Below, in pieces: positions 1 through 64,000 of a DNA stretch of 64,000 nucleotides. A program made the translations under genes and the position numbers. The stretch's first letter is position 1, and each line of letters starts with the position of its first letter. The DNA lies in contig CM074520.1 of assembly GCA_037379345.1 (NCBI GenBank), positions 868,001-932,000 of the forward strand. The letters are read 5' to 3'. A model generated the notes under the pieces. It had not been told where the DNA came from. It did no database searches and worked only from the letters and a program-made list of their open reading frames with translations. This DNA comes from Perna viridis. Taxonomy: Eukaryota.

Positions 1-972
1 GTATACTGGTCTCACCCTTCAGCGTTGTTGTTGTAGTTTGGTTGTATACTGGTCTCACCCTTCAGTGTTGTTATAGTAGTTTGGTTGTATACTGGTCTCA
101 CCCTTCAGGGTTGTTATAGTAGTTTGGTTGTATACTGGTCTCATCCTTCAGTGTTGTTGTAGTTTGGTTGTATACTGGTCTCACCCTTCAGCGTTGTTGT
201 TAAAGTTTGGTAATATACTGGTCTCACCCTTTAGCGTTGTTATAGTAGTTTGGTTGTATACTGGTCTCACCCTTCAGTGTTGTTATAGTAGTTTGGTTGT
301 ATACTGGTCTCACCCTTCAGTGTTGTTGTAGTTTGGTTGTATACTGGTCTCACCCTTCAGTATTGTTATAGTAGTTTGGTTGTATACTGGTCTCACCCTT
401 CAGTGTTGTTATAGTAGTTTGGTTGTATACTGGTCTCACCCTTCAGTATTGTTGTTGTAGTTTGGTTGTATACTGGTCTTACCCTTCAGCATTGTTGTTG
501 TAGTTTGGTTGTATACTGGTCTCACCCTTCAGCGTTGTTATAGTAGTTTGGTTGTATACTGGTCTCACCCTTCAATGTTATAGTAGTTTGGTTGTATACT
601 GGTCTCATCCTTCACTGTTGTTGTTGTGGTTTGGTTGTATACTGGTCTCACCCTTCAGCGTTGTTGTTGTAGTTTGGTTGTATACTGGTCTCACCCTTCA
701 GTGTTGTTATAGTAGTTAAGTTGTATACTGGTCTCACCCTTCAGCGTTGTTGTTGTAGTTTGGTTGTATACTGGTCTCACCCTTCAGTGTTGTTATAGTA
801 GTTTGGTTGTATACTGGTCTCACCCTTCAGAATTGTTGTTGTAGTTTGGTTGTATACTAGTCTCACCCTTCAGCGTTGTTATAGTAGTTTGGTTGAATAC
901 TGGTCTCACCCTTCAGCATTGTTGTGGTTTGATTGTATACTGGTCTCACCCTTCAGCGTTGTTGTTGTAGTT
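1..972. repeat. ~43-bp intronic minisatellite (GTATACTGGTCTCACCCTTCAGCGTTGTTGTTGTAGTTTGGTT), about 22 copies, truncated by window start
   Basis: Direct tandem repetition with 40-43 bp variants. It lies upstream of the first visible CWH43 exon, so it is presumably intronic. Confidence 0.97.
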
Positions 973-1006
973 GGCTTTTACTTTAGTTTATTTATGAAAA
1001 CTTGAG

Positions 1007-1508
1007 ATTGATTTATTGATTGATTGTTGGGGTTTAATGTCTGAGCAGCAACATTTCAGCTATATTCAGACAATGAACATGAATGATGATGAAATGAAAA
1101 AAAGGGATGGGAAGCAAGGACAATAGGGTTGACAAATTTAGATTGCCACTAGGAAAAGGGAGGGATGGGTAAAGTTGGGCAATTTAGCCTCTTGTGGCGG
1201 AGCGCAAAGGTTCCTACTCCTATCGAATACCACAGCATGGTTCTTAAATGTGCAAGGAACATGGCATCTTTCCCAACACGGTGTACCACTATGGTTTGCA
1301 GTCAGGTTTTCCATATTATAGCCTGACAACCCCAACATGTAACATGCCAGGGGTACCCCATTCCGCCACCTGGGGCACACATCCCAGTTGCTCTGTGGGC
1401 AGAGCGCCAAGCCTTCAGCTAGGTTTCTCAGCACTATTTAGTCGCCTTTTACGACAAGCTTGGCGCTGCTGCAGGCCTATTCTTTTAACACCCAGACCTA
1501 CATGGGGG
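1007..1508 (-). mobile_element. SINE-like non-autonomous retroposon with Deu/Nin-like core and (AATC)n tail
   Basis: Perfect 12-bp TSD TGAAAACTTGAG at 995-1006 and 1509-1520. The minus-strand 3' end is ...ATATAGCTGAAATGTTGCTGCTCAGACATTAAACCCCAACAATCAATCAATAAATCAAT. The internal CTTGCACATTTAAGAACC...TTCGATAGGAGTAGG resembles the Deu/Nin SINE core (from recall). Confidence 0.85.
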
Positions 1509-2224
1509 TGAAAACTTGAGTCAAACTTATCCAATCTTTTTGAAATTTTAAAACATTGTCCCTAGGAACATGCCAAGCCTTTTTGGAAAGAAGTGGGTAA
1601 AAGGAGGAACAAAGGAGTTATCATTGCTTGTTGTTGGTTTGATTGCCTTGATTATATATTTCTTTTGAAATTAGATGTTTTGAAATTGGGCCAATCCCAA
1701 AAAAATCAACTTTTTTCATTTTCAATTTTTACTATTGTATTCCTTTGGAAAATTCCTGCCTGCATTTTCCAATCAGATATAAGATATCTCTTACTGTTTT
1801 CGAGTAAAAAGGAGGTCAAAGGTGCCACACCCCAAAAAATAGACTTTTAAAATATTTTTGGAGGGGAAATTTTGAAAATATTTAATTAATTTTCAAATTT
1901 GTGCTATATTGTGTCCAAACCAGTTGTTGTTTCCATAGCGAACTATAAGTCCCAATGTTTAAGTGTGTCAAAAACTAACGTTGTGTCCACATTTCCCTCA
2001 ACTGTATAGGGTTTGACCAATGCAGTTGTATCATGCTCCACTCCACCAAGCTATTTATTGAACTTCAAATTTAATTTATAAAGATTTAATAAACTAGTAA
2101 CTCACTTTCTGTTTTTGTTAAGATCTCAAAAAATATCATATTGTCAATTTTTGATGAAAATAGACATTTAAAGTTTTGAATGTGTAAATGTCTAAATTCA
2201 TTGTAACATGTGTATTTATTGTAG

Positions 2225-2289
2225 AAATCTGATTCTATCCAAGTATCCTATAGTCAAATCAACACATCATTTGTTGCCTTCACCTCATG
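2225..2289 (+). CDS. CWH43: CWH43 internal exon (NLILSKYPIVKSTHHLLPSPH)
   Basis: TTGTAG acceptor, GTAAGT donor, conserved SKYPIVKS.HHLLPSP motif. Confidence 0.93.
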
Positions 2290-2448
2290 GTAAGTGGATT
2301 AAAACTGTAAGTCACAACTTATTTCTCTTTTATGATCAATATCGCACTGAATTGTTAGATAAAATTTATATTTTCTTTTATTAGAAAATACTCCCTTGAA
2401 ATTTCAGCTTATTTTCATTCATATCCATTGTATAATTTGTATTTGTAG

Positions 2449-2590
2449 GAGAACTTGCCCCTGCTATAACAGCTACAGTAAACATGTCTGGTGGTTTGGT
2501 AGATTTTGTTGTCACACATATGGGCAATGATAGAGACAAACTTGACAGAAAACTTCAGGCTCAGTTCCTAGCAAAAGAACTAGCTCAGTG
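2449..2590 (+). CDS. CWH43: CWH43 internal exon ([11 protein letters not shown]...[15 protein letters not shown])
   Basis: TTTGTAG acceptor, GTAAGT donor, GELAPAI and DFVVTH.GN motifs. Confidence 0.95.
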
Positions 2591-3623
2591 GTAAGTTGAA
2601 GGCTCAGTTCCTGGCAAAACAACTAGCTCAGTGGTAAGTTAAAGGCTCAGTTCCTGGCAAAACAACTAGCTCGGTAGGTTAAAGGCTCAGTTCCTGGCAA
2701 AACAACTAGCTCAGTGGTAAGTTGAAGACTCAGTTCCTGGCAAAACAACTAGCTCAGTGGTAAGTTGAAGACTCAGTTCCTGGCAAAACAACTAGCTCAG
2801 TGGAAAGTTAAAGGCTCAGTTCCTGGCAAAACAACTAGCTCAGTGGAAAGTTAAAGGCTCAGTTCCTGGCAAAACAACTAGCTCGGTAGGTTAAAGGCTC
2901 AGTTCCTGGCAAAAGAAAGAGCTCAGTGGAAAGTTAAAGGCTCAGTTCCTGGCAAAACAACTAGCTCAGTGGTAAGTTAAAGGCTCAGTACCTGGCAAAA
3001 CAACTAGCTCGGTAGGTTAAAGGCTCAGTTCCTGTCAAAACAACTAGCTCAGTGGTAAGTTAAAGGCTCAGTTCCTGGCAAAACAACTAGCTCAGTGGAA
3101 ATTTAAAGACTCAGTACCTGGCAAAACAACTAGCTCAGTGGTAGGTTAAGAAAGGCTCAGTTTCTGGCAAAATAACTAGCTCAGTAGATTAAAGGCTCAG
3201 TTCCTGTCAAAACAACTAGCTCAGTGGAAAGTTAAAGGCTCAGTACCTGGCAAAACAACTAGCTCAGTGGTATGTTAAGAAAGGCTCAGTTTCTGGCAAA
3301 ATAACTAGCTCAGTAGATTAAAGGCTCAGTTCCTGTCAAAACAACTAGCTCAGTGGAAAGTTAAAGGCTTAGTACCTGGCAAAACAACTAGCTCAGTGGA
3401 AAGTTGAAGGCTCAGTACCTGTCAAACCAACTAGCTCAGTGGAAAGTTAAAGGCTCAGTTCCTGGCAAAACAACTAGCTCAGTGGTAAGTTAAAGGCTCA
3501 GTTCCTGGCAAGAGAACTAGCTCAGTGGTAGGTTAAGAAAGGCTCAGTTTCTGGCAAAAGAATGAGCTCAGTGGTTACTTTATGGCTCAGTTCCTGGCAA
3601 ATGTACTAGCTCAGTAATAAGTG
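2558..3623 (+). repeat. 43-bp minisatellite, 25 units, made of the CWH43 exon 3' end plus its 5' splice site
   Basis: Unit GGCTCAGTTCCTGGCAAAACAACTAGCTCAGTG|GTAAGTTAAA. The first unit is the coding exon end and the real donor. Confidence 0.97.
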
Positions 3624-3755
3624 ATACTTTATGTATATATTACATAATTATTCTGAATAAAAATCATAATATGTTCTCTTTTTAAATCCATATACAGTGT
3701 ATTTAAATTTTATACTCAAGCACTACTAAACATAAACTGTTTTCATTGTACACAG

Positions 3756-3905
3756 TGAGAACCCTGTTGTATTTATGGGTTATGTGACATCCTCTCCAAA
3801 GAGTCGAGATTACATGGAACTCACCAAGAATGGAAATGTTAAAGATATTGATGATACAGACTATGATAGGTGGTGTGAATACCTGATGTACAGGGGCCTT
3901 ATCAG
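3756..3905 (+). CDS. CWH43: CWH43 internal exon ([12 protein letters not shown]...[13 protein letters not shown])
   Basis: CACAG acceptor, GTAGG donor, DRWCEY motif. Confidence 0.95.
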
Positions 3906-4123
3906 GTAGGCTGCAAATGGTTATGGGTAGGGAAATACAAGGGGGTCCTCAATAGGGATGTTTGATGGCAGAGGGGTAGAAACAATGATATGTTGTAATG
4001 TCAAGAAAAAATTAGGAGGATATAAATGGATGTATGACTGGGAGGAGAAGAATAGGACAGGAATTAGGACACATTATTTTAAGTTCTGTGGAAGTACAGT
4101 AATTCTACTGGAGAACAGAAATA

Positions 4124-4206
4124 GTATGTGTGTGGGATATAGGACAGTTGTATGTGTGTGGGATATAGGACAGTTGTATGTGTGTGGGATATAGGACAGT
4201 TGTATG
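4124..4206. repeat. 26-bp tandem repeat x3
   Basis: GTATGTGTGTGGGATATAGGACAGTT repeated. Confidence 0.9.
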
Positions 4207-4458
4207 GATTGTTGTTTATTATGACTCTAAAATAAAATGTAGAGAGTGTGCTCTTGTATTTTATTATTCACTGACCTACAAAGTAAGACCATTCTTATAT
4301 AACCTCATTGTGAACAATTAAAACATTTTTCAATTTACTTCTTGTTAACTTTAATTCAAGATTTTCAAGGTAAAGAGTTCAAGGACATGAGGTCAATTGA
4401 ATGCTATAGCCATTGTTATTATATCTTTCAATATTATTTATCCCTCTGTACATTAAAG

Positions 4459-4614
4459 GTTAGGTTATGCAAGAATATCCCATGGAGGACTAAGTGATAC
4501 AGAAGTCCAGTTAGGAAAGTTTGAAATTCCCCTGGATCCAAAGAATTACAAAGATAACAATAAGATGAGAACAGATCCCTCTTCAATTGATGAAAGTGTT
4601 CATTTTAGTAAAAG
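4459..4614 (+). CDS. CWH43: CWH43 internal exon (LGYARISHGGLSDTEVQLGKF...HFSK)
   Basis: AAG acceptor, GTAAAG donor, GYARISH..LSD.E.Q motif. Confidence 0.94.
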
Positions 4615-4824
4615 GTAAAGAACAATAAGATGAATAAAATACATATAATTGTTTGAATTTATTTTTTTTATTTTTCTGTGTAAACAGCGTAAAAAAAACA
4701 AGAACTTGCAATTATAATGTTTCAAAGTTCAAATATTCTAATGCATATGTAGGCATGGGGGTTTGAACACTTACAAAAGTTTATTGATAAAAAGGATTAA
4801 CTAAATGTTTGTATATTTTTTCAG

Positions 4825-4906
4825 ATTTGGAAAATACAGATCTGGTCATGCAAATGTTAAAAATCATCGATTTCACATGGATACACCTAAATACTTTATA
4901 CCTTGA
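4825..4906 (+). CDS. CWH43: CWH43 terminal coding exon (FGKYRSGH...HRFHMDTPKYFIP*)
   Basis: TTTTTTCAG acceptor, H.FHM.TPKYF C-terminal motif, TGA at 4904-4906. Confidence 0.94.
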
Positions 4907-7900
4907 GAGATTACAAAGATATGAAATAGGCTTGGCCTTTTGACCTCTACTCTGCTGTCTGCAACCTTTGTGACCTCTACTTTGCTTGCTTGTTGCTAGG
5001 TATGGAGGAGAGATTCTCATCAGATCTTCCTGTTTGTTTTAGTTTGTGTTTGTTCATGTCATATTTTCCCCCTCATGCCTGCTCTCATTAGTTAAAGTGA
5101 GATAAATGGTAGAAACATTGTAATACATGCACATGCACTGTTTACAGTAGAATATGTCTATTCAGACTTGCTTTATAAACAGAAATATTATGTGGGATGA
5201 GGCAAGTTGTTGGAAAATCAAAGTTAAAAATAGTGGCTGTATTAATGTTCCAGAGAATAGATAGTTTTTTATGTTAGTTTTACCCCAGCAACATAGTTTT
5301 AGAATGAGGTAATAGGAAATAACCTGTCTGATCATCTGTTTTTTTTTATACTGCCCTATGCATTTTGCTGAAACTTTACAGGAAGATTAGGCATCATATT
5401 TAGAATGATTATTGTCTGAGACTTACCCGGAGATAATCCAACTCATAGATTTATCATGTTAAAAGTTCAATTAAGTTTGGGAGGGGTGCTGCATGTTTTT
5501 TTTTAATGTCTAGTTCATTCAAAAATCACTGCACATAAATGTGATAAAGCATCATAGGCAGATCCAGGTGGTGTTGCTGAATGACTTTGATCCTCCTCAT
5601 GAAATTGAAATTAATTTAAATGCAAAAATATTTTTTTCATGTTAAAATAATGAAAAACTTCAAAAACAATACAGTTTGATAAACAATTAATACAAATGTT
5701 TCTTAGTTTTTATATTACATACACAATTGAATATAATACATATTTTTTTCTATTTTTTTCTTGAGAAAAAAATTGCCCTCCTTATAAATCTCTGTTCTCT
5801 TTCTTATTCACTGATGTTGTTAATTAATTGTTTAGATATTTTAATTGATTGTTTAATTACAATTATCTCCCACAGAAATTTTGTTATTGTTTTAAAACTT
5901 TAGTAAGTTTGTACATTGCTTAGCTGAGTTGGTGCAGTGCTCGCCTTTAGCCACTAGCCTGAAGCCCAGGGCTAGTAAAAATTGTTTCGGGCTAGTGAAA
6001 TGATGTGTACATTTCTATTTTGGGCTAGTTGAGTCCTATACAGTCCTTTATTATTCTGCTTAGCCATTGAGAATTTTGAAGGAAAGGACTGTTGGTGTTC
6101 ATGATATATGTGATAAAGTTTATGGTTGTTCTACAAAGTATGTATTTATACAACAGTGATATGTTGAACAAGAATGAAATGGCATATTTTTTATTCACAA
6201 AACCCACATGATTCTTACATTTTATTTGTCATGACTCCAACCTGAACAGTATTATATTGTGACTTACATTGATGAGAGGTGGAACGTGTCAGAAATACAA
6301 TGTTAACTGAACAGTTTAATGGTTTTGTTCTACAAGTTTATCAAGAATAATTGCAAAAATTTGTATATAAATTTTTGATAAATCTTAACACAAATTGTAC
6401 GTAGATTGTTGAGGTTATTAATTTGTCTTGGTGTTGTTGTATTACTTTTTCATTTGATTTTCAAGAATTGTCATCATTTTGTTATTGTGGATCTTATTAT
6501 TTTTGTTGTCGGGTTCCATCGGAACTTACTTTAAGGTGTGTTTACACTTGTTAAGACCTTTTTGTGATATCTGAATATATACACTGTTTTGTATTTAGGT
6601 TATATGCTGCTGCATTTGTTATGTTTCAACATGTCCATTCTTGTTTACACAGAGAAAGCCCTTAGAAAAATTTGAAATCTGCATGATAACCACAGAAAAA
6701 AGTTTGGGGTATTACCTTAAGTATTAGTCCATATCTACACCACATAATACTATGGTAACCACTGGTTGATTTACTTTATGATCTGAGTGAAGCATTTTAT
6801 TCTGCTTTGGCTGGTTGTACCTTTTTTGCTGCTTTTTTGTACATGTACTCAATATTAGAGTTTATTTAAGATTGATAAGCTTACACTTAGTTTGGTTGTT
6901 TTTATTTCTTTAATATAGTTATGTCTTCTGTAATTCTGTAATGGCACTTTTCTTATCATTTTGAATAGCTGTAATGATTTAAACAAAAGATTGAGATCTT
7001 TTATTTTTACATTGAATGGGAGTTTTCAATATTAGATTTATATTGGTTTTTTTTGTTTCCAAAATATCAATAGATTGTACTTCAATTATATATGCATGCA
7101 ATACTTTCTGAATTATTGAGCGACTCTTTTAGTGTTATCTTTTTAATAGACGTTTAACTAACAAAATCTTACTAAAAAGAAAGGTCCTGGTTAAATAATC
7201 ATCATTTTTTTAAACAGTTATTGGCATTGTTTTAGATGACAAAATTATGTGTACATATTTGTTGATGTAGATGATAGAAATTCTAACTTTTCAGTTATGA
7301 TTGCACCTATTGCTTTTTTTCTCAAAATTTAAACAATTTGCTAAAATCAGTGGTATTTAGGAATTTCAATGTTATACTGAATTCTGAATGTACAGATCTG
7401 AGACAACTGTTTTTATATAAGCAGACAAAGGATTTAGTTTTTGTTTAGTTTTGGTTGTAATGGTGTTTCTTCTGAAGAGGTTCTTATACTAATCATATTG
7501 CTTTTTTGTATTTAGAAATGAAGTAAACATGTTAACTTTGAAGAACAAAAATATGTTTCTGCTTTAATAAAAACTTAACTTTAGAAAATACAGGACAAAA
7601 TAGATAATTAGTTTGTATTATGGAATTTTAATATTATACAAAATGTACATGTATTTAAGGAATAGAATGAATGCATGTGAAATGTGTTGGAACTTCTAGA
7701 TGTTCTTTTCAGATCATCAGTGGTATTGTCTTGTTTGAAGTCAGAGCTAAAGTTTTCCTAAAAATTAAATCAAATATAAACATGTTATTTGATCTTACAC
7801 ATTGTAATTTTTAAGTAGACTTTTAATGAAGTGACCATGTGTTTATTTGTATCTCTGGAAGCCAGTCATCTAGCCCTAGTTTGAAAAGTGTTCTAAACAT

Positions 7901-9259
7901 CAAAATTGCACATATATATTAAACAATGAACTTGTGTCTTGTCTCTTTTTTGAAGATTTATAACATTTAATAAATAAAGTTTTTGAAGTACTTCCTCTGT
8001 TTATTTGAATGTATTGATTGAGATAAATAAACTGTGTGCTGAAACAAAGGATGACATGGAAAAAAAACAGACAAATTTTAGATGTTAAATACTTCATTTT
8101 TATACAACTGCAAGAAACTTGTGGTCATACAATGGTATCATGCTTTCATCCTCATCCTTAAGTGTTTAGTATGCATAAATGTATGGATACAACACGGTGC
8201 TCTACTACAAAAGAAAGGCTGGAATTTGTTGTGGTAAGAAGGGCCATAACAAGCATTTTCATGACATACAAACAATCTTTATGGAATTATACAGGAAGGT
8301 GCCATACCACAAATGGGCTGGGATTGAACTTTGGGGTTCTTTTATGAATAAGGGACTAAAAGGAGGCCATTGATTCTGTACTAGCCCCAACTGTTTTTGG
8401 TTTGACCTCGGGGGTCATATCAAACTGTGTAGTGAAACATTTTCCTTTATGTCATGTTAAAGCTCACATTCCAGCAGTAAAAACAAAGATCCTAATATTC
8501 AAAGCTTTCCATAGAGAATCAAGAAGACAGATATATTTTGAGTATACCTGAAGCAGACGAGTTGTGTTGAAATCCTACCATATCCTTAATCACGCAAAAA
8601 CAAGATTATTCTTGATATTGATTTGGTTCCAAAAATGTATATAAAATATAATGCATACATAATCAAATACAAAAATACCGATCACATTGATACTACTAAT
8701 TTTTATATGCTGTACATGCGTTAAAGGAGTAAAGTTTCCTCAATAGCATTAGAATCAAATATGTAAACAAATCTAAATCAAAAAGTAATTGTATAGAAGA
8801 AATACTCAAAACCAAAACTATTGAAATACCATTCACTGAATTATTGATCTGAGAAGGAGAACTCGCACGTGTTTCTATCTTAAGATGGAAATTGAATTGC
8901 TTTTTCGTGAAATAAGGTGAGTTTGGGGCTCTGGTTTCTGACAAGGTTACATAGTGAAAAAAGTAAGAATATTTAAGAGGCCCTCTTGAACAAAACAGTC
9001 AGGGAAATCAGACAACATACAAAACAGGTAATATACAACATAAAACATAATTACACGTGATTTCGAGCAGCATGAATCCCAATAAAATGGATGCTCCGGA
9101 ACAGTTGCTACCTAGTGCTTAGGGTAAACTTAACCAATAGGTATATTGATATTCAAAGTTCAACGTGGCATGCCAGACATGCACTGTACTGTGCTACTGG
9201 TTTAAGTTCGTATACAGTGAAATAGGTATATTGCTAAACTATATACATAAGAACTACCA

Positions 9260-10330
9260 ACGATATGAATCATGTATCTTTATTGTCACTTTTTGACACT
9301 TATATTAATAGTGTACTGAGTTCTGGTTGTGAAATATGGAGCGCTTAAAAGGCTCCAGCTATAGAGAGAATACATTTGAAATATTGTGAAACTATTTTGA
9401 AAGTAAAAGGCTCTACGAATAATGTCATGGTTTACTATGAGCTAGGCAAAATTCCGTTGTTGTATATTAGAAAGTGCAGAATTTTCAAATATTGGTTCTA
9501 ATTATTATGTACTTCAAATTGAAAAAAATGTTATATAGTTTTAGATGAACAGTTGTTGAAATGTCCTAGAAATAGTACTTATTATCACGAATGAGCTTTC
9601 CAGGATAGGTCTTGGTGATATTTGATTTAACTGGGAGTCTTTCACAGACACAAAGGTCTGCAATTCTTTTTTTTTTATTTTTGATCAAGCAACGCTTATA
9701 TGATTGTCAGAAACAAGAGTTTGATAGTCTCTTGAGAAGTTCAAGTATATGTATTAGTTATCAATACATGCTTCAGAGTTTTTGCCTTCAGTATTATTTA
9801 TGTAAATCTATACCAGATGTATATAAAAATGTATTACTAAGTTAAGATTTAGCAGTCATAATTTAGCTATTGAGTGCGGTCGTTTTTAGTTATAATTTAG
9901 CTATTGAGTGCGGTCGTTTTTAGTTATAATTTAGCTGTTGAGTGCGGTCGTTTTTAGTCATAATTTAGCTATTGAGTGCGGTCGTTTTTAGTCATAATTT
10001 AGCTATTGAGTGCGGTCGTTTTTCCGCAATCTCTAGATACAAAAGACTTTGTTTATTTTGTAAAGATGACATCGAGGATGAGATGCATTTTGTGTTAAAA
10101 TGTCCTCTCTACCGTGGTTTCAGGTCGTGTTTTATTAAACCTTATTACTAGAAGAACCCACCTATGTTTAAATATGTTCAATTAATGAATTCTTGTCATG
10201 TTAAAGAACTTTGTAATTTGGGTAAATTTATATTTCGAGCTATGAAACTACGATCAGATATGTTATAACTTGATCAACATTACCTTCTGCTTACTGATTA
10301 TTTAATATGTATATTTTAAATTTATACCAT
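9260..10330 (+). mobile_element. Degenerate 5'-truncated non-LTR retrotransposon, ORF2 C-terminal region (RTE-X/CR1-group like)
   Basis: Broken frames give LFDTYINSVLSSGCEIW, IERIHLKYC..ILKVKGSTNNVMVYYELG, KLRFSSHNLAIECGRF and RLCLFCKDDIEDEMHFVLKCPLY...ELCNLGKFI. These are typical of the post-RT and zinc-binding part of LINE ORF2. Stops and frameshifts are present. Confidence 0.88.
9854..10023. repeat. 34-bp tandem repeat x5 inside the LINE remnant
   Basis: AGTCATAATTTAGCTATTGAGTGCGGTCGTTTTT at 9854, 9888, 9922, 9956 and 9990. Confidence 0.96.
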
Positions 10331-10702
10331 ATAATTATGAGATGCAATTTATACTCGACAACAACGTTGCATGTCGTCAGTTGAACAAAACAACGTTTAA
10401 TTAGCGTATTTAAGGCGAACGTCATAAAGCGCCATTCGATACACTTAACGACGTCGACGTCGCTCTGTTCAGAACAATGTAGGGCAAGCCTTCAAGGAAA
10501 TACTTTGTTAGGTTCAACCGCGCGATTAGGGTACCATAAGGTGAGTTTTGATTTGTACACATGCATAATCCGATAGTATATATAAGAGCAAGATCTTCAT
10601 TGTTTACTATATAATGCAATGCATGCCTGATTGAAATCTACACATTGTCATGTTTGTGTATTTTAGCGTTGGTTTTCAACGGAACTAGCATTTCTGTGAC
10701 TC

Positions 10703-10851
10703 CAGGCACGGATTCAGGCGGGCGCACCCGGTACACACCCTTCCTAAAATTGGGAGAAACTATATGCATAAAATATTGATTTTTCACGAATTCCGCCTCT
10801 AAAGCTTGTGTTGCCTATTGTCCCTAACCCGAAATCCTGGATCTGGCCCTG
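10703..10851. mobile_element. MITE with CAGG..CGGAT.CAGG-type TIRs (hAT-like)
   Basis: CAGGCACGGATTCAGG ... CCTGGATCTGGCCCTG, with flanks GACTC/GACCC. Confidence 0.7.
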
Positions 10852-12577
10852 GACCCTGTATTTCCTTGTTTTGTGAATTTTAATATTACAACTGTGACAT
10901 CTTATTACATTCATTCTTTCATTATAATTTTAAAAACATAAAAATGGCAAATATTACATTATTTCATATTCTAGTCCCACTTGTTAAGAAACATTATTAT
11001 CTGATAGCTATTCTAATTTTCATCTTCAACTGCATCATTTCATGACATTTCATATTAACAGTTTGTGTACCCTTTCGGTAAACAAAATGATTGGTCTAAA
11101 ATTAGTCGCTCCTACTCAAGTCTACGAACAACACGCTCCTCATATACGATGGTTTAATTTGAGCAGATTAAGAGTTTGATAACACTGTGCACAAATGACA
11201 CTAAACGAAAATCCATGCAAAATTAGTTTTTGTAAAGTATACTCCTTATCTGGGCCAATTATAGTAATCTCGTGGCAGAAAATTTCTTTGTTTGGCGATA
11301 TTGGTTTTATTAATACCGAAGTGACTTCTCTTAGCAACCTATTAATAATGAAGAGAAAGTATTCCGATGGCTTTAGTTGAATAATTTATAAATATACATT
11401 GTAAACTTTCATGTTAAACAAAACATTGACAAGGTAACATTGTCCCAGGTAAGACATATTCAGTAGTTTAAGATTCACATTGTCGCACATTAAAGTAAGT
11501 TTCTATCGTAGTTTGGTAAGTTAATATAGTTATCTATTATCTATATTTTAATCTTTCATTCTTAAAAAAATCTTTTAACTTCCATGCATTTGCCAGATTT
11601 TCTGAGCTCAGAATTCTCGTCTTCTTTTATCTCTTCAAAGTGATTACTTAGTCCCTATCCATCTCCCATGATTAAAACGCTCTTTCTACATAAAAGTGTT
11701 ACTTTTATATATATGAGAAGCACTCATCGTAGTGAAAATACATGTAATTGTACTTTAAACATCTTAAATGCTCGTGAAGTGCCATTTTTATTGGGAATGT
11801 ACGACGTATTTGAACAACAAATTAAATGACAAAATTTATTGGTTAATCACATGCATTATTTAAGTGTATTGCTTAGTGGAAAAATATAATCTTGAGTGAG
11901 TGTACGAAAATCTCAGCACGCATTTTGGAAACTGAAAAATTCTGTGATACGCGTAAGTTCTGTTTAGCTTTAAGATAAAGGTACAAGTAATTCATGTAAC
12001 GTGACAATACTGTTATATAAAAAAAAATGCAACAGTGGGCCTTGATCGTAGCCCAAAGTTTGAAATGAATAAATTTTTTAAGAAATGGCGAGGTGGTGGC
12101 TTAACGCGCTGTCCTTGTTTCATTAAAATTTAGAACTAAAAGCACATATTTAATACTTATCAAAAATAGATATATAGGAATTGTTGCTGGTTCTTCTTGT
12201 TTGTCTATAAATTTTTTGGGGGAAATCGTCATGCAATTTCATTTCGGAAATATAATATGCGATTCGATTTTGGAATACTGATTCAGTTTATGGTAACTTT
12301 TACAATCAACCCCCAAAGTGGACTTAATCCAGACTTTTAGCCTGTTTAATCATTTTCAATTAGTTTATAGAAGTTGAATGCACTGCCTTACTTAGTTTAT
12401 CAAAATAATCTACAAAGGAAGATTAATTTTGAAATGTTCCTACAACTTAGACATAAGCGTTTTCTTTTTATTAAAGCTAATAATGAAAGTTTGTGTATTC
12501 AATTAAGCCGGATATAGTACGTAGAGTTAAGAGGAAATTAAAAATATCAGCGATCAAAAGACTGTTGTGCACATGGC

Positions 12578-12655
12578 CTGGTCTTAGCAACGCAACGCTA
12601 ACTCCGTAACAACAACGCAGATTAAACGGGACACGTGTTCTTCATAACCAATCAA
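12578..12655 (+). promoter_or_regulatory. Putative TEX26 promoter with RFX half-site(s) and CCAAT box
   Basis: GTCTTAGCAAC (12581-12591), CCGTAACAAC and CCAAT (12648) in a CpG-rich patch about 100 bp upstream of the ATG. RFX control of motile-cilia genes is established. Confidence 0.5.
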
Positions 12656-12693
12656 CGTCTTCGTTAACGATTTCGGCGATAATAGGGTGAAAA

Positions 12694-12771
12694 ATGGCTA
12701 CTGCTGTGGATTACGGTGGGATGTATGCCCCAAACAATTCATTGATGGGGTACCTAAATAGAGACACTAGG
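12694..12771 (+). CDS. TEX26: TEX26-like exon 1 (MATAVDYGGMYAPNNSLMGYLNRDTR)
   Basis: AAAATGG start context, GTAAGA donor, phase 0. Confidence 0.78.
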
Positions 12772-12856
12772 GTAAGAAATCGATTAAATCTTGTTTATTT
12801 ATTTAAAATATAATCCCACAGGTTGATGAACTTACTTGTCAAATTTCCAATTTTAG

Positions 12857-13031
12857 ATTGGGGACGAAGTTGTAACCCAGGGCCTATCTAGAGATTTAGA
12901 GGCATATTATAATAAAACAGATTCAGCAGAGGACAAAGCTAAGGCGTTAGAACTATTGACGTCTCTTCGGGTCGGGAACGAAGGAAGAAACGATCCCATC
13001 CAACGTCCACAAACTGCGATGCCTTCTGTCG
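12857..13031 (+). CDS. TEX26: TEX26-like exon 2 (IGDEVV...RPQTAMPSV)
   Basis: TTTTAG acceptor after an 85-nt intron, open frame, GTAAGG donor. Confidence 0.82.
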
Positions 13032-15532
13032 GTAAGGTCAATTCGTCCCATTCCTCTTTAAAACCTATGTTTAATGTCTGTATTTTATGACAATGCTTTA
13101 ATTTGGGTGAAAAAAACTTTATGTTGGTGTTATCAATAGTGTTATCATAGTTTAATATTATATTGTTCTTTTTTTATGTCAACTTTATATAATAGATAGC
13201 AACCCAGCCTCTTTTCACAATTTTTAATCAATTAAAATTCGTTTTGTTTCTATTATCAAAACGTTTTTCCACTTCATTTTCAAGGAAATTTTTTCATGGA
13301 TTCTATCATGTCTAGGTATTTGTTTATGATAGCACTGTTCAGACTGCATTTTCAAACGACTGTAATTATCATTAGCACAATATATCTTATTGAATCCACA
13401 ACACTTAAATTCAGAAATGAAAAATAACCAAATAATTTTATGTTATTACAAGAGAGAAGGTGATTGCCTTGACGAGCTTTTCATGTTACATTAATTTCTA
13501 TTTCAACCCCGAGTTCTTCACACTGTGGTAGCTATGTAGAGAATTGAATTGTGAAATAAATTGATTATGAGCTATAGATGATGTTTGAATGTGAAATACT
13601 TCATGCTGATTTAATGAAATGAACCTTTAAGGTAATGATAAGTGACCAGTTTTGGTATTTAAATTATAAAAGTGTATTTCCAATTACAAACCCTTCATTT
13701 AACTGTTTAATGGGGCGGTGATTTTGACATACTATCATGTAGTGAGAATTAAATCACCTTCACACTTTAGGCACATTTAATTACAAGATATAATTACTTT
13801 GTCATTATATGATACCGAATCATTCATCCATTAAGTTTGTCATTTAGATAGGGTAGAAATTCTGAGGTGAAAAAGATTACTCAATTATATTTTGATGAAT
13901 TTTATGTCTCTGATTGTGGACTGATAAACATGAATCTAACTTGGTTATTAAGTTTTTTCATCCACTGTGCACAGTACCAAAGTTTTTCACATTAGGCCAT
14001 GTACTTGAATTATAATGTATCTGAATTGTCCTATTATTGAAACTTCAGTATTTTTTGCAAATTTCTTTGTAATGAAATGAAGATCCTGAAACTACACAAT
14101 AAGGCTCCAAATTCATTTCAACCCATTGTATATTCCTACAGACAGTACAGTTCAAAGTATTCAGATACTCAACACGTATAGGAACTATTGGTTTCCACTG
14201 AATGGATTAATGTTTAAATAAAATAGCTTTCTTTGTACTGCTAAGTAAATATTGGATAAAGGTAAACTTACATCACAAAAGGTAGATTAAGTTCTATCTC
14301 AATTCACTGACATATAAATGATAAACTCCATTTTAGACATTTATAAATCTCCATATTTTTGCATTCATTATATGGAGCTAATATAGAGATTTACATTGAA
14401 AATTTTTGACAAGCTTTTAGTCCACATTGTTGATGCCTTTGTCAAATGAAGTTATTCAGATTGTCAGAACATCACTGGGGCTCCAGTTCAACAAATGTAC
14501 ATATACTTTGAAAAATGCACTATATTAGAGGGAAAAGAAAACTTCATAAAATAAGTGATATTATTGATATTAACATCTGAATCCTTTTTATGACTTACTT
14601 ATTATGTTTTGGTGTGTTTTGATTGTTTATTTGTTTTTTTTTTTGGCATGGATGAGGGAATTTGTTGGATGTTAGTAAGCATTTAAAGAATTAATGACAG
14701 TCTTTTTAATGTCCCCCCCCCCAATATCTTAACCCTCCATTGATTCTATGACTAGTCACTTCATGATTGCTCAATATTAATTGAGACATCAGATACTTTT
14801 TTTCAAGTGCCATTATTAGACTTAAATCCCGATGTCAAGAGTTCATTCCCTGCTTCTATATTTAGTGAATTTAATAGAAGCAATTAAAGCTTAAAAATTT
14901 GATGAACTGTGAATGATACATTAAACTAATTTCTAGTTCTTATTGAAGGCTCTCATCCTTCTACCTGTATGAAATTATTCAGGGACAGGTATAACACAAT
15001 ATGGACCTAATTTAGACCCTATACATCAGAATTGATGGGTTTATAGTCATAACTTTGTTGTTGCCAGGATAAATCTGTATAGTACAGACCCATGTAAGAA
15101 CCAAGTAGTACCTGTTATATAAAACTTTGGAGAACTTTTAGTTGCTGTAATTTTCATTATAACCCTCAGATACATCCATTCACTTTGTTGTGCATATGTT
15201 AGGATGGACAAGAATGATATTACTGGTATTCATTTTTTATTGACTGCCATGCATTTTTCAAATTTACCACCATATTCAATGTCATACCAGTACAACCTGT
15301 CTAAAATTTCACCATGCTATTTTAGCACTACTCTTTGTACTAGGAATGTTTCCTAGCTAATGGTCGATTATAATTAAGAAAATCTGCCTCAGTAGTGGAT
15401 CTAGTGGCAGATTGGAACCCTGCCTATTTTTGGAAATTTTGAGCAAAATTTAGGTTCAAATGAGCAAATTATAGCTTGGGGAAAGAAACATTAAGAAAAT
15501 TTTAGATCTGTTTCAGCTGTGCCTGATTCTTA

Positions 15533-15672
15533 CATGAACAAAAGAATTGACACTATTGACCATGCACAAAAGAACTGACACTTTTGACCATGGACAAAAG
15601 AATTGACACTATGGACCATGGACAAAAGAACTGACACTTTTGACCATGGACAAAAGAATTGACACTATTGAC
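15533..15672. repeat. 28-bp tandem repeat x5 (TEX26 intron 2)
   Basis: CATGGACAAAAGAATTGACACTATTGAC units. Confidence 0.92.
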
Positions 15673-16500
15673 AATAAATCTTGGATGACTTCATTTTATA
15701 TGAATTCTTAAAAGTTTCCGAAAAACCGAACTGCATGTGCTGTTGAGTGCTTATACCTCTATATATACCTTTTGTAAATGCATCTTACTGTAAAAAACAT
15801 TTTTAGAAATTTTAATTTAAACTGACGATTACACTGTATCTCAAACTTCTAAACAATGTCACTATAGTGAAAGCTCATAAATCTAAAATTGAAATTTTCA
15901 AATTTTAATGATCTCTTTTATCATTTTGATAAGATGTTATTGTTGGATGTCTCTGTTTATTGAGACAATCCACTGTTGAACTAGAAGACTGAAGTGTACC
16001 TGGGCATTAAAGCATTTCATAAGTAGATGGTAAAATTGTCTAGTGAAGAATTTATGAAAGAATTTCTGGATTATATGTTATTAATTTCAGCTGACATTTC
16101 ACTAATCTTTAACAAGGTATTATGTTAATATTTGTGACAAAGTATCAGTTTTTGCTACTATGTTCAGACTTTTTTTCCAATATTAATTCCATTGGAAAAC
16201 ATAACCACCCCTTCTATGTTGTACAAATGTATAACTTCTTCTGTTGGGACTTGAAATAACCAAGATTGGAGAATATTAAAAAATATTAAAGTTATTACAG
16301 TTTATTGTCAACAGATTTTCTGACAGTATTATACAAAAAACTTTCTTCCTTAGTCATTTAATATCTTTCAGTTGGTCTTGTTATGTACATACATGTACAT
16401 GTGTACTTTAATTTATATCTTTAAAATACAGACATACAAAAAGTAATGTAAATTGAAATTACTTGGCCTGATTACTCATTACTATTTATCTCTTTTACAG

Positions 16501-16582
16501 GTCATTATCATTCCAACCCTTACACCACTTCATATCAGAGGGATTATCCCATCAAAGAACAGCCATTCACTGGGGCTACAAG
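16501..16582 (+). CDS. TEX26: TEX26-like exon 3 (HYHSNPYTTSYQRDYPIKEQPFTGAT)
   Basis: TCTTTTACAG acceptor, GTTAGT donor, phase 1 to 2. Confidence 0.88.
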
Positions 16583-16842
16583 GTTAGTACATGTATAGAA
16601 TTCTACCGGTGGAGAGAGAAATTTATTTGCGAAACATTACCCTATGTGGCTGTTTGTGTCATTTGATGAAATGTCAAAATTTTCAATCTTTCATAAGGCT
16701 TGTAAGTCTCATTTTGATACAAAATTTCTAATGTTGAATGCATTGAAAGATTAAGATCGATTGGTATTTAGTTTGACACTTCTGTGTACTTTCTATTTTA
16801 GTTAATTCCAAATTAATATAGTTAAAATACTTCAGCTGTATA

Positions 16843-17465
16843 TTTTTTATACTCCCCCCACATGAAGTAGTTAGGTATTGTGTAATACCCTATGAAAAGT
16901 TGTGTGTCCTCTGTCGTTCAGTCTTCCAATAGTTTCCAGGTGATAATTTTAGACTTTAAACTTTGTATAATAACATTGAGAATCATAAAATACAGATTTT
17001 TGAGGTATTATGAAGTTTAGATAAAGTTCATATTTCATTTTCAGTTCTGTTTTTCCTTGCCAAATTTTATTTTTGATGAGTTTGGCTTTTCTTTTATAGA
17101 ATATGAATAGATGAAATTTGTTTCTCGATTATTTACTTATCTTTCTTAGAATGCTAAAAAAAAATGTGAAATAAGTTCTGAGATTATGGAGTATGGATAA
17201 GCATTTGATTTTGAGTATGATTTTGTTATTCCTATGTGATGATTTGTAATTAAGCATGTGTTCATGGATATTAAAATACAACACAACATAGGGATTATCA
17301 ATTAATGTCTCATTAGATGGCATATTTTTATATTTTGTATCATTGTATTAATGCATAAGTGAATTATTATTGTTACTCTTTAAACAACCGCATCCCGAGT
17401 TTTTAAATGGGACCCATGTGATTAGGGTTCATGATGAGACTTGCATATCCTTTAGTAACAGTCTT
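16843..17465. mobile_element. Degenerate Helentron/HINE-like non-autonomous element
   Basis: Starts TTTTTATACTCCCCCCAC...GGTATTGTGTAATACCC followed by a decayed GTCC/GTCT-type tract, as recalled for bivalve HINE-like repeats. Similar remnants occur near 5277-5500 and 38905-39430. Confidence 0.4.
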
Positions 17466-17746
17466 ATAAAATCACACAGGAGGTGATTCATGCATGTCAA
17501 AAACCCACCAAATTCACTTGTTGTTTCTTATTCAGAAACATTTAAAGATCAAACAACCAGTTGTACTTTGTCATTTTTATCTAGATTTAATGGATTTGGT
17601 ACTTGAAAAATAAAAATTTTTAATCTTACATTGCCAGGTTTGCAACATTCAATTAATGCCAGAAAATAAATGCTAACATATTCTACTTTCACCAAAATGG
17701 ACAAAATACTGACAGTCAGATCTTGATTATGAAATATCTGTTACAG

Positions 17747-17894
17747 GCCTATGACCTCACATGGCTTTAGACCTGGGAAAATAGGCAAAACAACTTATGG
17801 GGAAGAATACCGAGAGAAACCAAACAGACCAGCTTCTCCCGTCAGGAGTGGGTCTTCCTCAGGGAACAGAAACAATAAACCACATCCTTTAGAG
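17747..17894 (+). CDS. TEX26: TEX26-like exon 4 (PMTSHGF...GNRNNKPHPLE)
   Basis: TTACAG acceptor, GTAAAT donor, phase 2 to 0. Confidence 0.92.
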
Positions 17895-18202
17895 GTAAAT
17901 ACAGTAATTCTTTTACGAGGTGAAGGGGTTCCATATTTTCATTATTGAGGTTAACAGAGGAAGCCTTCAAGTCTCACTTCTTCATGTTTCTGCTGTAATA
18001 ATGTAGATTATTAAATAGTATATTTATGAATTAGCTCAAAATAAAACAGAACTATTGCATTGATTCTGCTAATAATCTTACAACAGAAATAAAATATGAA
18101 AGGAAGGGAAGTAACTCACTACACTGGAATGAAAACAATCCATTGGGTTTCTTTATTTAAAAATCTGTTCTATTTAAATTTTGTTTTATTATCTATTTTT
18201 AG

Positions 18203-18353
18203 GCCTTCATGGTGTGGAGGTTCCCCTCTAAAGCTAAAGCAGAGCAGCATCCCAGTCCTTGGTCAGAGGCAGCCACTGATGACATGATGAACCAAGTCCA
18301 TAAACGCCTCTGTCAATCTACATATCAAACAGATTATTTAGGAATACCTCAAG
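18203..18353 (+). CDS. TEX26: TEX26-like exon 5 (AFMVWRFP...STYQTDYLGIPQ)
   Basis: TTTTTAG acceptor, GTAAGG donor. Confidence 0.92.
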
Positions 18354-18795
18354 GTAAGGAAGTGATAGGTAGAAAAGGGGGGTCGGATTAGTATATACTA
18401 AAGAAATTATTTGCCATGTCCAAAAGCCATTCTGTCAATACATTCATCAAACAGATTTAATTTTAGAATGCCTCAAGATAAATATGTGAAATGTTGAATA
18501 AGGTAGGTGTTTAGGTTTGGTGTATATGATAAGCATGATGAACCAAGTCCATAAACTTCTCACTTGATCTACATTTTAAGTAGCCTTTCATACTAAACCT
18601 CAAGTATATTTTGAAAATTAAAAGGTAGTAAGGATAGATTTTGGGTTGGGAAAAGATATTATGAACCCCTTTCAACATCTTTGCAAATCCTAGTTTTAAA
18701 CTGATTTTTTATCCCTAAAAACATTTTCAAGTGTAGAAACAAGTAAAGTTGAGAAGGATGGGAATAACAATCATGCAGGCATTTCCTCAGGTTTC
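18283..18795 (+). repeat. Degenerate ~125-bp tandem copies of the TEX26 exon 5 3' end and donor region
   Basis: CATGATGAACCAAGTCCATAAAC is identical at 18283 (exon) and 18534 (intron). TCTGTCAAT...ATCAAACAGATT...CCTCAAG recurs at about 18430-18478. Confidence 0.8.
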
Positions 18796-18885
18796 TAATA
18801 ATTAACTTATAGTACTTAACTGTACTACAAGAATGAATAGCTCATGGAATATTCTATAGAGAGTGTATTTATTTGATACTTTTAG

Positions 18886-19062
18886 GTTTTCAATTAAAGA
18901 GTGCCTACACTCTCCCCCCTGACTGGAAAGCTGATATACCATATACTTTAGACAGTGTAGCTAGATATTCCTACCAGAATCCTACACAACAAGAGGAACT
19001 TAAATTACCAGTTGATAGATATGGCAGTAATAAAAAGAAACATTTAGCTGTAGATGGCACAA
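18886..19062 (+). CDS. TEX26: TEX26-like exon 6 (FQLKSAY...RYGSNKKKHLAVDGT)
   Basis: TTTTAG acceptor, GTAAGT donor. Confidence 0.92.
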
Positions 19063-19316
19063 GTAAGTGGAGGTTATATTCCCTCATTGATGTTTTTCTC
19101 AATAAAGTCATTGGTCTTAGTTTGTGTTTTATGAATAGTTTGACAAGAGTAGTGTCTGCTCAAATCTTTTTTTACTTTGACAGCTAAAATTTGATTTAAG
19201 TTGTACTCTTTAATTGTTTTAATTTCACAATTAATTGGTAAATGAAGATATGCATGACATGCAGATTTTCAGTGAGTTGATCATTATTTCATGAATAATT
19301 TGTTGTTGTTTTTCAG

Positions 19317-19478
19317 TACCTACAGCATCCTCTAGATACAACCATATAAAACAGAGAACAACCTATGATAGACATTACAATGATAACTCAGCTCCTGTTG
19401 TACAACAAATTAAAGATGTTAGTCGCAGATTGGAGGCTGAAGCTCTGAAAAAATATTATGATAAAGCTGCAGTAGAAG
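19317..19478 (+). CDS. TEX26: TEX26-like exon 7 (IPTASSRYNHIKQRTTYDRHYN...YYDKAAVE)
   Basis: TTTTTCAG acceptor, GTAAGA donor. Confidence 0.92.
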
Positions 19479-20542
19479 GTAAGAGTTACACTTTATGTCT
19501 GTCTGTCTGTCTGTATTGCTAGCTTGTTTTAGGTGAAAGGGGGTAAGTTTGATAATTACACATTGCCTTGTTTTGAGCACTTTTTAAAAATGGCACTGGT
19601 TTTTGCTTGCAGTAAAATACTAGCGAATGTTATCATCTGTCATCAACATTTATATAATCTTTTATTTCCAATAGACAAATGACCACAAGACCACAAATAC
19701 CTTTTTTAGAGGTATTTAATTTTGTATGGTTACAAACTAAATTTTAAAAAAAATCACAATTAATGATAAAAGTTATTTGAATTTCTAAATATCTTTAAAT
19801 ATCCAAACCTGGGGATCCCATCAACTCAGGAATACAATCATTAATACAATAAAATGACACAAATGTGTATTTTTCTCAACGAACTTGAATAAATGTCTTT
19901 TATGATAGAAAGTCATTAACTAAATAGTGCCAAAAAATTATGTTGATAAAAGTTCAGTAGCAAGTACACAGTATTCACATTTTTATTTAACAACTAGGGA
20001 CCTGTGTTAACAAGTAATATATGTCTATTGTTTTCTTACTAATTTATTCCATTGACTATTAAACAGAAAACCTACAGTTCTATTGTCTGACATTGTTTTA
20101 TTTTTGTTGGCATTTAATGACATATTGTTTAGATCTAAATTGGTGCATCTGTTTAATAGTTTTCTAGTCTTGTTGAAATTCATAGGAAATAAATATTTTG
20201 ACAAATTTTAAATAAAAGTAGGTAGTAGGAAAAAAATCACAGGCTTTTTATTACTGTCACAATTTTTTACAACTTTCAACAAGTCTAGATGTGGATATGG
20301 CTTAAACCATGCAAAGGGAGATCATTCATATTTCCCATTTGTTATTTTTATCAAGTACTTAAAATATCTTTTCTTCTTTTTCATCAAAATTAGAATATCA
20401 GAGGATGTTTTCGTCTGTCCATTGTTATAACAGATTTAAAACTAACTATATCCTTTGCATGTTTTTTCCCATATATTTTGTTTCTGCATGTAATATTTGT
20501 GTGGATTTTTTACATCTTTGCTTTGTTTTTCTTTCCTTCCAG

Positions 20543-20919
20543 ACAAGGATACAATAAGGCGAATGCTGGATGCTTACCAAAGTGGGGAACCAGCTGCAAC
20601 AAAACCAGTTCATGTACCTGCTCCCCCTTCCGCTCGCCCTTCTTTACAGATGTCACACCGATCAAATCCTCCGAGTACTCCCATGTCTGATAAAAACAAT
20701 AGTGTTTCTATTAAACTTTCTGATAGAGGGTCAGTAAAATATAGGACACCAACACCTGCAAGAAAACCAGGCTCTCGGATAGCCGCTACTCCAATAACAG
20801 ACTTTGAACATGTTACAACTGAATATACAGTTCCAGTTCAAGTTGGGTTTCCAATGCAAGTGCCAATTCCACAGACCCCTGTATCGGCACCTTTCACCCC
20901 TCCAAATTTTCTATCTTGA
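20543..20919 (+). CDS. TEX26: TEX26-like exon 8a, terminal, Pro/Ser/Thr-rich tail
   Basis: Long polypyrimidine tract plus CAG, phase 1, DKDTIRRMLDAY...FTPPNFLS*. Confidence 0.82.
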
Positions 20920-21580
20920 TTTGATATTAAAGGACTAGTCATAATTTGTTATTGATTATATTTGTTTTACTTGCATTTTGCTTTTATACAAGAAGGCTTA
21001 TTCTTAATAGTGGCTAAAAATAGTAGTTGATTATGATTGGTATGTGTATATGTCTCAGAGTTCTAACACTCTTAAAGCATGTTATTGTATTGTTTTGTTG
21101 TCTATTTTAATTCATTTTGTGCACAATTAGCTAATTTTCAGAACTACATTAATGTGACTAATATAAACAATATGGTAAAGTAATTACAGTTTGGTTTATT
21201 TTTTACAATGTGCTTATTTATTTTGAATGTGGTAAAAAATCAATTTTTACAAGGTGACAGGGTTAGACAAACATAGTGTTTCAGGTACAATGTTTTATAA
21301 TTTAATTATGAATTAACATTATTTTATGAAGTAAAACCAGATTATTTTACTGAATTTTTAAATTAAAAGAATAATGCAAGCAAAATTATAATACTTGGAA
21401 ATATTTTGTAGTGAATTATAAAGAATGATGCATGTATTTTGTGAAAAAAAAATTGTATATGTACAAAAAAAAGAAGGAACAAACCAAACAGCAAAGTTAC
21501 AAAAAGAGCAACATTTTATGAAAGCAAAAAGTGCAAAATAAATGGAGAATAAAAAATGTATTTTTGTTGCCCTCTTTCAG

Positions 21581-21756
21581 AAATAGTTTCTCAGAATGTT
21601 GGAGATGATGAGTATGGCAACTATTACAGTGAACCAGCACCAAAGCTGAGAATGACCCAGAGGTCACCAGCTAATGGTGGCATCAAATTCCCACCTATAT
21701 ATCCAGTCAGTAAATTAGACAGAGTATCTGATTATGAGGGCCCAGTGTTAGTTTAG
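21581..21756 (+). CDS. TEX26: TEX26-like alternative terminal exon 8b (EIVSQNV...SDYEGPVLV*)
   Basis: CCCTCTTTCAG acceptor, phase-1 open frame, GC higher than the flanks, AATAAA signals downstream (about 22014 and later). Confidence 0.68.
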
Positions 21757-23166
21757 CTTCAATTTCTCCAGATTAGTCATCTACAGGAAAGGGATATATA
21801 TTGCTTGTTTTCCAGTTAATTATTTCTTACCATTTGACATATTAGAGACTAAAATAATCCACAAGTGTACTGAATGCTATAGGATTGAATATTATGAACC
21901 AGCAAAATAATATAATAGATATGCACTTTTTTTTACCTTGGAGTTAAAACAGTTCTGATTTTTTAAAAAGCCCCATAAACTTGTTTTGACACTGTTGCTA
22001 AAGTAATTTGACTAATAAAATGTGTAATAAAGAGTAATAAATGTGTGACACTATAGCCACATACTTCCTTTTATTATTTTTTAAATGTTATTTATTTTGT
22101 TATTTTTTTGTTGGCTTTATATTTTTATTTCCATGACCATCTGCAGTCTAAGGAAATAAACTTTACATTATAGCAAGAAAGTATTCTAAGAATTTTTCAC
22201 CATTAAAGGCTTTTCTGAATGGTTACTTTTATAGTCTGTCTTGACACAGTGCTGAAAAATTCTTTGATTTCAATAGCAACCACTTATTTGAATTATGTTA
22301 TTGATTAAAATATTATATTGTTAAGGAAATATTCCACACCTGTTCTACATATAAATAGTCAACTTAAAACAAACTGTAATTATAGCACAGCAATACAATA
22401 CTATGTAAAATACACAGCTTTGTTAAAACACTTATTGTTGCCATGATAAAATCTTGAACTTTTAACCTTAATATTTCGTTTTTTTAAATGTTTACCTACA
22501 TGTAGGTCCCATATTTAAGGTTAAAAAGAGAAGATTATACAACTGGTTGTTGCTAAATAATGCACTGCCAGAGTCAGATGAAGTACAATTTCTTTTTTCC
22601 AATCTTTTAACAATTTTGTCACTTGGTCATATTTCTAAAATTACAATATTACAGAAAATTAGGCCTACAATTAAAAATTAACTTAAAATCATCTATATAT
22701 TATACTACTGTCTAAAAACAGAAGCTTATATAGCACAAGTTCTATTAATGTGGCTATTTACCTCATGTTTTAAATACATTTAAGTACAAGCTCTTGTTGA
22801 AGTATAGATATAATGCATTTTAACTGTAAGTTATTCTCTTTGACCCAGTTTTACTCACATGATTCAAGTGAATATTCTAATTATATTTTTATGTTGATGT
22901 TTTATGTACTATGGTAGTTTGTGTTTATTTTTGTGTTCACCTAGAAACAGTTTAAGTTGTATAAATTAACTTACTTATATTGTCTATGTATGGTATAAAA
23001 AGTGCTACTAGCTTTTTGCTCATCTGTGAAACATTATTGTCCAATGAGATCCAAGCACCATCATTTATATATTTTTATCGATTTTCTATTGTTTAGACTA
23101 GTTTTTAATTTTAAAGGTTCCCTGGTTTTTTTCCTCAAGAAAAAGGAAAACAAGTATATTACAAAA

Positions 23167-23310
23167 TACAAGATATGCCCAAACCCACCTCCAGTATTAG
23201 AATACAAGGTATGCCCAAACCCACCTCCAGTATTAGAATACAAGGTATGCCCAAACCCACCTCCAGTATTAGAATATAAGGTATGCCCAAACCCACCACC
23301 AGTATTAGAA
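23167..23310. repeat. 36-bp tandem repeat x4
   Basis: TACAAGGTATGCCCAAACCCACCTCCAGTATTAGAA units. Confidence 0.95.
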
Positions 23311-26300
23311 TAAAGCCTATATCCTTCATGTACTTGTGAATTAAAAAGGTCTTAATATATTTAACATAGCATAATAGCATCTAACATGTATGTTATAGAA
23401 GTTACTATACATGTATTAACTATTGTCCCCAGTACCTACTGTACATTATGTCTATACATGTATTAACTATTGTCCCCTGTCATTGAAGTTAATGTTTACT
23501 TTATTATTTCAATGTCATTTTACTTTACACCTATCGTTGTATAACTACATTGTATCATTAGGAGGGATTTTTTTTTATAAATGTTATTTATTTTCCTAGA
23601 TATTTCTTTTCAATTTCATGTTCCTTGTCTGTTCCATTTCTAGTCATTTCCCACTCCATGTGTAGGTGTGTCATTGCTTTTATCCCTTTTAAGTTTAGTT
23701 TTATTACATTTTAATTGAGAGGGTGGTTTTCAGTATGTTGATACAATTGCTATTATTTAGATTGTCTCAGCATATTTTTTAACTGTATACTTAACTTTGT
23801 TTCCTAATATACAATACCTCATGCAATCCTCCAGGAACTCAAATATCTCAATACCCCCAACTCTTCCTGCCCTCATTTAAACACGATTTTTATGTAAACA
23901 TGACCTTGTTGATTGCTTTGTCCATCGTTTCTCTTTATTTGATACCATATTTTTCTCCATACAAGGTACTATATTCAGGGCCTTTGGTGTTAGCTTGATC
24001 AACTGTGAAAAGGATTTATTGCTAGGTATTATGGATTTATTGCTATGTTTCTTGCTAATTTTGCTCTACTTCTGTTTTAGAGATTTTCTGAATGTCATAT
24101 TAAAAATATGTTATCTGTGATAAAATAACGCAAGTAAAATTATTGATTTTTCAATGAAAATTTATTTTTGGTGTTTTCTTTTGTATCTATTGACATTCAC
24201 GTTTTAAAGTTTGGTCGTCGAACTTCTAGCTGACTACATCATAAGAAATGTCATAGCCTTATGTCACTGTTTTAAATAATATTTTAACAAGTGAACGACC
24301 AGTTAAGGCATTGACAATTGCAGACAATGAAGTACAGATACAAACATGACCACAGTCTCCTCACTCCTCTGTACTAATACTAACCCATAGATAATGTAGT
24401 GAAATTGGCATTTTTGGCGTTTTATCTATTCCCGAATCCATTTTATTGGTTCTTTGGCATTATATCTTATTTTAAGAACAAAAGAGACAAACAAAACAAA
24501 ACAAACAAACAAACAAACACCGATTGTGCAATTATATATTTGTCAAATTGTTATTTTTTCCCTTGTTTCAACTACTGCATGGTTCCTACAAAGACCAGTA
24601 TTTAACTAGATTTTTTAAAGATTGCGTAATGATTCAAATATAGACCGCTCGATAGTCAGAATAGTCATATGCTTATTAAATGGTCCGAAGATCCATAGCT
24701 AGTCTGAAACCTTAGTTTCATTAGTCGTGGGTCATGACCCTGGTCTGTATCTCGGAAAAGATCATCTTCAAACGCATAACAAGACATTTTGTTATGTATT
24801 CATGATTGCGTTTTGGATAAGTTTTTTTATATTAAATTTATTCATATGAACGAATGAAACAACACTTCCTAAAAGTATTTATAATCTAACTATTGAAATA
24901 CGTTTTCAAAATTGAAGTTTATGTCATATACAAATGTCATGGCTTTAACATTGTCTCCTCGTCAGTGGTTTCATAAAACTCATCTTTAACATTGTCTCCT
25001 TGTCAATGATCAAACTCATCTTTAACATGGTGGTCGGTAACTTGTGGTAAAGAAAAACCCAAAATGCATGATATAAATTGAGTGCATGTTACATAAGAAA
25101 TGTAATTACAGGTGCAAAAACATGCCTTAATGAATTAAGACCGAGAAGATGTTCTAATGAATTAAGACTGAGAAGATGTTCTAATGAATTAAACGTCTTG
25201 TTCTGACTGATTTCTGACTATTTTAGACAAGTAATTACTACAAACCACAGCTAATTGATGATAGGCTTAAGTGAGAAATTGTGAATTAAAGACTCTTGAA
25301 GTGGGTTTTGCCGTCACCACTGCTTTAAATCGTAATATAATAATTACATGAAGATCTATATTGATTTTAGCATATTAGTCAAACCATAAGGGATAGCTTT
25401 GGCGCCCCCTAGTATAACCTTTCAATATTTTTTTACTTAAAAGTGCATTTAATTATAATAAGCTTTGCTTTACTTACAATCCTATAACATTTGAAAGCGA
25501 AATACGCAGATGAAGTCTGAATAGGACCCTCTCACCCCATAAAAAACCAAACCATAAAAAAAAAAAAAAAAAAAAGCCAATCAAATAATCATCAAAATAC
25601 TATAAAATGGAATATTAGACCAGATGGCTAACACAAGTACACCCCCTTAAAAATTCACATATGAACACATCATACATGGCGAAGATTTAATCAACACATA
25701 CACTCTTTAAAAAAAAGATAGCCGACGCGGTAAAATTTTGTTCTTTTTACTTATAATTTTCTACATTTCATTCAGGAAATTACACATGGCACGCAATTTC
25801 GATACAGTCTTTTTTCGAACGCCACTAAGTTGTCAGTATTTGGCCAATCAGGAAACCGAATTCCGATCAGGTGACTTGCGTTTCCATGGAAGAGCGTCTT
25901 TAAGGTCAAAGGGTAAAAAGCGAAACTATAACGACTGCGTCAGAAAAAAAACAACAACGCACTTCAGCTCTTTCTATTTATTATTATTATTATTATTATT
26001 ATAGAGTAAATGCAATGGGCGACAAACAAGTCCAATGTCACTTAGAGCACACAAAAACACAAGGTAATCTTAATACACTGTAGTAAACGAAAAGATTTGA
26101 ATTTGTATGTTGCTTTTTTCCTGACTTCTGAAATCGAAACTTTTTTATAGCAAGTATGTCAAATATATATTGTAGTTTTCGCTATTGTAACTATCGCTTT
26201 ATATATAAAAGATGTTCTTTGAAGTATGTTGGTTTAAAAACAAGGATAAGACGGTTCAGATCGACAACCCAATCGGAAATACTCGGCCATTTCCGCTAAC

Positions 26301-27258
26301 ATTAAAACATAACCTTGGATGTACAAGGGAGAATTTCTTCTTGATAAAATTGTTGTAAACGCGCCTAAAAGTAGTTCTATCCACCAGACGGCGTTAAAAA
26401 ATTGGTAAGATATCACTATAAATAAAGAACAACAACTCTGTCAAGAATTTTTGCGAAGCAAGTAGCTAGGGAAAAAAATCAACCAGTCAAACTCCAAGGC
26501 AGATCCAGTTCCGTACCGTCGACGTTCCTCCACTAGGCTAAAAACCACTAATTCCACTTCCCATAGGCTTCCATGCTAATTTCACAATATTCAATGGCTT
26601 CTCTGGACTTTACCTTAACTTTAACCTGCAGATGACTATATATCAGCATGATTCTACATATGTAAGCTCACAATCCTCAGAATGGCATGTGGGGTTAGCA
26701 GACTTGCAGTGCAGTACTGGTCACCGGAAGTGAAAGGTCTATAAATAGCATGGGAAATCCCAGTGTTTTCACAAGATAGGGGTATATTTAAAAATCATTA
26801 TGGAGATTAGGCTTCACATCACAAGAAGCAAAATGCACCTATAAAATGTACAGAAATGTTTTTCCTTTCAGAAACTGTTTAAATTTTTTAAATAAGATGA
26901 GAACTTTTTTCACAGCACTATGAGGAACAGGGGTAATTTCTGCGTAGGACTATTTTTGCGTACGTTCCAAATGCTCATTGGTTGAATTGGTGGTCTGTAA
27001 CCACTATTTCAGTATTCTGGAATGACAAAAGTAGTGCCGGCATGGAAGAGGCCAATGCTCCGGGGTTTGTCAACCAGTAAAACTATAATTTTAGAGTCGG
27101 ATCGGTCAAATTCCGGACAGATTCTTTCGCCTTGTACCTCCGAGATTATTCTTTTTTGTAACTAGGAAGGCCGAGGAGTTCAGATTGATCGACTACCGAC
27201 TAAATAACTGGAGACAAAAAGTTTCCACTGAGATCTTGAACAAATATCGGGAATATTT

Positions 27259-27489
27259 TAGGGGTGGATCCAGGATTTTGGATTAGGGGGGAGCGCACAG
27301 TTAAAATTTTTAAGGTTGAATTGTTGAAATATTCTCCCAGAGGGGGTGCAATGTAGATATCTTTTGTGGTAAAATTAGCGAGAAATTAAAGTTTCAACCT
27401 TAAACCGCCTAAATATACTCTGACAACCCATGCTTTGCAAATTTTAGTGGGGTGCACGCCTGTCACGTCCCCACCTGGATGCGCCCCTG
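27259..27489 (-). mobile_element. MITE, family A copy 1 (hAT-like TIRs)
   Basis: TAGGGGTGGATCCAGG...CCTGGATGCGCCCCTG. The internal sequence is the reverse complement of the copies at 31277 and 51619. Confidence 0.9.
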
Positions 27490-27841
27490 GATTTGCATTC
27501 GAAAAATATCATATACCTGTATTTCACAGCGTCATGAGGTTTGTCATTTTTCTGTCTCTTTCCGTTCGAAAAGTATCAAATGATTGAATAATTTGACTGA
27601 CAGACTTCTTGAATTTGTCTCATTGCATTATTGGAATACACTATCAGTTTTCTAAAGGATACAAGAGCGCAATTATTCACAATGTAATTTCCGCATGGGG
27701 GGTCCTCACTTCCACTAAAATCTAAAAATAGATCCGGGTAAAATTTCTCTAATCTAACGCAATGTTGCTAAAATACACCCATATAGGTTTTAAATTTTTA
27801 AATAAAAACCATATCATGCGGCGTTTCTGTCCGTAAATTAA

Positions 27842-28093
27842 GGTTAAAAAAGGAGAATACTTTTTCAATCAATTTTTCAGTAGCCATCCTAAGCCTCAAG
27901 TGCTCCATAAAATATACATGCTAGCTTACAAATTCGATACTTTTGGTTTCTTACTGTTCGTACAATTTTTTCATGAAAATATCTTTTTTTATTACCCACC
28001 AATCGTGAACATTTCTGTATTTTCCACTGGGCTGCATGTCGGGGTAAAGATCTGGCTGAATACCGAGGAGACATAATTGCGTTATTGTAACCT
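27842..28093. mobile_element. Possible Kolobok-type MITE remnant
   Basis: TTAA|GGTTAAAA ... TTGTAACC|TAAA imperfect termini only. Confidence 0.3.
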
Positions 28094-31000
28094 AAAGTGA
28101 AAGTAGGCGATGTATGTTACAATATTGGAACAGACTATAGATACAGGTAGTGTTACAGCCGTGCCATATTAGTAAGCTCTGACGTAGGCAATCATACACA
28201 TTATAGAATGGCTGAAAAATATAATGCACAAAATGAAGAATGATCCAGACGTCGCTTAATTAGCAAAATAGCCTTTTTAAACACTTTTATGTGTTGAAAG
28301 AAATTCAAGCATTATTATAATTTACTGCGATGTTACAGTGTATTTCCCAGGTAACTTAGGCGATATTCTGTAATTAAGATATGTGACTTCTCTAGAGTGG
28401 GATGCCAGTGGTATTCAAGTGTCTTCTCTAGTACTATGATATATTTTGTGTCCATTGTTGGGAATTTTATTGTTTGTGATGTGCACTGAAGAAAAGATCC
28501 AATGGGAGTTCTCAGACCGGTTCTGTGCGAGAAAAGTGAGTATATTAAAGTATAAGTAGACAAATGCATGACCAAGAGTACCTGTAAGTATCCAGCATAC
28601 CCGGGTACCCAATGTACACAAAGCTGAGACAGTACCCTACAATTACATGTAGTACAATCATGTAAAACACTTATACTTACATGCATAAAAAGATACCATT
28701 ACATTTTAAAATTATTACACCCTACGTCAGGACCTCATGAAAATAACTGAATAAAAGAAATGCAACCGAATATTGAAACAAAATTGTGGATCGCAAAAAC
28801 AAATGTATGCAGCGACAGTAAAAACTCAAATAGTATAACAGAAGTAATCATTGGAGTTTGAAAATACATGTAAATTGATTTGAGAGTTTCTAAAAAAAAA
28901 ATTAAGAAAATTCCATATGTGGCGAAGAAGTAAAGTATAAAAGGGTTGACGAGAATTAGGTCAAATGTACACGTTCATTATTCGTGTTTCCATAAAATAT
29001 TACCACGGCAATGAAAAGAAGTTTCATGCCGAATTAAGAAAAAAATTGGGACCCAAATATCTGCATACGCCACTGCCATGTATGAAATCGTTGTTCGTTG
29101 ATATATCGAATGTTCAAACTAACGATCATATTATACAGTTGGTGTGAAAGTTTGTCATCAAAGGGGAGGAAATAGTGAGGGAGTGTAACGAGGAAATATC
29201 GGTCGATCACCAAGAAAGTTCTATAGACACGAGCACATTATACGGACACGGTCATGAAGAGGCAATGAGGGAAGATTAAATAGAACCCGACATATGAGAT
29301 ACCGTGATGCAACCTTAATTTAATCCGTATTGGGAGTACAAGGCCAAGCTAAGCAGCTAAAATGGGACTATGGCTAGTACTTGTCTTAAGTGTGCAAGAT
29401 AGGAATTAGATGCGGATACAAATACTACAGAACAATCTTTGAATGATTATCGTAATAGTGGTCAAACTTTGATGTCGCTGTACATTAATACGTGGATATG
29501 GAAACATACATTTAATATTCAAAGGCCAGTTACACTTGCGATGGCTATATGAATTGATAGAAATGAATAAAATAATGAAATATGAATAAAGCAAAATAAA
29601 AACAAAAACAAAATAAGAACAAAACAAGAAACTAATTACAATGGATAATACGTCAGAATGTAACGAGGATTGTTTCCTATCAATCTTCGTTATTTTGATT
29701 CTAAATATAATATTTTCAATATTATTAGCTTGTTTTACCATTGATTATCATTTTAGATTCGTTGGGAGATAATAATTTAGCGATTTTTGGATTTTATAAA
29801 CAAGAATGAGATAGTATATTGCTAGAGTAAGCATGAACAAGTGTTCAAGAAGTTGGTCTTATTACAGTAATTATACATAGTGACATATAAACTACTGACG
29901 TTGTACAGCTTGACCAAGTTAAACGAGGATTTAATCGTACTTAGTATTATTTCAAAATTCTCTGGAAAGTTATATTTTAATTCGCACTCTTGTTCGAACT
30001 TAAAAAAGTCAAACGTGTCGCACGAGAACTATCTGAATCTAAATCTGTACATGTATATTATACATTTTTTGTTCAATTATTTATTTCGCAACTAAGTTAT
30101 ATACTCCACCTTTTGACAGCTGCAAAATTGTTTGTAATCTCTTATATGTTAACTATTTGTCCACATTTAAAATATAATATAGTTATAACATATTCTTTAT
30201 ATTCAAATAAATTCAGCATCAATGGGGGAATTATTTTTCCAAATGCAGTGCAATATGTATTCAATTTATTTCATGTTATTGAATGTTCATCGATAAAGTG
30301 AAATCCAAAATAAACGTAATGATTAAGCGATTTAATTTTGTATTTGAAACGGTAGGATTTACTTTGGAGTATGTGCCAATCACCGACCTCCGCCATTATT
30401 TTCAAATGGGACAAATGGCGGCGAGAACGATAGGGTTGTAAGGTTACAAATGTATTAGAACAACCTCATTAACCTCGCATGGTTATCGCGTTAATATCAT
30501 CATATCAGGTATAAGCGAATACAAGTTACACCCGAATCCTAGCCTAGGTGTTCTTCATACGACTTACACGGGAATCCTAGGCTAGGTGTTCTTCATACGA
30601 CTTACTGTTTTTATCAAACAGTTTCTGTTAAGTTTAACCATGTAATGCAAAAATCACTTGAAATATTCAAAATATGAAGAAGAAAAAAAATGACAATTAT
30701 CCTCCGTTAGTAGCTTCGATATACCTCTCTGTCATATGCATTAAATTCATCTATATTTTACAAGGTGTCCTGTGTAAAATTCGAGAATTCGAATAAAGGA
30801 TTATGACAAAGCGAGCTTCGAATAATGCATTAGTATCAACTGTACCAGGATTATGGATAACATAAAAAAAGCTACTAGTAACCTGCAGTGTCATGCACTT
30901 GTGTTTTGAGTAGATTGCAATTGCTTCAAAAGCATGATGGGCCACAATATCGTCCTTATGAAAGGGGAAAGGCGTTTTAGGCAAGGGGGGATAAACCAAA

Positions 31001-31276
31001 AAAAAATTCTTGACAGGATCACCGGTGAGGATCACGAAGCGAGTGTTTTTCATGACTTAACACACACAATTTTTTCAACATTTTTTTTCTAAAAGGGGGC
31101 GCCCCCTGGATCCGTCACTGGGTATTTGATGAATAATTTCTGACATGGTGCTATCTTGATAGCATGAAAGAATGGACTTTCTGCCTTTACGATGTAGGAG
31201 TACTTACTTCTAAACTCTAAACCAGCAGCACGCTCATAGATTCGGTATATGCCATTAGCATTGCAACAAGTGCAGA

Positions 31277-31494
31277 CAGGGGTGCATCAGGCGGGGACGT
31301 GGCAGACGTGCGCCCCACTAAAATTTGCCAAGCATGGGTTGTCAGGAGTAGATTTAGGCGGTGTTAAATTGAAACCTTAATTTCTCGCCAATTTTACCAC
31401 AAAAGATATCTACATTGCACCCACTCTAGAAGAATATTTCAATTTTAACTTTGCGCCCTACCTCCCCCTATCTAAAATCCTGGATCCGCCCTAG
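31277..31494 (+). mobile_element. MITE, family A copy 2
   Basis: CAGGGGTGCATCAGG...CCTGGATCCGCCCTAG. It shares AAGCATGGGTTGTCAGG and AATTTTACCACAAAAGATATCTACATTGCACCC with the other copies. Confidence 0.9.
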
Positions 31495-33805
31495 GTGCAC
31501 GTGCATTTAGTGTCATCTGGTCATTGCTTTTGTTGAACTAATATGATGTTTTGAACTTAAAAAGAACCACAAAGCAAAAAAAATTGAATATTTTTTTCCA
31601 TTCAAAATTCCCATAATTGCAGAAACATTTCTATGTTGTCGGTTTGTAATGATTTGTTTTATCTATTTTAATTAAATTTTGCGTTTTGATGAACACTACA
31701 ATGGCGATGATCACTCTCTGACAGATGGTGGTTAACTTGCAATGATTACGTCTGTCAAAAACAGACGATTTATTTTTAGGAAATTAATGTAGAAATATAA
31801 TTGTGTATTTATTAATCAGGTGTTACTATGCAGTTCGTTGTGCAGAGTTTGCAATTATGTGCCTGATGAGTCATTCCAAGTTAGTGTCAGCAACCTGCCA
31901 ATCGCGGAAGGGTTTATTGTTAAAAATAGAATCTGATTTGATAAAACTAATTTTGCTAGTACTAATCATAAATAAATTTATGACTCTTTTATTATTAGGA
32001 CGGTGATAACTAGTTTACATCTGGAAGTTGTTCCTCTGGAAATAAGGTTCCTACTTGTCACATCTCTTATACTGAAGGTTCCATTTTTATCAATCGAATC
32101 AATTTGTTTATCATATGATTCTATTTTTACGACTGTTGATGATTTTGTATATTTACGATGGCCACCTTACACTTAAAACAGGTTTAGATTGTAAATTGTA
32201 GTACTGAGTGTGTTTATACTTAGGATGAAATAAATTTAGTCATTTGCTAAATTGATATTGCACACCATAATAAAGTCCGTATCTTTAACTTGTTTCTAAT
32301 TTCTGCATAGCTGCTGTCTTTTACATGTTACATGCAGTTAGCTTATAAAAAAGAAATAACGTGATTATATAAAGCATATACGATTTTACACCAGCGTGGG
32401 AACGAACACTTACAAATTACAACTTGTGACAAAACACCAACCAAGACCCAACCGAAGCACCCGGGCATGTCACCTTAACTTTAGTTTGAAATGAAAGGGC
32501 AGTGAAACAAGTACACAAGAATAAGTTAGATATCTATGCACTGCTTTTTATGAAACCAGACAGAACGTTTGAAAATACGATTTGGTCAAGGTCGGAACTT
32601 GTCCTTGAAAGACATGAATGAAATAACAAAGATCGCCAGAACCCAACATTTGGCATCGAAAACATCTTGATTTGCCGGGTAATAAAATGTGGACTAAGGG
32701 AACAAAAGAAAAATGGTAAAGTATGAAAATATAGAAAAAAAGCAGTGTACATTTCAAGGTTTACATTACGATCGGAGTTTAATACGTATTTATAAATGCA
32801 ATAATATAATACATTGAATAGTCCAAAATACTTCAGCCAAATATCATGTGTAATCAAAGGAACAAAAGATGTCCAAATGTAACTAAAACACTTGTTTGGA
32901 CACGATTTCTAGGAACCACATTACACCACAATACAAGTTTATAAGTCGCATTTACTCAAATGTCTCTAAAAGCAAAGTTCTGAGTACGTGGTCTCAGAAA
33001 AACTCAGATCTGGTTCTTCTAAGAAAGAAGTATAAAGGGTAAAAAAATCAAGAGTTTGGAAATGACCTTGTTTTAGGTCAGCGGGTTATTATAAAAATAA
33101 TATAACTACCTATTGTCTGATGAATTTAGAGAACAATGAGAAGTAGAAACATCAAAGAAATCTTGCTGAAGTAATCAGAACTCATTAATTTATTATTTTA
33201 ACACATTTCTAACACAAAACCTGCTCCTGACCTTTCAATTTTCTCTACGTTACAATTCCGTGGTAAGTGTTTACATAATTTACCATGGCAACACAAACGT
33301 CACAATGAATACTTTTTCCAAGGTTATGATGTTGAAGCATTGACTTGGATATTTATTGGACAATAATAGAGGTTTAAGGTGGTGATGATGAAGCGATATC
33401 GTCAGTAATTCTTATCTGATTATATCTAGTATTTAGATCTGCATAGTAACAGAAGAATGTTCAGCGTAGCGGTGCAACAACTGAGATAGTAACGGAAATA
33501 CCAGACTCACATGTAGTAACGAAGTCGATCAGGCAGTCTACATTAAATTTCATTACTCAAGGGGGCGGTGAAAAATCTTTCTATATGCGCTTTATGATAT
33601 ATTTAAATTCAGAAATTCAGAAATTAACGAAAGTCAGTTACAAATCATATTTCTTAATTTCGACATGATACATGTATGTCGTAATTTTGAAATATCGATA
33701 TGCTGTGACTTTATTTAGTCATATTATGTTGTTATGAAGCCATGGGTGAGATATAGTACTGGGTTCGAAATGAGCTATACTCACCCTTACTCAGCAATGC
33801 TAGAG

Positions 33806-33890
33806 GTCTGGCAAGATATTTTCTGACTTGGTCCCATTCTAATGGTATGGAGGAACGGAATTCCAACTTCTTACGTTGTAAGAGTATACT
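33806..33890 (-). mobile_element. Fragment of a dispersed repeat, the uninterrupted paralog of 52842-53445
   Basis: The reverse complement TACTCTTACAACGTAAGAAGTTGGAATTCCGTTCCTCCATACC...ACCAAGTCAGAAAATATCTTGCCAGAC matches both flanks of the LINE insertion at 52876-53385. Confidence 0.85.
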
Positions 33891-34529
33891 CACCCTATGA
33901 ATGATGACCTTTTGTCCACGTACATTCTCATTTAGTATGTACTATCTTAGGCCCGCTTTCGTCCTTTTGGTGTCAGTTATTTTCGTTGTTTCATAGTCAT
34001 GTTTCATGTGTTTGGCGAATAGTCATTTTTTTGTTTTTCTCCACAGACCTTGCCTTCTATATGTGTCGTGTCCTTAAGTTATTTTCTTAGCACGTTGGAT
34101 TTTACATATACCTGTTTGTTTGAGGACAGCAATTGAAAATTATTCTTTAAAGTTAGTGACATCTCGAAGCCTGTAATTCCATTTGAGGGGAAGTTGTTGC
34201 ATTATTAATGGTTTTATGTACAAATCTATAAAGACAAAACGTCGCAGCCATCTAGATATTTGTATAAATCACCCAAGTCAAATGCACAATCTTTTACTAT
34301 GACGCATTTCTGACAATTTGCTATTTTAAACTTTTGAAATCTCTTTGAATGAAAAAATCTCATCGATAAGACGTTAATCTGTTTCTGATGGTAATACCAC
34401 CACGAACATGGTTTGACGAGGATATTAATATAAAGTTTGCATCACGGCATGACGTATATCTTGTATGTCTAAGACAGTAGCTACTTTCATCCATCGTTCC
34501 TTAGAGTACAAGTACATTAAGGTAATTAT

Positions 34530-35365
34530 ACCGAGGGAGTAGACACAACAATCCTGCAAACAGGAGACGAGTTATCGAACGCAGATCTGGAAAAAAAAGA
34601 CAGCATTCCTGTAAACAGGAGATGAGTAATGGAACATAAATCTGGAGGAGAAAACACAACAATCTTGTAAACGGGAGATGATTTGGGGACAGCAGTACGT
34701 TTGATTGATTACACAGACCAACACGTATTTTTTTCATTGCCATTCGTGACTGTATAGCTGGGGCCATATAATTTATCTGGATAAAGGAACAACTCAATGC
34801 GAAGGAAAAAACACAGCAATTCTGTAAATAGAAGATGAGTTAGGGAACATACCCTGAAGGAAAAGACACAACAATCCTGTAAACAGAAGACGAGTTAGGG
34901 AACATATCCTGCAGGAAAGACAGCAATCCTGCAAACAGGAAACGAGTTAGGGAACATATCCTGAAGGAAAAGACACAACAATCCTGTAAATAGGGACGAA
35001 TTCGAGAACATTATTTGAAGGAAAAGACACATCAATCCTGTAATACATGTAAATAGGAGACAAGTTGGGGGGTCATAATCTGAATCAGAAGATATAGCAA
35101 TTATGTAATATGACACGAGCCAGTGAACATAATCTGAAGGAAAAGTCACAGCAATCCTGTAAATAGGAGACGAGTTGGAGAACATACCCTGAAGGAAAAG
35201 ACACGGCAATCCTAAAGCAGAAGACGAGTTAGGGAACATATCAAGAGGGAAAAGATACAGCAATCATGTAAACAGGGAATGTGTGATACCTATAAACAGA
35301 GGCGAGTTAAAGAAGGCAGAATATAACAATAACATTCCTGTAAATAAGCGACGAGTAAGGGAACA
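34530..35365. repeat. Degenerate ~55-bp minisatellite
   Basis: CTGAAGGAAAAGACACAGCAATCCTGTAAACAGGAGACGAGTTAGGGAACATATC-like units, interrupted at about 34700-34800. Confidence 0.9.
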
Positions 35366-36439
35366 AAGCATTCCCGACAATTCATTTTCGATTAAACTAA
35401 ATGATCTTAAAAACTGCAATAAAATTCACAAGGTCGGTATGGTATCTCATCAAATATTTGAATATTTTAACACCGTACAGCATATCTCAGAACTGTCCAA
35501 GAATTCTAAACATTTATATGGAATCACTGAAACAAACAAATTCTTGGCATGTTAAATATTAATGTAGATTTTTATTATTTTAGTAGGACTTTATCATATT
35601 TCTCATTGTTCAAATAACATTGTAGATAGCTTAACTACATTTGTCATTTCTGCTATAACTATCAATATAATATTTTGGTAGTTTGTGAAGCTTTTTAGAA
35701 TGGTTCTATCTAAACATCGTACAGATAGCGATTCATCGCATTTATCAACTATTTCTACGACCCTTAACGAAATTCTTCTTACACAAAATAACATCGATGT
35801 TTTATTACTCGAACGGATGTCAACGGACACTACTGAAACAAGGTATACAAGGCATGAAAAATGGGCATGTATTTCTGAAATAAGTTTAGGTGGAACATTA
35901 CTTAACGGAATAACTAAGCCGACTTAATGCATGCAATTATAACGTTAACTACAAAACTATACACAGATACAAGAACAGGAATCAGTGAATAGAAAGAAAT
36001 AATACCATTTGGAAGAATGAACCAACCTACAACAGAACAAGCAAAAAACAAAACAAAACAAAACAGAACAGAACAAAGAACAAAGAACAAAGAAAACAAC
36101 ACTGAGCAAAAATAAAAATAATAATAATAAATAAAAATAACTGGAATTTCATGTTACCTGCTTCAAACGATTAACGCGGTGTTTAACATATTGTTACAGT
36201 ACAAAGTTTTGCTTCTCTCCATTTTCCATTTCTCAATAATTTAATTTGGTTTGTAATGAAGCTTTCTGATTGGTTAGGTCTCTTCCACTAACCTACTAAA
36301 TATAAAATACAAGTAATTACCCGTGTTATTTTTATAAAACCTACTACATCATTATAAAGTACGATCTGCCAATACAAAACACCATCACTCTTACTGATTT
36401 ATAGATTACGATTTGGGAGAGTGGGTCAAACATAAATAA

Positions 36440-37150
36440 TTGCCATCTATAAAGGTTGTTGCACATATACTGCTTATAAAATACTGACCGTACACAAGGT
36501 GCTTGTGAAAAAGGTAATGTTAATTAAAAACCGATTCCGCATCGCTCCCGGTTTTCTGCTTTGTCGACCACACCCGCGACATAATAGAAAACTGAGAGCG
36601 ATGCGAGATCAACTTCAGTTATATTAGTGAAACGGAGGTTAACATAAGTTGCTTAAAAAGGTTGCCGTACATAAAGTGCCTGTATAAAGAGCGCCGTTCA
36701 TAAAGTGCTAGTATAAAGAGTACTATACATAAAGTGCTTGTATAAAGGTTGCCGTACATAAAGTGCTTGTATAAAGATTGCGGTGCATAAAGTGCTTGTA
36801 AACAGAGTACCGTACATAAAGTGCTTGTATAAAGGTTGCCGTGCATAAAGTGCTTGTATAAAGAGTACTGTACATAAAGTGCTTGTATAAAGGTTGCGTA
36901 CATAAAGTGCTTGTAATAAAGTGGTCATGGATACGGTGCTTGAAAACAGACCGTCATACAGATTTTATGTGTAGAAATGTTGCTTAATGGTGTTTAATTG
37001 TAAAAGATGGCCATACATAAAGGACTTGTAAATAACTAACAATACTTCTGTACATTAGGTAAAAAGTTGGTCAGAAATAAGGTGTTTCTTAAGAGGTTGT
37101 TCATGTATATGATGTTTATAGAAAAGTTCAGCATGTATAAACGGAGTTTT
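36440..37150. repeat. 29-bp minisatellite (core 36650-36920, degenerate flanks)
   Basis: CATAAAGTGCTTGTATAAAGGTTGCCGTA units alternating with ...AGAGTACTGTA variants. Confidence 0.9.
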
Positions 37151-37522
37151 TAGAGAGTTTTAACACAATTCTGTTAATTTTAAAGTCTGGTTGGCAGTGA
37201 TGTGTGGTTCGGGATAGTTATTGGGACAGGTTGCTTGAGTGAACAGTACTACACTACCATTGATGTGTGAAAGATTTGATATCTAATCATAATTTTCAGG
37301 AAATTCGAACATCTTGGCATATTAAATTCAGTACTTTGGTAACTACTCTTCAGTCATTCACTTTTCCAATAACCTACTATGTATAAATAAATAGTTTTAA
37401 TTATATGATGGAGTAATTTAAATACTGTTGGAAATAGAGCAATATAGTAAAAAACAATAAATACTGATAGTTATCCCCAGAATAGTAAGCTTGATTTTGT
37501 AGCTTATAATACGGGATCACAA

Positions 37523-37605
37523 GGGACAGTGATATTGCCCGAAACATTAATAATACCGCAAGCCGCAGGCATTACAAATTAATGTTTCAGGCAATATCGC
37601 GTCCC
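37523..37605. repeat. Long inverted repeat, probably the palindromic core of a non-autonomous DNA element
   Basis: GGGACAGTGATATTGCCCGAAACATTAAT ... ATTAATGTTTCAGGCAATATCGCGTCCC. Confidence 0.8.
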
Positions 37606-39776
37606 AAGGGCAGTCAACAATTATAGATAATGCCCTCAACATAAGCAAGTATTGTGTGCAGGCGAACTATCATGCAAGGAATTTGAAACATTTGATCTGC
37701 AATATTTATTCAAACATATTTTTGACCGTATTGAAGCCATTTGCTTAGATGGTTATGTAATGCTATCTCTTCATTATTCCAATATTCCACTAAATATAAA
37801 CATGTATAAATATGTGTGTTGTTTTCAAAGTTAAAATAACAACTATAAATCTTCGTGGAATTAGAAGCATAGATTACATTTTGCCAACTCGAACAACAGC
37901 ATTGCTTAGTAAATATATAAATACAAGTTCTATAGATAAACCTAAGAAATCAAATTGACAAAGAAATGGTTACATCCATTGTAGTAATTAGATGTTTTGT
38001 TTGCGTTTTTCAAAATTGCTTTGAACTCCCAGAAACATATAAAACTTAGATAAATCTCCGTATCATTAGAAACCTTTTTACTGAAGTCTTCCTTGGGTTA
38101 TTTGGAAATGACGACCTATTCTCAGTTTTTATTTAAATACACTTATAAAGTGTTAAAATTAAACAATAAATAATATCATCATTCTGTTCAGATTTAAAAG
38201 CCAGAAGTGTATTGAAAGCAATTTTTTTAAAAGAAAATCAGACGATGCGAAGCCAACAAGTTTATTTGGTCTAATATTTCTGTGATTCCTTTTAAGAAAA
38301 AAAAACAGCCCAATTTATTGTACTTGGTTGTTTATTTGGTTTTGTCCGTTTACTTGGTCTAGACCGGATCATGAATACCTCACTCTTCGTTCTAATCATC
38401 ACTATCTATGTGCCAAATATGTTCTCCCTGCTTTTACTTTCGTAAATGCAAATGAACAAATTTAAACTTAGCAGGTCTTATAATGCTTAATCCCTCTATC
38501 AACACTGAGGCATAAACCATCTACTCAAACATAGTTGCCATGCTCGTAACTCTTCCGTGTTCTATTTACCCATAATATATAAACAATGTTAATTATTTTA
38601 CTGTTTACTACATCAATAAATTTCTTCAAAAAGCCTGTCAACCGCAAATCTGAGAAGTCGAACATCGATATTCTAATGGGTCTGCCAATTTCATAGGTTC
38701 AACGCCCGATGTTTCAAGTGTTTCTTCTTCCCGTATTTTTATTACGTAACTGCATTGTATCAATATTAATAATTTTGTAGTCCGCTACTTCCATGCATTA
38801 GCACACTAAGTGGTAGAACTGGAAAGAGGCTGATATGAATGCCTATTGGCAAGTGTGGCAAGTGATTTCTTTGTAATCTGTAGAAAGTGTAGGCAAGGCT
38901 GTTCTGATTTTTTATAATGCTGCAACAACAACAACAACAAAAATGCTGTCGTTAAATGGTTCCATGTTGTGTCGTATTAAGCATCGTCCGTAGATATTTC
39001 CTGTCTGGACTTGAATATTTTGGATTTTTTATATCATGCTACGTGTCATGCCATAAAAGGAAGGCTTGTGTTGACTTCGGGGGTTGTGAATTCAGGGGCA
39101 AGAATTCAGAATTTTCATGATGTCCGGACAATAACTTGAGTAAATGCTCTCTTACAAATTTTACTACAAGGTGTCATATCTTGAAAGAAAGGCTTAGATT
39201 GATTTGTAGGTTGTGACTTGAGAAACATTTACTAATTAGATGTAATACAGGGGACCAGGAACAAACATTTTTCTTATGTTAGTAGAAAATAACTTCGGTA
39301 TAGGAGAATGTTAAATTGCACATCGAGGTACCATCCCCCAAAAGGATGACTGGTATTGATTTTTGGGGTTGTAGGTTGGTCGTTTAGGAATGAAGGTCCC
39401 AGTGGATAGAGACAGCCGCCATAAGTTCAATTGAATAGATTCTCTATTCATAAAACATCACATACATTTTACCCAACAGACAGTAACAATGTATGCAGTA
39501 AAAATTCTGCCAATAACTTAAGTCGCACACCCATACGTTAGAACTAGGTAATCTCAAAAAGGTCAATTTACATAATTTTTCATTGATTCTCATTGTTTAA
39601 GCAGAATCTTGTATGTATCAAAACATTAACATTGATAAAAACAGGGGAACAAGTGTATACTAGAACGTACTTCTACGTAAACACCAACGGAACACAAATA
39701 TCTGTGAAATATGCGACGTCGTATGTATCAAGTTGGTTCTCGAAGAGGCCGTTTAGAATATGCAAACTTATTTTAC

Positions 39777-40012
39777 CTGGCGCGTAGCTGAGGCCAAATT
39801 GAAGTGTAGGCAAAATTACGGCAGGGGGTCTGGGCAGGTCCAGGGCGGAGCCCTGGTAGGGGGTCCAGGGGGAGAAGCCCCCCACCCGAAGCTCCGCGGA
39901 GATAACGTTTTAGAGCACCATTTATGCCTCTCCTGGATGTATTTTATCTTAAAAAAATGGCAAAATTAAGTGCAGGCAAAAGCTTTTTTGCCTAACGGCA
40001 GCTACGCGCCTG
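39777..40012. mobile_element. 236-bp MITE with 14-bp TIRs and 5-bp TSD (hAT5-like)
   Basis: CTGGCGCGTAGCTG / CAGCTACGCGCCTG TIRs (one mismatch), TTTAC on both sides, GC-rich internal hairpins (CCAGGGCGGAGCCCTGG and GGGGGAGAAGCCCCCC). Confidence 0.85.
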
Positions 40013-40634
40013 TTTACATTTACATGTACTAGTGAAACAGTATATAGAAATTACAGAAACATTGGTGTAGACTGGAATCTTTTTTAACAATATAAAACAT
40101 TTTTATTACAACTAAAAGACTTAAAACAAGCAGGCCTTCCCAATTATGCCAACACATTGTCTGGACCAACTCTAGGTAATACAAGGAATGAGTTCATCAA
40201 ATATTGGAATTCATAAGACGTACTTTGATAATTTGTTATGACGTGTGGATTTTCTGTAATTTAGTAAATGTTCCTCCTACCGCTCTATACCATCACTCAA
40301 GGTCACAAACTCTGCATGCAGCTAACATACCGTACATTCTGTTTGTTAGTGTCTAACAAACATGAACTGGTAGGCAATGACATGCACTCTAGCCCACGTT
40401 TCCTGAACAGTCAACGACTCGCGTTGTAAGTAGGTATATCTAGCCAACGTTTCCTGAACAGGCATTGACTAGAAGGTAGAAAAATATTGTATATTTAATC
40501 CATGCTTCTAAGACATGAATGACTTGCACTGTAGATTGATACTAATATCCTACATTATACTACTTGTGTATAACAGGTGTATTTTCTTGCTATTACTAAT
40601 ATCTCCTCGGTGATGTCCTGGAAAGTAAAGCAAA

Positions 40635-41150
40635 TATCATGTATCAAGGGAAAGGGAGCGGTGGTATAACATTCAGAGAGGAACTGTATCATGTATCAAG
40701 GGAAAGGGAGAGGTGGTATAACATTCAGAGAGGAACTGAATCAAGTATCAAGGGAAAGGGAGAGGTGGTATAACATTCAGAGAGGAACTGTATCAAGTAT
40801 CAAGGGAAAGGGAGAGGTGGTATAACCTTCAGAGAGGAACTGTATTAAGTATTAAGGGAAAGGGACGGGTGGTATAACATTCAAAGAGGAACTGAATCAA
40901 GTATCAAGGAAAAGGGAGAGATGGTATAACATTCAGAGAGGAACTGTATCAAGTATCAAGGGAAAGGGAGAGGTGGTAAAAACATTCAGAGAGGAACTGT
41001 ATCATGTATCAAGGGAAAGGGAGCGGTGGTATAACATTCAGAGAGGAACTGTATCAAGAATCAAGGGAAAGGGAGAGGTGGTAAAAACATTCAGAGAGGG
41101 ACTGTATCAAGTATCAAGGGAGAGGTGGTATAACATTCAGAGAGGAACTG
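40635..41150. repeat. 52-bp purine-rich minisatellite, about 10 copies
   Basis: TATCAAGTATCAAGGGAAAGGGAGAGGTGGTATAACATTCAGAGAGGAACTG units. Confidence 0.96.
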
Positions 41151-44100
41151 TTTTGATTAAATCTGTTGTTGTTTAGAGTTCCCGAATCGTAGTTAATGAA
41201 CAATGACAACCAGCATGGCTATTGCTTAACAAACAGTAGGGGATGTATTTGTAAGTGATAGAGAACTGACATCCAATATTGTTCTTGATGCCAATATGAA
41301 TTAGATTTGTGGAGTAAAGTATTTTCCTTAGCTAGCTTTCAGTAACAGCGATAGTTCTTTAAGTGGATATCTCATTTGTTTATATGGTTTATGTTGAGGT
41401 ATTCCATGGAGAGAATTTGACGTTTTATTGAATTAATTTTATGGTGTGTTTGTTGCTTCATTTTTGACCTTTCCTAAAAGGGGGATTGTTAAGGCCTTAT
41501 AAAACTAGTTAAAACTAACAGCAGATTTCATGTGCCTGTTCACGGTTAGAAAAATATTGGTCATTGATGTGTCCTTGTGTCGTTATATTACTTTTTAATT
41601 TGATTTTGAAGAATTACCATCGTTCAGTTACCGTGGATTTTATTACTTTGTAGCTGTGACCTTCCAGAGATTACTTAAATGTATGTTTACACTTATTGAA
41701 GACCTTTTGTTATTCTCTGAAAGTATTTGCTATATACGCTGGTGCATTTTTTGCGTTTCACCATGTCCGTTCTTTTTCTATTAGTTCGTTGGAACAATTT
41801 GGCGTACAAGATGTGCACGCATAGAATCATTCACCGTTTTTAGGTATATGGCACTGCAATAAGTTCAATGTCTTCTATTACAAATTTTGACCTACATTTT
41901 TTATTGTTTTGTTTTGTACTGTTCTGCATCATCGTAGAACTCACGGAAGCAGGAATATTGGGCTATAGTTTCTTAACTGTGAATAACACTTTACGATGAG
42001 AAAACATTAAAAACATTGATTTTTAAATATATTCAGAGAATGACGACCAGTGTCTAAGCACCTATCCAACGATGGGTAAACAAACATGTTTATTTTGAAA
42101 GATTTCTCTGTCCAGCCAAAAAGGACACTTTTTAATCTAGAGTTATCCCCCTTGATATTTGAGTATGCCGTGGTCGGAATGCTTTATTTTCGAGCTTAAT
42201 AAGCCTAGGTGGTATACGGCTATACCATATATCAGTGAAAGCTAAGTTAATGTAGTTTTTGAATATCATACTTGTCTGTTTGAGAACGATGAAGTTTTAT
42301 TGTATTTTGCATGAATTCGAGTAGTGGCCCCAATACACCTGCATAGGTATTCGTGTGAAGAATTAAGTTTATTTTTTTATCACTCAACAAAAAAAGTACA
42401 TTAAATTGTTCTTAGCCGCCCGCTGCAATACAAATAATTATTTTGATACATCATGATTTCACTAATTCAAAAATGGTGGAAAGCTTGCTGACTTTTGGGG
42501 AAGGAGCCAAATACAGCCAGTCTTTCCTACACTAGTGGAACACAGAGATGGTGATAAAATTTGGTCAGTTATTGTTGTCGGTGACTTTTCTCTGCTGCAG
42601 TGCAGTATAAACGTGTGACAATTCCATACTTATTTGTGAACTTGTTGACTGAATACATTTCGGTTATTATACGACTCGGAGTATATGTTAGTTGTCATTT
42701 CTCTCGCGATAGCGATTTATGATCTTGTTGTATAGTATCAGCTATTTTAAAAAAAGCTCGTAACCAAATCAACATGTAATTTACAATGTCCTCTACGTAC
42801 GCTAAATCCTATATTGTAGTGTCCCTGTGTCCCTAAAGTTTACTAGAAAGAGAAACTTGTTTATTTCCTAAACAGCAATTTGTTTATTTATGATCAACAT
42901 GTGTGACCTTGAGTTCAAAAAATAAACATGACCATCCTCCAAAAACCGAAAAAAAAAATCAAAACTCAATTACTGATATCATTTATCACATCTACGTTGT
43001 ATTTTTCACACAAGAGTGGACAGGTTAAGTTAAGGTTATCACCCCCGTAAGAGGAGATACACATCTGAATGGTCGTCTATTTTTTTTTTTATGTCGGGGG
43101 ATTGTTAACCCTCGGGCACTTCTGGTGTTAATAGGTGCATAAATATGTTGTTACATATACACTTATCATCAAAATTAACAATGTCGACCACATGCCTTCG
43201 CCCTCCTGCCATACTGGACATATCTAATGATTCAAATATTTAGTGTATTCGTAAGATTCGGGAGTACACGTAATGTTTAATGGTGGAAGGAAGGCAGAGA
43301 ATGGGGAAATCCGAATCTTGATGTACATAACATCGTACATACCAATCCAGTGTAAAAATACCAGAAACTCAAGTAATAGATCAAAGAGGAAAGACTAGAT
43401 CAATGTATCACATTCTCTATGTTTGTTCCTGCTTTCCGATTAAATGTTGTGTTAACATTTTTTTTACATTTCACTCTCCATGGCAATGCGCCAAAAAGTA
43501 ATTTTAGTGTATTGCCATTGATAGTGAAAATAAAAAAAATCGTAATTTTTAGTGCATTGCCATGGATAGTGAAATGTGAAAAACATTTTAAACGAGGTTT
43601 TGGTTTATTTTAATTAATCTAACTCGTGAACTCAAGCCCTTGTGGTATATATAACACGATAAGAATATACCATTCAGGCATTCACACTACACATTGACTT
43701 ACAGATGGGAAACGCTCTCGGATCCACGTGGGGTCTAGGAGTAGGCCAATGCGACAAAAAAGCTGCCAAGCCATTAGTAGGACATACTCTGACTGAGTTA
43801 TTCCGAAGGTTGGGCTCCGCTGCATCCAACTACAAACAGATCTACTAACTGTATATCTTTTATTCTCTAAACACCAACATCTTTGATAGGGAGATACACA
43901 TAAATAACAAGGAGATACACATAAATAACAAACAAGGAGAATGATTATAAAACACATATACAACAAGTAAAGCATATCTAGTTATTATTATACTAAAAGA
44001 ATAGCCAGGACCGTAAAAACCCAATAATCCGGTTGAAAAGTGGGAGTAGGACCCAGTTGTGCAGGAACTGTGTGATCACATCGTCAGACTAGTGCTTAAA

Positions 44101-47100
44101 CACTGACAAAGTATTGAAAGGATTGAGCTGTACTTTTTACAGAGAGAAATATTGTAAATTGCTATAAAATAAGAAAAATCTCCCTGGTAATACAAAAAAA
44201 GAAATTAAATGCACTTTAATTTAATCAACGACAACTCAGCTACAGTGATACACGATATACAATACATGACGTATATATAGAAACATGGAATAATTAAACA
44301 TCAAAAAGATGAATTCTTGTGGATACAAATTTGAGACTATACAAGAAAAATTTGATTAATTGTGATAATATTTGATCTACATGTAACCCTAATTATTGTG
44401 TTACGTATGTGTTTAACAAGACAGGCGACAAAATCCATGATAGATATCTTTTAATAGATTTAGTAGACCTGTTTAGGTAATATTACTCAATTTTATCAAA
44501 ATTTCAATAATGTACAAATCGTCGCCTTGTACCTTATGTGGCACACCGAGACATATTTTGACGCAAAAAATTACATAGTAATTACGGGTAATTAATGTTC
44601 GAAAGAAAGAGTAAGGCCAATAATATCTTTAAATATTTTGATAATGGAGAAGTGACGACCCAACACAAATATGTCAAATATTCCAGAAGAATTTAAGAGT
44701 TATCTAAGTCAACAATTTCTGGACAGAAATCGGCATGTTCAAGTTTTATGCATTTTTTCAGCAATAACCGGAATAATTATTTTTGAAAATCTACCTTGTT
44801 ACATTGTAAGTAATGGTTTCTCCAAAATTGGAACTATTTTTTTTTCAAACGGCCCACGCCCCTTCGGTAATAAAATGGTCAGTGTCTTACAACAGTATCG
44901 AAAAAAAAACCATGAAAAAAGGTCACAAATCTAAACCAAAGTATGTGTGATTGAGCGTCATTTAAATATTCCAGAAAATTATTGATGATATTTGCGGGTA
45001 TAGATGTATTAAATACAATTTATCATATACGTTTTCTTCTCCGGCAAGAAATTCTTCACCCGAGATGATAAAATTTAGATTTCCAACAAAGAATCTTATC
45101 GGAACATGTTAAATTTTAACTATAGATTGAAAAGCAATAGTTTAATCAAGACATATACGCCATGTAAGCTATATGATAATCGTATTTTTTCATGAACAGC
45201 GGCAAACCTCTCGCGTAATTTTGAATGTGGTTGAAGAGTCGCATGCATATTCAATCGTAGGCTTAGCAATTTTCTTAGTTGTTTTTTTGTGGAGGGAAAG
45301 TGTGGTTTGTCGGCTTCTGCATCAGTATTGTCTTTGAACTAAATTTTTAATTATTTGCTTCCTTTCCACTGATTTTGCATTTGACTATTTTTTACAGATA
45401 AGTTCTAATCGGATTTTAATTGCTGTCCCACATCATAAGCTCTGTTCCGTCCATAATTTGTCTGTGAGTGGCATTCCTTATTAACCCTTCCCCTATATCC
45501 TTATTATAGTCATTTAATTTTATTTCTTCATTCAACCTGTCCGTATTTGATCAAGTCATTACCTTCGTTATGATTTTAACCATATCCATAATCGGTTAAA
45601 CATAATTTCATTTGTAATCTCTAAAATCAACATGAGCTACGTGAACGCCTGCAAATTATAGTTCTATTGTCAAAATAAAGAAATCAGATTGTCAGTTTGG
45701 TCACACGCAGAGAGAAAGACCCTCTGATTATGTGTAAATAATAGAAACTACCTGTCGTATTAGAAACGCATTCTCTTCTCGAATTATTTTAGGGTCCTTG
45801 AAAATGATAGCGGTCATTCCAGTCCAAAGGGGCGTTCCTTCCCAGATTTACGTGGAATAGAAACCCATCATTATCGAGACATTTATAACAAATACAGGCT
45901 ATACTCTGAATTTCATTGACCCTCGATATTATTCGAGGTCGTTGTTCCGAGGGATTCAGCATGAAAATAGAAATACGTGCAACAAAATATTTAGTTTTTA
46001 AGTCCTTTTCCTGAATTTTGATCATAATATAGCAATGTTCATTTAGCTTTCCAATAGGAAACCTCGAGTTTTGCTATATTTGAGCACAAGATTGGGTCGT
46101 GATTTGGGCGATAGTCTGAAAAATTCGAAAATTAATATAAGCTTATGGAACATCAGTATACACATACCACCATCATCTACTTTGGGCTGAAAATATTTCA
46201 TCATGACTGCCATGAAAACCAGTATGTTTAGAATATATTTACATATCAAAGTCATGAAGTTTCCCCTTTTTGTTGTCCATGCACTGATGTTCACAGTATT
46301 CATCAGCATGAGTCAGCTGTATGAAAATAAGAAACAATAGATCGAGTACTAGTCGATATGTCAAAAACATAATGTAATGATAATTACTGACCTTCTTCAC
46401 ACTGAAGGTCTTTGCTTATTTTCATCTTTTAGCATTTTTATAGAATCTGATTACATGTATGTCCTCTTGCGTCGTCCCTTGATGTCCTCCGCTTCAAAGC
46501 CTTTTATTTTCGTTTTAAATACATATTATTTTTTAAAATCTGCAATGTTTTAGCTACAGTAAGCTAAGAGGTTTGTATTTACAGTTTATTTCAATCTATA
46601 TAAAGTTCTATCTACCATCTATTCGATAAAAAGTTGAGCATCATAATATTTGTATAAACATATTTATCAGATTCATTCGAGGTCTATATATGATAACTTA
46701 TTTATGCGATAATCTTATAATTTATCTTTTTATCCTTTAAACATCAAAAGACTTATCGTAATTGAGTGATAATGACACTTTCCAATAAATATAAATAATT
46801 AATGTCAACTAACTATTTCATATTACTCTTTTCTGATTTCCCACAAATATCGTAACGTCGGATTATCTCATCGGAATGCTTGGCCCATAAATGGATTTAA
46901 TTAGACAGAAAGAGACAATCAAGTTTAAACATATAATCTAACTTTTTTTATTGATATCCATTTTCTGTCAATTGAATCGACTTTTCATAAAAAGCGTCAA
47001 ACCGAGGACATTTTTTTTCGCTTCCCGTAGGGAAACACATAGTACTTATATAGTTTCCATTACATCTACTTATGTAGGTCACGGTTGAGTGACATTTTTC

Positions 47101-47480
47101 CTAAAGCCTCGTTTCGCTTTCTGATCATTAAGCTCCGCCTACATCAAATATTTCAATATTCAAGTAATATTCTTATTCGTAGTTGGTAAAAGTGGATTTT
47201 ACGTTTAGGTCGGATATTTATATTAAAATCAATGTGAGGATATTTATGAATAAACAACATAGTATTAACGAGTTGTTCTATAAATTGTGATAAAAAAATT
47301 CTCTGACGGAGGATTGTTTATCATTGTGGATTTTTCTGTTTAAAATTAAATTCATAACGGCGTGAAATATATGTACACCCCATCATCTGGAAGAATTAAA
47401 AATAATATCGTATTCTATATTATGTGAGCATCAGATTTAAATAGGCCACTGTGAAGTGTGGATCTTTTCCGTGTTAGAAG

Positions 47481-48299
47481 ATGACAGTACACGGACATTC
47501 GGAAAAACCCGAATCTGAGAAAAATGGATATGTTTCTAAAATGGTGTACCCAGATTGTGATGCCATGAATCGATCGTGGAACGGATATATGTTTCGTGTG
47601 TCGCCCTTAGCCTTGCCGAATGGGAACTTAACTTCTCCTAGAAATGGATATGGACCTCCAAAATTTAACAATGAAACTCGGACTACATTTTCACTGAGTT
47701 ATGATGGAGATGACTCCTCACAGTTTGATAGTTTAGATTCTGAGCCGGAGTATGTTACTCTGGACAATAATTACCTCTTAAGACAATTCTCGCCTCCTTC
47801 AAGACACATGTCAATTTTGGATTTTAAAAGAAACGAACTGAACAATGCACAAACGAACACTTTGAACCGGCAATCTCATCATTCGCAGTCACTTATAAAT
47901 GTAAAATCGTCACTGAAAGACAAGAAATGGCAGAAAAACAGCTTAAAAAAGTTAGCAACAAACATTGGTGCTGTTTTGAGTTTGAGTCCGAGAGGCGAGC
48001 CTCTAAAACGGTTTCCAGAAGAGTATGCCCCGGTGAAGAGAGAGCGGAGCAAATCTGTAGGGGATATAATAGAGGATGCTAAATCAAAGCGTGAGCAGAG
48101 TGAGGTAGATTTGTGTTTGAGTGACGATGATGATAAAGATGACTTTGGATTTTTAGGCTATCCAAAATGTTCTTCTTCTCTTTCTCTAGCGATGAACAAA
48201 GCCAAGTCGCCATCATCCGCCCACAAGATCCTTCCTAAAAGATTCCGCAGTAAAACACGACCAATCCCTGCCGTCAACACGACGTTATGGAGTCCGGAG
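47481..48299 (+). CDS. ARHGAP6: ARHGAP6-like Rho GTPase-activating protein, first coding exon (273 aa, low-complexity N-terminus ending LWSPE)
   Basis: Longest ORF in the window. The GAG|GTGAGT donor is phase 0 and joins in frame to the exon at 62352. Confidence 0.85.
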
Positions 48300-51200
48300 G
48301 TGAGTCCTTAATGTAGATAGTTTAGTGTATCAAAATATGTTTATATTCACTGAATGTTTGTGAAAATTCGGATAAAATCAAAAATATCTCCAAGCTATGA
48401 TTTTCCCGCCAAATACACATGTCGACCAATTTTCTTTGTAATGATGGCTTGTTCCAATGTTACAAATTACTGCTGAATCCGTGGTAAACAAATCAATGTT
48501 TAAAATAAATAAATCCTTAAACAGTCAAATGAAGAAGCAATAATATTGTTTTTGAAAAAAAATGACATGTTAAATTCAAGGAAAGGGGGGTGCCATTCAG
48601 CTTTTCAGGTCAGTGTTTTACCAATATTGAATCATGCACTTACTTGGTGGTATCATAATTTTAGTCAAACAATTGGCTTTTTGGTTCATGCAAAGTAAAA
48701 CATGCACTATATTCATTTCATGGCAATATTTCAAATTTCCTTTAAGTACGATGGTACTTTAAGTATAATCGTGTATTCGTGTACCCCTCCCTAACATTAA
48801 TTGCCATTAACTTCCCCAGATTTAGTCGTCGCTTGCACATTACAAGTTGTACTGGGGATCCTATTTTGTTATCATGTGTAAAAACATGGGTTATACATTA
48901 GTAACAATGCCATAGAATCTACCCTTTTGTAAATTACAAAGAGATATTTAATTCATCGGATTGCAGTACACAAAATAACATCCCTATTTACAAACAAAGG
49001 GAAATGCCATCTGCAAGAATTTATTATTTATGATCATGATTTAAAGAACTTGGATGAGAAAATATGAAGGACCGATTATATTATATAAAAGAGCCTATTC
49101 AAACAATGACACAGGACTGAAGAGTACTAGTGGCGACTTCAAAAGAATGCCGAACAATACTCAACATCTTTGTTCTGAAATATGAATACCTTTAATACAA
49201 AATTATGAATTATCTAAATTTGCAGTAATTGTTAGGTGCGCTGAAATTACTAACAGAATTGTGCGTTATCTCGATAAGATCGTTTCAGTGTCGAAATACG
49301 TCTTTAATCGGGACACGAAATACCCAAAATATCCTACAGAGAATTCCGTCTTTGATTTGATTATTATAATTTCATCTGTCAAGTTTTTGTCTCGAAATAA
49401 TTCTTATTCGTTTATTTACTGTCACAAACATTATCAACCTGTTCAAACAAAGGTTTATCATAAGTGATGACCTTATCACTATTTCTTGTTTATATTCTTA
49501 TCCAAATTTGTCGAAATAGATAACAAACAAGGGTATATCTTTTTAAATCGTATTTGAATGTTTTTACATGTAAATGACATGCCTCGGAATGTCCAAAGAT
49601 GACTCAAATGGTCATTGACATGGAAAACAACAAAATTGACGAGCTGTCACTAAGCGAAAGAGATTTTCACGATGACTTTATTATCTGTCAGAATGCTTAT
49701 ATAACGTCCATATCTCTTTGCACTGATGGCGGGTTAATTTGGGGGTTCCCCGTCTGTATTGTTGTAATGGCATTAAAAAAGCTAAAATTCATAATTTTTC
49801 ATATTGAATCTCCTTTCCTGCGACTTTCTCCTTTTAAACTACGGTGAGAGTAAATGTTTTAAGTTGATTTCATAGCCACGTCAATTTGTTGCACTCACGG
49901 TGATTTTAATGTTGATGTCTCGATTGCATCAAAATCAGTTTTTATGGACCTTCAAAGCGCCGGTCTTAGAACGGTTTATAATACAAATCGATCGGGTAGA
50001 GACTGATGACGGGATAAGGACTTACTAATTGTTTTTTATTAATAATTTATTATCAGAATCAAACATGTGATAACTATTACACAGATTCTAGCAATGATAG
50101 CTTATTTTCTGGAATTTTAAGAGAAGAACAGCAAATATTGTTTTGTTTTTCAAATGAAATTAAGTTTTGATCCTGGACCTTTGTTGCTCTTTAAAGAACC
50201 ATGGAAGCAAATTAGGGGTCTTGCGTGGTACAGTTAAATACGGTATTAAAGGCCAATAATTATAAATGGATTTCGTTTCCGAAGAAAAGGTCCGAATACA
50301 TAGAAATAAGTTATGTGTATTGCCGTGATAAATTAAGTGACCTAGTCCCAATGTCGTGTGTCTGTTCATCTAGCCCATTATTTTGACAGCAATGAATTAT
50401 GTTGTTTGATATAACATGTATCATATCCTATTATAATTTCTTAACTATGGTCGGCTAATGTATGCATATTCATGGCGACAAAAATGTAATTTCAGTAACA
50501 TGTACTTATATTATACAAAATATATTGGTGCGAAACCCGTGCATTCTACACTTACAGAAAAATAACATTTTCAACTTCGAGGCTTCTTACTTTAAAAGTG
50601 GACCTTGGGGCGATTTTGGCCTGCCTATCGCTGTTTACCATACTTACATGCATTAAACCCCGGATTTTCATTCTGTGGAGCCCTTTCTGCTCTGACCGAT
50701 CACTGAATTGTAACGCAAAGTATCGTGTTATGACGTTAATTTGTGAAAGTTTCTGTCCCAATTTTTATCGTTTGTCAAAAGTTATTTATTAGCTTTTTAT
50801 TTTTCTGAATATCGAATTTAAAAAAAACAGTAACAATGAAAGTTATTCTGTGCAATTCAAGGTCACTGTCTTTTCAAGACCTGTTACCACTAAGATAAAT
50901 ATAGTTTTCCCCATAAACTTTCACCTCCATATTGACAAAGATATCATTTCACAAAAATTAACACATTATTCACCAGATTAAATCATTTAATCGATTTATA
51001 CTATAAATTTACACCGGAAATTTCCGTCAAATAATCCTAGATTTCCGATATTTATATTTAGAGAACCATCGAAATCAATGCAAACACTATTCAATATTTT
51101 ACAATCATGTCAAGTCTATTTCTCTATTTGGGGTCGTGACTACGTTATGATAAAGAGGGCCTCAATGAACGAAGGGGCATATTGATATTATCCCTCATTT

Positions 51201-51618
51201 TATTAAAGTATTAAAAGTAGCACGATAATTACACAACATGATAAAACCATTGAGTTTTTTTTTGTTTGTTCTTTTGATCTGTATCTCTATTCACCAATAA
51301 AACAGTACATGTGCCCCGTATAAATACCGTTCGTTTAAAGGACCACGTACCTGCTAAGCAGATCACAAAGATTAGAGCAGAGCATTTACTCTAAATCACC
51401 ACTACTTAAAACTCGTACTTTGACCAAAATTTCCTTAAATTCAGGCCCCTAACCGAGACCAAAACAATGTTAATCTTCCAAAGCAACAATAGCCTAATTT
51501 CAGTACTGTAACAATCTAAAGTTTCCCTCACCATAATGGTAAATGTATTGGAACAAGGGTTTGACTTCATTTAAAATCGACTTATCTTTTACAGAAGTGA
51601 ACGGAAGACCCACTAGCT

Positions 51619-51878
51619 TAGGGGCGGATTCAGGCGAGGCGTGGCGGGCGTGCGTTTCCCCCTAAAATTTGCAAAGCATGGGTTGTCAGGGGTAGATTTA
51701 GGCGGTTTTAGGTTGAAACTTTAATTTCTTGCTAATTTTACCACAAAAGATATCTACATTGCACCCACTCTAGAAAGATATTCCAAAAATTTAGCCTCAA
51801 AAACTTTTTTGCTTCGCTCCGCTCGGCGAAATTTTAACTATGCGTACCCCTTAATCTAAACTCCTGGATCCGCCCTTG
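51619..51878 (+). mobile_element. MITE, family A copy 3 (longest copy)
   Basis: TAGGGGCGGATTCAGG...CCTGGATCCGCCCTTG with the same internal sequence plus GCTTCGCTCCGCTCGGCG. Confidence 0.9.
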
Positions 51879-52875
51879 CACTTAGTCTAGCTAACGGTCT
51901 GCATGTTAGAAAACTCCTTATTTTATTTTCTGATATTTCATTACATTAGCAGCACATTTAATGCGTGATCTAGTTGATTTATCTACAAATGTCATTTGGA
52001 AATATCAAAATACCACACGATTAACCCTCTTAGCAGGTGGGTCATATAAAGTACCGAGTCGTGCATTCCACTAATAAATCGACATATGTATTATCAATTT
52101 TTACATGAAAATCTGTAGTTAGCTGTCATGTTACATCAGTCCAGAACATCTATTTTAAAACTAAAGGTCCCGATTCTGTACCTAAGAGGAACGCAAATCA
52201 AAATGTCAAAATACCATAGCTAGCTGTCATTCGACGGCCATTGGAAATTTTTTTTATATATTGTCATTCGTGGCTCTCGGCTGTTTTCGCTCATAAACGA
52301 TCCTAGTTAATCATCCCTAATGAATCTTTAGTTGATGTGTATGGTGAAGACGATAAAGTGATGATTAGGATATTTACATCACCTCTTAAAAATAAATCTT
52401 TATTTTCATGAATAAAATGCGTATCGGTTCATAGAAAATTAAAAATCAGTCATTCATTCAAAAATATAGTATGGTTGACGAAAGAATTCATCATGTTTCT
52501 TTACACTGTTAACAACCACAAACATCTATTCAACGACCTTATGAGCAAAAATAACAGTTATTTATCAATTCTGTCAAAAATTATTATATTTTTGCATATA
52601 ATTATTGTCAAGTTAGTTACTTAAACTTCAAAATGTGAAGAACGTTTTCTGTGTATAGATTTAAGTTGTATCTTAATGAAAGAATGACTGTGCGTATTAC
52701 AGACCATTCCTATAGGGGTGTACTCGAATTATGATATTAGATAATCTGAAATGACCCGAGTTTTATCTGTGTAAACGGTGAACTCGAAGTAAAATGAGAT
52801 TAACAAGATATTTCACGGATCTTGTCGATGCAAGGGGTCCATTACTCCTACAACGTAAGAGGGTGGAATTCCGTT

Positions 52876-53385
52876 AGTTTAGTTTAAACATATTTTATTT
52901 GCGTAATTATGCAAAGGGGATTAGACACAAGTTAGACAAACTTATTAAGTCTTCTCCCATATACAGTGTGTAACAATACATATTGAAAGCATGCAAAAAC
53001 AATACAATAAATATATAAACATAATTTTGACATGATATAACTAGCAAATATTGTGATGATGTAATGATGTATGTGGTTGTTATAAATATACTTACAGTAT
53101 CAATGATACTGATTATACAATATGGAACCTCTTAGATCCTTTTATATAATTATATACATGACTAAAAATTATTGTATTTTGCTCATCGGTAAGAGCCGGG
53201 TTGCCAAACGTTAAGGTACTTAAATTTACTCGACAATTTTCCGGTAACCAGTTTAGATTAATAAGGAGTCTGTTTCTAATATCAGAATAGTGAGGACTTT
53301 CAAAGGAAAAATGATTTGAATCTTCAATGCTAGCACCACACCGGCAGGATGGATCAGTTATAATCTCTCGAGAGATCATACATTA
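52876..53385 (-). mobile_element. 5'-truncated CR1/L2-group LINE 3' end with 12-bp TSD
   Basis: The ORF 53113-53379(-), SCRCGASIEDSNHF.FE...R...LTFGN..L...QN..IF..V..YIKGSKRF, is a typical ORF2 C-terminus. The 3' end is AATAAAATATGTTTAAACTAAACT. TSD TGGAATTCCGTT lies at 52864-52875 and 53386-53397. Confidence 0.93.
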
Positions 53386-53444
53386 TGGAATTCCGTTCCT
53401 CCATACCCCGGACATGGCACCAAGTCAGAAAATAGCTTGCCAGA

Positions 53445-53489
53445 CAAATTTTTGGTCGTTCCCTCGCGGAGGGAACGACAAAAAATTTG
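53445..53489. repeat. Near-perfect hairpin
   Basis: CAAATTTTTGGTCGTTCCCTC-GCG-GAGGGAACGACAAAAAATTTG with one mismatch. It is likely part of the host repeat element. Confidence 0.85.
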
Positions 53490-54829
53490 TATCGCAAATT
53501 TGACAGTTCTAACTTCGATGGGAATTTTTCAGACTATATATATGTGCCCACACTTGCATGATACTGACTCAAGAATCATCTAAATATGAAGGGTCTAAAT
53601 GTATGTCAAGGTCATTTTCCCAAATCACGAATAGAGAGCGTTTCACATTCCTTCCAATGCTCTTGGGTTATTTTGTTTTTAATTAATCGTGCTATTACAA
53701 GTTTAAAACATTGTAAAGTTTCCTTAAAATCAGTATATACAATCATGTTTCTCCACCTATCATCTTCACTGCTAGCCATCATCAAGTCCATTCCCTAAAA
53801 ATGGATATAGTATATGCTACGACCGGTGATGTGTCAAGTAGGAACTTATGGTTCATTTGTCATACTGTAACTCACAAAGAGATACTTATCCCTTGATCCT
53901 AGAAATTACTCATTTGATACGCCACGTTGAAATGTTCAATGTTAATGTCGGATGATAGAAACTTCCAGGGAGTTACAAATTTCATATCATTTGTTTAGAA
54001 TATTTAGTAGTCAAGACTGTTATATCTTGGAAATAGTACAACACTGTTTCTGTACTTGGTTCTATTTGCTTATCTCTATAAATTATTCTACAAAATGAAC
54101 GGTCTAATTTGAACCCGTTGTGAATTTGACCAAAAGGGTCATTATATCAACAATGCATCAAAAGGCTTGTTTCCTACTAAATATGGACTCTTCTTTATTT
54201 ATCATATTTGTGATCATTGCCATGAATAATAAACAGCAAGGAAATAGCAATTTAAAAACGCTGAAGGGCTTAAAAAGTTGTAAAGCCACACACTTTGTTC
54301 TCATAAAACGCTACATTTCCCATTCAGTAAAGGATGAGTTTAACAACATTTTTCATCTGATATAAACGGATTTCTAACCTTTTACTTTAAAAACGCCATC
54401 AAAATAGTATCACTGGTCCATAATATCCACTCCAACATGTCAGAGAACCTTACAATAACCTAATGTGTAAGGTTTAAATTGACAGAAGTCAAGTGTCGAC
54501 CCGCTTCAGGTTGGATGGTATTTTATATCTTTGGCCAGTTGTCCTCTGTAACAAATATCTTCCAAGCCTTTTACGAGTGTTCTGGTCCTAAATGTAAACA
54601 ATTTGTGGTTTATTAAAGTATTGTTTTAACCTGTCGGATTTAAGATAAATGCAGGCAGATACATGTCTCTGATACAGGTAAATTAATATACATTAATATG
54701 GCACAACTTCATGAAAGATTTTAGTTAGATCGAAATATTTCCGGTCGGTCCTTCTTTTTTTTCCAGATATTTGATGTTATTGCTTTTATAAAGTTCAATG
54801 TAAATATGTCTATATCTTATCTTTTAACA

Positions 54830-54833
54830 AAAA

Positions 54834-54864
<31 letters not shown>

Positions 54865-54895
54865 CAAAACAAAACAAAAAACAGAATAGAATAGA
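54830..54895. repeat. (AAAAC)n microsatellite
   Basis: Direct reading. Confidence 0.9.
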
Positions 54896-57800
54896 AAAAT
54901 AAACATCATTACCATTTTGTGGTTGTGCTTGGCACAGCGAATGGGGCGTTATAATAATCTATCGTTATATAACTGTATCTTTGACCACATAACTCATTTC
55001 CCCTTTCTTAGTGTGTTCACAATGCTTCTACGTTTTATTTGTTGTATCATAAGAAATTATATTCTGGGCAAACTGTCCCTGGTACAGGGCTTTTGACATT
55101 ACATTAAAATGTTATTTTTCATATCGCCCCTTGTATGGAGCTTCTAAATGTCAACGTGTTACTGTATATTCTCAATTTGTCTTCCCTCATGTCCTTGCCT
55201 TAAGAAGAACAGTACCAGCTGACCTCGAACGCGTCTACAATAAAGCTAATACCCCCTACGGTTACAATCTGTGATTTTTATGAGGCAGGCGGTCGCTTGA
55301 CACCCTCGTTCAGTACTTATACCATACTTATAATGACATATTGTCCATGAATAGTAATTGTTGTTATATCTCCTATAATACATAAACCTTCAGGCTCTCT
55401 AATCGATTCCTTATATCTCAATACACCATACAATTATCTCTTTATAGGCGTATCTTTCCCATTCAGGGTTAAACCTTGGACACTTTTCTCTTTCGTATTT
55501 TTTAGCAGTTAATCTTCCTGCCATGTTTGCCTTGAGTCGGGTTCTCACTCCAGTTTTGTTTTGAACAAAGGACCGCTTTATTGCATCCATGTACTACTAA
55601 ACTATCTTGATAAATATTCAGAAATAAACTTTATATGGATTTAAAATCAATTGACTTAAAATGAAAAATGAATCCACCCGCATTGAAATTAATTACGAAT
55701 CGTGTGTATCAATGTCTAGTTATTTTTGAACATGACAAAGCATAAATTTTCGCCAGCTGTATATATTTAGCTTCTTCCTTAAAAAGTTCTTCATTCCAAA
55801 CCAGGAATTCCATGGGTATATTTGTATTAGCGTTGTTTTTTTTATTATTCGAAGAAGTTTGAAAGACTAATAAGTTTACGATTTGCGATGCTCAGCCAGA
55901 TCAAACAAAATATGATTTCATGCCTTCAAGTAATCTCCCATTTCTCCATGATTTGCGTGGATTTCTGTTGTTTTAAAGCTACTAACTGATTTAACATACT
56001 GTGTTGACTTTTTAACCTTTAATGCCGTAAACCCCCTGATATCTCCAGTTTTGTTTCCCTCTCTACATGTCATGATTAGCCGACTTAACATGTATGTGGT
56101 ACATATGATTTGACAGTTTGGTTATTAAGCCCTCTCCACAGCCACATGTAAAGCCTTTGTTGGATTAGTTATTTTAGGAGATTACCTTCCTGTAATAACA
56201 CTGATTATAACACCTGCCCATGGAAAACGTTTTCTGTGTGTGGATTAACCTCCGCGTCACCGTTCTCCTACTACAGTAATTATATAATTAAATCTAAGTT
56301 TTCTACATTCTATAATAGGAGTGAAATATGATATCCGGTTTATAAAAGAGCCTTCAAAATGTACGAATTTAAGATTGTTTTTCTTAGTACAATTCGAAAA
56401 GAAAATTTAGATCATTTTCACACATGCGATATTGATCAAATCATATATCTGATACTGTCGGTCTCTCTGCGACAATATGTCTGTGACAAAATAGAATTTC
56501 TACCACCCTAGACAGCCACTAACGACATGTCAGTAGGTTGTTGCTTGTCATTAGTACCTTTCACCCTAGAGAGCTACCATTGACATGCCAGTTCTCTAAG
56601 TGGAGAATGGTGTCACAAAGTTACCATAAATCCTGTCTCATAATGGTGGATCATGAAATTTATTAAAGGGTCCAGGCTATCAGTTGCTCATTTTTTCAAA
56701 ATTTTGCACAAAACAAACATTATTTTCCAGCAATAGAGGTGGTTACAACCCTTGGAACCCTACCCTGGACCCACCAGTATCTCTCATACACAGCCACATT
56801 TGCGTGTCTTTATTTTGTTACGGACAATGACAGCCGTGACAATGTCATATTTACTGCAATTATATGGGAGGCCAACAATGTATAGTGGTCATTACGAGGT
56901 TATGAAAATTACTGAAATAACCTGTACTAATAATAGTCCTATTTTACTACTGTTATATTTAGGAGCTAATGAATATAGTGTGGGTATCATGCCGTGGAGA
57001 ATGACTCATTTTCGTAAAGCCATCAAAACATAATTACAATCAAATATTAAATATGTAAAATTAGGCACGGAATTCGACAAATGTTCTCATTATTTAAGCA
57101 CAATAATGAAAAATTATTTTTTAAACAAAGATCTGAGTAACTAATAAAAGATATCCTATCGTACATAGTTTAAAGCATATTTTATATTGAATGCTCAATT
57201 TCATAAGTCAGTAGATTTATTCTGTTAGAATTTGTTGGCCGAAATTTAAATAAGAAATTGAGATATCTAAAGTCGAACAGAAATATTAAGTTTCACATTT
57301 AATTCTTGTGAATTTCGTTAATATGATACTTCCACGTCCATCCAGAATTACACACGCAAACAGATGCTACATAATTAGGACATGTGTAATATTTCTTACT
57401 ATCAAAATATGTCATGTTTTTTATGTTTTGTGTCCTATTAAACACGAAAAAATGGATTAAATCATAAAATAAGGTCGTTATAGTCGGGATATGTGGTGTA
57501 GATTGTATCTGTCCCAATATATTTTTTAAATGGAATAGGTGTCAATACGCTACTAACTGTAGATATGTGATATGTCTAATGGTTTCTGTTCATGGAAATT
57601 AAGGTTGCATTTTAAGTAGATAATAATTTGATAATTTGTAACAATCTCTGCAAATTAAAATTTTAGAATTGAACGTTTTTTAACATTGACACAACCGTTT
57701 ATGCATTTTAAGATATCTAACAACAATTTGATTAATGTGAATTTGATGAAGTACATAGGTCTATATACATGTATCAAAAATAAAAATAAAAAACAAATAA

Positions 57801-57924
57801 ATAAAACGATACAAAACAAAACAGATAAACAACTTTTGATATGCATAATCATTTAAAGATGTGACGGGGACCTCCCTATTCCTTGTTATTAGGAGAACAC
57901 TTATTCATCTTTCATTTATCCATA

Positions 57925-58385
57925 TAAAACGTTCCAGCTCTATAGAGCGCTGTTTGTACCGACGAGACACCAAAATTTCAAAACAGCACGCCTAAGCTCT
58001 ATAGACCGCTGCTTGTACCAATGACACTTCAATGTACCAGAACAGCATGTTCAAGCTCCATAGACCGCTGCTTGTACCGGCAGGACTCCCATATAGTAAA
58101 ACAGCACGTCCAAGCTATACAGAGTGCTGTTTGTACAGATGAGACACCTATATTTCAATACTGTACGTCTAAGCTCTACAGACCACTGTTTTTACCAATG
58201 ATACTGCAACGTAGCAAAACAGCATGTCCATGCCGTATAGAGTTTGTACTGTTTGTACGTCCATGTTCTATAGAGCGCTGCTTGTACCGATAGGGCTCCC
58301 TAATAACCAAACATATCCATGCTCCATAGGGCGCTGTTTGTACCGATAGGACTTCCTAATAACCATGTCCATGCTCCTTAGAGTT
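57925..58385. repeat. Degenerate ~59-bp minisatellite in the ARHGAP6 intron
   Basis: Recurring GCTCTATAGAGCGCTGTTTGTACCGA core. Confidence 0.88.
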
Positions 58386-61300
58386 TGTTGATAAATTTAC
58401 CATGCTGCTTTTTCATTAACTAATCATATCAGTTTTCATGTTAAGATAGAGCCTTGTAGCCTTTCATCGAAACAGTCTGAATCATTGTCTTCCTGTTTTA
58501 TATTCCATGAATATTATTCATCTTCGATTTTAGTAGCTTCAAGTTATTTCATTTTTATTGGTAAGAAAAAACCATTCCTTTGTACTTCGTTTGGTAAATG
58601 TACAGTCCATATTTAATCTACAGAACAAGTCATCTGACCTCCCCAATATGGTTGACAAACCTTAAAGATGCACACGATAAAATGATAGAGGGAATATTAA
58701 TTCTTCACGGACAATTATACTGAAGTTTCTATACCATTAACCGTGATGATTGATTATATGGGAAATTGTTAATTGAAATTTTTTTATTTTGCTCTATAAA
58801 ACCACAGCAGGTTCCATATAACAATAAGTTTACTAACATGGGTATGAGTGGAATTACTTAAAGATAATACACAATGCATTTTAGAATTGACATTTTCTTA
58901 GGTATTAATTGGAAAATATTGCGGAAACACCAAACTCCACTTCTATTACAGCAATTATCCACGACTTCTCCTTATCTTCAGTTTTCCGCACGAAAAAGTC
59001 GTTTCAGTGCTTTCTTTGGAAAAATACACTTTCTCCCTTTAGTACAAAACATTTCACCCCATAGTTCGGTTCCTAATTACGACGGAAAAACTGCAGTTTT
59101 GCTTGAATTTTGGGACCATCGGTTACCTGAACCCTGATTTCGGACCACCGGTTCGCATGCTCCTGTGGGCGCCACAGTGACTCCTAATTTTGTCTGGATT
59201 TTTCCTTTTACAGATGTACCAATTTATCACCGTGTTAGGTCATGTGTCAGAATGTTTTCTCCTTCAGTGGAGATCTCGGTCATGTGACCCCAGGCTGTTG
59301 TTTCTTATGTTTAAAAGCGAAAGCGTACTTACCAGTGGTCTATAGCTATTGCATTAAGTTCTAAAGAGAATGTTTTGATTGCATATAATCAATTTGAGTT
59401 CACTTAAAAGGAGGTCATTTGAAAGTAAAAGAAAAAGTGCATTTGATTTTTTGGGCTAATCATGTATATAAACATGGAATTGAAATAACCTTTCCAACCG
59501 AATAAAAATGACATGTATACAGCATTCTTATATAGAGATATAGGACATGCTGTTGTGTATCACGTGGGCTACGATAGGAGCTCCTTCTTATAGTGAACCC
59601 GATACAGCATTTATTGATAAGATTTCGAGTCATATGGATATTACCATCCAGTGAATGCATTGTACCTTTAGGACTTGGGTACTAAATTTATTTTTATCAA
59701 ACCTTATTATCCGAGTCCACACTAGGACAATCAATAACTCTCTAAAGTCCTTATTAGTCACAGAGCGTTGAAAAGTCCGTAAAATATAACTTACATTTAT
59801 CCTTTGAGACAAAGACCTTCATATTCTGAACGCAATTTTGTAAACAAACCAAATACTTTGAAAATATAATGATGTTTTCTGTGAGTAAAAGAACTATTCA
59901 AGTCTTTGTTACCGTTAAGCATATCTTTATGAAATATGCATTTTTGTTAGAATGCATTGTTTCCTTCAAGGTTTCTTTAAATGGCGTTTACTGAGGTATG
60001 TCTATAACTTTAGTACATAATTTACCCCTGCATACAATCACAACAAATGAAACAATTATGTGACATTTACATTGCTCACCGTGTAGGTAAAGAGGTCACT
60101 TCATTAAATGGGAGGGTATGATCTTTAGTATACGTCTTCCAATGTCTGATTCCTATATTGCACGAGGGGGTACAATTCATCATTAAGTACCAAACGGGGA
60201 CATTTTTTTTTATATCAGTTCAGTTTTTATAAGTGTTTATACCGTCTTTATACAGGAAAGTATAAAACTTGAGAGGCTTGCTAGAAGGCTGTCTATATAT
60301 ATCACACCAATGATGTAAAGCCTCCTGACCATATTAATTAAAGGTTTATTTTTTATAACTGTCTCTAGAATGGATATCCGAGCACAATCACTCGCTTTCC
60401 TGTATGAACTATGGATAAGTATTAGTGAACATTGATTTGGGTTTGCTTGGACTGGATTTCATTGCTTCAGGCCGGAACATTTAGAAAAAAAAATTCTGAA
60501 TCATATGGCTTATTGGCGTATTTTTCCAAATAGCAGATTTTTACAAAATCTTTAAATAAATATCTAAATAGCTACGAAATTTCATGAATATGAAAAATAG
60601 TATTAACTCCTATCTTTATCTAAATATTTTAATTCCGACGCCACCTAGAGTACGCCTAATTTAATCCCATTGCATAGCTTTGGATTGGTGTCCTATTATC
60701 ATCGCTGGGTACAACCGAGTCGCTTTAACCATTAGCTTATCACGATGCTATTGGAAAAAATGTAACTATAGCCATTAAGGATGCACTTTGTCATCTGGAA
60801 TGTACACCACGTTTATTTTGATAATTCAGTAAAACCATTAATATAAAACAATGTTTTTTTTATATTCAGAAGCAAATAGTTTTTAACGCCCGAATTGTAT
60901 GTGACTTATTTGTCAATCGACTTTTATAAATTGATGACTATAGGGGGTCTTTGGCTTTAAACTAACGTATTATATTGTTATGTAAAATCTTATTTATACA
61001 AATGGGACTTAAATGAGTACCTTGCTCAATTGATCCTCTTTCTGGAATTCTAAATATATCAAAGGATCCCACGTACTTAGGTGGCTTTCACTATCGTGGC
61101 TGAAATTGTGTTGATCACTCAAGCATCGTGTCCTCTGATGGATAAAAGTTGAAAATTGGGGAGAAAATTCCAATTCTTGCGGAGGCTGTCGTATGTTTAA
61201 GACAACATAAACTATTTTATATGTACAAATGTCCGATCTATACAATCTAACCACGCGTTCAGAAGATAATTGACTTTCTATTAAACCTCCCTTCCTATTC

Positions 61301-62351
61301 CAACATTCCAATCTCTGAATCTTTGTATTTGATCAATTCTTACTAACTTAATAGAAAGAAAACGAAAAAGTAATCTGACGATCTGTCATTAAAATGATAA
61401 ATTTATTAATAATTCCAAATATTCTGGGTTAGCCTCGATACAAGGTGTTTAGATGTGAATGTATGGCTTTGATGAAGTGTCCTTGTACCAAATCTAACCT
61501 TTACGGGTTGATGATAGTTTGTTTTTCTTGTAAAGAACTAATTAATCTCTAACAGTTTCACGCATATTCGCTGGATTCAGACATATTCATTCATAGATAT
61601 ACCATGTACTTGAGAAAACCTGCTCGAATAGGCTCCATGTTTAATGTTAAATCGGACTCATAATAAATTAATTATAAACCACTTCTGACAGAAACCCTTT
61701 TCTGATTAATACGCGGACGTCATAGAAACCACCATCAAGGTATGCGGAACTAAAGTTTAATGAAAATGTCAATCAGCGTTCGATAACATGATAAATGTGT
61801 CAGAATTCGGAGAATAGAGTTCACTTCAGAGAAAACTGAAACATCTAAATGTCAGAATGGTACTTTAATTATTAAAGTTATACACAATATGCTTTATTTC
61901 ATTTCCGTAATTTTTTTTTATTTTGCCAAGAACTGTTCAAATATAATTTTCCATTACCAAATAAACTGTATTAAAAGTGACACTGGCCTGTGTGTAATCA
62001 TATAACGAGGAAATCATAGAAAAAAACATGTCAAAGACTTATTGTTTACTCGTACATCAAATTTCCACGAGTATGACGTATATGTCGCAACGCTGTTTTT
62101 TTTTTTTTTTTTTTTTTTTGCTATTGAATCCAAGTCTAGTTCTTGTATATCGTTAGCTTGTAACGAAGATCTTATTTTCTTCTGGTCAAAATTGTCATCC
62201 ATAAAAACTATCAAATTATAGCTGGACAAACGAAAACGACAATGCAAAGCACTGTCTAATTATGATTATTAATTATTAATATACTAAAATGGTCATGTAT
62301 AATATAAACAAAACGATTTCACTAAGTTTACATTGTTGTGTTCTTTTTCAG

Positions 62352-62508
62352 GGTGATTGTTGTTGGTGTAATGTTAGCGGAAGGAAAGTAGTCCTGAAAC
62401 CATCTAGTCTGAGCCAGCTTACCGAGGCGGAAAGACATGCATTGCAGAAAATAGTGCTATCCAAACTGCAAGCCATGGATCTTGGCTGTTCAATATCGAT
62501 TCCGAAAG
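62352..62508 (+). CDS. ARHGAP6: ARHGAP6-like second coding exon (GDCCWCNVSGRKVVLKPSSLSQLTEAERHALQKIVLSKLQAMDLGCSISIPK)
   Basis: TTCTTTTTCAG acceptor, GTAATT donor. It matches the recalled ARHGAP6/RhoGAP102A pre-GAP motif GD..W...SGR.V.L......L.E.ER..LQ......LQ..DL.C.I.IPK. The GAP domain lies beyond the window. Confidence 0.9.
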
Positions 62509-64000
62509 GTAATTTATACTACATATAGTCCAAAACTCCCACCCTTTGTAATTGTATTTTGGTTTTTTTCTTCTTCTAGATATGCTGTTTTTAGTTTCTG
62601 TTTCATGGTACTCCTTGCTTCTGGACCGAAAGTATTTATGGTAGTCTACTCGGCTACGATGTGGTACCTATTTGTCTTCATTTTTGTTTGCACCACAATA
62701 GTCGTCTTTTGATGATTCTCTTAGGCTCAACTGGTGATCCTGATGATCTGGTGATCCTGGTGATCATGTTGATCCTGGTGACCTGAAGAAAACTGGTGAT
62801 CGTGGTGACCTGAAGAAAGCTTAAACAAGGATAATAATAATATAAATGAATTCATTAACCCAACCACTTTAGTTAATGGAGGATGACCTGTTTCGTTCAT
62901 TGTCGATCAAACAATCAAAATTTCATTCCCTTTGGGCAATGTAATAAAATGTCAATAGCACGTAACTTGTTTAAACGTTACGGTTGTATCCTGTAACACT
63001 TTTAAGTCATACATTTTGTCTTAAATATATTACCTCCAATAAGCTACAATGATTTGAACAGATATGTAATTTATGTTTGTGTATTATAGCAATGAGTATA
63101 TGGTCGTGTAAAGTTTGATTATGCTTCATTACACGTGATTCTTTATGGTTTTATCAGCTTTTGCTTTGACGTACGACTTCTTGATTACTTTGACTGAATT
63201 AAATCTGGTAGATTTGTGTGACCAGAAGTAAGAAGGAAATGTCAGCACGTTGTGAGTTGTGACTCGTACCGTTGAGGTTTTATTAAAATAATTTTCTTAA
63301 ATAATGTTCGCTGTATTGTTGATACTTATTTTTTGCATAGATTGTGCTTGTGTTTAACCTTTGTATGTTTTCTTTTCTTCTGTAGTAGTGATTGAGTTCT
63401 TACTTGTAATATGATTTTCTTTTGTAATATTTGAAACTGCTAAAATCTCTTTCAGGTTTAATCTCCTTTTTCATTTTTTCGTTCAGATACTTCGGATACA
63501 GGATGACATTGAACTCATGTTCTAACAGTATTTTAATTTGACTTTCGATAATCCTTAATGCTGAATTTTCAAATTGTCACGTACTTCGTATGTCATAAAA
63601 CCCCAACTGTCTCGTGCATTTCAAAATAACACAATTAAGTACGGAAATAATAAAAGATTTGTATCAACCCTCTTTTTACCCCACCATATTGAAAGAGGAA
63701 GAACTTTCATATATTTTCTATACAATTTGTATTCATTTGTCCGTCAGTCTGTGATCTCGGTGTTGTAAGACTTAATTTGTCATGATTTGCGATTTTATCA
63801 ATCATTATTAATTCATCAATTTATTTAATAAATCGAGATATTACTTTATTTTGAATTTGATCTGAAATCGCAAATGCACGAACATCCGTAATTGAATCGA
63901 TACTAAAAACAGTACTTTATTAGTAATCTGGCAAGGAAAACTTAAATTTTTCAATTACAAATGAGCACCTATTATATCACTGAACAACATGTATATGTAG

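What the first reader, a model, noticed from the sequence alone, without database searches (positions are those of the whole stretch)
2558..3623. CWH43 intron built from 24 extra copies of its own exon end and splice donor, behind an immediate stop codon
Seen: the 43-bp unit is the last 33 nt of the coding exon plus GTAAGTTAAA, and the array fills most of the 1165-nt intron. By manual count, 6 intronic units keep G|GTAAGT exactly, about 6 carry GTAGGT or GTATGT, and 8 have the GT destroyed (GGAAAG/GGAAAT). Units 14-16 are re-duplicated as 17-19. Reading past the first donor gives CAG TGG TAA, so use of any downstream donor truncates the protein before the DRWCEY and SDTE motifs. Inference: this is a natural decoy-donor array that may bind U1, tune productive versus NMD-targeted CWH43 mRNA by copy number, or be losing donors under selection.
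Basis: partly seen in the sequence, partly recalled or inferred. Interest (0 to 1): 0.7.

Follow-up and report, generated by a model that had tools for sequence, protein, structure and literature searches.

The report
Splice-donor minisatellite in bivalve CWH43
The last 33 bases of one exon of a shellfish CWH43 gene, with its splice signal, are copied 24 more times into the next intron; this repeat type is already known from lancelets and human genes, is common in this genome, and is likely harmless because assembled transcripts from two studies join the first, genuine signal to the next exon.

Summary
It is a donor-type 'mirage' minisatellite, known from amphioxus (Adh3, globins, PGBD5) and human F7, CBS and 6-16. 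The scan noted this kind before on other DNA (34 findings, at least 6 genomes).

It is common here. The same gene has it at 3 of 13 introns, and 8 of 166 myosin exon ends carry it (1.9 expected by chance). The immediate stop is not special: all 6 phase-2 introns of the gene have one, 4 of them without an array. Donor loss is not selected detectably: the 8 GA units share one allele, and 14 pooled arrays show 9 GT alleles against 10.0 expected.

Contigs of 2 of 4 runs, from two studies, join donor 2591 to acceptor 3756. In the other two, probably one data set, the contig starts exactly where array units first differ from the exon. That hints at leak to an array donor or an exon allele, and is unresolved. 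Verdict: ordinary, a likely neutral repeat expansion; a decoy or rheostat role is unsupported.

The parts
2225..2289 (+). CWH43/PGAP2IP coding exon (exon 10 of the 14-exon model)
   Evidence: tblastn with P0001 and P0004; open 672-aa model
2449..2590 (+). Coding exon whose last 33 nt form the exon part of the repeat unit
   Evidence: Pfam PF23226, E 1.6e-13; its end is joined to 3756 in X15 and X16 contigs
2558..2600 (+). Unit 0: exon end plus the genuine donor GTG|GTAAGT (GT at 2591-2592); in-frame TAA at 2592-2594 on read-through
2601..3626 (+). 24 intronic copies (40-46 bp). 12 keep a donor-like GT site (2634, 2674, 2717, 2760, 2886, 2972, 3012, 3055, 3141, 3270, 3485, 3528); 8 carry the GA allele; the last two units are decayed
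3108..3365 (+). Higher-order re-duplication: units 13-15 (3108-3236) repeated as 16-18 (3237-3365), 2 differences in 129 bp
3627..3755 (+). Unique AT-rich intron 3' part with the acceptor CAG at 3753-3755
   Evidence: sequence; contigs enter the exon at 3755/3756
3756..3905 (+). Next coding exon (contains DRWCEY)
   Evidence: PF23226, E 4.6e-17; spliced in 4 of 4 runs
4459..4614 (+). Coding exon (contains SDTE)
   Evidence: GT..AG joints in 4 of 4 runs
4825..4906 (+). Last coding exon up to the stop; the 3' UTR follows

Best explanation
This is a tandem array of the exon's last 33 bases plus its splice donor, likely made by a local duplication and later repeat turnover, and likely tolerated as neutral because assembled transcripts in two studies use the first donor. 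Steps: (1) a 43-bp duplication across the exon-intron border (shown as structure; the mechanism, slippage or unequal exchange, is inferred). (2) Expansion and homogenisation of inner units: shared alleles, a 3-unit re-duplication and decayed edge units (shown). (3) The spliceosome takes the most upstream donor, as in human F7 (junction shown in X15 and X16; scanning mechanism inferred from PMC1557585). (4) Any slip to an array donor includes the TAA at 2592 and would be removed by NMD (PTC shown; NMD inferred from the exon-junction rule, my own knowledge), so leak would cost little and the copies would drift.
For: Known class with this anatomy (PMC3087553 passages; PMC1557585 abstract, introduction and passages; PMC3902484 passages). 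In X15 and X16 (studies P6, P7) the 30 loose letters shown before 3755 carry both unit-0 diagnostics. Recurrence: 3 of 13 introns of this gene; 8 of 166 myosin exon-like ends against a null mean of 1.9, P 0.0005; exons of ABHD18 and GDT1 nearby. No excess GT loss: 9 alleles against 10.0, non-consensus frequency 0.075 against 0.077, 120 of 148 inner units keep GT. 3 of 14 arrays would give in-frame, stop-free read-through, so a PTC is not a requirement. The unit matched only this locus in the genome, 18 of 18 hits.
Against: In X10 and X11 the contig starts 13 letters before the junction, where 7 of the 12 donor-bearing array units first differ from the exon end. A second spliced path or an exon allele may therefore exist at a level that survives assembly. 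Alleles at donor positions +1 to +6 are slightly above the null (37 against 30.0, P 0.09; P 0.04 in the first, badly registered version). Contigs drop rare isoforms, and NMD would hide PTC transcripts, so 'first donor only' is not quantified. 3 of 13 introns is above the myosin rate (P 0.02; 0.11 leaving out the found array).
Confidence: 0.8

Rival explanations
1. Leaky array: one or more intronic donors (most likely unit 1 at 2634) are used at a measurable rate and give PTC transcripts, as in human 6-16 and CBS, as unselected splicing noise. This is compatible with the neutral origin.
For: The contig start in X10 and X11 at 13 shared letters equals the value simulated for use of the unit 1 or unit 9 donor; unspliced intron gives 1, unit 2 gives 1 and unit 22 gives 15. 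PMC1557585 (introduction) reports use of two pseudo-sites besides the real donor in 6-16 and in CBS.
Against: An exon allele differing at 2577 gives the same 13. The branch is absent from X15 and X16. The second path itself was not seen.
Confidence: 0.3
2. Exon allele: array-to-exon gene conversion or a plain SNP put another base at 2577 in some animals (C would give Glu to Gln), which explains the contig start without use of any downstream donor.
For: The simulation gives the same 13-letter start. Most intronic units have C at this column, so a donor template for conversion lies next to the exon.
Against: Simple SNP bubbles are usually removed by the assembler (my own knowledge), and the three other differences in that contig caused no break. 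No DNA of that animal was laid.
Confidence: 0.15
3. Selected decoy or rheostat: the array binds U1 or diverts transcripts to NMD, and its copy number tunes CWH43 level.
For: 12 of 24 intronic units keep a donor-like site, 6 identical to the real one; all downstream use yields a PTC ahead of two further junctions. The gene has three such arrays.
Against: The stop is generic for phase-2 donors (6 of 6). The same arrays occur in unrelated genes at about 5% of sampled exon ends. Donor positions are neither conserved nor lost beyond the null. The gene's 35-bp array is decayed to 64% matches, which fits turnover.
Confidence: 0.06
4. Assembly artefact.
For: No independent DNA run was shown to span the array. 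Array words are 25% of the distinct 31-mers of the searched stretch, so word shares up to 0.76 say nothing about it.
Against: No N in the window. Units carry many shared and private variants, three length classes and a higher-order duplication. The same kind of array occurs on six contigs of this genome and in print for other animals.
Confidence: 0.03

Closest known systems
Amphioxus 'mirage' minisatellites: Adh3 (10-72 bp units), globins BflGb6 and BflGb9, troponin C, PGBD5 (PMC3087553 passages; PMC3902484 passages)
   Same: Tandem copies of an exon-intron boundary; many but not all units keep the splice signal; edge units excluded from homogenisation; normal mRNA still made; several genes per genome.
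   Different: Here in a bivalve. Length polymorphism between haplotypes and somatic instability, reported for amphioxus, were not tested here.
Human F7 intron 7 37-bp VNTR (Borensztajn et al. 2006, PMC1557585; abstract, synopsis, introduction and passages read)
   Same: First unit spans the exon end; identical pseudo-donors follow; the most upstream donor is used.
   Different: F7 has 5-9 units with 4 exon bases each; this array has 25 units with 33 exon bases each, and half of the intronic donors are decayed. Scanning was shown by mutagenesis for F7 and is only inferred here.
Human 6-16 intron 2 (25 pseudo-sites) and CBS intron 13 (15-20 repeats), with lamin B2 and PDGF (as cited in the PMC1557585 introduction; primary papers not read)
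   Same: Similar copy numbers. In 6-16 and CBS two pseudo-sites are used besides the real donor, the pattern hinted at by X10/X11.
   Different: Use of an array donor is not demonstrated here.

Membership tests
Donor-type mirage (exon-intron boundary minisatellite) | Head-to-tail units of minisatellite size | tested here: met
   Period 43, 24.9 copies, 86% matches; 25 units
Donor-type mirage (exon-intron boundary minisatellite) | First unit spans the genuine exon-intron boundary | tested here: met
   Exon confirmed by Pfam and by an open model; its end is spliced to 3756
Donor-type mirage (exon-intron boundary minisatellite) | Many but not all copies keep the splice signal | tested here: met
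   12 of 24 keep GTAAGT, GTAGGT or GTATGT; 8 of 24 have GA
Donor-type mirage (exon-intron boundary minisatellite) | Normal mRNA is made from the most upstream donor | tested here: met
   X15 and X16 contigs carry unit-0 letters at the junction; X10 and X11 show only 13 letters, too few to tell. Shown for the assembled form, not for rare isoforms
Donor-type mirage (exon-intron boundary minisatellite) | Concerted turnover of inner units, edge units apart | tested here: met
   Shared alleles, 129-bp re-duplication; units 23 and 24 are 81% and 84% identical to the consensus, among the lowest; unit 0 differs at 2 exon sites
Donor-type mirage (exon-intron boundary minisatellite) | Copy number varies between haplotypes | not testable with these tools
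   One assembly only; no long reads of other animals across the array were seen
Regulated unproductive splicing (alternative 5' site coupled to NMD) | Alternative donor introduces a PTC well upstream of the last junction | tested here: met
   TAA at 2592-2594 with two further introns downstream
Regulated unproductive splicing (alternative 5' site coupled to NMD) | Alternative donor is really used at an appreciable, regulated level | tested here: inconclusive
   Only the indirect contig start in X10/X11; an exon allele explains it equally
Regulated unproductive splicing (alternative 5' site coupled to NMD) | Alternative donors under selective constraint | tested here: not met
   GT columns change at the background rate over 14 arrays, P 0.70; conservation in orthologous genes not tested
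Dispersed satellite or transposon-derived repeat | Copies of the unit elsewhere in the genome | tested here: not met
   18 of 18 hits lie at this locus; that search skips very common words, so the blank is not absolute

The most novel reading that the evidence does not exclude
In this bivalve, exon-end plus donor arrays arise at about one in twenty exon ends, more on the donor side than the acceptor side (8 against 2 of 166) and more near chromosome ends (6 of 40 against 2 of 126, cut chosen after the fact). At CWH43 intron 11 the array donors are used in some animals, so copy number and donor state act as a heritable dial between productive and NMD-bound mRNA.
Probability: 0.07. Interest if true: 0.6.

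Novelty: new member of a known kind. Interest (0 to 1): 0.15.

Why it matters
As found it matters little: one more example of a described repeat class that mostly leaves splicing intact. Two side results have modest value. The rate in this genome is high (8 of 166 sampled exon ends), and the pooled test shows that spare donors decay at background rate, which supports neutral tolerance. My searches for this class in bivalves or molluscs listed no such survey in the held library, judged from titles and abstract starts; most subscription papers are not held. If array donors proved to be used in proportion to copy number, the locus would be a natural allelic series for testing first-come donor choice and NMD buffering in an invertebrate.

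Tried and rejected
Run search: no RNA holder listed on record; the four runs laid are RNA by guess or of unknown kind, but show spliced GT..AG joints. Word shares of DNA runs (0.45-0.86) were considered as evidence for the array in other animals and dropped, because non-array words alone make up 75% and the best holder may be the source sample. Lack of contig cover over 3630-3729 is not used as evidence. No view of contigs on the upstream exon and the first array units was obtained, so the second path in X10/X11 is unseen.

The annotation-free donor scan was weak alone: 22 donor-bearing arrays against 13.7 by shuffle in 504 kb near the contig end, 2 against 2.4 in 200 kb mid-contig, with no first-versus-last unit polarity (22 against 21). 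Pfam named 4 of 24 candidate frames from it (ABHD18, GDT1 and two CWH43 exons). The donor score used recalled, approximate base frequencies.

Dropped rows: one GDT1-region array that starts at the GT itself, one myosin array that starts inside the intron, and one tblastn interval inside an array. The first pooled decay test had register errors and was redone. An off-by-one exon start was fixed. The 43-bp array at window 1-972 was checked as a second mirage and rejected: it lies inside intron 9 and touches no exon. A paper search on CWH43 with splicing or NMD listed no CWH43 paper among the 12 shown.

Full report
Observation. TRF reports one array at 2557-3622, period 43, 24.9 copies, 86% matches. 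It splits into 25 units of 40, 43 or 46 bp. Unit 0 is the last 33 nt of the exon 2449-2590 plus the first 10 nt of the intron 2591-3755 (1165 nt). Among the 24 intronic units, 6 keep GTG|GTAAGT, 5 have GTAGGT, 1 GTATGT, 8 have GA for GT, 2 have TCA|GTAGAT and the last 2 are decayed. Units 13-15 recur as 16-18 with 2 differences in 129 bp. All 8 GA units carry the same T>A change, so they likely descend from one mutation spread by repeat turnover.

Gene. The window is G000:C10:868001-932000, 0.87 Mb from the start of a 42-Mb contig in a 723-Mb genome. Both flanking exons match Pfam PF23226, the PGAP2IP/CWH43 C-terminal domain. With 40 kb of upstream DNA, a 14-exon model gives an open frame of 672 aa (N-terminus incomplete), 57% identical to P0001 and to P0004, a Dreissena PGAP2-interacting protein. 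I take the organism to be a bivalve from that hit; earlier scan notes call it a mussel, unchecked here.

The immediate stop. Read-through gives CAG TGG TAA, ahead of DRWCEY and SDTE. This follows from intron phase: in a phase-2 intron starting GTAA or GTAG the next codon is a stop. All 6 of 6 phase-2 introns of this gene show it and 0 of 7 others do; 4 of the 6 have no array. It is not a designed feature of the array.

Transcripts. Contigs of four runs from four study codes were laid on 3630-5100. All 4 show the two downstream GT..AG joints. In X15 and X16 the contig continues upstream of the acceptor with 30 shown letters that carry both unit-0 diagnostics, so donor 2591 is the assembled form. 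In X10 and X11, which look like one data set, the contig starts only 13 letters into the exon end. A k=31 graph simulation gives 13 for use of the unit 1 or unit 9 donor, and 13 for an exon allele at 2577; it gives 1 for unspliced intron, 1 for unit 2 and 15 for unit 22. Seven of the 12 donor-bearing units share exactly 13 letters with the exon end. So a second path likely exists in that sample, but its letters were not seen, and leak cannot be told from an allele. Contigs drop rare forms and give no levels.

How common. The same gene has two more exon-end plus donor arrays upstream of the window: 35 bp x 5.6 after the first modelled exon (64% matches) and 18 bp x 29 after a 75-nt exon that fits the open model but has no Pfam hit. 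That makes 3 of 13 introns. For an independent sample I took myosin-head genes (PF00063), fetched 395 kb in 25 blocks and mapped 167 exon-like intervals, one of which lay inside an array and was dropped. Nine arrays touched a 3' end; 8 contain the exon end and a donor, 1 starts inside the intron. The count within one period of the interval end was 8 against a null mean of 1.9 (P 0.0005). On the acceptor side it was 2 against 2.0. Six of the 8 lie in two genes within 1.5 Mb of a contig start; near-end blocks give 6 of 40 against 2 of 126 (Fisher P 0.003, 2-Mb cut chosen after seeing the data, few genes). Array density on C10 was 185 per Mb near the end and 75 per Mb mid-contig. Exons of ABHD18 and GDT1 within 160 kb of the window also carry such arrays. 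The unit of the finding matched only its own locus, 18 of 18 hits, so it arose in place.

Selection on spare donors. For 14 arrays (3 CWH43, ABHD18, GDT1, 9 myosin) I counted distinct alleles per column in inner units. GT columns: 9 alleles against 10.0 for random two-column windows (P 0.70); non-consensus frequency 0.075 against 0.077; 120 of 148 inner units keep GT. Positions +1 to +6: 37 against 30.0 (P 0.09). In the finding alone the GT has 1 allele, at 8 of 23 inner units, a frequency reached by 9% of windows. Three of 14 arrays would read through in frame with no stop, about what chance gives (my estimate: one third in frame, times the chance of no stop). Neither purging nor keeping of donors is detected; the sample is small.

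Known kind. PMC3087553 (passages on 'mirage') describes tandem duplications of exon-intron boundaries in amphioxus globins and Adh3 that do not disturb regular splicing, keep splice signals in many but not all units, vary in length and spare the edge units from homogenisation. PMC3902484 (passages) adds PGBD5 and troponin C. PMC1557585 (abstract, synopsis, introduction, passages) shows for human F7 that identical pseudo-donors are functional but unused because the most upstream site wins. It lists 6-16 and CBS (two pseudo-sites also used), lamin B2 and PDGF (real donor only); those primary papers I did not read. No supplements were opened. Searches with bivalve or mollusc terms listed no survey of this class in molluscs, judged from titles and abstract starts. 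The scan itself holds 34 findings with these words in at least 6 genomes; none of the 8 notes shown for this genome concerns such an array.

Verdict. A real, well-described example of a donor-type mirage minisatellite: most likely a neutral local expansion read through its first donor (0.8), possibly with some leak (0.3, not exclusive), and unlikely to be a selected decoy or rheostat (0.06). Interest 0.15.

Noticed in passing
L006:6572-6773 and L005:1946-2467 (G000:C10:854572-854773 and 859946-860467): Two more exon-end plus donor arrays in the same CWH43 gene: 35 bp x 5.6 (decayed, 64% matches) and 18 bp x 29 (in frame and stop-free on read-through).
   Followed up: yes
window 1-972 (starts 49 bases before the window): A second 43-bp minisatellite, 24 copies, inside CWH43 intron 9; it touches no exon and is unrelated to the finding's unit.
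   Followed up: partly
L060 (G000:C9:684500-694499) and L067-L068 (G000:C13:1417500-1437499): Two myosin genes near contig starts each have three exon-end plus donor arrays; two in the C13 gene have periods 48 and 60, in frame with no stop, so use of a second donor would lengthen the protein.
   Followed up: partly
L052 (G000:C11 about 1903420-1903545) and L061 (G000:C15 about 4034525-4034695): Acceptor-side arrays (TTTCAG plus following bases) at myosin exons; fewer than donor-side arrays in the sample.
   Followed up: partly
L087:1853-1987 (+) and L097:7829-7993 (-): ABHD18 and GDT1 exons near the window end in donor arrays of 78 bp x 14 and 43 bp x 11.
   Followed up: partly
L005 about 2738-2743 (G000:C10 about 860738-860743): A possible 6-nt in-frame micro-exon (AG, six bases, GTATGT) in CWH43 intron 6; the model is open with or without it.
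   Followed up: no
window 4921, 4952, 4961: 3' UTR differences in transcript contigs: 4921 in 4 of 4 runs, 4952 and 4961 in X10 and X11 only; likely alleles.
   Followed up: no
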